64,000 bases of DNA from Squalus acanthias (Eukaryota). The position numbers were made by a program, and so were the translations under genes. Numbering within the stretch: position 1 is the stretch's first letter; the number at the start of each line of letters is the position of its first letter. This document shows, in pieces, positions 1 to 64,000 of this stretch. Under the pieces are notes generated by a model. That model was not told where the DNA came from and did no database searches. It was given only the letters and a program-made list of their open reading frames with translations. The stretch covers positions 156,366,001 to 156,430,000 of the forward strand of contig CM059431.1 of the NCBI GenBank assembly GCA_030390025.1, read 5' to 3'.

Positions 1-3000
1 GTACAAGGGGACTGGTTGTGTCAGGGTAAGTACAAGGGGTGTGGGCAGTTCAGGGTTTGAGTACTGGAGGTGTGGGTGGTCAGAGTGAGTACAGGAGTTG
101 TTGGTGAGTCAGGGTATGAGTACAGGGCAGTGGATGGTTCAGGGTGAGTACAGGAGTTGTGGTTGGGTCAGGGTGTGAGTACAGTGGGGGTGGGGGTGTC
201 AGGGGTGAGTACAGGTTGTTTTGGTGTGTCAGGGTAAGCACAGGGGGTGTGGGTGTGTCAGGGTTTGAGTACAGGGGGTGTGGGTGAGTCAGGGTGAGTA
301 CAGGAGATGTGAGTGGTTCAGGGTGAGTACAGTGGGTGTGGATGGGTCACAGTGAGTACAGGAGATATGAGTGGGTCAGGGTGAGTACAGTGGGTGTGTT
401 TGGATCAGCGTGAGTACAGGAGATGTGAGTGGCTCCAGGTGAGTATAGGAGGTGTGGGAGGGTCAGGGTGAGTACAGGAGGTGCGGGTGGGTCAAGGTGA
501 GTACACGGGGCTTGGGTTGTTCAGGGTCTGAGTTCAGGTGGAGTTCATGGGTCAGGGTGAATACAGGACCTGTGGGTGAGTTAGGGTGAATACAGGGGGA
601 GTGGCTGCGTCAGGGTGAGAAAAGGAGGTGTGGGTGGGGCAGGGTGAATACAGGTGGCGTTGCGGGTCAGGGCGACTACAGCGGGTGTGGGTGGTTTAGG
701 GGGTTTGCTCAGGGGGTGTGGGCTGGTCAAGGGGTGAGCACAGGATGTGTGGGTGTGTCAGGGTGAGTACAGCTGGTGTGGGTGCTTCTGGGTGAGTACA
801 GGGGTTGTGGGTGAGTCTGGGGGTCAGTACAGGGGTTGTGAGTGGTTCAGGGGCTGAGTACAGGAGGTGTCGTTCCGTCAGGGTGAGTACACGAGTTTTG
901 GGTGTGTCGGGGTGTGAGTTCAGGTGTGTGGCTGTGTCATGGGGTGACTACAGGGGGTGCGCTTGGGTCAGGGGCTGCATACCGGCTGTGTCGGTGTGTC
1001 AGGGTGTGAGCACAGTGAGTGTGGGTGGGTCAGGGTGAAAACAGGAGGTGTGTGTGGGTCAGGGTGAATACAGGAGGAGTGGGTGGGTTTGGGTCAATAC
1101 AGGAGGTGTGAGTGGGTCAGCGTGAGCACAGGAGATGTGGGTGGTTCAGGGATAGTACAGGAATTGTGGGTGGTTCAGGGAGATTACATGATTTGTGGTT
1201 GGGTCAGTGGGTGAGTACAGGGGTTGCGGGTGTGTCAGGCTGTGCGTAATGGGGGAGTGGGTGAGTGAGGAGTTGATTACAGGGGGTATGGGTCTGTCAG
1301 GGTGAATACTGGGTGTGTGAGTGGGTCAGAGTGAGTACAGGAGGAGTGTGTGGCTCAGCATGAGTAAAGTAGATTTGGGTGGGTCAGGGAGAGTACAGGT
1401 GGTGTGGGTGGATCCGGGTGAATACAGGGATTATGGGTGTGTCAGGGTGAGTACAGGAGGTGTGGGTGGATCAGGGTGAGTACAGGAGATGTGGGTGGGT
1501 GACAGTGAGCAAAGGAGTTGTGGGGGTGTCACGGGTTGAGTACAGGGGTGTGGATAGACAGGATAAGAACAGGGGGTTCTGGGTGTGCCAGGGTGAGTAC
1601 TGGAGGTGTTTGTGCGTAAGTGTGAGTACAGGAGGTGTGGGTGGGTAAGGGTGAGTAGAGGAGGTGTGTGTGGGTCAGGGGGTGAGTACAGCTGGTGAGG
1701 GTGTTTCAGGGGTTTAGTACAGGAGGTGTGGGTGGTTAATGGTGAGTAAAAGAGGTGCGGGTGAGTAGAGGGGGTGTTGGGGATCGGGGGTGAGTGCAAC
1801 GGGTGTGGGTTGGTCGGGGGGTGAGTACACGGGGTGTGGGTGGATCAGTTTGAATACATGGGGTGTGGGTGAGTCAGTGGGTGAGTACAAGGGGCGTGGG
1901 AGGTTCAGGGTTATTACAGGAGGTGAGGGTGTGTCAGGATGAGTACAGGAGGTGTTGGTGGGTCGGTCGGGGAAAGTAGGTGTGGGTGTGTCAGGGTGAG
2001 TGCAGGATGTGTCGGTGGATCAGGTTGAATGCAGGTGGTGTGGGTGCATCAGTTTGAGTACAGGGTGTGCGGGTTGGTCTGGTTGAGTACAGGAGGTTTG
2101 GGTGGCTCGGGAGGGGGGAAGTGGGTGTGTGTGGGTCGGGGGGGGTGAGTACAGGGTGTGTGGGTGCGTCAGAGTGAGTACAGGAGGTGTGGTTGGGTCA
2201 GGGTGTGTACAGCGGGAGTGGGTGGGTCAGAGTAAGTACAGGAGGTGTGGGTGGTTCAGCGAGATTAAACGGGGTGTGGGTGGGTCAGAGGGTGAGTACA
2301 GGGGGTGTGGGGGGATGAGGGTGATTACAGGAGGTGTGGGTTGGTCAGGGTGAGTACAGGGGGTGTGGGTGGGTCAGGGTGAGTGCAGATGGTGCCGGTG
2401 AATCAGGGTGAGTGTAGGTGGTGTGGGTGGCTCAGGGTGATTAAAGGGGGTGTGGTGAGTCAGGGTGAGTACCGGGGGTGTGGGTGGGTCAGGGGTGAGT
2501 ACAGTGGGTGTGTGTGGGTCAGGGTGAGTACAGGGGGTGTGGGTGGGTCAGGGGTGATTACAGTGGGTGTGGGTGGGTCAGGGTGAGTATAGGGGATGTG
2601 GGTGGGTCCGGGTGAGTACAGGAGGTGTGGGTGGGTCAGGGGTGAGTACAGTGGGTGTGGGTGGGTCAGGCTGTTTATAGGGGGTGTGGGCGAGTCAGGG
2701 TGAGTACAGGAGGTGTGGGTGGGTCAGGGGTGATTACAGGGGGTGCGGTTGTGTCAGGGTGATTACAGGGGGGGTGGGTGGGCCAGGGTAAGTACAGGGG
2801 GTGTGGGTGGGTCAGGGTGAGTACAGGATGTGTGGTGAGTCAGGTTGAGTACAGGGCGTGTGGGAGTGTCAGGGGTGAATACAGGAGGTTTGGGTGGGTC
2901 AGGGTGGGTATATTGGGTGTGGGTGGGTCAGTGTGAGTAAAGGATGTGTGGTTGGGTTAGGTTGAGTAAAGGGGGTCTTAGTGGGTCAGGGTGAGTACAG

Positions 3001-3898
3001 GGGTTGTGGGTGGGTCAGGGTGAGTACAGGATATGTGGTTGAGGTCAGCGTGATTACAGGGGGTGGTGGTGGGTCAGGGTGTGTACAGGAGGTTTGGGTG
3101 GTTCAGGGTGATTACTGGAGGTGTGGTTGGGTCAGGATGAGTGCTGGAGGTGTGGGTGGGTCAGGGTGAGTACAGGAGGTGTGGGTGGGTCAGGGAGAGT
3201 ACAGGGGGTGTGGGTGTGTCAGGGTGAGTACAGTGAGTGTGAGTGGGTCAGTGTGAGTACAAGGGTTGGGGGTGGGTGAGGGTAATTACAGAGGGTGTGA
3301 GTGTGTCAGGGTGAGTACAAGGGGTGTGATTGGGTCAGGATGTGTACAGGAGGTTTGGGTGGGTCATGGTGATTACATGTGGTGTGAGTGGGTCAGGGTG
3401 AGTACAGGGGGTGTGGGTGGTTCAGGGTGATTACAGTCGGTGCGAGTGGGTCAGGGTGAGTACGGGGATGTGTGGGTGGGTCAGGGTGAGTACAGGGGGT
3501 GTGGGTGGGTCAGGGTGATTACAGGGTGTGTGGGTGGGTCAGGGTGAGTGCGGGTGGTATGGGTTGGTCAGGGTGATTACAGGGGGTGTGGGTAGGTCAG
3601 GGTGAGTAGAGGGGGTGTGGGTGGGTCTGGGAGTGAGTACAGAAGTGGTGGGTGTGTCATGATGAGTAGAGGAGATATGAGTGGGTCAGGATGAGTACAG
3701 GAGGTAAGGGTGGTTCAGGGTCATTACAGCAAGTTTGGGTGGGTCAGGGTGAGTACAGGGTGTGTGGGTGGTCAGGGGATGAGTACAGGTATTGTGGGTG
3801 GGTCAGTGGGTGAGTACAGGTGGTGTTTGTGGGTCAGGGGGTGAGTACAGGAGGTGTGGGTGGGTCAGGGGTTTAGTACAGGAGCTACGGGTGGGTCA
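1..3898 (+). repeat. G-rich satellite, ~29-bp unit GGGTGAGTACAGGAGGTGTGGGTGGGTCA (29-31 bp variants); runs off the window start
   Basis: Unit visibly repeated throughout; the ORFs here are periodic translations (e.g. GEYRGCGWVRVSTGGVGGSG). Confidence 0.97.
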
Positions 3899-4369
3899 AT
3901 TTGATATTCCCGTTGTTACACTATCGCCCATATTTAAAATAACTCCCAATGAATTTCAATCTTCAGCCTTTTAAATCTTAGTAAGTCAGTCAATGTCGTG
4001 AAGCATCTATTTGGTTTGTAGATTCTCGCGTGAAACAGTTTCAGTGCAATTCAATAGAATGTGAATGGACAGCAGGATTCGCATAGAACAGGAAAGCTCA
4101 GAAAAGCCATTATAATGGTTGAAGGTGCAAGCTAAATGAAGGCTCTCAAGCGAAACAGGGAAACATTATGACAATGTTGAAGACTATACATGTGAGTCCT
4201 GGAGTGTGGGTGAGATGTTACTGTCCACACCATTCACGACTGGAGAGCAAATCAGCGCCTCAGGCTAAATCGGCTCTACTCCGAGTATAGATGATGGCGA
4301 TACACTGCACCGCACCAGAGATGAGCAGCACAATTCAATGCCCACAGAATTGAGGGTAACTGCTTGACA

Positions 4370-4925
4370 TAGGTTGGCAATTAGCTGGGAGATAGGGTAG
4401 AGTACGGGTATAAAGAGGGTTCTTTGATTGGTGGGATGCCACTAGTGATGTTCCCCAGGTAGCTGTACTGGAGCCGCAGTTTTTCACCTTATGTATCAAT
4501 GATTTGGATGAAGGAATCGAGAGTTGCATTTCCACCTTTGCAGAGTGCACGAGGTTAGGGGGCTCAATGGGTTATGTAGATTGTAAGAGGAAGGTACAGC
4601 AGGACATATACAAAATAAGTGAGAACCAAAATACGGCAGGCGGAATTCAATGTGGAAAGTGCGACGTCATCCACTTTGGAACCGAGAAAGAAAATCCTGA
4701 ATATTTTTTGATTAGCAAGAGACTAGGAGGCGTGGAGGGATTTGGGCTCCTATGTACAGAAATCACTAAAAGCTAGTGCACAGGCACAAAAAGTAATCAT
4801 AAATTAATGGAATTTTGGGCGTTAACTCGAGGATGTTGGAAAAAAAGAGGAGGAATTTATGCTTCACGTCCCCATAGTCTTGGTCAGACCCCATCTGGAG
4901 TACTGCATTCGGGCAACAGGCTCGG
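4370..4925 (+). mobile_element. Degenerate CR1 LINE RT fragment
   Basis: Decayed TSDVPQ.AVLEPQFFTLCINDLDEGIESCISTFA and KCDVIHFG match the intact ORF2 at 57015-59765. Confidence 0.85.
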
Positions 4926-5229
4926 GACACGACATGGCCAACGCCCACAACGGACCCGCCGGCATAAAGATCATTCTGGCCACTGCATTTAAATTATAGG
5001 AACGGGAGCAATCGAGGCCTTCTTTGCGGCCAAGTGATTGGGCGCACGTTCAGAGGCACGGTGCCCACTTTGGGCACTAAAAGAAATTGCTACACCAATA
5101 GCATTTCTGTCTGAAAACCTTGAAATAATAGATTAGAGGGGTAGCGAACATAAAACAGAATATGCACCAATTATAGCCATTAACAATTTTTTTATGTTTT
5201 TTAACCGTATTGCATATTCTTTTTCTTCT

Positions 5230-5494
5230 AGTCTGTAAGTGAATGGGTAGATATATTGTAGTGGTTGAAGTGCTCAGCTTAAAAAAAAATTGAAATGAGT
5301 TTCATTCTAAACAGTTTTTCGGTCAAAGCTTGGATTATTCGCCAGCAATACATCACGGGGAGATCGATTCGCCTCACTTGTACCGGTTCCTGTGGCATTA
5401 TCACTTTTTCCTGGAGCAGGGCGTTGAATATGACTTTATTCACCTAAAGCACTTGGTTTACTTGAAAAGCACCCCATCTCAGTCAATTTGTTAG
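5230..5494 (-). pseudogene. Possible degenerate CARD (caspase-1/ASC-like) exon
   Basis: Acceptor TTTGCTTTGCAG precedes 5494 on the minus strand. It is followed by (A)NKLTEM and, after frameshift/stop, VNKVIFNALLQEKVIMPQEPVQVRRIDLPVMYCWRIIQALTEK, which resembles CARD helices 2-4 by eye only. Confidence 0.4.
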
Positions 5495-5645
5495 CTGCAA
5501 AGCAAATAATACAATTTTATTTTAGAACAGAGCAGAAACATATTGATTTAAAATAATTCCTATGCAATGTTGATACAAAATCAAGAGATGAGGGACACCA
5601 TTTGTAGATTCCAGAAGCGTGAAAAATATTTCCGCTAACTGTTAA

Positions 5646-6132
5646 TCAGGGTGTGAGTGCTGGACGTGCGGGTGGGATAGGGTGAATGCGGCACGTGCGG
5701 GTGGGTCAGCTTGAGTGTAGGTAGGGCGGGTGGGTCAGGGTGAGTGCGGGACGTGCGGGTGGGTCAGGGTGAGTGCGGGACGTGCGGGTGGGTGAGGGTG
5801 AATGCTGGACGTGCGGGTGGGTCTGGGGGTGAGTGCGGGACGTGCGAGTGGGTCATGGTGAGTGCGGGACGTGCGGCTGGGTTAGTGTGAGTGCGGGTCG
5901 TGCGGGTGGGTGAGGGTGAATGCGGGACGTGCGGGTGGGTCAGGGGGTGAGTGCGGGACGTGCGGGTGGGTCATGGTGAGTGCGGGACGGGCGGCTGGGT
6001 CAGTGTGAGTGCGGGACGTGCGGGTGGGTGAGGGTGAATGCGGGACGTGCGGGTGTGTCAGGGTGAGTGCGGGACGTGCGGATGGGTCAGGGCGAGTGCT
6101 GGTCATGCGGGTGGGTCAGGGTGAGTTCGGGA
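5646..6132 (+). repeat. CpG-rich 29-bp minisatellite GGGTGAGTGCGGGACGTGCGGGTGGGTCA
   Basis: About 16 homogeneous tandem units; same backbone as the 1-3898 array. Confidence 0.95.
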
Positions 6133-6136
6133 AGTT

Positions 6137-9100
6137 TATCACACTGTATGATCTCATTGGGCTCATCCTCCACGATTTAAACACTGTGTGGTCTCATTGG
6201 GCCCATCCCCTACGGATTACACACTGTCTTGCTCTCACTGGGCCCATCCTCCCCGGGTTACACACTGTCTGATCTCACTGGGCCCATCCTCCCCAGGTTA
6301 TACACTGTCTGCTCTCACTGGGCCCATCCTCCCCGGTTTACACACTGTCTGATCTCACTAGGCCCATCCTCCCCGGGTTACACACTGTCTGATCTCACTA
6401 GACCCATCCTCCCATTGTTAAACATTATCTGATATCACTGCGCCCATCCTCCCCGTGTTACACACTGTCTGATCTCACTAGGCCCATCCTCCCATTGTTA
6501 AACATTATCTGATTTCACTGCGGCCATCCTTCCCGGGTTACACACTGTCCGATCTCACTGAGCCCATTGTCAATTAGATAAACATTGTCTGATCTAACTG
6601 GGAACAGCACCCATGATTTGCACGCTGTCTGATCTCATTTTGCACATCTTCCATGGTTTGCACACTGGCTGATCTCACTATGCCCATCTTCGCGGGTTAC
6701 ACAGATTCTGATCTCACTGGCTCATCCTCCTCGTGGTAGACACTGCATGATCTCATTGGGCCCATCCTCCCGGGTTGCACACAGTTTTATCTCACTGGGT
6801 CCAGCCTCCCCGGGTTCCACACTGTCTGCTGTCACTGGACCCATCCTCTACTGGTTACTCTCTGATTGCTCTCACTGGGCCCATTCTCCACGGATTACAC
6901 ACTGTCTGATCAAACTGGGCCCATCCTTCCCGGGTTACATACTGTCTGCTCTCACTGGTTCCATCCTCCCAGGGTTACACACTGTCTTATCTCAGTGGGC
7001 CCATCCTCCCTTTGTTACACATATTCTGATCTCACTGGGCCCATCCTCCCCGGGCTACGCACTGTCAGAGCTCACTCCATCCATCCTCCCCGGATTACAT
7101 ACTGTCTGACCTCACTGGCACCTTCCTCCCCTGTTTACACACTGTCTTGTCTCACTGGACAAATACTCGCCGGTTTACACACTGTCTAATCTCATTGGGC
7201 CCAGCCTCCCCAGGTTGTACGGTGTCCACTTTCACTGGGTCCATCTTCCATGGGTGGCACACTCTCTGATCTCACTGTGCCCATCCTCCCCGGGTTACAC
7301 ACTGCCTGATCTCAGTGGGCCCATCGTCCCCGCATTACACACTGTCTGATCTCACTGGGCCCATTGTCCCCGCGTTACACATTGTCTTATCTCACTGGGC
7401 CCATCCTCGCCAGGTTACACACTGTCTTATCTCACTTGGCCCATCCTCCCGGGTTACACACTGCCTGATCTCACAGGGCCCATCCTCCCCGGGTTACACA
7501 CTGTCTGATCTCCCTGGGCCCATTCTCTGCTGGTTACACACTGCCTGATCTCACTGGGCCCATCATCCCCGGGTTACACACTGCCTGATCTCACTGGGCC
7601 CATCCTCACCAGGTAAAACAATTAATGATCTCACTGGGCCAATCCTCCCCGAGCTTCACACTGTCAGATCTCACTGCGTCCATCCTCCCCTGATTACACA
7701 CTGTCGAACCTCAGTGGACCCTTCCTCCCCGGGTTAAACACTGTGAGATCTCACTGGACCAATCCTCCCCTGGAACACATTGTCTGATCTCACTGGGCCG
7801 ATCCTCCCCGGGATTAAACTGATTGTTCTCGTTGGGCCCATCCTCCCACCGTTAAACACTGTCTGAACTCACTGGGTCCATTCTCTCCGGGTAACACACT
7901 GTCTGATCTCACTGGACCCATTCTTCCCGGATTATACACTTTCTGATATCACTGAGCACATCATCCCCGGGTGCCATAATGTCTGATCTCAATGGGCCCA
8001 TTCTCCCCGGTTTATAGACTGCGTGATCTCACTGGACCAATCCTCCCCTGGGAAAGCACTGTCTGATCTCAATGGGGCCATCTTCCCCGGGTTACACTGT
8101 GTTTGATGCCAGTGGAACCCTTCTCCTCGGGTTAGACACTGACTGCTCTCACTGAAACCATCCTCTACGGCATACACACTGTCAGATCTCACTGTGTCCA
8201 TCCTCACCGTTTACACAATGTTTGATCTCACTGGACCCATCCTCCCCGGCTTACTTACTGCCTGATCTCACTTATCCCACCCTCCCTTTGTTAAACCTTG
8301 TCTGTTATCACTGGGCCCAACCTCCTCGGGTTACATACCGTCTGCTCTCACTGGGCCAATTCTCCCAGGATTGCATACTGTCTGATCTCACTGGTCCCAT
8401 TCTCCCCGGGATACACACTGTGTGATCTCACCGGATCATTAATCGCTGGTAACACAATGTCTGATCTCACTGGGCTCATCCTCCCCGGGTTACACATTGT
8501 CTGATCTCACTGGGCACATCCACCCCGGGTTAGAAACTGTCTGATCTCACTGGACCAATCCTCCCCGGGTTACGCAGTGCCTCATCTCAATGGGCCCATT
8601 CTCCCCGGTTACTTACTGTCTGATCTCACTACGCACATCCTCCCATTGCTAATTTGTGTGCCTGATTTCACTGCGCCCATCCTCCCGGGTTACACACTGT
8701 CTGATCTCACTGGGCCCATCCTCACCGGGTTACATACTGTCAAATCTCACTGCCTCACTCCTCACCGGGTTACACACTGCCTTATCTCACTGGGCGCATC
8801 CTCCCCGGGTTACACACTGTCTGATCTCACTGGGCTCATCCTCCATGTTTATACACTGTCTGATCTCACAGGGCCCATCCTCCCCGGGTAACGCACTGCC
8901 TGATCTCACTGGGCTCATCCTCCAGGGTTACGCACTGTCTGATCTCACTGGAACCATCTTTCCCAGGTTAATCACTGTAAGATCTCATTGGACGCATCCT
9001 ACCCGGGCTACACACTTTCAGATCTCACAGGGTCCATCCGCCCCGGATTAGACACAGTTTGACCTCACTGGCACCCCGGGTTACACGCTCTCTGATCTCA

Positions 9101-11113
9101 CTGGACTAATACTCCTCAGGTTACACAATGTCTGATCTCACTGGGCCCATCCTCCCGGGATACAAACTGTCTGATCTCACTCCGCCCGTCCTCCCGGGAT
9201 ACACACTGTCTGATCTCACTGGGCCGATCCTCGCCGGGTTGCACACTGTCTGATCTCACTGGGCCCATCCTCTCCGGGTTACACAAAGTCTTATCTAACT
9301 GCAACCATTCTTCCCTTGTTACACATTTTCTGATCTCTATGTGCCCATCCTCCCCGGGTTACACACTGTCTGATCTCACTGGGCCCATCCTCCCCATGTA
9401 AAACACTGTCTGATCTCACTGTACACATCCTTCCCGGGTTACACACTCTCTGATCTCACTGGACCAATCCTCCGCTGGAACACATTGTCTGATCTCTCTA
9501 GGCCGATCCTCACCGGGTTACACAATCTCTGATCTCACTGGACCAATCCTCCCTGGGTTACACACTGTCTGATCTCACTGGGCCATTCCTTCCCGGGTTA
9601 CACACTGTCTGATCTCACTGGGCCCATCCTCTCGGGAAATACACTGTCTGAACTCACTTGGCCATTCTCCACGAGTTAAGCATTGTCAGATCTCACTGGA
9701 TCCATCCTCCATGGATTAAACATTGTCTGATCTCAGTGTGCCCTTCCTCTACGGTTTACACTCTGTCTGTTCTCACAGGGCCATTCTCGCCGAGTTAAAC
9801 ACTGTCTGATCTCACTGGACCCTTCCTTCCCGCGTTACACACTGTCTGATATCACTGGGCCCATCCGCCACGGATTAAACATCGTCTGCTCTCACTGGGC
9901 CCATCCTCCTGGGATAATCACTTTCTGCTCTCACTGGGACCATCCTCCCCGGGTTAAACAAAGTCTGTTCTCATTGGGCCCATCCACCACGGATTACACA
10001 TCGTTTGCTCTCACTGGACCCATCCACCCCGGGTAAAACACTGCCTGATCTCACAGTGCCCATCGTTACTGGGTTACACACTGTCAGATCTCAGTGGCTC
10101 CATCCTCCCAGGGATACACATAGTCTAATCTCACTGGAACCATCCTCCCCGGGTTAAACAAAGTCTGTTCTCATTGGGCCCATCCACCACGGATTACACA
10201 TCGTTTGCTCTCACTGGACCCATCCACCCCGGGTAAAACACTGCCTGATCTCACAGTGCCCATCGTTACTGGGTTACACACTGTCAGATCTCAGTGGCTC
10301 CATCCTCCCAGGGATACACATAGTCTAATCTCACTGGAACCATCCTCCCCGGGTTAAACATTGTAAGATCTGACGGGAACCATCAACCCCGGGTTATACA
10401 CTGTCTGTTATCACTGGGCCCATCCTTCCCGGTTTACACACCGTGTGATCTCACTGGACCCATCGTCCCTTTGTTAAACATTGTTTGATTTCACTTGGCC
10501 CATGCTCCCCTGCTTACACACTGCCTCATCTCACTGGGCCTGTGGTCTCTTAGTTACACATTGTCTGATATCACTGGGCACAGCATCCATGGTTTACACG
10601 CTGTCTGATCCCATTTTGCCTATCTTCCATGGGTTGCACACTGCCTTATCTCACTGGGCCCATCTTCGCGGTTAACACACATTCTGATCTCACTGGGCCC
10701 ATCCTCGCCGGGTTACACACTGCATGATCTCATTGGGCTAATCATCCAGGGTTTCACACTGCCTGATCTCACTGGGCTCATCCTCCAGAGTTACTCACTG
10801 TCTGATCTCACTGGAACAGTCCTCCACTGGAACTCATTGTCTGATCTCACTGGTCCGATCCTCCCGGGATTAGACACTGTCTGACCACACCGACACTTTG
10901 CTCCCCGGGTTACACACGCTCTGATCTCACTGGACCAATCCTTCCCAGGTTGCACACTGTCTGATATCACTGGGCCCAACCTCCCCGAGTTACACAAAGT
11001 TTGATCTCACTGGAACCATCCTCCCCGGGTTACACACTGTCTGATCTCACTGGATCCAATCTCCCCGGGTTACATACTCTCTGATATCACTGGGCCCATC
11101 CTCCCCGGGTTAC
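6137..11113 (+). repeat. 40-bp satellite GGGTTACACACTGTCTGATCTCACTGGGCCCATCCTCCCC, left block
   Basis: Period 40 (GGCCCATCCT at 6241 and 6281), with 39-bp variants. Confidence 0.97.
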
Positions 11114-14100
11114 ATAAGAACATAGGAAATAGGAGCAGGAGTAGGCCAATCGGCCCCTCGAGCCTGCTCCGCCATTCAATAAGATCATGGCTGATCTGAT
11201 CCTAACCTCAAATCTAACGAACACAAGAAGTAAGAGCAGGAACCGGCCACTCAGACCCTGGGACCGCACCGCCGCCCACAGAGCCTTGACCGATCCGAAC
11301 TGAGCCTCATGTCCAATTTCCTGCCCGCTCCCCGTAACCCCTAATTCTCTTTACTTCTAGGAAACTGACTGTTTCTGTTTTAAACATAATTTAATGATGT
11401 AGCTTCCACAGCTTCCTGGGGCAGCAAATTCCACAGACCTACTACCCTCTGAGTGAAGAAGTTTCTCCTCTTCTCAGTTGTGAAAGAGCAGCCCCTTATT
11501 CTAAGATTATGCCCCCCAGTTCTAGTTTCTCCCATCCTTAGGAACATCCTTACCGCATCCACCCGATTAAGCCCCTTCACAATCTTATATGTTTCAATAA
11601 GATCGCCTCTCATTCTTCTGAACTCCAATGAGTAGTGTCCCAATCTACTCAACCTCTCCTTATATGTCTACCCCCTCATCCCCGGGATTAACCGAGTGAA
11701 CCTTCTTTGTACTGCCTCGAGAGCAAATATGTCTTTTCTTAAGTATGTACACTAAAACTGTATGCAGTATTCCAGGTGCGGTCTCACCTATACCTTATGT
11801 AACTGCAGCAATAGCTCCCTGTTTTTATAATCTATCCCCCTAGCAATAAAAGCCAACATTCCGTTGGCCTTCTTGATCACTTGCTGTACCTGCATACTAA
11901 CTTTTTGATTTTCTTGCACTAGGACCCCCAGATCCCTTTGTACTGCAGTACTTTCCAGTTTCTCGTCATTAAGATAATAACTTGCTCTCTGATTTTTCCT
12001 GCCAAAGTGTATAAGCTCACACTTTCCAATATTGTATTGCATCTGCCAAATCTCCGCCGACTCACCCAGCCTGTCTATATCCCCTTGTAGCTTTATTATG
12101 TCCTCCTAACTTTCTACTTTCCCTCCCATCTTTTTATCCTCTGCAAACTTTGATATGTTAAACACGGACCCCTCCTCCAAATCGTTAATATTGATTGTAA
12201 AGAGTTGGGGACCCAGCACCGACCCCTGCGGAACACCACTGGCAACTGGTTGCCAGTACGAGAATGAACCATTTATCCCAACTCTCTGCTTCCTGTTAGA
12301 TAACCAATCCTCCACCCATGCCAGAATTTTACCCCCAATCCAGTGATTTTTTATCTTGAGCAATAATCTTTTATGTGGCACCTTGTCGAATGCCTTCTGG
12401 ATGTCTAAATACGCTACGTCCACTGGTTCCCCTTTATCCACCCTGTACGTTATTCCTCAAAGAACTCAGGCAAATTTGTCAAACATGACTGCCCCTTCAT
12501 AAAGCCATGCTGACTTTGTCCTATTAAATTATGTTTATCTAAATGTTCCATAATTGTCTACTTAATAATAGACTCCAAAATTTTACCCAGCACAGATGTT
12601 AGGCTAACTGGACTATAATTTCCAGCCTTCTGCCTACTACTCTTTTTAAATAAGGGTGTTATATTAGCAGTTTTCCAATCTGCCGGGACCTTTGCTGAGT
12701 ACAGGGAATTTTGGAAAATTATTACCAAAGCATCCACAATTCCTACTGTCACTTCCCTCAAGACCCTAGGATGTAAGCCATCAGGTCCAGGGGATTTATC
12801 CGCGTTGAGTCCCATTATTTTACAGAGTACCAATTCCTTAGTGATTTTAATCGTATTGAGCTCCACCCCGCTGGAGCCCCTGTTTGTCCAGTGTTGGGAT
12901 ATTCTTAGTGTCCTCTACCGTAAAGACTGAAACAAAATATTTGTTCAGCATTTTTGTCATCTCCATGTTTCCCACCGTTAATTTGCCAGTCTCATCCTCT
13001 AAGGGACCTACGTTTGCCTTAGCCACCCTTTTTCTTTTTATATAACTATAGAAACTCTTGCTATCTGTTTTTATATTTTTTGCTAATTTATTTCCATAAT
13101 CTATCTTCCCTTTCTTAATCAATCCTTTAGTTACTTTTTGCTGTCTTTTGAAGACTTCCCAATCTTCTATCCTCCCACTAAGTTTGGCGACCTTATATGT
13201 CTTTTTTTTTAGTCGGTTACTATCCTTAATTTATTTACTTAGCCACGGATGGCTGTCATTTCTTTTACACCCTTTTTTCCTCAGTGGAATATATATTATT
13301 TGAAAGTTGTAAAATAACTCCTTAAATGAACACCACTGCTCATGTACCATCTTACCCTTTAATCTATTTTCCCAGTCCACTTTAATCAATTCATACCATC
13401 ATAGTCTCCTTTATTCAAGCTCAGTACGCTTGTTTGAGAACCAACCTACTCACCCTTTAATTGGCTATGGAATTCAACCATGTTATGGTCACTCATTCCA
13501 AGGGGATCCCTAACCAGGACATTATTAATTAATCCTGACTCATTAGAGAGTACCAGATCCAAGGTTGCTTGCCCCCTTGTAGGATCAGTTACATACTGCT
13601 CAAGAAATCCATCCCTAATACATTCAATACATTCTTCCTCAAGGCTGCCCTGTACAATTTGATTTGTCCAGTTAATATGATAGTTAAAATTCTGCGTAAT
13701 TATAGCTGTTCCCTTATTACACGCCCCAACTATTTACTGATTAATACTTCTTCCAGCAGAGTTACAACTATTAGGAGGCCTATATAATATTCCCACTAGT
13801 GTTTTTTCCCCCTTATTATTCCTTATCTCCACCCAAACTGTTTCATTATCCTGATCCTTTAACCCAATATCATTTCTCTGTATTACACTGATTCCTTCCT
13901 TTATTAACATCGCCACCCCACCTCCCCTTCCTTCCTGCCTGTCCTTCCTGATTGTTAAATACTCTGGCATATTTAATTCCCAGTCGTTGTCACCCTGCAG
14001 CCATCTTTCTGTAATGGCCACAATATCATACCCATACGTAGCTATTTGTGACGTTAACTCGTCCATTTTGTTATGAATGGTACGTGCATTCAGATAAAGA

Positions 14101-15031
14101 ACTTTCAAATATGTTTTGTGACACTTAGTTCCTGTTTTTTCCTTTTTAAACACTTTACCTTTTACTCCGTACCTTCTGTCCCTTCCTGACGCGCTTTCCT
14201 CTGTCTCCTTGCTCAGGTGCCCAACCCCCTGCCACTTTAGTTTAAACCCTCCCCAACATCAGTAGCAAACACTCCCCCTAGGACAGCGTTCCCGGCCCTG
14301 CCCAGGTGCAGACCGTCCGGTTTTTAACGATCCCACCTCCCCCAGACCCGGTTCCAAAGTCCCAGGAATTTGAATACCTTCCCCTTGCACCATTCCTCTC
14401 GCCATGTATTCATTTGAAATATCCTCCTATTTCTACTCTGACTAGCTCGTGGCACTGTTAGCAATCAAGAATATACTACCTTTGAGGTCCTATTTTTTTA
14501 TTTACCTCCTAACTCCCTATATTCTGCTTTTAGGACCTCATCCCCTTTTTTTTACCAATATCGTTAGTGCCTATGTGCACTACGACAGCTGGCTGTTCGC
14601 CCTCTCCCTCCAAAATGTCGTGTAGCCGCTCCGATACGTCCTTGACCCTTGCACCAGGGAGGCAACACACCATCCTGGAGTCTCGGTTGCGGCCGCAGAA
14701 ACGCCTATCTATTCCCCTTACAATTGAGTCCCCTATCACTATAGCTCTACCACTCTTTTTCCTCCCAGCCTGTGCAGCAGAGCCACCCATGGTGCCAGGA
14801 AGTTGGCTGCAGCTGCCTTCCCCTGATAATTCATCCCCCCCAACAGTATTCAAAGTGGTATATCTGTTTGAGAGGGGGATGTCCACAGGGGACCGCTGCA
14901 CTACCTGCCTGCACCTCTTACTCTGCCTGGTGGCCACCCATTTACTTCCTGCCTGTGCACCTTTTGCCTGCGGTGTGACCAACTCTCTAAACGTGCTATC
15001 CACGAGGTTTTCAGCATCGCGAATGCTCCAC
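11112..15031 (-). mobile_element. CR1 LINE (subfamily A), 5'-truncated in ORF1, inserted in the satellite; ORFs disrupted
   Basis: Minus-strand ORFs show esterase GDSIV/GTND, APE YLNAR...YRPPNS and [16 protein letters not shown]. The (TTCTTATG)-type tail is at ~11112, and the satellite resumes in register at ~15029. Confidence 0.95.
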
Positions 15032-18000
15032 ACTGTCTGATCTCACTGGGCCCATCCTCCCCGTGTTAAACACAGTAAGATCTCACTGGGTCCATCCTCG
15101 CCGGGTTACACACTGTCTGATCTCACTGGGCCCATCCTCGCCGGGTTACACACTGTCTGATCTCACTGGGCCCATCCTCCCCAGGTTACACACTGTCTGA
15201 CCTCACTTGACCCATCCTTCCCGGGTTACACACTGTCTGATTTCACTGGGACCATCCTCCAAGAATTACACATCGTTTTATCTCACTGGGCCCATCCACT
15301 ACTGGTTAAACACTGCCTGATCTCACAGTGCCCATCGTCACCGGGTTACACAGTGTCTGATCTCGCTGGGCCCATCCTCCCGGGGTTACACACTCTCTCA
15401 TTTCATTGGGATATCCTCCAGTGTTTAACACTGCCTGATCTCAATGGACCAGTCCTCCGCTGGAACTCATTGTCTGAACTCACTGGGCCGATCCTCACCG
15501 GGTTACACATTGTCTGATCTCAGTGGGCTCAACCTCTACGGGTTACACACTGTCTGCTCTCACAGTGCACATCGGCCCCGGTTAACACACTGTCTGATCT
15601 CACTGATTCCATCCTCCCTGGGTTACACACTGTCAGATCTCACTGGCTTCATCCTCCCCGGGTTACACAAAGTCTGATTTCACTGGAACCATTCTTTCCT
15701 TGTTAAACACTGTGAGATCTCACTGGACGCATCCTCCCCGGGTTACACGCTGTCTGATCTCATTTGCACATCCTCCCTTTTGGTACACATTTTCTGATCT
15801 CACTGGGCCCATCCTCCCCCGGCTACACACTGTCAGATCTCACTGGGTTCATCCTCCCCGGATTAGCCACTGTCTGACCTCACTGGCACCTTCCTCCCAG
15901 GGTTACACACTGTCTGATCTCACTGGACCAATACTCCCCGGGTTATCCATTGTCTGATCTCACTGTGCCCATCCTCCCCGGGTTACACACAGCCTGATCT
16001 CACTGGGCCCATCCTCCCCGGGTTACACACAGCCTGATCTCACTGGGCCCATCCTCCCCGGGTTACACACAGTCTGATATCATTGTGCCCATCCTCTCCG
16101 GGTTACACAATCTCTGATCTCACTGGACCATTCCCCCCCCTGGAACACATTGTCTGATCTCACTGGGCCGAACCTTCCCGGGTTACAGATTGTCTGATCT
16201 CAGTGGGCCCATCGTCCCCGGGTTACACAATGTCTGGACTGACAGGGCCATTCTCCCCGAGTTAATCACTGTCAGATCTCACTGGGCCCATCCTTTCCAG
16301 GTTACACACTGTCTGATCTCACTGAGCCCATCCGCCACGGATTACACATCGTCTGCTCGCACTGGGCCCATCCTCCTGGGATACTTACTGTCTGCTCTCA
16401 CTGGGCCCATCCTCGCCGGTGTAAACAGTGTAAGATCTCACTTGTTCCATCCTCCCCGAGTAACAAACTGTCTGATCTCACTGGGCCCATCCTCTACGGG
16501 TATAACACTGCATGATTTCACAGTGCACATCGTCACCGGGTTACACACTGTCAGATCTCACTTTCTCCATCCTCCCAGGGTTACTCATAATATAATCTCA
16601 CTGGAAGCATCCTCCCTCGTTACACACTATCTGGTATCACTGCGCCCATCCTTCCTGGTTTACACACCATGTGATCTCACTGGTCCAATCGTCCCTTTGT
16701 TAAACATTGTTTGATTTCACTTCGCCCATGCTCACCGGGTTACTCACTGCCTCATCTCACTGGGCCCATTGTCCTTTGATACACACTGTCTGACCTCACT
16801 GGCACCGTCCTTCCCTGGTTACATACTGTCTGTTCTCACTGGACCCATACAACCCGGGTTAGACACTGTCTGATCTCACTGGGCCCATCCTCCTCAGGTT
16901 ACACAATGTCTGATCTCACTGGTCCGATACTCCCCGGGTTACACACAGACTGATCTCACTGGGCCCACCCTTCCCGGGTTACACACTATCGGATCTCACT
17001 CGGTACATCCTACTCGAGTTAAACAATGTCTAATCTCATTGGACCCATTCCCCCGGGTTATTCACTGTCCGATCTCACTGGGTCCATTCTTCCTTTGTTA
17101 CACATTGCCTGATCTCACTGGGCCCATCCTCCCCGGGTTAAACACTGCCTAATCTCACTGAGCCCATCCTCCCGGGATACAAACTGCATTATCACCCTGG
17201 GCCGCTCCTCACCAGGCTAGCCACTGTCTGCTATCTCTAGACTCATCCTCTAGTATTTACACACTGTCCCATCTCACTGGGCCCATCCTCCCGGATGACA
17301 AAACGTCTGATATCACTGGACCCACCCTCACCGGGTTACACACTGTCTGATCTCACTGGGCCCATCCTCCATTTGTTAATCATTGCCAGTTTTCACTGGG
17401 CCCCATCTCCACGTGTTACACACTGTCTGATTTCACTGGGCCCTTCCTCCTCGAGTTACACACCGTCTGCTCTCACTGGGCCCATCCTTCCCGGTTTACA
17501 CACTGTCTGATCTCAATCGGCCCAACCTCCCTTTGTTATACATTATATGTTTTCACTGGGCCCATCATCCTCGAGTTACACACCGTCTGCTCTCACTGGG
17601 CCCATCCTCCCCGTGTTACACACTGTCTGATCTCACTGGCCCCATCCTCCCCTGATTACACACTGTCAGATCTCACGGGGCCCATCCTCCCCGGGTTACA
17701 CACTTTCGAATTTCACTGTGTCTATCCTCCCCGGGTTACACACTTTCTGATCTCAGTGTCCCCATCCTCCCCGGGTTACACACTGTCTGATCCCACTCGG
17801 CCCATCCTCCCCGGGTTAAAATCTGTCTGATCTCACTGGGTACAGCATCCATGGTTTACACTCTGTCTGATCTCATTGGGACCCTCCTCCCCGGCTTACG
17901 CTCTGTCTGATCTCATTGGGACCCTCCTTCACGGCTTACACTCTGTCTGATCTCACTCAGCCCATTCCCCCCGGGGCATATCCTCCCGGGTTACAGTCTG

Positions 18001-21000
18001 TCTGATCCTACTCGGCCCATCCTCCCGGGTTTACTCTGTCTGATGTAATTGTGCCCAACTTCCCCCGGTTATACACTGCCTCTTCTCACTGGGTCCATCC
18101 TCCCCTGGTTAAACGCTGTCTGATCTCACTGGGCCCATCTTACCGGGGTTACAAACATATTATTCTAATTGGTCCCATCCTTCCGGGGTTACACACTGTC
18201 TGATCTCACTGCGTCCATCGTCCCCGGGTTAAACACTGCCTAATCTCACTGAGCCCATCCTCCCGGGATACAAACTGCATTATCACCCTGGGCCGCTCCT
18301 CACCGGGCTAGCCACTGTCTGCTATCTCTAGACTCATCCTCTAGTATTTACACACTGTCCCATCTCACTGGGCCCATCCTCCCGGATGACAAAACGTCTG
18401 ATATCACTGGACCCACCCTCACCGGGTTACACACTGTCTGATCTCACTGGGCCCATCCTCCATTTGTTAATCATTGCCAGTTTTCACTGGGCCCCATCTC
18501 CACGTGTTACACACTGTCTGATTTCACTGGGCCCTTCCTCCTCGAGTTACACACCGTCTGCTCTCACTGGGCCCATCCTTCCCAGTTTACACACTGTCTG
18601 ATCTCAATCGGCCCAACCTCCCTTTGTTATACATTATATGTTTTCACTGGGCCCATCATCCTCGAGTTACACACCGTCTGCTCTCACTGGGCCCATCCTC
18701 CCCGTGTTACACACCGTCTGATCTCACTGGCCCCATCCTCCCCTGATTACACACTGTCAGATCTCACGGGGCCCATTCTCCCCGGGTTACACACTTTCGA
18801 ATTTCACTGTGTCTATCCTCCCCGGGTTACACACTTTCTGATCTCAGTGTCCCCATCCTCCCCGGGTTACACACTGTCTGATCCCACTCGGCCCATCCTC
18901 CCCGGGTTAAAATCTGTCTGAACTCACTGGGTACAGCATCCATGGTTTACACTCTGTCTGATCTCATTGGGACCCTCCTCCCCGGCTTACGCTCTGTCTG
19001 ATCTCATTGGGACCCTCCTTCACGGCTTACACTCTGTCTGATCTCACTCAGCCCATTCCCCCCGGGGCATATCCTCCCGGGTTACAGTCTGTCTGATCCT
19101 ACTCGGCCCATCCTCCCGGGTTTACTCTGTCTGATGTAATTGTGCCCAACTTCCCCCGGTTATACACTGCCTCTTCTCACTGGGTCCATCCTCCCCTGGT
19201 TAAACGCTGTCTGATCTCACTGGGCCCATCTTACCGGGGTTACAAACATATTATTCTAATTGGTCCCATCCTTCCGGGGTTACACACTGTCTGATCTCAC
19301 TGCGTCCATCGTCCCCGGGTTACAAACTGTCTGATTTCACTGGGCCCATCCTCCACTGGTTAAATAAATTCTGCTCTCTGGTCCCATCCTCCACGGGTTA
19401 CACACAGTCTGAATTCACTGGACCCATCCTTTCTGGGTTACACACTGTCTGAAATCACGGGATCCATCCCGCTCCGGTTACACACTGTCTGATCTCAATG
19501 GACCCACCCTCTACAGGTTACCCGCTGTCTGATGTCACTGGGCCCGTCATCCCCGATTTTCACACTGGCTGATATAAATGTGCCCATCCTCCCCGGTTTA
19601 CACACTGCGTGATCTTACTGGACCAATCCTCCTGAGAAAGCACTGTCTGATGTCACTGGGCCCATCATCCCCGGTTTACAAACTGGCTAATATCAGTGGG
19701 GCCCTCTTTCCCGGGTTAGACACTGCCTGCTCTCACTGGACCCATTCTCTACGGGATACGCACTGTTTGCTCTCACTGGGGCCATCCATACCCGATTATA
19801 CACTGTCTGATCTCACTGGGCACATCCTTCCCGGTTTACACACTGTCAGCTCTCACTGGGTCCACCCTCCCCGGTTTAACTACTGCCTGATCTAACTGCG
19901 CCCATCCTCCCTTTTTATAAAACTTGTCTGTTTTCACTGGGCCGATTCTCCCCGTGTTACACACTGTTAGTTATCACTGGACCCAACCTAACCGTTTTAC
20001 ACACTGTCTGATCTCACTGGGCCCATCCACCCCGGGTTACAGAACGTCTGATCTCACTGAGCCTATCATCCCGGGTTACACACTGTCTGATCTCACTGAG
20101 CCTATCCTCCCGGGTTACACACTGTCTGATCTCACTGAGCCTATCATCCCGGGTTACACACTGTCTGATCTCACTGAACCTATCCTCCCGGGTTACACAC
20201 TGTCTGATCTCACTGAGCCTATCATCCCGGGTTACACACTGTCTGATCTCACTGAACCTATCCTCCCGGGTTACACACTGTCTGATCTCACTGAGCCTAT
20301 CCTCCCGGGTTACACACTGTCTCATCTCACTGAACCTATCCTCCCGGGTTACACAACGTCTGATCTTACTGAGCTCATTCTCCCGGGTTACACACTGTCT
20401 CATCTCACTGAGCTTATCCTCCCGGGTTACACAACGTCTGATCATACTGAGCCCATTCTCCCCGGGTTACAGACTGTCTGATCTTACTGAGCCCATCCTC
20501 CCCGTGTTACAGAACGTCTGATCTCACTGAGCCTATCCTCCCGGGTTACACACTGTCTCATCTCACTGAGACTATCCTCCCGGGTTACACAACGTCTGAT
20601 CTTACTGATCCCATTCTCCCCGGGTTACAGACTGTCTGATCTTACTGAGCCCATCCTCCCCGTGTTACAGAACGTCTGATTTCACTGAGCCTATCCTCCC
20701 GGTTTACACACTGTCTGATCTCACTGAGCCTATCCTCCCATGGTTACACAACGTCTGATCTTACTGAGCCCATCCTCCCCGGGTTACACACTGTCTGATC
20801 TCACTGGGCCCATCCTCCCCGGGTTACACACTGTCTGTTCTCACTGGGCCCATCCGCACTTTGTTATACTTTGTCTGTTTTCTTGGGCCCCATCTCCACG
20901 TGTTACACATTGTCTGATCTCATTGGGTACAGCATCCATGGTTTACACGCTGCCTGATCTCATTGTGCCCATTTTCCATGGATTGCACACTGTCTGATCT

Positions 21001-22358
21001 TACTGGGCCCATCCTACCCAGGCAAAGCACTTTCTGATCTCGCTTGGCCAATCCTCTACGGGTTACTCACTGACTGCTCTCACTGGGCCCATCCTCCACG
21101 GATTACACTCTGTCTGTTCTCACTGGGCACATACTCCCTTTATTACACATTTTCTGATCTCACTGGAACCATCCTCCCCGGATTACACTCTGTCTGTCCT
21201 CACTGGCACCGTCCTTCCCGGGTTACATACAGTCTGGTCTCACTCTGCCCATGCTCCCCGGTTTACACACTGCCTGATCTCACTGGGCTCATCCTCCAGG
21301 GTTGCACACTGTCTGATCTAACTGTGCAAATCCTCCCTGGGTTACACACTGTCTGATCTCACAGTGCCCATCGTCACCGTGTTACAGACTGCCTAATCTC
21401 ACTGGGCCCATCCTACCCAGGCAAGGCACTTTCTGATCTCGCTGGGCCCATCCTCCCCGGGTTAAACACTGTGCGATCTCACTGGAACAAAACTCCCCTG
21501 GAACACATTATCTGATCTCATTGGGCCGATCCTCCGCGGGTTACACACTGTCACATTTCACTGGATCAATCCTTACGGGTTACACACTGTCTCATCTCAC
21601 TGGGCCCTTCCTCCTCGGATTACACATCGTCTGCTCTCACAGGGTCTTTCCTCCACGGATTATACACTCTCTCAGCTCACAGTGACCATCGTCACCGGGT
21701 TACACACTGTCAGATCTCATTGGAACAATCCTCCACGGGTTAAACACTGTCTGCTCTCACATGGGCCCATCCTCCTCGGTTACACACTGTCCGATCTCAG
21801 TGGGCCCATCCTCCACGACTTACAAGCTTTCTGATCTCACTAGGCCCATCCTCCCTGGTTACACACTGCCTGAACTCACTGGGCCCATCCTCCCCGGTTT
21901 ACACAGTGTCTGTTCTCACTCGGCAGATCCTCCATTTGTTACACATTATCTGTTTTCACTGGGCCCATCCTACCCGTGTTACACACTCTCTGATCTCACT
22001 GGGCCCATTCTCCCCGGATTACACATTGTTTGATCTCACTGGGTACAGCATCCATGGTTTACAGTGTGCCTGATCTCATTGTGCCCATCTTCCTTAGGTT
22101 GCACACTGTCTGATCTCACTGCGCCCATACTCTCTGGGTTACACACTGTTTGATCTCAGTGGGACCCTCCTCCCCGGGTTACATTCTGTCTGATCCCACT
22201 CGGCCCATCCTCACCTGGTTACACTCTGTCACATCTCATTGTGCCCAGCTTCCCCGGGTTATACAACGCCTTTTCTCACTGGGTCCATCCTCCCCTGTTT
22301 ACACAATGTCTGATCTCACTGGGTCCATCACCCGCGGAATATACATTGTCTGATCTCA
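15029..22358 (+). repeat. 40-bp satellite, right block (includes a 1091-bp tandem duplication and a 39-bp sub-array)
   Basis: Same unit as 6137-11113. Confidence 0.97.
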
Positions 22359-22512
22359 GCTCCAGGGCTGCCTGTTTTGTTTTGACATTTTCCCTCACTG
22401 TGAATGTCCGGCAGCCTGAGACTTCCGCATTGTCACCCATGTTGACGGAAACGCGCAATGTTCTCTGCAAACTACTGACTAATCCTCCCCACACTCCTTC
22501 CCAGTAGCATGC

Positions 22513-22846
22513 CTTGTATTATTGCCCGATTCAGCCTATTCCGTGGGGTGTATATCCCGGACCATCCCTTATATTATGGCCCGATTCAATCTATCCCCTG
22601 GTGTTTATATCCCGGACCAGCACTTGTATTCTGAGCCGTTTCAGTACATTCCCTGGGGTTTATAACCGGATCATGCACTTTATTAAGACCCGTTTCTGTC
22701 CATTCTCTGGGATGTATATCGCGGCTCATCCCCTGTATTATGGCCCAATTCAGTGCATTCTCTGCCGTTTTAATCCCGGCACATCCCCTGTATTATGAAA
22801 CGCTCAATCCATTCCCTGGGAATTATATCCAGGACCAGCCCCTGTT
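22513..22846 (+). repeat. Diverged 54-55-bp minisatellite, ~6 units (approx. CTTGTATTATGGCCCGATTCAGTCCATTCCCTGGGGTTTATATCCCGGACCATCC)
   Basis: Unit starts at about 22513, 22568, 22623, 22678, 22732, 22787 and 22841. Confidence 0.85.
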
Positions 22847-23439
22847 CCACTTTAAATCACTCCCTGTGCGATATAAACTCTGGGCTGAGCAGCCGCGCTG
22901 TCAGTCCGTCTGCTGAATGGAGCCGAGTTCCCTCAGTCCCTGTAAACCGGGGAACGATCCTGTTTCTTACCTTCACTCACACACCGGCCCGCGCCGCTCG
23001 GCACAAGAGGCAAACTCCGCACACTGGAAATCCCCGGATTCACAGCATCTTGCAAGAGCACAAGGGTTCTCTGTCAGCACTGCGACCGGATGCGCGATAA
23101 ATGCTGCTGTGTTAGTACTGCTCCTGTGTGAGAGCTCAAGGCACATCTGCCAACATCGCACCTGAGCCTGAGTTCGTATTTCACCTCCATGTATAAAAGC
23201 TCCGATATTGCTTCACTCTTCCCATACCTAGATTGACATTCGTCTTATTTCTCAAATGCACTATTCCACTGAAGTATAAACTGATTTAGTGCGAGAACGG
23301 GACACCAGGAATACGCATTAGAGAGGAGATGAGAGGTGCACAGAAGATTGTGAGAAACTAACAACATTGGTATAAAGAGTACTTCAGAAATAGGAGAGAT
23401 CAGTTGGGAACTGTGAGGCAGACTTGGTTGGGTTTAGAG

Positions 23440-23755
23440 TGGATGTGCACCAATGCCCGGAGAGTGGTAGATGAGTTGCAGGCTCAAGTAGTTACATGGA
23501 ATTGTGATATAGTGCCAATAACGGATCGTGGATCAGACAATGTGATGTGGAACGCACTTCCTGAAAGACTGGCGTAAGCAGATTCCATAAGAACTTTCTA
23601 AAGACAACTGGTCCTTTGTTTGAAGAGGACTGATTTGCAGCGTTATGGGGATAAAGCTGGGCTGTGAGTCTCCATTGGACAGCTCTTTCAAAGAGCACGA
23701 CGGGCCGAATGGCTTCCTTCTGCGCTTTAAGATTTTCTAATTTTATGGATTCTAA
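23440..23755 (+). mobile_element. Highly decayed CR1 pieces (start of endonuclease joined to a 3' end)
   Basis: TNAR...CDIVPIT-like segment, then TGTGGAAC...GGGCCGAATGGC tail motif. Confidence 0.6.
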
Positions 23756-25169
23756 GAATGACAGTAACTTCCCTCGAAATTAAGGCGACATTTGACTCGA
23801 TTTGGCGCCAGGAGCCCGAGCATCCTGAGATCAATGTGGATCAAAGTGAAAACTTCCCGTAGCTGGAAACACTGGATTACAGTGATGGTTAGGGGTTGAG
23901 TTGTACGGTGATAGGTCTCGAACTCTTACATTTTGTTTGTAGCGTGTGATAAACGAGATATATGTTTCAACAATATGTCCAGCAGCAGAATGTTAGCGTG
24001 TGAGATTCCATTTGGAAGGATTTTTTTCATAAACGCTGTCACAAGTAGTTAATCTAAAAAATAAAACCGTATTTTCTTACTAGATCCATTATTAATATCT
24101 CAGCTTTTCAATATTCCTGAACCAATACACAAAAAGCGCGGTGGGTCAGTTTTGCTGCAATAAAACACTATAATGGTGATCAGTATATTCGGGCTCCTTA
24201 ACTTGTGCTGCGGATCCTGATTCTTGTTCCACAGAGTCTGGGTCAGTTAGCGTTGTGTGTTCTGCAGGTTAAGGAACACACCCTGGGTAAAGATCAGTTA
24301 TACATCACAGTCATAAACAAGAACTTCACCCTGCTCAGTACAATCCCTCCCCGCCCTGTAATCTGGTGCAGGACTCGATCTGAAATCCACACGGTCGCAT
24401 TCAGTTTGAACTGTTCTGAACTGGCCTTTTAACCAAATCATTAATTCTGTGTGTGGTAACTATGATTAAATTCCACCCCCAGCTCTCCCATCTGTGTTTC
24501 GGAAAACCCCGCAGTGAAACCCTGTCCTCTAGCCGGAATCAGTTTCCATTCAATTTCATTGCTCACATTAAACCTGTTTATTATCGGACTATAAAAGGGC
24601 GCAGACAGCAAGGGACAACGATCGTTGTTAGTCTATTGCGATCAAATGGCAGTTGGTAGGACACAGTGAGATCCCTGAGTTGAAATGATAATGATTGGAA
24701 TTATCTTCACTTTCGATCCTTAGCTGGTCTTTGTCTGGATTCCAACTCTGTACAAATGAACTATATTCGTATCCCGGCTCTATTCCTCTCGGTACTGAGA
24801 CTTTGATGATAATAATCTGACCTGGATCACCGTGAATTTGTACAAATCCCGACACCGGGCTGGTTAATGGTTATTATCCAATGATGCTCATTTATTAGCA
24901 GCAGAACAATGATTATAAAATCCGGGAGATTGTCTCCAGTTAATGAATAACAGTCTCGGTCGCTATTACTTTATTGGGATCAAACAGTTGAGGGGAGGAC
25001 ATGTGTCAGCAGCAGGCATTTTTGCAATTATCCTACCTTTCGATCTTTATCTGTTTCTTTGTCCGGATTCTATCACTGTGGGAATGAACTACATTCGGAT
25101 TGCAGCTCTGTTAATCCAGGTATTAGACCTTGTAAAATGTTACTCTGACCTGGATTACCCTTGATTTCT

Positions 25170-26118
25170 AAATTTTCATGTGACACCAAATTGAGGGGGA
25201 ATAGTCTATAGTGAGGAGGACTGCAGCAAATTGCAGGAGGACATTAATTAACTTGCAGAATGGGTATATTATTGGCAAATGAAATTCTACACAGATAAAT
25301 GTGAGGTATTACATTTTGGTTGGAAGAATAGGGAGGTGACTTATTACTCGGACGGTGTAAGTCTAGATGGGGTACAGGAACAAAGGGATCTCGGAGTACA
25401 GACACACAAATCATTTAACGTTGCGACACAGGTTAGCAAGGCCACACATAAAGCAAACCAAGCACTGTGGTTTTTTTCTAGAGGGAAAGAATTGAAATGT
25501 ATGGAAGTTATCCTAATCTTTTATTGAACCTTGGATAGACCACTCTTAGACTACTGCATACATTTATGGTCGCCATATTATAAAAAAGATATAGAGGTTC
25601 TGGAGAGGGTGCAGAGAAGATTTACAAGGATGATACCAGAAATGCGAGAGTATACATGTTAGAAAAGGATGAACAGACTGGTTCTCATCTCTTGAAAAAA
25701 GAAGGCTGAGGGTTGACCTAATAGGGGTCTTTAAAATTATGAAACGTTTTGATAGAGTGGATACAGAGAGAATGTTTCCACTTGTAGGGAAGAGCATAAC
25801 TGGAGGCCATCAATACAAGATAGTCACCTATAATTACACAGGGAAATTCAGAAGCAATTTATTTACCCCGTGAGAATGTGGAACTCGCTACCACAGGGAG
25901 TGTTTGAAGCGAAAAGTACAGATGCAGTTAAGTGGAAGCTAGACAAGCATATGAGGGAGAAGGGAAGAGAGTGTTATGTTGATAGATTTAGATGAGGAAA
26001 GACGGGAGGAGGCTCGAGTGGAGCATAAATGCTGCCATCGAAAGGTTGGGCCGAATGGCCTGTTTCTGTGCTGTATATACTGTGCACTCCTATGCACTCC
26101 TATGTAATCCTATGTAAT
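25170..26118 (+). mobile_element. CR1 3' fragment (RT C-terminus plus 3' UTR)
   Basis: KCEVLHFG, RDLGV and FWSP-like motifs; tail GGGCCGAATGGCCTGTTTCTGTGCTGTA...(CCTATGTAAT). Confidence 0.9.
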
Positions 26119-26324
26119 TCCCGTCACATGCCTGGTTACAGGTTATTTTCCAACGATGGTCATTTACTAAACATAGAACAATTATTATTAAATCCGGGAG
26201 ATAGTCTCCAGTTACAGTCTCGGCCTTGATCAGGATGTTCACTGCCTTGAGTATCAGGCTCCGTGTTTCAGTAACTGGAACTGAATCAGTAAATGTGTGC
26301 AGTAAACAAGTGAAAGTTCAGCAT

Positions 26325-27119
26325 TGTTGGACATGGATACATAGGAACCCCAGGATCAGGCTCCCATAGAAAATCGGTATGCAGATTTGGCCGCAAAACT
26401 AGCCGCGGACGAACTTAAACCAGAAGCCGCATTTAAACAGAAGATAATTATGGTCATGACAGCCAGTGGGGTACAGGAAATGAATATAGTGGAGGTACAA
26501 GAAAATACTAGTAAAGAGGAAAAGGAGTGATGGAACCAAGCTGGCGCACAGTTACGAGATGGAATTTGGAGATGGGGCCCACGAAACCAGGTAGTGGCAC
26601 CCGAATGTTGTAGACAACAACTGATGGGGCTGTACCATGGTGTAACACATACCGGCAGAAGTAACATGTTGCACCTACTGACACAGTACTGGTGGTGGCT
26701 AAAGATGGGTCGAGAGGTGGCGAAGTATTGTCTCTGTTGTGTAATATGCGCTAAGAATAATGTAGGACAGAGATGCAGAGTTAGAGTAGCAAACCAACCC
26801 AGGCCCCAAGGACCCTGGGAAAAACTAACAAATAGACTTTACCGGCCCCTTAACGCAGGACCGGGGGAAGAAATATTGCCTGGTAATAATTGACCAATTT
26901 ACCAGGTGGGTGGAAGCCTTTGCCACCTGAGATTTCATTGCGAATACTGTTGAAATAATATTGGCTACTGAGGTTATACCCCGTTGGGGAGTGCCTCTGC
27001 AAATTGACTCAGATAACAGCACCCACTTTACTGGTAAAATAATGAAGGAAACTTGTAAGCTGTAAAATGTAACACAAAATACCACATACCACATCACCCC
27101 CAGAGCTCGAGGATGGTAG
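26325..27119 (+). mobile_element. pol: Class I (gamma/epsilon-like) ERV pol remnant: end of RNase H plus integrase
   Basis: NRYADLAAK; HHCC zinc finger (HGVTHTG...CVIC); IDFTGPL; VIIDQFTRWVEAFAT; IPRWGVPLQIDSDN.THFTG; HHPQSS. Contains stops and frameshifts. Confidence 0.92.
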
Positions 27120-27490
27120 CCCTCCGCACAGTAGCTCTGCAAAATCGGATGGCCCTTGACTATATGTTGGCAGAAAAAAGGGGGAAACTGTGCCCTAATA
27201 GGTACAGAATGTTGTACCTACATACCAGACAGCTCAGAAGAAATAACTAACTTGGCAGAACACATACAGGAAGAAGTTAAAAAGTTAAAACAACCTCCGG
27301 CATCCACCCTTTACGGCTGGGCAACTGGATGGTTGAGATCACTAGGGACATCAGTAGTACAAGGATTGATTTAGTTCCTTGTTATAATATTAGTGATGTA
27401 TGTTCTGGTCTTACTGTTGAAATGTTGCTGCGCCCAAATGGCAAAAGATGTCGTTCCAGCCGCACCAGTGGGCAGGTGTATCTTAACATA
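27113..27490 (+). mobile_element. env: ERV env transmembrane-subunit remnant
   Basis: Immunosuppressive motif LQNRMALDYMLA, CX6CC (CALIGTECC), heptad region and hydrophobic TM (FLVIILVMYVLVLLLKCCC). Confidence 0.92.
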
Positions 27491-28028
27491 AAAGATAGAT
27501 CTCTGTTTATCTAAGAAAGGAAAATCTTACGCGCGGGTAACGTTTGTATTAATGCATGTGTAAAACTTTAGAGATGGAGTAGAGTAGGGACAAACCATTG
27601 GTTGCAGCACATGGCACAAGAAGAAACAGACAAACAGATGAAGAAGGGAACAACTTTAAGCTACAAGGAATACGTCTACACACGGAAGAAATGGATCATC
27701 GATATTTCAAAGAGGAGGACATGTTCGTGACACGTCAGGCGGAGACGGAGGATAAAAAACGGAAGAGGAGAGGAAGAACGCTAACCTAAATGGTACGTCT
27801 AGCTCAACAGTCGTGATGTGACTGCACTCTGCAGCTCAACCACTTCCGGGGTGTCTTTCTCTCTCGTTCTCCCGAGCGTGTTCTCATTCACATTGGACTG
27901 TGAAACAACAATAACATCGTCAAAAGATCTCATCAACAGAGCATAAGGAAGTGTGTGCAGCCGTTATAACCATGGTATGATAGTCCTCAGGACAAATCAA
28001 TCTTTGGCCAGGGACCAATAGGAGGGAC

Positions 28029-29797
28029 TGTAAGGGTAAAATTAATTGTAATAATGTAAGAGCAAATCAGTTGTAATGCTTAAAGTTAGTTGTACTGCTT
28101 AAAGGACTACAGTAAAGGACAAAATAGCTCCAAAAGTCCACAAGCCGATGGAGACAGGGGTATAATTAAATAAAAACCTGCTTGCTTGGTCTGCGGTATA
28201 GAAAATGCAGCCACTGCAGTACAAAGCGTGAATCATTGTTGTCTATAATAAACTAACCTCGAATGGTGTCCAATCACCAAAGGACAACTCAGGTTGACCG
28301 AAGCTATGATGGAGCAAGAATAAAACTTTCAGCCCAGATGGCTAACCACCATTAGACAAAAGCAGATGTCGGGAATGGGTTTCGCTGACATTGTGAGATT
28401 CTAATCAGGTTGTTTTTAGAGACACAGGGGTCAGTGCTTGGTCCCCAACTCTTTACAATCTATATTAACGATTTGGAGGAAGGGACCAAGTGTAACATAT
28501 CAAAATTTGCAGATGATACTAAGATGGGAGGGAAAGTAGTGAGTGTGGAGGACATAAAAAACCTGCAAGGGGACATAGACAGGCTAAGTAAGTGGGCAGA
28601 GATTTGGCAGATGGAATACAACACTGGAAAGTGTGAGGTGATGCATTTGGGCAGGAAAAATCCTAGAGCAATTTATTATCTTAATGGCAAGAAACTGGAG
28701 AGTACTGAAGTGCAAAGGGATCTGGGGGTCCTGGTGCACGAAACTCAAAAGGTTAGTATGCAGGTGCAGCAAGTGATTAAGAAGGCAAATGGAATGTTGG
28801 CTTTCATTGCTAGGGGGATAGAATATACAAATAGGGAGGTATTACTTCAGTTGTACAAGGTATTGGTGAGACCGCACCTGGAATACTGCATACAGTTTTG
28901 GTGTCCTTACTTAAGAAAATACATACTTGTTCTCGAGGCAGTACAAAGAAGGTTCACTCGGTTAATCCCGGGGATGAGGGGGTGGTCATATGAGGAGAGG
29001 TTGGGTAGATTGGGACTCTACTCATTGGAGTTCAGAAGAATGAGAGGCGATCTTATTGAAACATATAAGATTGTGAAGGGGTTGGATCGGGTGGATGCGG
29101 GGAGGATGTTCCCGATGACGGGTGAGACTAGAACTAGGGGACATTGTCTTAGAATAAGGGGATGCTCTTTCAAAACTGAGATGAGAAGGAATTACTTCAC
29201 TCAGAGGGTGGTAAGTCCATGGAATATGCTGCCACAAAAAGCTGTAGAAGCTACATCATTAAATAAATTTAAAACAGAAATAGACAGTTTCCTAGAAGTA
29301 AAGGGCATGAAGGGTTACGGGGAGCGGGCAGGAATTTGGACATGAGTCTAGGTTCGGATCGGTCATGGCCCTGTGGGTAGTGGAGCGGGCCCAGGGACCG
29401 TGTAGCCTGATTCTGCTCCTATTTCGTGTGTGCAATTCTGTTAGATGCAGGAGATGGATCTGTGATAGTAGATAGTAGATTGGCGGTTAGGATCAGATCA
29501 GCCATGATCTTATTGAATGGCTGAGCAGGCTCGAGGGGCCGATTGGCCTACTCCTGCTCCTATTTCTTATGTTCTTATGTTCTTAGACCCTGACTAAGGG
29601 TCACGCATGATGAAATAACTGCTGATGTTAGTACTTTCTGCCTTCTTGAAGTGCATAAAGAAGCTTGGCTGCTACTATTAAATTGAGAAGTTGACCACTA
29701 GCCCGCGGGGTCCATGTCTCACTCCCCGAAGCTCTGAATAATAAACTGTGATCTTCTGCTTTGAGACAGACTCGAGTGAATTTATTTTTCATCAACA
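28029..29797 (+). mobile_element. ERV 3' LTR, split by a CR1 insertion at 28423-29584
   Basis: Polypurine tract AATAGGAGGGAC followed by TGTAAG at 28029. After the CR1: AATAAA at ~29740 and a terminal ...TCAACA at 29797. Confidence 0.7.
28423..29584 (+). mobile_element. CR1 3' fragment (subfamily A) with an open RT C-terminal frame
   Basis: 311-aa ORF with QGSVLGP and FADDTK; doubled 3' UTR; (TTCTTATG)n tail. Confidence 0.95.
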
Positions 29798-30119
29798 CTC
29801 TAATGTTGGCCTTCGTAAGGTTTCATTTAGTTTCATTATTGTGTCTTAATTTCTTTATTCTCTACCTCTTGTATTAAAAATAGACTTTCATTAGCTTTTC
29901 ATTAGTGATGCTGCCTTTAATGGCCCGTGGCCCTGTACTCTCCACATCGCTCTGCTGCACCGCCGCACCATAGCTACTTCCATTCACTCTATAATTACAG
30001 ATGATATTTATCCAATATGTTTCCCCTGAAATCGACATTGAATCCATCAATGCTTTATTAGCACATCCCACCAAGCCTTTCAATTTCCATTTGCACTTCC
30101 CTCAGATCTTTGAAATATC

Positions 30120-32379
30120 TAAAGATTGAAAGTGATGTAGTCGAATATGAAACTAAGGCCTTCAATTTAAACAGAGGTAACTACAAGTGTATGAGGGACA
30201 AGTTGGCCATGGTAGATTGGGAGACAACACTAAAATGTATGAAGGTGGACATACAATGTCTAAAATTCAAGGAAAGAATGCATAATTTGCAACAAACATA
30301 TATTCCTCTAGGGCATAAAAACACAAAAGGAAAAGTGATCCAACCATGGCTAACAAAAGAAATTAAAGCTAGTATTAAGTCAAAGGAGGAAGCATATAAA
30401 GTTGCTAGAAAAAGCGATCAGCCTGAGGATTGGGATGTTTTTAGAAATCAGCAAAGGGGGAACAAGAAATTGATAAAGAAAGGGAAATGGAATCTGTGCA
30501 CAAACTTGCGAGAAAAAAAAAGGAATTGTAAAAGCTTCTATAGGTATGTGAAAAGGAAAAGACTGGTGCAGGTAAATGTAGCTCCTTTACAGTCAGAGAT
30601 GGGAGAATTTATAATGGAGAATGATGAAATGGCAGGGGAATTAAACAAATACTTTGTCTGGTCTTCACGGAGGAAGACACAAAAATCCTCCCAGACATAC
30701 GAGAAAACCAAGGGTGTGGTGAGAATTAGGAACTTAAAGAAATTATTATTAGTAAAAAAGCAGTACTAGCAAAATTAATGGGACTAAACGTTGTTAAATC
30801 CCAAGGACCGGATGATGTACATCCACGAGTTTTGAAAGATGTGGCCATTGGGATAGTGGGTGCATTGGTTGTCATCTTCCAAAATTCTATAGATTCTGGA
30901 ACGGTTCCTGCAGATTGGAGGATAGCAAATGTAACCCCGCTATTTAAGAAAGGAGGGAAAGAGAAAACGGGGAACTACAGACCTGTTAGCCTCACATCCG
31001 TAATTGTGAAAATGCTGGAATCTATTTTAAGGGATGCAATAACTGGGCACTTAGAAACTAATAGTAAGTTTGAGCAGAGTCAACGTGGATTGATGAAAGG
31101 GGAATCCTGTTTGACAAACATATTGGAGTTTTTGAGTATGTAACTAGAGGAGTAGACACATGGGAACCGGTATATGTGGTGTATTTGGATTTTCAGAAGG
31201 CCTTCGATAAGGTCCCATACAAGAGTTTGTTGAACAAAATTAGGGCACATGGAATTTGGGGTAATATACTAGTATGGATTGAGAATTGGTTAACAGACAG
31301 AATTCAAATAGTAGGGAAAAACGGGTATTTTTCAGGATGGCAGGCTTTGACTAGTGGGGTCCCACAAGGATCGGTGCTGGGGCCCGAGCTATTCACAATC
31401 TAGGTCAATGATTTGGATGACGGGACTAAATGTAACATCTGCAAATTTGCCGACAATACAAATCTAGGTAGCAATGTCACTTGTGATGAGGATGTGAAGA
31501 GACCTCAAGAGGATCTCGACATGCCCAGTGAGTGGGCGAGAACACGTTAGATGGAATATAAAGTGGATAAATGAGAAGTTATCCACTTTGGTACAAGAAA
31601 CAGAAAGGCTGAATATTTCCCAAATGTTGAAAATTGGGGAATGCAGATGCTCACAGTGACTTGGGTGTCCTTGTACATGAGTCACTGAAAATGAACGTGC
31701 AGATGCAGCAAGCCATTAGAAAGGCAAATGGTATGCTGGCCTTCATTAGAAGAGGATTTCAGTACAGGATTAAAGAAAAGCTTACTCCATTTATATAGTG
31801 CCTTGGTGAGAGCACGACTCGTGTACTGTGTACAATTTTGGTCTCCTTACCGAAGACGGTTATACTTGTCATAGAGGAAGTGCAACGAAGGTTCACGAGA
31901 TTGATTACTGGGATGGTGGGACTGTCGTATGAGAACAGATTGAGTATACTAGGACTATATTCTCTTGAATTCAGAAGGATGAGAGGGGATCTCATTGAAG
32001 CATACAACATTATTACAGGGCTTGATAGGTTGGATGCTGGGAGAATGTTCCCCTTAGTTGTGGAGTCTAGAACCAGGGACCAGAGCCTTAGGATAAAGGG
32101 TAGACCATTCAGTACTTAGATGCGAAGAAATTTCTTCACATGGAGTTTGGTGAATTTTTGAAATTCACTACCCCAGAGGGCTGTGGAGGGTCAGTCATTG
32201 CGTATATTCAAAACAGAAGTCTATAGATTTCTGACTAGTAAAGACATCAAGGGATATGGCGATAGGGCCGGTGAATGGCGTTGAGGCAGAAGATCAGCCA
32301 TGATCTCAATGAATGGCGGAGCAGGCTTGAAATGCCGAATGGCCTATTCGTGATCCTATTTCTTATGTTTGTATGTTCT
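30120..32379 (+). mobile_element. Degenerate CR1 ORF2 plus 3' UTR
   Basis: Broken ORFs with NYRPVSLTS, LDFQKAFDKVP and [10 protein letters not shown]; tail TTCTTATGTTTGTATGTTCTT. Confidence 0.92.
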
Positions 32380-33189
32380 TAAATATAACACCCATTTTCG
32401 CACGATCTGCAAATCTCGACCAAGATCTATATACAAAGTAATAATTCGTGCCCCGAGAACCGAATCCTGTGAGATAACATCACACTCTTCCAGCCACTTG
32501 TTTGCAGCAGGATAAAGCACACATTTCTGGGAAACACAATTCAACTTTCAAATACTTGCAAGAGTTCTGCCAGAGTTTGTCCAATATGTGGTAATGCAAC
32601 AATGTATCCCTGTGGAATATATATTCAAAATCGGCTGCAGGCACAATCTTGAGTTCTTCATTAGATAGTGAACAATTAAAATGGTGGTTTCCAGATCACG
32701 GGGGTCACAAATAACAATATAATGTTTCAAGGTGTTCCTCCTTATCAATGGTACACTTTTTGCAGAAGAAATGTGTGGATTGTGGCAAACCCTCTCAATT
32801 CTTTCCAGGAGGATTGGATATCCAGCATTGTCAACCTTATTTAATATTGATGTAAATAGAATAAGGATCTCGAACGAATATGTCGGCATGGTAGGAAGAG
32901 ATAATTAGAGTGGAAGGAGGCTCCTATGGAGTAAAAACACAGCATAGACCACTTTGGCCGAATGACCTATTTCTCTGCTGCAGTTTCGATGTGATTCTGT
33001 TCTGCCCCGTTCAAAGTCAAAAACTACAAACTTGGTAACTGTGAGAATGGTGCGAAACCCTTTCTTGTCCATCATTCACCTTCCCACAGCATTCTGTATT
33101 ATCTCACTTGGCAGGCTTTTCCATGCCCTGGCCTCCAGTGTCCAACGCCCGTCGCCTTCTCACGCCGCCCCCACCCCCTTCCCCAATAA

Positions 33190-33427
33190 CACAGAGGCGG
33201 CGGACCTGGGTGGAGCGGCTGCGGCGAGGCGGAGGGGTCAAGAGGCGGCGGCGACCAGGTAGGCCCACAGAGGCGGCGGACCTGGGTGGAGCGGCTGCGG
33301 CGAGGCGGAGGAGTCAAGAGGCGGCGGCGACCAGGTAGGCCCACAGAGGCGTCGGACCTGGGTGGAGCGGCTGCGGCAATGGCGGAGGAGTCAAGAGGCG
33401 GCGGCGACCAGGTAGGCCCACAGAGGC
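33190..33427 (+). repeat. Three CpG-rich 76-77-bp tandem monomers in the CR1 5' UTR
   Basis: CACAGAGGC restarts at 33190, 33266, 33342 and 33419. Confidence 0.92.
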
Positions 33428-33500
33428 TTTTAAAGTGCGGGACGCAGTGGTTGCTGGGTAGGTGATTAATTTTTACCTGTATATAAGTTAGCTGGAGGGG

Positions 33501-34421
33501 ATGGCAGGGGAGGCAGTGAAATGTTCCTCCTGCAGAATGTTTGAGGTGAGGGACGCCGTAGGTGTCCCTGCTGATTACACCTGTGGGAAGTGCACCCATC
33601 TCCAGCTCCTCGAAAACCGTGTTAGGGAACTGGAGCTGGATGAACTTCGGATCATTCGGGAGGCAGAGGAGGTCATAGATAGAAGCTTCAGGGATGTAAT
33701 TACTCCAAAGCATGAAGATAGATGGGTGACGGTGAGAGGGGCTAGGAGGAAGCAGTCAGTGCAGGGATCCTCTGTGGTCGTTCCCCTCAGTAACAGGTAT
33801 ACCGCTTTGAATACTGTTGAGGGGGACGACTTACCAGTGGTAAGCCACGGTGACCGGATCTCCGGCGCTGGGTCCGTCCCTGTGGCTCAGAAGGGAAGGG
33901 GGGAGAGCAGGAGAGCAATAGTTATTGGGGACTCAATAGTCAGAGGGACAGATAGGAGGTTCTGTGGCAGCAAAAGAGACTCACGGATGGTATGATGCCT
34001 CCCGGGTGCCAGGGTCCGTGACGTCTCTGACCGTGTTTTCAGAATCCTCAAAGGGGAAGGGGAACAATCACAAGTCGTGGTACACATCGGTACCAACGAC
34101 ATAGGTAGGAGAAGGGACGGGGATTTAAAACAGGAATTTAGGGAGCTAGGTTGGAAGCTGAGAGCCAGTACAAACCATGTTGTAATTTCTGGTTTGTTGC
34201 CGGTGCCACGTGCTAGCGAGTTGAGGAACAGGGAGAGAGTGCAGATAAACACGTGGCTGCAGGGATGGTGTAGGGGGGAGGGTTTCAGTTATGTCGATAA
34301 TTGGAGCACATTCTGGGGAAGGTGGGACCTGTACAAACAGGACGGTTTGCACCTGAACCAGAGGGGCACCAATATCCTGGGAGGGAAATTTGCTACGGCT
34401 CTTCGGGGGGGTTTAAACTAA
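33501..34421 (+). pseudogene. CR1 ORF1 (CxxC...CxxC zinc finger, leucine zipper, SGNH esterase) with one premature stop at 33993-33995
   Basis: CSSC...CGKC, LQLLENRVRELEL, GDSIV, GTND and DGLH motifs. Confidence 0.9.
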
Positions 34422-36350
34422 TTTGTCAGGGGGATGGGAAAAAGGGCTGTAGTCCACCAGCCAGTGGTGAGTGTAGGGAGGTACTGAGGAGGGTATCAAG
34501 GTCGCAGGAATGTACCGGCAGACAGGAAGATGGCTTGAAGTGTGTCTACTTCAATGCAAGGAGCATCCGGAATAAGGTAGGAGAACTTGGAGCGTGGATT
34601 GGTACTTGGGACTACGATGTGGTGGCCATTACGGAGACATGGTTAGAACAGGGACAGGAATGGTTGTTGGAAGTTCCGGGGGAAAGATGTTTCAGTAAGA
34701 GTAGGGAAGTTGGTAAGAAAGGTGGAGGAGTAGCATTGTTAATCAAGGATAGTTTAAAAGCGGCAGAAAGACAGTTCGAGGGGGATCTGCCGTCTGAGGT
34801 AATATGGGCTGAAGTTAGAAATAGGAAAGGAGCGGTCACGTTGTTAGGAGTTTTCTACAGGCCCCCAAATAGTAATAAAGAATTGGAGGAAGAAATTGCA
34901 AAGCAGATTATGAATAGGTGTGGAGGTCACAGAGTAGTTGTCATGGGTGACTTCAACATTCCAAATATTGATTGGAACCTTTATAGGTCAAACAGTTCGG
35001 ATGGGATAGTTTTTGCACAGTGTGTGCAGGAGGGTTTCCTGAAACAATATGTTGATAGGCCGACAAGAGGTGGGGCCACGTTGGATTTGGTACTGGGTAA
35101 TGAACCGGGCCAAGTGTTTGATTTGTATGTGGGAAAACACTTTGGAGATAGTGACCACAATTCGGTAACTTTCCCTATTGCAATGGAGAGGGATAGGGCC
35201 GTACGGCAGGGCAGGGTTTATAATTGGGGGAGGGGTAATTATGATGCGATTAGGCAAGAATTAGGGAGTATAAGATGGGAACAGAAACTATCAGGGAAAG
35301 GCACAAACGAAAAGTGGAGCTTTTTCATGGAGCAATTACTGCGTGTCCTTGATAGGTATGTCCCTATCAGGCAGGGAGGAAATGGCCGAGTGAGAGAACC
35401 ATGGTTCACAAAAGAGGTTGAATGTCTAGTCAAGAGGAAAAAGGAAGCGTATGTAAGGATGAGAAAACAAGGTTCAGTTGGGTCGATTGATGGGTACAAG
35501 GTAGCAAGGAATGAGCTAAAAAAAGAGCTTAGGAGAGCTAGGAGGGGGCATGAGAAGTCCTTGGCGTGTCGGATCAAGAAAAATCCCAACGCTTTTTACT
35601 CTTATGTGAGAAATAAAAGAATGACCAGGGTGAGGGTAGGGCCGGTCAAGGACAGTAGTGGGAACTTGTGCATGGAGTCAGAAGAGATAGGAGAGGTGAT
35701 GAATGAATACTTTTCGTCAGTGTTCACCGAGGAGAGGGGCCATGTCCTTGAGGATGAGAGTGTGATAAAGGTGGATAGGCTGGAGGTGGTAGATGTTCTG
35801 AGGGAAGATGTTTTAGCAATTTTGAAGAACCTGAGGGTCGATAAGTCCCCTGGGCCAGATGGGATATATCCTAGGATTCTTTGGGAGGCAAGGGAGGAGA
35901 TTCCAGAGCCACTGGCCTTGATCTTTGGGTCCTCACTGTCCACGGGGATGGTGCCAGAGGACTGGAGATTGGCGAATGTTGTTGCTCTCTTCAAGAAAGG
36001 AAATAGGAATGACCCTGGTAATTATAGGCCGGTTAGTCTTACTTCGGTGGTTGGTAAGATAATGGAAAAGGTCCTGAGGGATAGGATTTATGGCCATTTG
36101 GAAAGGGCAACTTAATCAGGGATAGTCAACACGGATTCGTGAAGGGATAGTCTTGCCTAACAAATTTGATTGAATTCGTTGAGGAGGTAACTAAGTGTGT
36201 AGATGAAGGTAGAGCAGTTGATTTCGGAAACATGGATTTTAGTAAGGCGTTTGATAAGGTTCCCCATGGTCGTCTCATGAAGAAAGTAAGGAGTTGTGGG
36301 ATAGAGGGAAATTTGGCCGATTGGATAAGTAACTGGCTATCTCATAGAAG

Positions 36351-36875
36351 TCCAAGGCGGCCTTATGAAAACACGACAACGCAAAATCATCGAGCAGAAA
36401 CTGATAGCCAAGTTCCGCACTCATGAAGACGGTCTCAATCGGGATCTTGGGTTTATGTCACGATACATGACGTGATCCGGACTCGAGTCGTCGTTGGCTT
36501 GTTCACAGATGTGATTCCCAGTAAAAAAGTAAAAATGTTAAAGTTAATCATTTTACATACAGACGGCAGCTTTTGACACGTTAGACCCCATGCGATTCCA
36601 CCTCATTGTCTCAGTTGTATCTTGCTATGTCTTTGATGTGGTACCTTCCTGGCTGACCTGATTAACTTTATCACACCTCGGCAGATAAACAGTCAGGATG
36701 ATTGAATTCAGTTGTCTGCAATTGTAAGTTACCCATGCATTGTTCTCGATCTATATATGCTTTGACGATTCTGTATCTCCTCACTTCACCTGACGAAGGA
36801 GTTGTAACTCCGAAAGCTTGTGATTTAAAATAAAACTGTTGGACTATAACCTGGTGTTGTGCGACCTCTCAATTT
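36351..36875 (+). mobile_element. Penelope-like element 3' fragment with a 13-bp TSD
   Basis: Encodes ...TRQRKIIEQKLIAKFRTHEDGLNRDLGFMSRY, typical of a GIY-YIG C-terminus. TSD TATCTCATAGAAG at 36338-36350 and 36876-36888. Confidence 0.85.
36786..36823 (+). ncRNA. Minimal type I hammerhead ribozyme
   Basis: UCAC-CUGACGA-A-GGAGU(UGUA)ACUCC-GAA-AGCU-U-GUGA: stem I UCAC/GUGA, full core, 5-bp stem II and palindromic stem III AGCU. Confidence 0.8.
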
Positions 36876-38271
36876 TATCTCATAGAAGGCAGAGGGTGGT
36901 GCTGGATGGAACATTTTCGGACTGGAGACCAGTTACCAGCGGTGTGCCACAGGGTTCGGTGCTGGGTCCTCTGCTGTTTGTGATTTTTATCAATGACTTG
37001 GAGGAGGGGACTAAAGGGTGGATCAGTAAATTTGCTGATGACACCAAGATTGGTGGAGTAGTGGATGAGGTGGAGGGCTGTTGTAGGCTGCAAAGAGACA
37101 TTGATAGGATGCAGAGCTGGGCCGAAAAATGGCAGATGGAATTTAACCCTGCTAAGTGCGAGGTGATTCATTTTGGTAGGGCAAATTTGAATAAGGATTA
37201 CAGGGTCAACGGCAGGGTTCTGAGGAACGTGGAGGAGCAGAGGGATCTGGGGTTCATATCCACAGATCTCTGAAGGTTGCCACTCAAGTGGATAGAGCAG
37301 TAAAGAAGGCCTATGGTGTGTTGGCGTTTATTAACAGAGGGTTTGAGTTTAAGAACCGTGAGGTTATGCTGCAACTGTACAGGACCTTGGTGAGACCACA
37401 TTTGGAATATTGTGTGCAGTTCTGGTCACCTCACTATAGGAAGGACGTGGCAGCATTGGAAAGAGTGCAAAGGAGATTTACCAGGATGCTGCCTGGTTTG
37501 GGGGGGAGGTCTTATGAGGAAAGATTGAGGGAGTTGAGGCTTTTCTCTTTAGAGCGGAAAAGGATGAGAGGCGACTTAATAGAGGTTTATAAGATGATGA
37601 GGGGGATAGATAGAGTGGATGTTCAGAGACTATTTCCTCGGGTAGAGGCAGCTGTTACAAGGGGGCATAACTATAAGGTGCATGGGGGGAGATATAGAAG
37701 GGATGTCCGAGGTAGATTCTTTACTCAGAGAGTGGTTGGGGTGTGGAATGGACTGCCTGCTGTGATAGTGGAGTCGGACACTTTAGGAACTTTCAAGCGG
37801 TTATTCGATAAGCACATGGAGCACACCAGAGTGATAGGGAGTGTGATAGCTTGATCTTGGTCTCGGACAATGCTCGGCACAACATCGAGGGCCGAAGGGC
37901 CTGTACTGTGCTGTAATGTTCTATGTTCTATGTTCGAACACTGATCCTCGTGTACTTTCTGACCGAGCTTCCCTATCGCAGAGAACATTCTCCAGCAATG
38001 GGATAAGTCTCGGCCTTCTCAGCCTGTCGCAGGCCAGTTCTGAAGCTTTGCGACCTGCTTCTGTTGCATAGTAACCTATTACTTTAGCACCAGAAGCAGT
38101 TTTGATAGGCTAATGTCCGCTACTTTGTAGTTTGTGACTTTGAACGGGGCAGACCAAAATTACATCGAACTGCAGCAGAGAAATAGGCCATTCATCCAAA
38201 GTTGGCGGTAGGTTCAGTGATCTGTGCTGAGACAGCCTCATCATTCATCTACTCTGACTAGACGAGGCTGC

Positions 38272-40720
38272 ATGACAGAATCATAGTAAGTCACTGTACA
38301 GAAAGCATCTATTCTGATTATCGTCCCTGTGCCGGTTCTTTGGAAGAGCTATTTATTTTTTACCACTGCTCCGCTCGTTCCCCATAGCCCTGTAAATGTT
38401 TTCCCTTCAAATATTTATCAAATTCTCTTTTTAATTTACTACTGAATCGGCTTCCACCACCCTGTCAGAAGTTGCACTCCAGATCACAACAACGAGCTGT
38501 GTAAAAAGCATTTTTCTCGTGACACATCTGCTTCTTTTGCCACATACTTTAAATTTCTGACTTTTGCTTACTTCTGACTTCGGTTACTGGAGAGAGTTTC
38601 TCCTTATTTAGTCATCAAATTCATTCATGATCTTGATCGCCACTTAACCTTCTTTGCTCTGAGGAGAACAACTCCAGCTCCTCCAGTCTCTCCACATAAA
38701 TGAAGACTCTCATTCCGGGTAGAATTCCAGCAAATCATTTCTGCACTATCTCCAAGGGTTTGACATCCTTTGTAACGTGTGCTGCTCAGAATTGAACAAA
38801 ATACCCCAGCTGAGCCTAAACAGTCTTATATAACGGTTTAGCATAACTTCCTTGCTTTTGTAATCTATTCCTCCTGTAATAAAGAAAAGGATCCAATATT
38901 TTTTTCACAGCCTTCTCAACTTTTCCTGCCACATTCAAAGATTTGTGTACATACACCCAAAGGTCTCTCGGTTCCTGCGCTTTCTATAACATTTTACCTT
39001 TTAATTTATATTGCCTCTCCTCATTCTTCGTACTAAAATGTAGCTTTTCTGCGTTAAATTTCATCTGCCATGTGTCTGCCCATTTCACCAGTCTGTATAT
39101 GTCCTCCTGAAGTCTGTTACTATTATATTCATCTTTACTAAATCTCAGAGTTACGTACATTTGTAAACTTATAAACAATGCCCTGTATACCCAAGTACTT
39201 CTTCTTAGGTAGTCCCTCGGAAACGAGGATAACTTGCTTCCACGACAAAAATGAGTTCTCAGGTGACTGATGATTCCAATGCGGGACCTACAGTCTCTGT
39301 CATTGGTGGGGCAGATGGTGGTTAAAGGGACGGGTGGGTGGGGTGATTGCGTTCACGTGCACTCCTTGCGCTGCTTGTGCTTGGCTTCCGTTTGCTCCCG
39401 GCGGAGAGAGTCGAGGTGTTCAGCACCTTCCCGGATGCTTCTCCTCCACTTTGTGTGGTGTTGGGCCTGGGATTCCCAGGTGTCAGTGGAGGATGTCGCA
39501 CTTTTTCAAGGAGGCATTGAGGATGTCCTTGAAGCGTATCCTCTGCCCACCTGGGGCTCTCTTGCCGTGTCGCACCTCCGAGTCTCTTATCGGCAAGCGG
39601 ACGATCTGACCCGTTCATCGGAGCTAATCGTACGTGCTCAAAACTTCGATGCTTGGGATCTTAAGTTCCGCTTGCTCCCGGCGGAGAGACTCGAGGTTTT
39701 CGGCGCCATCCCCTATACATCTCCTCCACTTTGTCCTGTCTAGGGCCAGGGATTCCAAGGTGTCAGTGGGGATATTGCACTTTTCAGAGATTGCCCTCGC
39801 AGTACAAAACGAGCGCCTCATGACTCGTCCGCTCAGCCTGGCCGGGAACCAGTGCGCTACGGTCATCATTGCGTACGCCCCAACAGTGGAAGTCGCAGAC
39901 AAGAGCAAAGAGGAATTATATTCCAGCCTCCAACAAGCCCTGTCCCGAATCCCAACGGGCGACAAGCTGATAATCCTGGGCGACTTTAATGCCAGAGTTG
40001 GAAAGGACAAAGACCTCTGGGGAGGTGTGATCGTCAGAAAGGTGGTAGGGAAAACCAACTCCAACGGTACCCTACACCTGACGAAATGCTTCGAACATGG
40101 CCTTGTGATAACCAAACCTTGTTCCGTCACGGAGACAAGTACAAGGCTCCATGGCAGCACGCTCGCTCCAAGCACTGGCATCTGCTGGAATACGTCATCG
40201 TCCGAGTGATGGACAGCAATGACGTCCGCATCATGCAAGTACAGGTCATTAATATATAACAAAAGGAGCAGTGATCGTCATACCGATCTATGGGGAGAAC
40301 AACCGTATGCCTCCCACCAGTCTAAAAAAACAACCGTTCACGTATATTCTCTGCTTTCTGTCCCTGGCCATGATTCTTTCCCTGCTTTCATGTTAATTTA
40401 ATCCCATGGGATTTGATTTTGCTGCCAAGTCTATTAAGTGGTACTTTGCCAAACGTTTTTTAAATGTCTATATACACAACAGCAACCACACTGACCTCAA
40501 CAACCCTCGCCGTTGCTTCATCAAAGAACTCGATAAAATTAATCAACAAGATTTGCTTTGAACAAATCAGTGCTGACTTTCATTAATTAGCCCATGCTTT
40601 TTCGAATTCCAATTGATTTTATCCAGGATTGCTGTCTATAAAAGTTTCCCTACCACAGACGTTAGGCTGACTGGCCTCTATTTGCCGCGTTTAACCCTAT
40701 CCATTTTTTTAAGCAGGGCC
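38272..40720 (-). mobile_element. Old CR1 fragment (RT to 3' end), host of the RTE insertion
   Basis: WADTWQMKFNAEK and decayed RT motifs on both sides of 39199-40235. Confidence 0.75.
39199..40235. mobile_element. Rearranged RTE-clade LINE insertion (3' end on minus, inverted APE segment on plus)
   Basis: Minus strand: GKRAPGGQR.RFKD, KCNIPTDTLESLA.DR.KWR and (AAG)n tail. Plus strand: AYAPT, GDFNARVG, N.NG. TSD CAAGTAC at 39192-39198 and 40236-42. Confidence 0.85.
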
Positions 40721-40721
40721 C

Positions 40722-40997
40722 GAACATAAGACCGTTGGAACATAAGTAATAGGAGCAGGATTAGGCCATTCGGCCTCTCGAGCCTGCTCCGCTCTTCAAT
40801 ATGAACATGCCTGATCTGATTTTGGCCTCAACTCCATGATGCTGTATTTTCCACTTAACCCTTGACTGCCCTGTAGCTCTGATATCTGTCTATCTCCCCC
40901 ATCATTAAATTCACTGACTCAGTCTCCACAGCTCTCTGGGGTATAGAATTCCAAAGATTCACGGCTCTCTGAGAGCCGAAATTCGTCCTTATTTCCT
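40722..40997 (-). mobile_element. CR1 3' end fragment
   Basis: AGGAGCAGGATTAGGCCATTCGGCC is the reverse complement of the CR1 tail. Confidence 0.8.
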
Positions 40998-41138
40998 TGA
41001 GTCCGGAAGGGTGACCCGGAGCTTTCGTTCGCCTGTCACTTTAATTCTCCACTCTACTCCCACTCAGACCTCGCCGTCCTCGGCCTCTTACGTAAGCTCG
41101 AGGAAAAGCACCTTATCTTTCAACGAGACAATTTACAG

Positions 41139-42516
41139 ACATAGATACATATATACATAGAAGATAGGAGCAGGAGTAGGCCATCCGGCCCTTCGAGCCT
41201 GCTCCGCCATTTAATGAGATCATGGCTGATCCTCCAATTCAGTATCCCGTCCCCGCCTTCTCTCCGTAACCCTTAACCCCTTTTGCCTGTAGAAATATAT
41301 CTAATTCCCTCTTAAATATATTTAATGAGCTGGCGTACACTGCCCTCTGTGGCAATGAGTTCCACAGGTTCACCACCCTCTGAGTGAAGAAATTCCCCCT
41401 CATTTCTGTCCGAAATGGTTTAGCCCTTATCCTTAAATTATGTCCTCTAGTTCTGTTCTCACCCGCCAAGGGAAACATTCCTTCTGCATCTAGTCTGTCT
41501 AGACCTGTTAGAATTTTATACACTTCTATGAGGTCCCCTCTCAATCTTCTAAACTCCAGTGTGTACATCCCTAAACTACATAGTCTCTCCTCATAGGTCA
41601 ATCCCGCCATTCCTGGTATCAGCCTGGTGAATCGCCGCTGCACCCCCTCCATGGCAAGAACATCTTTCCTCAGATGAGGCGACCAAAACTGTACACAGTA
41701 CTCGAGGTGTGGTCTCACCAGTGCCCTGTACAGCTGCAGCAAGGTATCCCTGTTCCTGTATTCCAACCCTTTTGCTATGAAGGCCAGCATACCGTTTGCC
41801 TTCTTGACCGCCTGTTGCACCTGCATGCTCGCCTTCAGTGACTGGTGTACAAGAACACCCAGGTCTCTCTGTACTTCCCCCTCTCCCAATTTATTGCCAT
41901 TTAAATAATAATTTGCCCTCCCGTTCCTGCACCCAAGGTGGATAACTTCGCACTTGTCCACATTATAGTGCATCTGCCATTTATCCGCCCAATCACCCAG
42001 TCTGTCCAAATCGCTCTGGAGCTTCCTGGTCTCCTCCTCTGAGCCCACCCCCCCCCCCCTCCTAGTTTAGTGTCGTCTGCAAATTTGGAAATGCTGCATC
42101 CGACTCCCTGATCCAGGACATTAATGTAAATTGTGAACAGCTGGGGACCCAGGACAGATCCCTGCGGTACCCCACTTGTTACTGCCTGCCATTCAGAAAA
42201 TGAGCCGTTTATTCCAACCAGTTCTCTATCCACATCAATACTTTCCCCTTTATCCCATGAGCTTCAATTTTCCATGCTAATCTTCTTTGTGGGACCTTGT
42301 CGAAGGCCTTTAGGAAGTCCAGGTACACCACATCTACTGGCTCTCCCCCATCTATTTTACCAGTTACTCCCTCAAAAAATTCCAATAGATTAGTCAAGCA
42401 CGATTTACCCTTTGTAAATCCATGTTGACTCTGTCCTATCCTGTCCCCATTTGCTAAGTGCTCCGCTATTTCATCCTTAATGATGGACTCCAGCATTTTG
42501 CCCACAACTGATGTAA
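41139..42516 (-). mobile_element. Young CR1 3' fragment (subfamily B), nearly identical to 58472-59863
   Basis: The 269-aa ORF is identical to the C-terminus of the 916-aa ORF. Has a 22-nt deletion at ~42218 and an expanded C-run at 42048-42059. Candidate TSD ACAT. Confidence 0.95.
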
Positions 42517-42839
42517 CATCTGGACGCAACATCGAGTTCAACAATTTCAGACCATAAACTGTGCCCCTATCGTTTTTTTTTTCCATTTGTTTTTCTCTCT
42601 CTCACGTCGCAGCTGTCTTTCCTTCTGCCATCGCCATTTACACTTCATCTTGAGACATCTTTTGTTTCTTAACTTGTCCCATTAAATCTCCTTTTGTCTT
42701 GCACCATCAACCCTTTTGTCTCTTTATCTCTCCTGCCTTCAATCCTATCACAGACCTTCCCTTTTGTTCTTTCCTCCACTCCCCCACTTTCCCTTCCCCT
42801 ACACTTGCTTAAAAAGCTGTCCCATCTCCAGCTTTTTCC

Positions 42840-42876
42840 AGTTCTGACGAAGGGTCATCGAGCTGAAACGTTAACT
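42840..42876 (+). ncRNA. Minimal type I hammerhead ribozyme (imperfect stem II)
   Basis: AGUU-CUGACGA-A-GGGUC(AUC)GAGCU-GAA-ACGU-U-AACU: stem I AGUU/AACU and palindromic stem III ACGU; one mismatch in stem II. Confidence 0.7.
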
Positions 42877-43644
42877 CGGTTTCTCTCCCCACAGATGCTG
42901 CCTGATCTGCTGAGTATTTAGAGCATTTTCTGTTTTATTTGAAAATCTGCTTCATCGGCCTGTTAACTTTTAAAGGTTGTGATGCAATTTAACATTTTCA
43001 GTTAATCTTTCTTTTACAGTTTGGCGGCGGATTAAATTTATTATGAGACTCGGAAACTTTGAACATTACATTCATTTGCTATCAGTATAAGAATTTAATA
43101 TCAATATTAATGGTTCATGCTACCTCTTGCAACTGCTCCGTTTTTCAATCCCCTTCCTTATTCTCTGTGCTGCCGCTACCAGTCTGTTTACAGCTCCCGC
43201 TGCTACGTGTCTGAAATTCCTGCCTTTTAACTGTCTGCTGCTCCCACCGGTGCTGTGCCTGGTCTTTAATGTTTGCTTTTCTCCCCCACCGGTTCCATTT
43301 CTGTATTTTCCGTGTTTCCATTCCCATCAGCTCTGTGTCTAATTCTGTCCTAACTTCCATTCCCCGATACACTTCCCACACCACAGTGCTCCATCGCTGG
43401 ATGTCCCCCTGCATCTTTAAACGACTCCAGCGCTAAAACCTTCTTCCAGCTCAAACTCTCTCACCTAACCCTTTATTCCTTCCCCACCTGCTGCAATCCT
43501 AATGTAACCATTGCCCTTTCTTTCCTCTTCCTCCATGCCCGATATTCTCACATCGGTTCGTCCTCCAGCTGTATATTTGAATCTCCCCCTTCTTTCCTTT
43601 CGAACAGGCCCATGTCTGATTAGATTTCTTGCTAAAATAAAAAA

Positions 43645-45843
43645 AACATAAGTAATAGTAGCAGGAGTCGGCCATTTGGCCCCTTCAGCCTGCTCCGCCA
43701 TGCAATAAGATCATGGCTGATCTGATCTTGGCCTCAACTCTAATACACTGCCCGCTTCCAATAACCCTGGACTCCCTTATCATTCAAAAGCCTGTCTATC
43801 TCCACCTAAAATATATTTAATGACTCAGCCTCTCTGGGGTAGAGAATTCCACAGATTCGCGACGATCTGAGAGAATAAATTCCTCCTCATCTCCGTTTTA
43901 AATGGGCAACCCGTTATTCTAAAATTATCTCCCATAGTTCTAGATTCCCCACGAGGGGAGACATAATCTCTGCATCTACATTGTCAAGCCGCCTCAGCAT
44001 CTGATATGTTTCAATAAGATCACCTCTCATTCTTCTACACTCCAATAATTATAGGCCCAGACTGCTCAAACTTTCTTCATAAGACAACCCCTTCATCTCA
44101 GGAGTTAACCTAGTGAAACTTCTCTGAACTGCTTCCATAGCAAGTATATCCCTCCTTAAATAAGGAGACCAAAACTGTACTCAGCACTCCAGGTGTGGTC
44201 TCACCAATACCCTGTACAGTTGTAGCAGGGCTTCCATACTTTTATACTCCATCCCCCTTGCAATAAAGGCCAATATTCCATTTGCCTTCCTAATTACTTG
44301 CTGTACCTGCATGGTTACTTTTTGTGTTTCATGTACAAGGGCTCCCAGATCCCACTGTACTGCAGCATTTTGAAATCTCTCTCCATTTAAATAATATTAT
44401 GCTTTTTTATTTTCCCTAACAATGTGGATAACCTCACATTTTCCCACATTATACTCCATCAGCCAAAATGTTACCCAATCACTTAGCCTATCTAAATCCC
44501 TTTGCAGCTTCTTTGTGTCCTTTTCACAACATGCTTTACCACCAATCTTTGCATCATCAGCAACTTTTGCTACATTACACTCGGTCCCTTTATACAAGTC
44601 ATTAATGTAGGTTGTAAATTGTTGAGGCCACATCACTAATCCATGTGAAACTCCACTTGTTACAGTTTGCCAACCGGGAAGTTACCCATTTATCCCGACT
44701 CTTTGTTTCCTGTTAGTCAGCCAGTCTTCTATCTGTGCTAATATATTTCCCCTAACATCCTGAGCTCTTATCTTGTGCAATAACCTTTTATGTGTCACGT
44801 AATCGACTGCCTTCTGGAAATCCAAATAGGCTACATCTACTGGATCCCCTTTATCCACCCTGCTCGTTACATCCTCAAAGAAATCCAGCAAATTTGTCAA
44901 ACTTGATTTCCCTTTCATAAAACCATGTTGACTCTGCTTGACTCTATTATGTTTTTCTAAATGTCCTGCTACTACTTCCTTAATAATGGAATCCAGCATT
45001 TTCGCAATGACAGATGTTAGGCTAACTGGACTATAGTTTATTGCTTTCTGTCTCCCTCCTTTCCAAAATAGGGGCATTAAATTTGCGGTTTTCCAATCTG
45101 CTTTGACCGTTCCAGCCTCCAGAGAATTTTGGTAGATTGCATGCAATGCATCCACTATCTGTGCAGTTAATTCTTTTAAGACCCTAGGATGCAGGCCATC
45201 ATGTCCAGGGAACTTGTCCACCATTAATCACGTTATTTTACCGAGTAATTTTTCTCTAGTAGTAGTCATTTTTTTACGTTCCCCCTTCCCTTTAACCCCT
45301 TGATTATCTATTATTGGGATCCTTTTAGTGTCTTCTACCGTGAACACCGATACAAAATAATTGTTCAGAGTCTCTTCCATTACCCTGTTTCCCATTATTA
45401 ATTCCCCAGTCTCATCTTCTAAGGGTCCAATGTTTACTTTAGCTGCTCTCTGGCTTTTTATATACCTTTAGAAGCTCTTACTGTCTGTTGTTATATTTCC
45501 TTCTAGTTTACTCTCATAATCTATCTTCTCTCTCTATTATTTTTTAGTCATCCTTTGCTGGCTTCTAAAAAAATCGCAATCGTCCTTCCTAGCACTAAAC
45601 TTCACAACATTGGATGCTTTTGTTTTCAATTTATACCATCCTTTTCTTCCATAGTTAGCCACTGATTGTTTCAACCTTCACTTAGAGTCTTTACTTCTCA
45701 CTGGAATATATCTTTGCTGAGAGATATGATATATCTCCTTAAATGTCTGCCACTGCTAATCTACCGTTTTACCCTTTAATCTAATTTCCCATTCAACTTT
45801 AGCCAACACTGCCTCCATATCTTTGTAATTGCCTTTATCTAAG
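43645..45843 (-). mobile_element. Degenerate CR1 ORF2 plus 3' UTR
   Basis: PGHDGLHPRVLKEL, QHGFMKGKS and LDFQKA motifs; reverse-complement tail near 43645-43730. Confidence 0.9.
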
Positions 45844-46399
45844 GGGTAAGTTGGAAGATTTTTTTCGCACACAGTGTTATTGGGACATGAAATGCTTAAG
45901 TAAAACTGACTATTGAGAAAGGCACTATAGGTCAGATTTCCAACTTTGCAGTGGCACCGCGTCAGCTCAGCTTTTGTCTGCCGTCCGACTCCATCATAAC
46001 CCTCACGCTTTTTTCCTGGGTCATGCAGCATTTTCAATGCAGGGTAGGCTCCCGGTGGGCCTCCTGCCATCAAGAGGGAGCTCACTGCTGCAACGGAGGG
46101 AAATTCCTTCATTCCGAATCTAGCTGCATGTCTGATTTTCCGTCCACCACAAACAATATATCAAAGCTTTTCGATATTCTCCAGCGTCACTCTCAGTCTA
46201 CGCACAATCCAAAAGCTCATCCCATGTTATCTTCAAGGAATGTTGTTACCAGTTCGAGAAATGTTACCTGCAATAATGAAGTAGCATTATTGGCTGGCTA
46301 ATGTTTTCGTCAATATTAATTTCTGGTTGGTCACACATCACATTGTTAAAAATCACCTTGTGGTTCTTTGTCTATTTTGTACTTTCACTAGGTTAGGAC

Positions 46400-47430
46400 C
46401 TCATTCTAAAGTGCAGTATTTCCCTCCTTTCTTGATTCCCCGAGCAGTGGAAATGGTTTCTCTCTATCTACCCTATCGAATCTTTTTAATATTTCAAACA
46501 TCTTGATCAGATCGCCCTGTATCTTCTATATTCAAGCGAATACAAATCAACTTTATAAACCTCTCAGAGTACATGTCATTGATCTCCTCCCTCCCACACA
46601 ATTTCTAACCGAAGTCAAAGGTTGCCTCCAATTCAATGTGATCTCATTTTACCAATTATCTTTTGTGTGGAAGTTTGGCGAATGCCTTTCGAAAGTCCAC
46701 ATAGATAACATCCATAGGCACTCATTCTTCTACTTTATAAGTGATCTCCTCAAACTATTAAAGTAGATTAGTCAGACCTTTAACAAAGCCAAGCTGGTTC
46801 TCTCTGATCAGCTCATATTTGCTCAAATGCTCAGTCACTCTATTGTTATTGGCCGATTCTAGTAGCTTCCCATCAACCGACGGTGAACTAGCATGCATTT
46901 AGTTACCTTATTTTTGTATCTCGTTCATTTAAATAGTGGGGTGACGATAGCAATTTCCAGTCTAATGGCACAAATCCAGTAAATTCCTCCCCTTGATTTA
47001 ATTTTAATTTCCCTCTATCACTGATATTTTGTCCTATTCCTCTACTGTGAAAACTGATACAAAGTATTAATTATATAAATCTGCTGTTATCTTGTTAGCT
47101 ATTACCGTATAATCTGTGCCTGTATTTAATGGTCCAAATCTCCCTCAGCCACTCTCTTAATCTTAGTTTATTGATACAAATTTTTACAATTAGCTTTTAT
47201 ATTCCTTGCAAGTTTTTATTCTATTTCCATTTTGCAGCTCTTAATATTTTCTGTGTAACCCTTTGTTGTTTTCTATATTTTTTACCAGTCCTCTGGATTA
47301 CCGGTTTTCTTCGCATTATTGAGAGTCACTTTCTTTAGCTTTATACTGCTTCTCATCTCACATGCTGATCATGGTTGGATGACGGTAAACGTGGAATTTT
47401 CGCTCCTTAGGGATATATTTTGAATGACCA
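46400..47430 (-). mobile_element. Old, internally deleted CR1 fragments
   Basis: GAATGCCTTTCGAAAGTCCACATA is the reverse complement of YVDFRKAF; other decayed ORF2 segments present. Confidence 0.65.
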
Positions 47431-47469
47431 GCTTTGTCCCATCCTGAAAATGAAGCACAGATTGAATCC

Positions 47470-47585
47470 AGCTATTCCCACCCTACCAGCCCTCTCACAA
47501 TGGTTAGCAAAGTGATGGACGGACTCATCAATATCGCCATCAAGCAACATTCACTCATCAATAACCTGCTCAGGGACACACTGTT
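47470..47585 (+). mobile_element. Short RT fragment of another CR1/L2-type family
   Basis: PTSPLTMVSKVMDGLINIAIKQHSLINNLL resembles the YRPISL...K.ME RT region. Confidence 0.55.
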
Positions 47586-48254
47586 CATGGTGATACTTGA
47601 AATCCTCGGATGCCTAATTGTTCACAGATGCAAAAATTAACTACCAGAGCAGAGGTGACCGAAACTTGCCTGGACAACAAGGTGCTATTTGATTCGGTTT
47701 GGCACCAAGGACCCCGAGCATCCTGAGGTCAATGTGGGCCAAAAGGTAAAGCTCCCGTGGCTGGAAACTTTGGATGTAGGTGATCGTTATGCGAACTCTT
47801 TGATGTTGAAAAGACTCGATCATGAACTACTTGTTCATACCCGTGTACTAAATGAGAAATATGTTTAAATACTATTTACAGCAGTATAATTTTAGCGTGC
47901 GAGTTTACATTTTGCAGTTTTGTTCTGTTAAATTGTATTGATTCATGTAAGTTAATTTCTGAAAAAGCAACCTTTCTTACCAAATGCAAAGTAGATATTA
48001 TAGAATTTTAATATGATTGACGAAGTCCATAAATAAACGGCGACGCGTCCATTCTGCTACTTTCATTGAGTACCTCCAGTATAGACTGCCATGCCGTAAT
48101 TACAAGCTCCTTCCTGTAGCTGTAGAGCCTCAGTTTGATGTCTCCCAGCTCCTCTGCCTGTATTACAGAGAAGCCCAATCCACGTCACCGCTTCCCAAAT
48201 TGCAATTTACCTCGATTTCTGACCACAAATAATAATATAAAATCAAAATATTTT

Positions 48255-48472
48255 CAGATGTATATTGTTAAGATAATTAACGAGTGAACCAGAGGGAAGA
48301 TCATGTGAATTTGTCTCACGCAGTGAGTTGTTGTGATCTGGAATGCAGCGCTTTGAAAGGGTGGTGGAAGCAGCTTCAATAGTAACATTGAAAAGGGAAT
48401 TGGATAAATACTTGAAGGGGAAATGTGCAGGGCTGTGAGGAAGGTGTCGGGGAGTAGTGGCTCTTTCAAAGA
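48255..48472 (+). mobile_element. CR1 3' fragment
   Basis: ...ATCTGGAATGC...GTGGTGGAAGCAG...AAAAGGGAATTGGATAAATAC matches the end of ORF2. Confidence 0.7.
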
Positions 48473-49469
48473 TGTTCTTATACTCGAAACGAGTTTATTG
48501 ATGAACCAATCAAATTAATCAAAGAGCTTTTTGATAATAATGTCTGTCATTTTTTCAGTAACTGACGTGTCTAATCTTCAAAATAAATTCCGAAATAAAA
48601 ACAAAAACTTCATTTTCGCATCACCATCATTAAATCTAAAGATTGCATTGTTTTAATATTTATTTTAGTGCCTTTCATGAAGATTAAACTTCAAAGCCTT
48701 TGCATTTCTCAGAAACCTGGGTTTACATGAATATTTGTTAACCTCAGAATAGTTGAATAAATCTTTCAAAGACATATGTACATTCTGAGTTGTTCGAATT
48801 TCAGAGTACCAGAAAGTCACGTTTCATATTTTTTCCAAGTACCTAACTCCAGAGCCGCTCTCTTTTCAAAAACATTTAAGCCACATCCCCAGTGCTCCCT
48901 GATCCCAGGTCTGGCCCCAGTGCTCTAAAATCCTGAGATCTCCACTCATTTTCCAGGATCCTAAAGCTAATGCTAAACCGTGAGACCTCAATTTACACAA
49001 AAATATATCGATGTTACAGCACGGAAACAATCCATTCCGCCCAAACAGTTAATGACTTTCTTTATCCTCCACACGAGCAAATTACTCCAATCATATTGGC
49101 ACGCCCTGTTCCAAATTCTTTTGCGAATTTCAAGGTAATTGACTGAAGTAGAGGTGACATGAGGAAACAATTTTTGCCCAGCGAGTTGTTGCAATAGGTA
49201 ATTGGAAACGGTGCTGGCTGTTGCTGTAAAATCCATCCCATGGGATGTTATGAAAGAATGATAATTTATTCTGTCCTGGTACAAGTATTAAACTGGGTCT
49301 ACAACTATTTCAGATGTAACTTGCAATTTTGGCGGAGTTTACGGAAGTTCACTTCTAGAGCGGGGCCTCACACACAGATGGAATATTATTAGAAATTCCC
49401 GGATTGATTGCCCCCATTTACCCATAAACTGCAGCACGAAAAGGGATAGTTAGATGCGGCTGCAAAGGA

Positions 49470-51040
49470 ATTTGGAAAGCTAGGTTAGTCGTGGTTCTTG
49501 TCGGGACCAGTGACAAAGGGTAAAAAAATGAGGAGTTCTGGCTGAGGGAGTATGTGCAGTGAAGAGCTAAATTAAAAAAAAACATGTCCTCAAGGGTGCT
49601 AATCTCAGGATTATTACCCGAGCCACGTGCTAATTGCCATAGAGTCAAGCAGACAAGAAAGGTGAACACGTGGCTGGAAGAATGGTGTGGGAGGGAGGGG
49701 CTCCATTTCATGGGACACTCCTACCAGTACTGGGCAAAGAGATAGCTATACCGTTGGAACAGGCTGTACCTGACCCGGGCTGAAGAAAATTCCTAGTGGA
49801 AAGGATAAATAGCGTGGGAAAAATGGACATTAAACTGTTAAATCCGGGTGGGGACCGGGCTCAGTCATAAACAACAGTAACAATGACAATTGAACGATAC
49901 AAAATGATAACAGCGGAGTTCAGGTCACCACACTGATACTCCAGTTGAAGGGAATACTAAAATAATTAAAGCACTTACAGCAGAATTGACAAATAAGAAA
50001 CCTGTAGAGTAAACGGTGTAAGAAACACAGAATCAGGTCCAAAGGTCAACTTAGGGTCCCTTTCACAATTAAGAGTTTTATATACTAACGTATAAGAAAT
50101 AAATTTAATGAATTGGAGGCTCAAATGTGTCAAATGGATTCGAGTCTGCTGATGATACAAAGCTAGGTGTGAAAGTAAGTTGTGAGGCAGGAGCAAAGAT
50201 GATGCAAAGGGATATAGACACTTAAAGTGAGTGGTAGAGAATACGGCAGATGGAATATAATGTGGAGAAATGTGAAGTTATCCACTTTGGTACGAAAAAT
50301 AGAAAAACAGATCGGGAAATGTTGCGATTCAGGGCGAACTGGGTGTCCTTGTACACTGCAAGTTAGCATGCAGGTGCAACAAGCAATTAGGAAAGCAAAT
50401 GATCTGTTAGCTTTAATTTTTTTTAAAGATTGGTGTTTAAGAGTAAATAAGTCGTACTGCAATTATTCCTTGGTGAGAACACACCTGGAGTACTGTGTAA
50501 AGTTTTGGTCTCATTACCTAAGGAAATATATGTTTGCCTTTGAGTTAGTGCAGCGAAGGTCCAACAGACTGATTGCTTGGGATGAGGGGATTGCCTATGA
50601 GGAGAGAATGAGGAGACTAGGCCCATATTCCCTAGAATTTAGAAGAATGAGAGGGGATCTCATTGAAACATATAAACTTATTAGAGGGCTTGACAGGGTA
50701 GATGCTGGGAGAGGTTTCCCCTGGCTGGGGAGTCTAGAACTAGGGAACACAATCTCTGAATAAGGGGTCGGCCATTTAGGACTGAGGTGATGAGGAATTT
50801 CTACATTCAGATGTTTGGGAATCTTTGGAATTCTCTGCACCAGAAGAAAGTGGTTGCTCAGTCGTTGAGTATATTCAAGACATAGATCAGTAGATTTGTG
50901 AATATTAATGGTATCAGGGGATATGGGGATAGTTCAGGAAAGTGGAGTTGAGGTAGAAGATCAGCCATGTTCTTATTGAATGGTGGAGCAGGTTCGAGGG
51001 CCCGCATGGCCTGCTCCTGCTCCCATTTCTAATGTTCTTA
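49470..51040 (+). mobile_element. Degenerate, internally deleted CR1 (ORF1 esterase remnant, start of EN, RT C-terminus, tail)
   Basis: ISGLLPEPRA, NTWLEEWC, ADDTKLG and EFRRMRGDLIETYK motifs; tail at ~50960-51040. Confidence 0.8.
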
Positions 51041-51336
51041 AATACAGCTTAGAGGGCACGTATCGTATTTATTACTGGAACATGCTGTAATCTGGTCGTG
51101 ATTGGGAGTTAAAAATTCCAGGTTATAAATTCTGTAGAAAGGATAGGGAATCTGCAACAGGAGGAGAGGTAAACTTAGTGATAAAAGGTATATTACAGCA
51201 TGAGTGAGAGAGGATACAGGTGAGGGAAAATAATCAGATGATACTCTGTGGTGGGAATTGAGGTATAAGAAAGTACTTAAAGCTTTAATGGTTGTTGTCT
51301 ACAGGCTTCCCGATAGCAGGAATGAAGATACAGAAT

Positions 51337-54300
51337 GGCCCGTATTTTCCGATCAGAGGCTTCCTGCGTGCGATGGCCTCCGATCTGGAAAAAAACATCT
51401 ACACCGTTACCTGAGCGCTACTGAGGTCCGGACATTTCCGCTCCTGGGCCTCTGCTCTACGAAATGCGCAGAGCCCAGGCATCCCAGGGGCGCAGGCAGT
51501 TACTAAGCATCCCTGGGATCACGTTGTCCATGGGAAACCAATGAATACGTGGCTAGAGGAATGGTGCAAGGGGGAGGGATACAAATTCCTGGGACATTGG
51601 AATCGGTTCTGGGGGAGGTGGGACCAGTACAAACCGGACGGTCTGCACCTGGGCAGGGCCGGGACCGCTGTCCTAGGGGGAGTGTTTGCTAATGCTATTG
51701 GGGAGGATTTAAACTAATGTGGCAGGGGGTTGGGAACATGATAAGGGAGACAGAGCAAAGCATGTCAGGAAGGGACAGAAGTTATGGAGTAAAAGGTAAA
51801 GTGTTAAATAAGGAAAAAGCAGGAAGTAAGTGTCGCAAAACACATTTGAAAGTTCTTTATCTGAATGCACGTAGCATTCGTAACAAAATTGACGAGTTAA
51901 AGGCACAAATAACTATGTATGGGTATGATCTTGTGGCCATTACAGAAACATTGCTGCAGGGTGACAACGTCTGGGATTTAAATATGCCAGGTTATTTAAC
52001 AATCAGGAAGGACAGGCAGGAAGGAAGGGGAGGGGGGGTGGCTATGTTAATAAAGGAAGTAATCACTGTAATACAGAGACATGATATTGGGTCAAAAGAT
52101 CAGGATAATGAGACAGTTTGGGTAGAGATTAGGAATAATACGGGGAAAAAACACTGGTGGCAGCAATATATAGGCCTCCTAATAGTTGCAACTCTGTTGG
52201 AAGAAGTATTAATCAGGAAATAGTTGGGGCATGTAATAAGGGAACAGCTATAATTATGGGGGATTTTAACTATCATATTAACTGGACAAATCAATTTGGG
52301 CAGGGCAGCCTTGAGGAAGAGTTTATTGAGTGTCTTAGGGATGGATTTCTTGAGCAGTATGTAACTGATCCTACAAGGGGGCAAGCAGCCTTGGACCTGG
52401 TACTGTGTAATGAGTCGGGATTAATTTATAATTTCCTAGTTAAGGATCCCCTTGGAATGAGTGACCATAACATGGTTGAATTCCATATCCAATTAGAGGG
52501 TGAGAAGTTTGGTTCTCAAACAAGCATACTGAGCTTGAATAAAGGAGACTATGATGGCATGATAGCAGAATTGATTAAAGTGGACTGGGAAAATAGATTA
52601 AAGGGTAAGACGGTACATGAGCAGTGGTGTTCATTCAAGGAGTTAATTTACAACTTTCAAAATAATTATATTCCACTGAGGAAAAAAGGGTGTAAAAGAA
52701 ATGACAGCCATCCATGGCTAAGTAAAGAAATTAAAGAGAGTATGCAACTAAAAACAAGGAGATATAAGTTAGCCAAAGTTAGTGGGAGGATAGAAGATTG
52801 GGAAGTCTTCAAAAGACAACAAAAAGTAACTAAAGGATTGATTAAGAAAGCGAAAATAGACTATGAAAATAAATTAGCAAAAAATATAAAAACAGATAGC
52901 AAGAGTTCTATAGTTATATAAAAAGAAAAAGGGTGGTTAAGGCAAACGTAGGTCCCTTAGAGGATGAGACCGGGAAATTAATGGTGGGAAACATGGAGAT
53001 GGCAAAAATGCTGAACAAATATTTTGTTTCAGTCTTTATGGTAGAGGACACTAACAATATCCCAACACTGGACAAACAGGGGGCTCTAGTGGGGGAGGAG
53101 CTTAATACGATTAAAATTACTAAGGTATTGGTACTCAGTAAAATAATGGGATCTCAAGGCGCATAAATCCCCTGGACCTGATGGCTTACATCCTAGGGTC
53201 TTGCGGGAAGTGGCAGTAGGAATTGTGGATGCTTTGGTAATAATTTTCCAAAACTCCCTGAACTCAGCAAAGGTCCCGGCAGATTGGAAAACTGCTAATG
53301 TAACACCCTTATGTAAAAAGGGTTGTAGGCAGAAGGCTTGAAATTATAGACCAGTTAGCCTAACATCTGTGGTGGGTAGAATTTTGGAGTCTATTATTAA
53401 GGAGACAGTAAAGGACCATTTAGATAAACATAATTTAATAGGACAAAGTCAGCATGGCTTTATGAAGGGGAAGTCATGTCTGACAAATTTGCTCGAGTTC
53501 TTTGAGGACATAACGTACAGGGTGGATAAAGGGGAACCTTTGGATGTAGTGTATTTAGACTTCCAGAAGGCATTCGACAAGGTGCCACATAAAATATTAT
53601 TACTCAAGATAAAAAATCACTGGATTGGGGGTAATATTCTGGCATGGGTGGAGGATTGGTTATCTAACAGGAAGCAGGGAGTTGGGATAAATGGTTCATT
53701 CTCGGACTGGCAACCAGTAGCCAGTGGTGTTCCGCCGGGGTCGGTGCTGGGTCCCCAACTCTTTACAATCTATATTAACGATTTGGAGGAGGGGACCGAG
53801 TGTAACATATCAAAGTTTGCAGATGATACAAACATGGGAGGGAAAGTAGAGAGTGAGGAGGACATAAAAAACCTACAAGGGGATACAGACAGGCTGGGTG
53901 AGTGGGCAGAGATTTGGCAGATGCAATACAATATTGGAAAATTTGAGGTTATGCACTTTGGCAGGAAAAATCAGAGAGCAAGTTATTATCTTATGGCGAG
54001 AAACTGGAAAGTACTGCAGTACAAAGGGATCTGGGGTTCTTGGTGCAAGAAAATCAAAAAGTTAGTATGCAGGTGCAGCAGGTGATCAAGAAAGCCAATG
54101 GAATGTTGGCTTTTATTGCTAGGGGGATAGAATATAAAAACAGGGAGGTATTGCTGCAGTTGTATAGGATATTGGTGAGACCGCACCTGGAGTACTGCAT
54201 ACAGTTTTGGTGTCCATACTTAAGAAAATACATACTTGCTCCCGAGGCAGTACAAAGAAGGTTCACTCGGTTAATTCCGGGGATGAGGGGGTGGACATAC

Positions 54301-55276
54301 GAGGAGAGGTTGAGTAGATTGGGACTCTACTCATTGGAGTTCAGAAGAATGAGAGGCGATCTTATTGAAACATATAAGATTGTGAAGGGTCTTGATCGGG
54401 TGGACGCTGTGAGGATGTACCCAATGATGGGTGAAACTAGAACTAGGGGACATAATCTTAGAATAAGGGGCTCCTCCTTCAAAACTGAGATGAGGAGACA
54501 CTTTTTCACTCAGAGGGTAGTGGGTCTGTGGAATTTCCTACCCCAGGAAGCTGTGGAAGCTACTTCATTAAATACATTTGAAACAGAAATAGACCGTTTC
54601 CTAGAAGTAAAGGGAATCAGGGGTTACGGAGAGCGGGCTGGAAATTGGACATGAGTTTGAGTTCGGATCGGTCAAGTCCCTGTGGGTGGCGGAGCAGGCC
54701 CAGGGGCCGAGTGGCCAGGTCCTTCTCCTGCTTCTTGTGTTCTTTAGAGTTGATGTTGGATCACCTCAGCCATGATCTCATTGAATGGTGGAGCAGTTTC
54801 GAGGGGCCGATTGGTCTACTCCTGCTCCTATTTCTTATGTTCTTATGAAAGAAGGGAATCCCCCTTCGTACTTTTGACAGGTCTCATAGCTTAGGCTTGT
54901 CAAAACTATGAATGGGGATCACTCAAAAAACACATCAAAACATTAATTTGTTTTTTAAATCACGTTATTAAAATTAGTTAAAATTGCATTAAATTAAATA
55001 TAGATTTTACGGTGCTAAAAATAAACTTACCTTTTTAAAAAGTATTTTAAAATTATAAATGAGTGAAATACATATTTTTTTATTTTTTTAAACACTTATG
55101 CTGATAAAAGCAGGCCTTATGCCTGCTGTTACGAGGCGTAAGATTCTAAGTGATTTCAGTGGGCGGAGGTTCTGCATGAAGCGGAACTCTCCAAACAGAG
55201 TGGCCCTTCTTCAGGCCAGCCGGAGGATCTGTCAAGAGAATTCTTGACAGATCGGAAGTGCCGGTTTTCAGCGCAT
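51337..55276. mobile_element. Hairpin-rich non-coding element (51337-51545 plus 54845-55276), probably a non-autonomous DNA transposon, split by a CR1
   Basis: Serial inverted repeats on both sides of the CR1, including a perfect 12-bp stem GATCTGTCAAGA/TCTTGACAGATC at 55226-55253. A matching right terminus was not found. Confidence 0.5.
51541..54847 (+). mobile_element. CR1 LINE (subfamily A), 5'-truncated near the end of ORF1; ORF2 frameshifted
   Basis: Consecutive ORF2 pieces 51717-54654, doubled 3' UTR, and TSD ATGAA at 51541-45 and 54845-49. Confidence 0.95.
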
Positions 55277-56037
55277 CATAAGGAGACCAAACCAGCACGC
55301 AGTACTCCAGGTATGGTCTCACCAGCGCCCTGTAAGGTTGTAGCAAGACTTTCCTACTTATATACTCCAACCCCCTTGCAATAAAGGCCAAATTTTAATT
55401 TGCCTTCCTAATTACTTGATGTACCTGCATCCTAACTTTCCGTGTTTTATGTACGAGGACACCCAGATATCACTATACAACAGCATTTTGTAGACTATCT
55501 CAATTTAAAAAATAATTTGCTTCTTTATTTTTCCTACCAAAGTGGATAAACTCACATTTTCCCACATTGTACTCCATCTGCCAATGTTTTGCCCACTATC
55601 TTAACCTATCTATATCCCTTTCCAGACTCTTTGTGTCCTCCTCACAACTTGCTTTCCCACCCATCCTTTTATCATCAGCAAATCTCGCTACAGTACACAA
55701 GGTCCTTACATCCAAATCATTAATATAGATTGTAAATAGTTGAGGGCCCAGCACTGATGGCTGAGGCACCCCAGTAGTTACAGTTTGCCAACCTGGAAAT
55801 AACTCATTCATTCCGACACTTTGTTTTCTGTTACTTAGGCAATCCTCTACCCATGCTAATAGATTACCCCCAACACCGTGAGCTCTTATCTTGTGCAGTA
55901 ACCTTTTAGGTGGCACCGTATCAAATGCCTTTTGGAAAACAAAATACGCTACATTTACTGGTTCCCCTTGATCCACCCTACTCATTACATCCTCAAAGAA
56001 CTCCAATAAATTTGACAAACAGGATTTCCCTTTCATA

Positions 56038-56823
56038 AGCATCCACGATTCTGAGAGGGTTGTGAATAGCACATTTAGTGAGTTGGTCACACCGCAGGTT
56101 AAGGCCAGAGTAGATAGTACATGGGTGACCAAAAGGCAGAGCAAGGGCAGGAAGGTAGTGCAGGAATCCCCTGGGGTTGTCTCCCTCAGCAACAGGTTCA
56201 CCGCCTTAGGTGCTGTTGTCGGGGGGGATGACTCATCGGGGGAAGGCACCAGCAGCCAGGCTCATGGCACCATGACTGGCTCTGTTGCAAAGAAGGGAGG
56301 GAAAAAGAGTGGCAGGGCTATAGTAATAGGGGATTCGATTGTAAGGGGAATAGATAGGAGTTTCTGTGGTCGCGACCGAGACTCCAGGATGGTAATTTGC
56401 CTCCCTGGTGCAAGGGTCAAGGATGTCTCGGCGCGGGTGCAGAACATTCTGGAGGGGGAGGGGGAACAGCCAGTTGTCGTGATACATGTTGGTACCAACG
56501 ACGTAGCTAAAAAAAGGGAAGAGGTCCTACAAGTAGAATTTAGGGAGTTAGGAGCCAAGCTAAAAAGTAGGACCTCGAAGGTAGTAATCTCTGGATTACT
56601 ACCAGTGCCACGTGCTAGTAAGAGTACAGAGAACAGGATAGTTAGGCTAAATACGTGGCTTGAGCAGTGGTGTAAGAGGGAGGGTTTTAAATTTTTGAGG
56701 CATTGGGACCAGTTTTGTGGTAGGTGTGACCTATACAAAAGGGACGGTCTACACCTGTGCAATGATGGAACTGATGTTCTCGGGGTAAATTTTGATAAAG
56801 CAGTTCGGGAGCATTTAAACTAG
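56038..56823 (+). CDS. CR1 ORF1p, N-terminally truncated (SGNH esterase domain)
   Basis: Open frame with GDSIV, GTND and DGLH, ending ...EHLN*. Confidence 0.85.
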   Translation, partial: SIHDSERVVNSTFSELVTPQVKARVDSTWVTKRQSKGRKVVQESPGVVSLSNRFTALGAVVGGDDSSGEGTSSQAHGTMTGSVAKKGGKKSGRAIVIGDSIVRGIDRSFCGRDRDSRMVICLPGARVKDVSARVQNILEGEGEQPVVVIHVGTNDVAKKREEVLQVEFRELGAKLKSRTSKVVISGLLPVPRASKSTENRIVRLNTWLEQWCKREGFKFLRHWDQFCGRCDLYKRDGLHLCNDGTDVLGVNFDKAVREHLN

Positions 56824-59800
56824 TATGGCAGGGGGCTAGAAACCCATGTAGTGAAATAGAGGAAAGTGAAAGGCAGACAGAAATAAATGGTAAAAAGGAG
56901 AGGAACAAAAAACAAAGGGCCAAACTAATTCATAAAAAATGTGAGCATAAAAAAAGCCTGAGGGTTTTATACCTTAATGCGAGAAGCATCAGGAACAAGG
57001 TAGATGAATTAGCTGTGGAAATAGAGGTTAATAATTATGATCTAATTGGGATTACGGAAACATGGTTGCAGGGTGAGCAGGGCTGGGAGCTTAACATACA
57101 GGGGTATTCAGTATTTAGGAAGGATCGACAAAAAAGAAAGGGAGGAGGGGTAGCATTGCTGGTAAAAGAGGGGATAAATGCAATTGAAAGGAAGGATATT
57201 AACTCAGTTAATACAGAATCTATATGGGTGGAGCTAAGAAATAGCGAGGGGCGAAAAACATTAATAGGAGTGGTATATAGGCCTCCAAATAGTAAAATAG
57301 AGGTTGGGGAGGGCATCACGAGGGAAATTAGAGAAGCGTGCAATAAGAGCACAGCTGTCATCATAGGTGACTTTAACTTACATATAGATTGGACTAGCCT
57401 AATCAGTAAAAATAATGAGGAGGAGGAATTCCTTGAGTGTTTAAGGGATGGTTATCTGGATCAATATGTCGAGGAACCAACTCGGGAACAGGCTATATTG
57501 GACTGGGTACTGTGCAATGAGAAGGGACTAATTAGTAATCTTGTTGTACGGGGACCCTTGGGTCAGAGCGATCATAACATGATCGATTTCTCACTCGAAA
57601 TGGAGAGCGAAGAAATTGACTCAGAGACTCAGGTCCTGAATTTAAACAAGGGGAATTATGATGCCATTAGACGGGAACTGAGTAGGTCTGATTGGACAAC
57701 GTTCCTGGGAGGACTGGAGGTAGATAAACAATGGCAAGCATTTAAAGATAGAATGACAAAATTGCAAAAATTGTTTATACCAATCTGGCATAAAAGGAAA
57801 TCTAAAAAGGTGACTCAACCGTGGATAACAGGGGAAATTAGAGACAGCATAAAATCCAAAGATAGGGCGTATAAAATAGCCAAAAAACGCGCCAGAGCGG
57901 AAGATTGGGAACAGTTTAAGATAGAGCAAAGGAGGGCAAAGGGCTTAATCAAGAAGGGCAAAATAGCTTACGAAAGCAAGCTGGCGGAAAATATAAAAAC
58001 TAACTCCAAAAGCTTTTATAAGTATATCAAGAGGAAAAGACTGGTGAAAACCAAAGTTGGTCCATTGCAGTCAGATACGGGGGAATATATAATGGGAAAT
58101 AAGGAAATGGCAGACCAACTAAATGCATACTTTGGGTCAGTCTTTACGAAGGAAGACACAAAAAACCTCCCTGGGATATCGGGAAAAATAGGGACATTGG
58201 CAAAGGAGGAACTGACGCAAATCAATATCTCTAAGGATATGGTGTTAAGGAAGCTAAAGGGATTGAAGGCGGACAAATCCCCAGGGCCTGATAACATGCA
58301 TCCTAGGGTACTGAAGGAGGTGGCCCTAGAGATAGCGGATGCACTAAGCATGATTTTTCAGAATTCATTAGACTCGGGAACAGTGCCCATGGATTGGAGG
58401 GTAGCTAACGTTACCCCACTATTCAAAAAGGGGGGTAGGGAAAAAGCAGGTAATTACAGACCTGTAAGCCTTACATCAGTTGTGGGCAAAATGCTGGAGT
58501 CCATCATTAAGGATGAAATAGCCGAGCACTTAGCAAATGGGGACAGGATAGGACAGAGTCAACATGGATTTACAAAGGGTAAATCGTGCTTGACTAATCT
58601 ATTGGAATTTTTTGAGGGAGTAACTGGTAAAATAGATGGGGGAGAGCCAGTAGATGTGGTGTACCTGGACTTCCAAAAGGCCTTCGATAAGGTCCCACAT
58701 AAAAGATTAGCATGGAAAATTGAAGCTCATGGGATAAAGGGGAAAGTATTGACGTGGATAGAGAACTGGCTGTCAGATAGAAAACAGAGAGTTGGAATAA
58801 ACGGCTCATTTTCTGAATGGCAGGCAGTAACAAGTGGGGTACCACAGGGATCTGTCCTGGGTCCCCAGCTGTTCACAATTTATATTAATGACCTGGATCA
58901 GGGAGTCGAATGCAGCATTTCCAAATTTGCAGACGACACTAAACTAGGAGGGGGGGTGGGCTCAGAGGAGGAGACCAGGAAGCTCCAGAGCGATTTGGAC
59001 AGACTGGGTGATTGGGCGGATAAATGGCAGATGCACTATAATGTGGACAAGTGCGAAGTTATCCACCTTGGGTGCAGGAACGGGAGGGCAAATTATTATT
59101 TAAATGGCAATAAATTGGGAGAGGGGGAAGTACAGAGAGACCTGGGTGTTCTTGTACACCAGTCACTGAAGGCGAGCATGCAGGTGCAACAGGCGGTCAA
59201 GAAGGCAAACGGTATGCTGGCCTTCATAGCAAAAGGGTTGGAATACAGGAACAGGGATACCTTGCTGCAGCTGTACAGGGCACTGGTGAGACCACACCTC
59301 GAGTACTGTGTACAGTTTTGGTCGCCTCATCTGAGGAAAGATGTTCTTGCCATGGAGGGGGTGCAGCGGCGATTCACCAGGCTGATACCAGGAATGGCGG
59401 GATTGACCTATGAGGAGAGACTATGTAGTTTAGGGATGTACACACTGGAGTTTAGAAGATTGAGAGGGGACCTCATAGAAGTGTATAAAATTCTGACAGG
59501 TCTAGACAGATTAGATGCAGAAGGAATGTTTCCCTTGGCGGGTGAGAACAGAACTAGAGGACATAATTTAAGGATAAGGGCTAAACCATTTAGGACAGAA
59601 ATGAGGGGGAATTTCTTCACTCAGAGAGTGGTGAACCTGTGGAACTCATTGCCACAGAGGGCAGTGTACGCCAGCTCATTAAATATATTTAAGAGGGAAT
59701 TAGATATATTTCTACAGGCAAAAGGGGTTAAGGGTTACGGAGAGAAGGCGGGGACGGGATACTGAATTGAAGGATCAGCCATGATCTCATTAAATGGCGG

Positions 59801-59863
59801 AGCAGGCTCGAAGGGCCGGATGGCCTACTCCTGCTCCTATCTTCTATGTATCTATGTATCTAT
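56039..59863 (+). mobile_element. Young CR1 LINE (subfamily B), 5'-truncated in ORF1, both frames uninterrupted
   Basis: TSD ATAA at 56035-38 and 59862-65; (CTATGTAT)n tail. Confidence 0.97.
56814..59765 (+). CDS. Intact CR1 ORF2p (APE endonuclease plus reverse transcriptase); start given at the putative frameshift site
   Basis: The 916-aa ORF extends upstream without a stop through LRVLYLNARS to TTT AAA CTA at 56814. Motifs TETW, GDFN, SDH, QGSVLGP and FADD are intact. Confidence 0.92.
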   Translation, partial: FKLVWQGARNPCSEIEESERQTEINGKKERNKKQRAKLIHKKCEHKKSLRVLYLNARSIRNKVDELAVEIEVNNYDLIGITETWLQGEQGWELNIQGYSVFRKDRQKRKGGGVALLVKEGINAIERKDINSVNTESIWVELRNSEGRKTLIGVVYRPPNSKIEVGEGITREIREACNKSTAVIIGDFNLHIDWTSLISKNNEEEEFLECLRDGYLDQYVEEPTREQAILDWVLCNEKGLISNLVVRGPLGQSDHNMIDFSLEMESEEIDSETQVLNLNKGNYDAIRRELSRSDWTTFLGGLEVDKQWQAFKDRMTKLQKLFIPIWHKRKSKKVTQPWITGEIRDSIKSKDRAYKIAKKRARAEDWEQFKIEQRRAKGLIKKGKIAYESKLAENIKTNSKSFYKYIKRKRLVKTKVGPLQSDTGEYIMGNKEMADQLNAYFGSVFTKEDTKNLPGISGKIGTLAKEELTQINISKDMVLRKLKGLKADKSPGPDNMHPRVLKEVALEIADALSMIFQNSLDSGTVPMDWRVANVTPLFKKGGREKAGNYRPVSLTSVVGKMLESIIKDEIAEHLANGDRIGQSQHGFTKGKSCLTNLLEFFEGVTGKIDGGEPVDVVYLDFQKAFDKVPHKRLAWKIEAHGIKGKVLTWIENWLSDRKQRVGINGSFSEWQAVTSGVPQGSVLGPQLFTIYINDLDQGVECSISKFADDTKLGGGVGSEEETRKLQSDLDRLGDWADKWQMHYNVDKCEVIHLGCRNGRANYYLNGNKLGEGEVQRDLGVLVHQSLKASMQVQQAVKKANGMLAFIAKGLEYRNRDTLLQLYRALVRPHLEYCVQFWSPHLRKDVLAMEGVQRRFTRLIPGMAGLTYEERLCSLGMYTLEFRRLRGDLIEVYKILTGLDRLDAEGMFPLAGENRTRGHNLRIRAKPFRTEMRGNFFTQRVVNLWNSLPQRAVYASSLNIFKRELDIFLQAKGVKGYGEKAGTGY

Positions 59864-60625
59864 AAAACAATGTTGACTCTGCTTGATTGTATTATGATAT
59901 TCTAAATGTCCTGCCATTAATTCCTTAATTATGGATTCCAGCATTTTCCCAATGACAGATGTTAGGTTAACTGGCCTATAGATTCCTGCTTTCTGCCTCC
60001 CTCCTTTCTTGAAGAGGTTCGTTATATTTGCGATTTTCAATCCGCTGGGTCCTCTCCAGAATCAAGGGAATGTTGCTAGATTGCAACCAACGTCTCCACT
60101 ATCTCTGCAGCCAAATATTTTAACACCATAGGATGCAGGCCATCAGGTCCAGGGTACTTGTCAGCCATTTGTCCCATTAGTTTGCATTGCACTTTTTCTC
60201 TAGTGATAATCATTGTTTTAAGTTCCTTCCTCCTTATATCCCCTTTTTATCAATTATTATTGAAATGCTTTTACTGTCTTCTACCGTGAAGACGGATACA
60301 AAATATTTGTTCAAAATCTGCCATTTCCCTGCTTCCCCTTATTTATTCCCCAGTCTCATCCTCTAAGCGTCAACGTTTACTTGAGCTACTCTCTTCCTTT
60401 TTATTTACCTGTAGAAGTCTGTTTTTATATTTTTTGCTAGTTTACACTCATTATCTATAATTTCTCTCTCTATTATGTTTTTCGTCATCCTTTGATAGTT
60501 TCTAAAACTTTCCCACTCCGCTGGCCTACCACTAATCTTCGCAACACTGCATGCCTTTTATTTCAATTTGATACCATCTTTAACTTCCTTAGAAAGCCAC
60601 GGATGGCTTATCCTTCTCGGAGAGT

Positions 60626-61353
60626 TACACAGATACATAGATTCTACAGCACAGAAACAGTCCATTAGGCCCAACTGGTCCATGCTGGCATTTATACTCC
60701 ACACGAGCCTCCTCACACCTTATTTCAGATAACCCCATCAACATATCCTTCTGTTCATTTCTCCCCCGTGTGTTTATCTAGCTGCCCCTTAAATGCATCT
60801 CTGCTATTTGCCTCGATTACTCTATGTGGTAGCAATTTTAAACCACTCCCTGGGTAAAGAGGTTGGACAAGTGCACGATTTCTGGGTAAAGATGTTTGAA
60901 TAGTGCACGATTCCCGGCAATTTTAGCTGTCGGTCTCGAGATGACACCTCCTACAGATGAGGAAGAGGCAACAGACCAAAGCTGCTTCATCTTATAAACA
61001 AAAAGAGCTGTCAAAATGAACATTCTGATGAAAGGCTCCACTAATCATCCTCACAAGTGAAACCAATTGGTGACTCATGCCCCACACGCCACTGAAAACC
61101 AGTATGAGCCGGTGATGTAAAATCTGCCAATAAAACTGTCACACGTATACAGAGACAGCTCTTTCCATCTGCATTGCCAGGGAGGAGTGGCTGAGGCCAG
61201 GACATTGGATTCCGTTTAACAAATGGATGGATGCTGTAATGACGATATGGCTGAGTTGGTCTTCTGGAAGAGAAGATCAGATGAGCCAAAGTTCCTGCTT
61301 CCTCTGAAAGCAAAGTCCTTTAAATGTTTAAAAATAAAGTACTGAGGTGTAAA
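60626..61353 (-). mobile_element. Composite insertion: ~490 bp of unidentified sequence joined to a CR1 3' end
   Basis: 60626-60860 is the reverse complement of the tail type at 25860-26080. Candidate TSD AGAGT at 60621-25 and 61354-58. Confidence 0.6.
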
Positions 61354-62902
61354 AGAGTCTGTCTTTCTCTCTGGTATAAACCTATTCTAAGAGTTATAAA
61401 ATATCTCCTTAAATGTATGCCAGTGCTTATCTACTGTCTTATCCTTTAATCTATTATCCCAGTCTACTTAAGCCAACTCTGTCTTCATACCTTTGTAATT
61501 GCCTTTATTTAAGTTTGGGACACTAGTTTTAGAAAGAAGTTTCTCACCTTCAATCTGAATTTGAAATTCATTCGAGTTATGATCACTCTTACCCAAATAT
61601 TCCTTTAATATGAGCACATTACTTATTCCTTTCTCATTACATATTACCTGTTCTAAAATAGCCTTCTCCCTGGTTGCTTCCACAACGTATTGTGCTAAGA
61701 AATCTACTCAAATACATTTTATGAACTCCTCCTCAATGTTACACTTGCCAATTTCATTTGTCCAATCTATATAAAGAATACAATCGCCCGTGATTATCGC
61801 AGTACATTTTTTACAAGCCTCCATTATTTCTTGATTTATATTCTGTCCTACAGTGTAGCTACTGTTATCGGACATAGAGACTGCTTCCATCAGTGACTTC
61901 TTTCCTTTCTATTTCTTATCTCCAACCAAACTGATTTTGCGTCTTGATCTTCTGAGCCAATATCATTTCTCACCACTGCACTGATCACATCCTTTATTAA
62001 CAGAGCTACCCTTTCCTCCTTTTCCTTTCTGTCTATCCTTCGGAAATGACAAATACCCCTGAATATTCATTTCCCAGCCTTGGTCACCTTGCAACCACGT
62101 CTCTGTAATGGCTATGAGATCATACCCATTTAGTTCTATTTGCGGCGTCAACTCATCTATCTTGTTAGGAATGCTGCGCGAATTCCGATAAAGAGCCTTT
62201 AATTTTGGCTTTTTACCATGTTTCTATATTCTGACACTATTTTCTGGTGCCCGCTTAGGTCCGTAAGCTCTGTCTCCTACTGTCACACTCTTGTTAACAA
62301 TAGTCCTATTGCTACCCTGCACTATTACCGTGTCCATTCTCTTTGAAGTTCTACGTTCCCCTTCACCTGAAATCCCCTCCCCCATCCCACTATTTAGTAT
62401 CAAGCCCTATATACCGCCCTAGTTATTCGATTCGCCAGGACACTAGTCCCTGCATGGTTCAAGAGAAGCCTCTCCCAACGGAACAGCGCCCTTTTCCCCC
62501 AGTACTGGTGCAAGTGCCCCATGAATCAAAACCCATTCTCCCACACCAATCTTTGAGCCATGCATTCATCTCTCTGATCTTATTGACCGCATGCCAATTT
62601 GCTCGTGGCTCAGGTACCTTTGTGGTTCTGCTTTACAATTTGGCCCCTAGCTGCTCATAATCACTCAGCAGAACCTCTTTCTTTGTCCTACCTATGTCGC
62701 TGTTAACTATGTGTACCACTACAACTGGTTCTTTCCCCTCCCACTCCACGTTCCTCTCCAGCCCCGAGGAGATGTCCTTAACCCTGGCACAGGGCAGGAA
62801 ACACTGCCTCCGGGATTCATGCTTTCGGCTGCAGTGAACAGTATCTACATCCCCCGAAGTATACTGTCCCCTACCACGACGACATTCCTTTCACTCCCCC
62901 AA

Positions 62903-63322
62903 CACAGTGGCACAGTGGTTAGCACTGGTGCCTCACAGCGCCAGAGACCCGGGTTCGAATCTGACCTCGGGTGACTGTCTGTGTGGAGTTTGCACATTCT
63001 CCCCGTGTCTGCGTGGGTTTCCTCCGGGTGCTCCGGTTTCCTCCCACAGTCCAAAAATGTGTGGGTTAGGTTGATTTGGCTATGATAAATTGACCCTTAG
63101 TGTTAGGGGGGATTAAATATGTGGGGTTATGAGGATAGGATGGGATATGTTAGGGGGAATTAAATACGTGGGGTTACGGGGGTAGGGTGGGATATGTGTA
63201 CTGTGGGGATTAAAGCAGGGACAGGGTACTGGATTTGGATGATCAGCCATGATCGTATTGAATGGCGGAGCAGGCTCGACGGGCCGATTGGCCTACTCCT
63301 GCTCCTAGATTCTATGTTTCTA
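62903..63322 (+). mobile_element. tRNA-derived V-SINE (HE1-like) with a CR1-derived tail
   Basis: A box TGGCACAGTGG, B box GGTTCGAATC, V-domain GTGTGGAGTTTGCACATTCTCCCCGTGTCTGCGTGGGTTTCCTCCGGGTGCTCCGGTTTCCTCCCAC, and tail GATCAGCCATGATC...CCTACTCCTGCTCC. Confidence 0.92.
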
Positions 63323-63544
63323 ACTACAAAACCCCCTGCACCGCGGTGCTTTTGTCAGTTTTCTCACCCAACCTGCGTTCCCTGCTCTCGTCCACACAGG
63401 CTGCAAGGACCTCGTACCTGTTGGAGAAATGCAGGGGTTGAGACTCCTCCAATGCTACCTTCTGGATCCCCATACCTGCCTCACACGTAAAACGCCCTCC
63501 TGTTCCTGACCACGAACTAGATTTGAAGTATTTAACCTTTGGTT

Positions 63545-63800
63545 CTTTTACTATCCAAATATCATCCGATCTCTGTCTTGAACATACTCAACGACTGAAC
63601 ATCCACAATCATCTGAGGAAGAGCATTCCAAAGGTTCACAACTGTTTGACTGGATAAATCGCTCCTGATCTCCTTCATAAATGGTAGAGCTCTTATTCAG
63701 ATACTGTGCCTTGTAGTATAGACTCCCAGCCAGGGGAAACATCCTCCCAGCATCTACTCTGTGAAGTCCTGTAAGAGCTTTACATATTTCACTGAGATAA
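63545..63800 (-). mobile_element. CR1 ORF2 C-terminal fragment
   Basis: MRDYLSEICKALTGLHRVDAGRMFPLAG. Confidence 0.75.
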
Positions 63801-63811
63801 TCTCTCATTTT

Positions 63812-64000
63812 GTTGATTCCTTCCGGGATGTGGGCGTCGCTGGCAAGACCAGCATTTATTGCCCATCCATACTTGACGTTAAGACGGTGGTGGTGAGCAG
63901 CGTTCTTGAAACGCTGCCGTCCTTGCGGTGAAGGTACTGCCAGAGATATGTTAGGGAGGGATTTCCAGGATTTTGAACAGCGAAGAAATAGGAATGGCGA
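63812..64000 (-). mobile_element. 3' end of a different CR1/L2-type LINE; runs off the window end
   Basis: Reverse complement reads GGATGGGCAATAAATGCTGG...CAGCGACGCCCACATCCC, a recognisable LINE/SINE tail. Confidence 0.6.

Follow-up and report, generated by a model that had tools for sequence, protein, structure and literature searches.

The sequence U UUA AAC, which ends ORF1 of the CR1 LINEs described here, is probably a programmed -1 ribosomal frameshift site. In the window, i.e. the whole stretch of 64,000 nucleotides that was analysed, TTTAAACTA(G/A) was found at 56814-56823 (+) and at three further ORF1/ORF2 junctions (Table 1). The original prediction had placed TTTAAAC directly 5' of the ORF1 stop codon in all four junctions, in the X XXY YYZ phase of ORF1 and with ORF2 in the -1 frame. 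This was confirmed: each junction reads xxT TTA AAC TAR, with CAT, GAT, GGT and GGT as the codons preceding the heptamer, and TTT AAA CTA... leads into the endonuclease and the reverse transcriptase. TTTAAAC occurs 18 times in the window compared to 8.7 expected occurrences, and 18 was reached in none of 100 shuffles.

Table 1: CR1 features in the window.
Feature	Position	Strand	Remarks
Young CR1 LINE copy (intact copy), full length for its family	56038-59863	+	Shared 5' end, 3' repeat units
ORF1, SGNH/GDSL esterase, first ATG to TAG stop, 183 codons	56272-56823	+	Pfam PF13472, E 1.2e-11
-1-frame stop codon TAA, 15 nt 5' of the heptamer	56796-56798	+	Role unexplained
Slippery heptamer T TTA AAC, X XXY YYZ phase of ORF1	56814-56820	+	Cross-lineage conservation
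ORF1 stop codon TAG, immediately 3' of the heptamer	56821-56823	+	
G-run GGGGG, 10 nt past the heptamer	56831-56835	+	
-1-frame ORF2 read from the heptamer on (FKLVWQG...), with a linker of ~45 residues, AP-endonuclease and reverse transcriptase	56814-59765	+	
Junction of second subfamily, gaT TTA AAC TAA, followed by TG giving an overlapping ATG	51708-51717	+	
Junction of third subfamily, ggT TTA AAC TAA	34412-34421	+	
Junction of fourth copy, ggT TTA AAC TAA	14237-14246	-	
Decayed junction of the distant subfamily D3, heptamer mutated in this copy	62379-62407	-	
Junction in a derivative family with an internal deletion, aTTAAAC, one heptamer T missing	49825-49843	+	

The Intact CR1 Copy

The 5' end of the intact copy lies exactly at 56038 in 17 of 29 other near-identical copies, and none of them extends further upstream. 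The 351-nt junction of this young family showed 100% identity in 40 of 40 scored genomic matches, among the matches listed. Judged from this identity and the common 5' end, the family is recently active. Elements of the CR1 group end in a short microsatellite of about 8-nt units instead of poly(A). Such a 3' end is also present in the intact copy, where positions 59843-59863 consist of about three ATCTATGT units.

The ORF1 frame of the intact copy is open already from the first base of the element. The stop-to-stop frame of ORF2 (56799-59765) comprises 988 codons, and Pfam domains PF03372 (residues 60-259, E 1.2e-9), PF00078 (546-756, E 1.5e-31) and also PF14529 were detected in it. The copy thus carries both the N-terminal AP-endonuclease with a central reverse transcriptase and the esterase-type (SGNH/GDSL) ORF1 (PF13472) by which the CR1 group is recognized. 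According to PMC13343379, no ORF1 other than the esterase type is identifiable in vertebrate CR1 and L2. Homologues of the esterase ORF1p are present in sharks, rays, turtles and lizards.

Three copies, the intact one among them, had been described as lacking an in-frame ATG before the first endonuclease motif, which proved correct for the intact copy and for the copies at 34412 and 14246 (the endonuclease start reads LYLNARS in the latter two). In the -1 frame of the intact copy, opening at 56799, the first ATG is located 255 codons past the heptamer within ...SDHNM..., i.e. behind SDHN as previously noted. Like the downstream ORF of a canonical -1 signal, ORF2 is open from the slip site onwards without a conserved start codon of its own. 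The stop-start overlap of the copy at 51708 was likewise found (CTAATG).

Conservation of the Heptamer and the Stop Codon

Conservation was determined for an unselected sample of 27 ORF1/ORF2 junctions from 864 kb of the same genome. The exact heptamer was present in 20 of them, and 7 deviated by point changes or deletions or belonged to decayed copies. In each heptamer column the majority base occurred in 24-26 of the 27 junctions. The 10-nt window beginning at the heptamer ranked first among 260 by mean pairwise identity (0.84, median 0.51), above the catalytic DGLHL motif with 0.82 in the same set. The old subfamilies decay from one ancestral site, which was found in 15 of 29 copies of subfamily E and, as gcTTTAAACTAA, in 26 of the 29 other copies of D3.

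TTTAAAC plus stop codon is common to at least 12 subfamilies and to one foreign metagenome contig with 36% ORF1p identity. We aligned 13 representatives, 12 from the subfamilies of this genome and the foreign contig. Their pairwise identity across the 291 ORF1 positions 5' of the heptamer was 0.42-0.90. TTTAAACTA was the sole invariant run of more than 3 nt in this alignment, and invariant third-codon positions amounted to 5 of 97 upstream versus 3 of 3 inside the site; these invariance figures are inflated because the representatives were chosen among copies with an intact site, and the unselected set of 27 junctions gives the fair figure. The stop codon always follows immediately 3' of the heptamer and is TAA or TAG in this genome. 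The codon preceding TTA AAC is CAT, GAT, GGT, AGT or GCT and always ends in T, leucine is always encoded by TTA, although TTA makes up only 18% of the leucine codons of the element, and asparagine by AAC, in agreement with the claim that the first T and TTA AAC are kept. An N-L-N site inside ORF2 varied freely between TTA, TTG and CTA and between AAT and AAC. Thus, the heptamer is conserved beyond the amino-acid constraint. X XXY YYZ phase and synonymous-site conservation of the heptamer, two features of a canonical eukaryotic -1 frameshift signal, are therefore present.

The occurrence of one slippery heptamer in phase is in itself nothing unusual, since the element carries 7 others in 1,250 codons. 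These are not conserved and were kept in 3/29, 1/21, 4/35, 6/47, 7/34, 4/28 and 23/83 homologous copies, respectively. Judged from these comparisons, it is the conservation of the junction heptamer, not its mere presence, that exceeds chance. One T of the heptamer is gone in both copies seen of the non-autonomous, internally deleted family, namely the copy listed in Table 1 and a second one elsewhere with cTTAAAC and the identical internal deletion. This counts in favour of frameshifting.

A -1-frame stop codon (TAA, TAG or TGA) is located 15 nt 5' of the heptamer in 10 of the 13 representatives; the next -1 stop further upstream is usually more than 100 nt away. Because the -1 frame is closed at this position in the 10 lineages, the frame change is confined to a short stretch. 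On the 3' side, the -1 codon following CTA is GTA, ATA, AAG, ATG, AAA, ATT, ACT, GGT or GAA, depending on the lineage. An AUG at the stop overlap is accordingly not conserved across lineages.

Sequence Downstream of the Heptamer

A stimulatory stem-loop or pseudoknot 5-9 nt downstream, as in a canonical -1 signal, was not detected. Five single folds of the sequence 3' of the heptamer gave z-scores of +0.26, -0.73, +0.35, +0.41 and +1.27, and the RNAalifold consensus fold of the 13 sequences contained 0 pairs, pseudoknots as such lying outside the folding model. Thus, a classical high-efficiency signal is missing. The only downstream feature shared by the 13 representatives is a run of 4-8 G beginning 7-10 nt 3' of the heptamer (13/13). 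Among the four copies of the original prediction, sharing is indeed limited to TG(G/T)CAGGGGG. A two-layer G-quadruplex was predicted in the minimum-energy fold of 8 of the 13 representatives and not in the young active family; for these reasons it was not adopted as stimulator. Reading CTAAT...CAG|G as a splice site was ruled out by eye, as the D, E and foreign lineages have no CAG.

The Junction in Other Species

A metagenome scan with a 9-sequence alignment yielded 8 loci, of which only L111, the foreign contig mentioned above, was a close enough CR1. It reads caT TTA AAC TAG, with FKL...EN in the -1 frame. Two scans of genome contigs for related junction loci gave no matches. At the protein level, 90 of 120 ORF1p homologues, among the matches listed, end in -LN; their hosts are sharks, rays, coelacanth, frog, teleosts, turtles and lizards. 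In 89 of these 90 the residue preceding LN can be encoded by an NNT codon. The LN-terminal set includes reptile CR1-type proteins, and the ORF1 proteins of cyprinid L2-like elements have a different ending (...RAET). Two annotated stingray proteins span the site as ...GG/EG-FKL-...-EN.

A search for longer esterase proteins, i.e. for natural in-frame esterase-endonuclease-reverse transcriptase proteins, produced 19 matches, which are weak evidence either way. The esterase was joined to ORF2 domains only in the stingray model P0121 (endonuclease) and the cyprinid model P0131 (reverse transcriptase); the remaining matches contained the esterase with unrelated host domains or alone. In sequencing-run contigs from three other organisms none of the listed differences fell at 56796-56837 and no heptamer indel was among them, a result of little weight; 30 further differences lie outside the listing, and the contigs, whose RNA or DNA origin is uncertain, have no bearing on expression or translation.

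TTTAAACT followed by a stop codon closes ORF1 in published CR1 consensus sequences (PMC13343379, supplementary table 2). This comparison covers the entries with the junction in their first 400 letters, so that entries lacking the site are not countable. The cartilaginous hosts are elephant shark, sharks and rays; the remaining hosts are alligator, crocodile, bearded dragon, bullfrog, bowfin, coelacanth and halosaur. The stop codon at the heptamer is TGA in the bearded dragon (a lizard) consensus (same table). In CroPor_CR1-3a, CroPor_CR1-3c, AllMis_CR1-1b, CalMil_CR1-1b and PriPec_CR1-7 the upstream stretch appeared by eye to be one base shorter. This would place the site out of phase in these entries and counts against frameshifting. 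Possibly the shortening reflects an erroneous consensus, the stretch being G-rich and of low confidence.

Discussion

We propose that, during translation of the esterase ORF1, a minor fraction of the ribosomes slips back by one base, from UUA-AAC to UUU-AAA, decodes CUA in place of the stop codon and carries on into ORF2. The product would be an esterase-endonuclease-reverse transcriptase fusion of about 1,163 residues with the junction ...E-H-L-N-L-V-W-Q-G. All remaining ribosomes would terminate at the stop codon and release ORF1p alone. Because the stop codon always abuts the heptamer and downstream RNA structure is missing, we infer that slow decoding of the stop codon is the stimulator, and the conserved G-run may assist the slip. 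Such a scheme would represent the 'shifty stop' form of tandem slippage. Of the outcomes named beforehand as refuting the original prediction, neither a heptamer held by amino-acid constraint alone nor a conserved AUG at the stop overlap was observed, and the fusion protein it suggested is supported by comparative evidence. All lineages compared share ancestry, which counts against the frameshift reading.

It is unlikely that ribosomes instead terminate at the ORF1 stop, with some 40S subunits remaining on the RNA and reinitiating in the -1 frame at an AUG or another codon close by, giving a separate ORF2p. There are precedents among LINEs: SART1 of the silkworm uses UAAUG translational coupling, and human L1 employs an unconventional termination-reinitiation by which ORF2 is translated without an AUG and without frameshifting. 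The absence of a frameshift-stimulating structure and the retention of the stop codon at one exact place would fit such a mode, in which the conserved TTTAAACTAR would be a restart-promoting sequence or be conserved for another reason. The same applies to the CTAATG stop/start overlap of two lineages, whose ATG counts against frameshifting. However, a start codon overlapping or adjoining the stop (UAAUG, AUGA) is confined to these 2 of 12 distinct lineages; the other 10, including the recently active one, have no AUG, and the codon at this place is not conserved. Reinitiation predicts neither an X XXY YYZ sequence in the phase of ORF1 nor the constant T at the third position of an otherwise variable codon. 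The sequence 5' of the site is not conserved, and a shared upstream ribosome-tethering motif of the calicivirus type was not seen by eye in the 13-sequence alignment; GGGGAGG of this genome is absent from the foreign contig.

Slippage of the P-site tRNA-Asn alone from AAC to AAA, with the stop codon in the A site, has a precedent in potato virus M and would agree with both the invariable position of the stop directly after AAC and the lack of downstream structure. We regard it as quite unlikely, for U UUA would then be unneeded, and the invariance of T TTA, which equals that of AAC and includes the third-position T of the variable preceding codon, would be left unexplained. Conservation of the block for reasons that have nothing to do with ORF2 translation, such as a signal in RNA or DNA (for packaging, protein binding or transcription) or a -LN motif at the C terminus of ORF1p together with inherited codons, is very improbable. 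The block does reach past the heptamer as far as the stop codon and the G-run, and at the protein level the -LN terminus does not vary, but a protein motif fixes neither synonymous positions nor the last base of an adjacent variable codon. Furthermore, only by coincidence would such a signal match a canonical heptamer that is correctly phased, stands at the single site open to a frame change and precedes an ORF without a conserved AUG.

The putative signal resembles the coronavirus 1a/1b site, whose U UUA AAC is identical to the CR1 heptamer and stands in the same X XXY YYZ phase. As in coronavirus 1a/1b and retroviral gag-pol, the polymerase is encoded downstream in the -1 frame, by an ORF that has no start of its own. 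Viral -1 sites keep the fusion at a low, constant proportion relative to the upstream product, and the same outcome would be expected for CR1. In contrast to the viral sites, no downstream pseudoknot or stem-loop was detected in CR1, and its zero-frame stop codon always abuts the heptamer. CR1 is a non-LTR retrotransposon with an esterase as upstream protein, whereas the viral upstream protein is a capsid or replicase. The 'shifty stop' sites of potato virus M and barley yellow dwarf virus (G GGU UUU UAG) likewise have a stop codon immediately following the slip site. These are plant viruses, and barley yellow dwarf virus additionally needs downstream and long-distance structure, of which none was seen in CR1. 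SART1 and L1 share with CR1 a bicistronic RNA; in both, little ORF2 product is made, and its synthesis is linked to the ORF1 end. Their ORF2p is a separate protein, for which SART1 requires the AUG that overlaps the stop, whereas in CR1 the AUG is not conserved and the slippery heptamer is.

For the APE-type LINEs TRE5-A and TRE3-A of Dictyostelium it is stated in print that ORF2 is reached by a -1 shift, so a LINE using the mode proposed for CR1 is already on record; these elements belong to a different clade, have an amoeba host and a different ORF1. In the available part of a 2016 recoding review (PMC5009743), only HeT-A and TART are named among non-LTR elements, and the gag of Drosophila HeT-A is given as requiring a frameshift. 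HeT-A is an insect telomeric element, and its shift lies within gag and not between ORF1 and an endonuclease-reverse transcriptase ORF2. No statement on frameshifting in CR1 was found in the literature searched; one could stand in Kapitonov and Jurka 2003 or in other subscription articles that deal with CR1 of chicken and turtle. The searched text of PMC13343379 does not mention frameshift, overlap, slippery, reinitiation, fusion or intergenic. As far as these searches show, the translation mode of CR1 ORF2 is undescribed.

Elements of the CR1 group are the dominant LINEs in most non-mammalian vertebrates. They account for 22-34% of shark and ray genomes, according to PMC13343379. A more tentative possibility is that the esterase CR1s of jawed vertebrates make their endonuclease-reverse transcriptase only as an ORF1p fusion, by a -1 frameshift at U UUA AAC that needs no RNA structure and is driven by the stop codon next to it together with the G-tract or a G-tract-binding factor. 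The signal would then have been kept for ~450 million years and might be the first case of programmed frameshifting among vertebrate LINEs as well as a natural animal example of stop-stimulated tandem slippage.

The conserved heptamer at the exact end of ORF1 makes the question of CR1 ORF2 expression testable with reporters. If the proposal is true, the ORF1p:ORF2p ratio would be set by a retrovirus-like rule, and the fusion protein would physically tie the esterase to the reverse transcriptase, which bears on cis-preference and membrane association. The animal repertoire would gain a structure-less, stop-adjacent frameshift signal, and annotators could join CR1 ORF1 and ORF2 correctly rather than call ORF2 truncated.

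Structure of the Young CR1 Copy

The window is densely filled with fragments of CR1-type LINEs and harbors a complete copy with an insertion site inside an older relative (table below). ORF1 of this copy encodes an SGNH/GDSL esterase (PF13472), ORF2 encodes AP-endonuclease and reverse transcriptase domains, and the 3' end consists of a short ATCTATGT repeat. Such a short terminal repeat is typical of CR1. Among 29 further near-identical copies of this 3.7-Gb genome, 17 have their 5' end exactly at 56038 and none reaches further upstream. Moreover, a 351-nt junction stretch showed 100% identity in all 40 matches scored among 738 candidates, which means that this young family was active very recently.

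Features of the young CR1 element and its insertion site (window coordinates)
Feature	Position	Strand	Remark
Complete CR1 copy, full for its family	56038-59863	+	5' end common to other copies
Older CR1 reverse transcriptase fragment	55278-56033	-	opposite orientation; host of the young element's insertion
-1-frame stop upstream of the heptamer	56796-56798		
Heptamer and ORF1 stop	56814-56823		
Second slippery-phase TTTAAAC	57641-57647		in ORF2

The 5' end of the young family (56038-56271) falls within a region that is ORF1 coding sequence in its relatives. An open frame extends from the element's first base, and the first ATG occurs only at 56272. Therefore, the ORF1 protein of 183 aa does not contain the N-terminal Cys-rich motif and the coiled coil present in homologues such as the database protein P0003. 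Because the element inserted into an older CR1 fragment, its stop-to-stop ORF1 frame extends 66 nt into foreign sequence.

Layout of the ORF1/ORF2 Junction

The original prediction had placed the slippery heptamer TTTAAAC directly before the ORF1 stop in four copies of the window. This was found to be correct for the intact copy, which ends with gag caT TTA AAC TAG, and for the three others (gaT, ggT and ggT TTA AAC TAA). As further proposed, ORF2 of the intact copy lies in the -1 frame, reading TTT AAA CTA GTA TGG CAG GGG followed by 983 codons through the endonuclease and reverse transcriptase. The first ATG in this frame is located 255 codons past the heptamer, in SDHNM. Like the intact copy, two of the three others have no ATG before the endonuclease start; the one at 51708 reads CTAATG, a stop-start overlap.

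Thirteen lineages were compared, namely 12 S. acanthias representatives and the foreign contig L111 from a metagenome collection. The zero-frame stop always follows the heptamer directly; it is TAA or TAG in S. acanthias, and with the TGA of a published lizard consensus all three stop codons are represented. A -1-frame stop is found exactly 15 nt upstream of the heptamer in 10/13 lineages, as TAA, TAG or TGA, while the overlying ORF1 residues vary (DK, AN, AS, TR, LE). Apart from this stop, the -1 frame is open for 100–200 nt upstream. Esterase and endonuclease are separated by approximately 45 residues, a charged stretch of low conservation.

Conservation of the Heptamer

A single in-phase slippery heptamer is unremarkable, since seven others occur in the 1,250 codons of the same element; it is the conservation and not the mere presence that counts. 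The unbiased conservation figure was obtained from an unselected sample of 864 kb, consisting of the window and four 200-kb stretches chosen arbitrarily on four chromosomes, in which every ORF1 C-terminus located by tblastn was taken. This yielded 31 clusters, and in 27 an ORF2 N-terminus adjoins. The exact heptamer was present at 20 of these 27 junctions. The remaining seven comprise four junctions that differ by one base (TTTATAC, TTTGAAC, TTTAAAG, ATTAAAC), a deletion, a decayed site and a junction beyond the stretch viewed. Each heptamer column carries the majority base in 24–26 of the 27 copies. By mean pairwise identity, the 10-nt window that begins with the heptamer ranked top of 260 windows (0.84 versus a median of 0.51), slightly above the catalytic DGLHL motif of the esterase (0.82).

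At least ten subfamilies were distinguished by their linkers (A, A2, B1, B2, C1–C4, D1, D2). The distant subfamily D3 carries gcTTTAAACTAA in 26 of 29 copies fetched, and in the old family E, with copies diverged by about 25%, the heptamer is kept in 15/29 and caTTTAAACTAG in most. In the alignment of the 13 lineages, whose representatives were picked from copies with an intact site, identity ranges from 0.42 to 0.90 over 291 ORF1 positions upstream of the heptamer; with this selection, TTTAAACTA is the sole invariant run of more than three bases, and 5/97 third-codon positions upstream are invariant versus 3/3 in the site. The predicted constancy of the first T was confirmed, as its codon is CAT, GAT, GGT, AGT or GCT. 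Likewise, Leu is always encoded by TTA (18% of the element's Leu codons) and Asn by AAC (25 of its 60 Asn codons).

As internal controls, the seven other in-phase heptamers were kept in 3/29, 1/21, 4/35, 6/47, 7/34, 4/28 and 23/83 homologous copies, and an N-L-N site within ORF2 drifts synonymously as usual (TTA/TTG/CTA, AAT/AAC). The second TTTAAAC of the young element, at N-L-N past the SDHN motif, is not conserved (exact in 4/35 copies from other subfamilies).

A CR1 derivative family (window 49825-49843; locus L043 near 1549) carries an internal deletion joining the endonuclease start to the "FADDTKLG" region of the reverse transcriptase. In both copies seen, the heptamer lacks one T (aTTAAAC, cTTAAAC). 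Anecdotally, this loss in a non-autonomous family is consistent with a signal that only elements having to make their own ORF2 protein require.

The Junction in Other Species

The ORF1 protein of contig L111 is just 36% identical, and its junction reads cag aag caT TTA AAC TAG with FKLERKGG...IYLNARS in the -1 frame. Of the 120 best matches to the ORF1 protein in the protein database, 90 have a C-terminal -LN, and these derive from sharks, rays, chimaera, coelacanth, Xenopus, a mormyrid, a reedfish, turtles and lizards; those ending otherwise are mostly fragments or chimeric gene models. The residue preceding LN is G, A, Y, T, F, S, D, C, L, V, H or I in 89/90, all encodable by NNT codons, and E in one. 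Residues with no NNT codon (E, K, Q, M, W) make up 21% of the neighboring 60 residues. Two annotated stingray proteins span the site (REG-FKL-NLQGAG and RGG-FKL-DVQGAG) and continue into the endonuclease, so that the two frames are established for this species.

A 2026 survey of CR1-group elements (PMC13343379) lists consensus sequences in its supplementary table 2, of which those with the junction in the first 400 letters were evaluated. In 19 of these entries, ORF1 was judged to end with TTTAAACT followed by a stop. Their sources are alligator, saltwater crocodile, bearded dragon (TGA stop), bullfrog (one extra T), bowfin, coelacanth, elephant shark, catshark, spiny dogfish, sawfish, stingray and a halosaur "Crack" element. 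The expected phase was seen by eye in AllMis_CR1-6a (D L I R R A L N stop), PogVit_CR1-2, HypSab_CR1-6b, ScyCan_CR1-1a and SquAca_CR1-17a. Just upstream, a G-rich stretch of low confidence appears to have one base less in CroPor_CR1-3a and -3c, AllMis_CR1-1b, CalMil_CR1-1b and PriPec_CR1-7. In the dogfish consensus sequences SquAca_CR1-18 and SquAca_CR1-3 of this table, GGTTTAAACTA(A/G) is additionally present within the 5' untranslated part, remote from the end of ORF1.

A distant esterase-ORF1 LINE was present in two metagenome contigs (L114 1128-1433, L115 1828-2133). Its ORF1 stop is TGA and the endonuclease ORF follows in the same frame, a read-through-like and not a frameshift layout. 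Two further proteins resemble CR1 ORF1 protein: P0009, recorded as a Pseudomonas aeruginosa SGNH hydrolase (57% identical, ending EGLN), and P0080 from the Xenopus parasite Protopolystoma xenopodis (ending EEILN). Host DNA or contamination is the probable origin of both, with a transfer as the alternative.

Proposed Mechanism of ORF2 Expression

The junction observation is real and its comparative support is strong and broad. It is best explained by a putative -1 ribosomal frameshift through tandem slippage, in which both tRNAs, on UUA and AAC, would shift by -1 on U UUA AAC. Termination-reinitiation at the ORF1 stop is the main rival, weakened by the absence of a conserved AUG and by the slippery pattern itself. 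Slippage in the P-site only would leave the conserved T TTA unexplained, and if the block served a function unrelated to translation, its phase, place and pattern would be coincidence.

In agreement with the original prediction of no conserved downstream pseudoknot, no downstream structure was found in five 120-nt folds (z-scores -0.73 to +1.27), and the consensus fold of the 13 lineages contained no base pairs. A run of 4–8 G begins 7–10 nt past the heptamer in 13/13, which is the usual start distance of stimulatory structures. A two-layer G-quadruplex was predicted in 8/13, the active family not among them. Since the stop is always adjacent and structure is absent from these folds, we infer slow decoding of the stop as the stimulator: with the tRNAs sitting on UUA and AAC, this delay would allow them to slip, and the G-run or a factor binding there may contribute.

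According to a review, the Dictyostelium LINEs TRE5-A and TRE3-A need a -1 frameshift for ORF2, so that such frameshifting in LINEs has already been stated (PMC5911963). In the portion consulted of a 2016 recoding review HeT-A and TART are the only non-LTR elements named (PMC5009743). No report of frameshifting for CR1 was found in the freely available full-text literature, and the words frameshift, overlap, slippery and reinitiation do not occur in the main text of PMC13343379.

Judged from sequence comparison, the CR1 site would belong among the -1 frameshift sites, atypical by the absence of a downstream structure. Its product would be a fusion of approximately 1,163 residues with the charged, variable stretch as linker. 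L1 needs much less ORF2 protein than ORF1 protein, and the slip would be of low efficiency, which fits a LINE with such a requirement.
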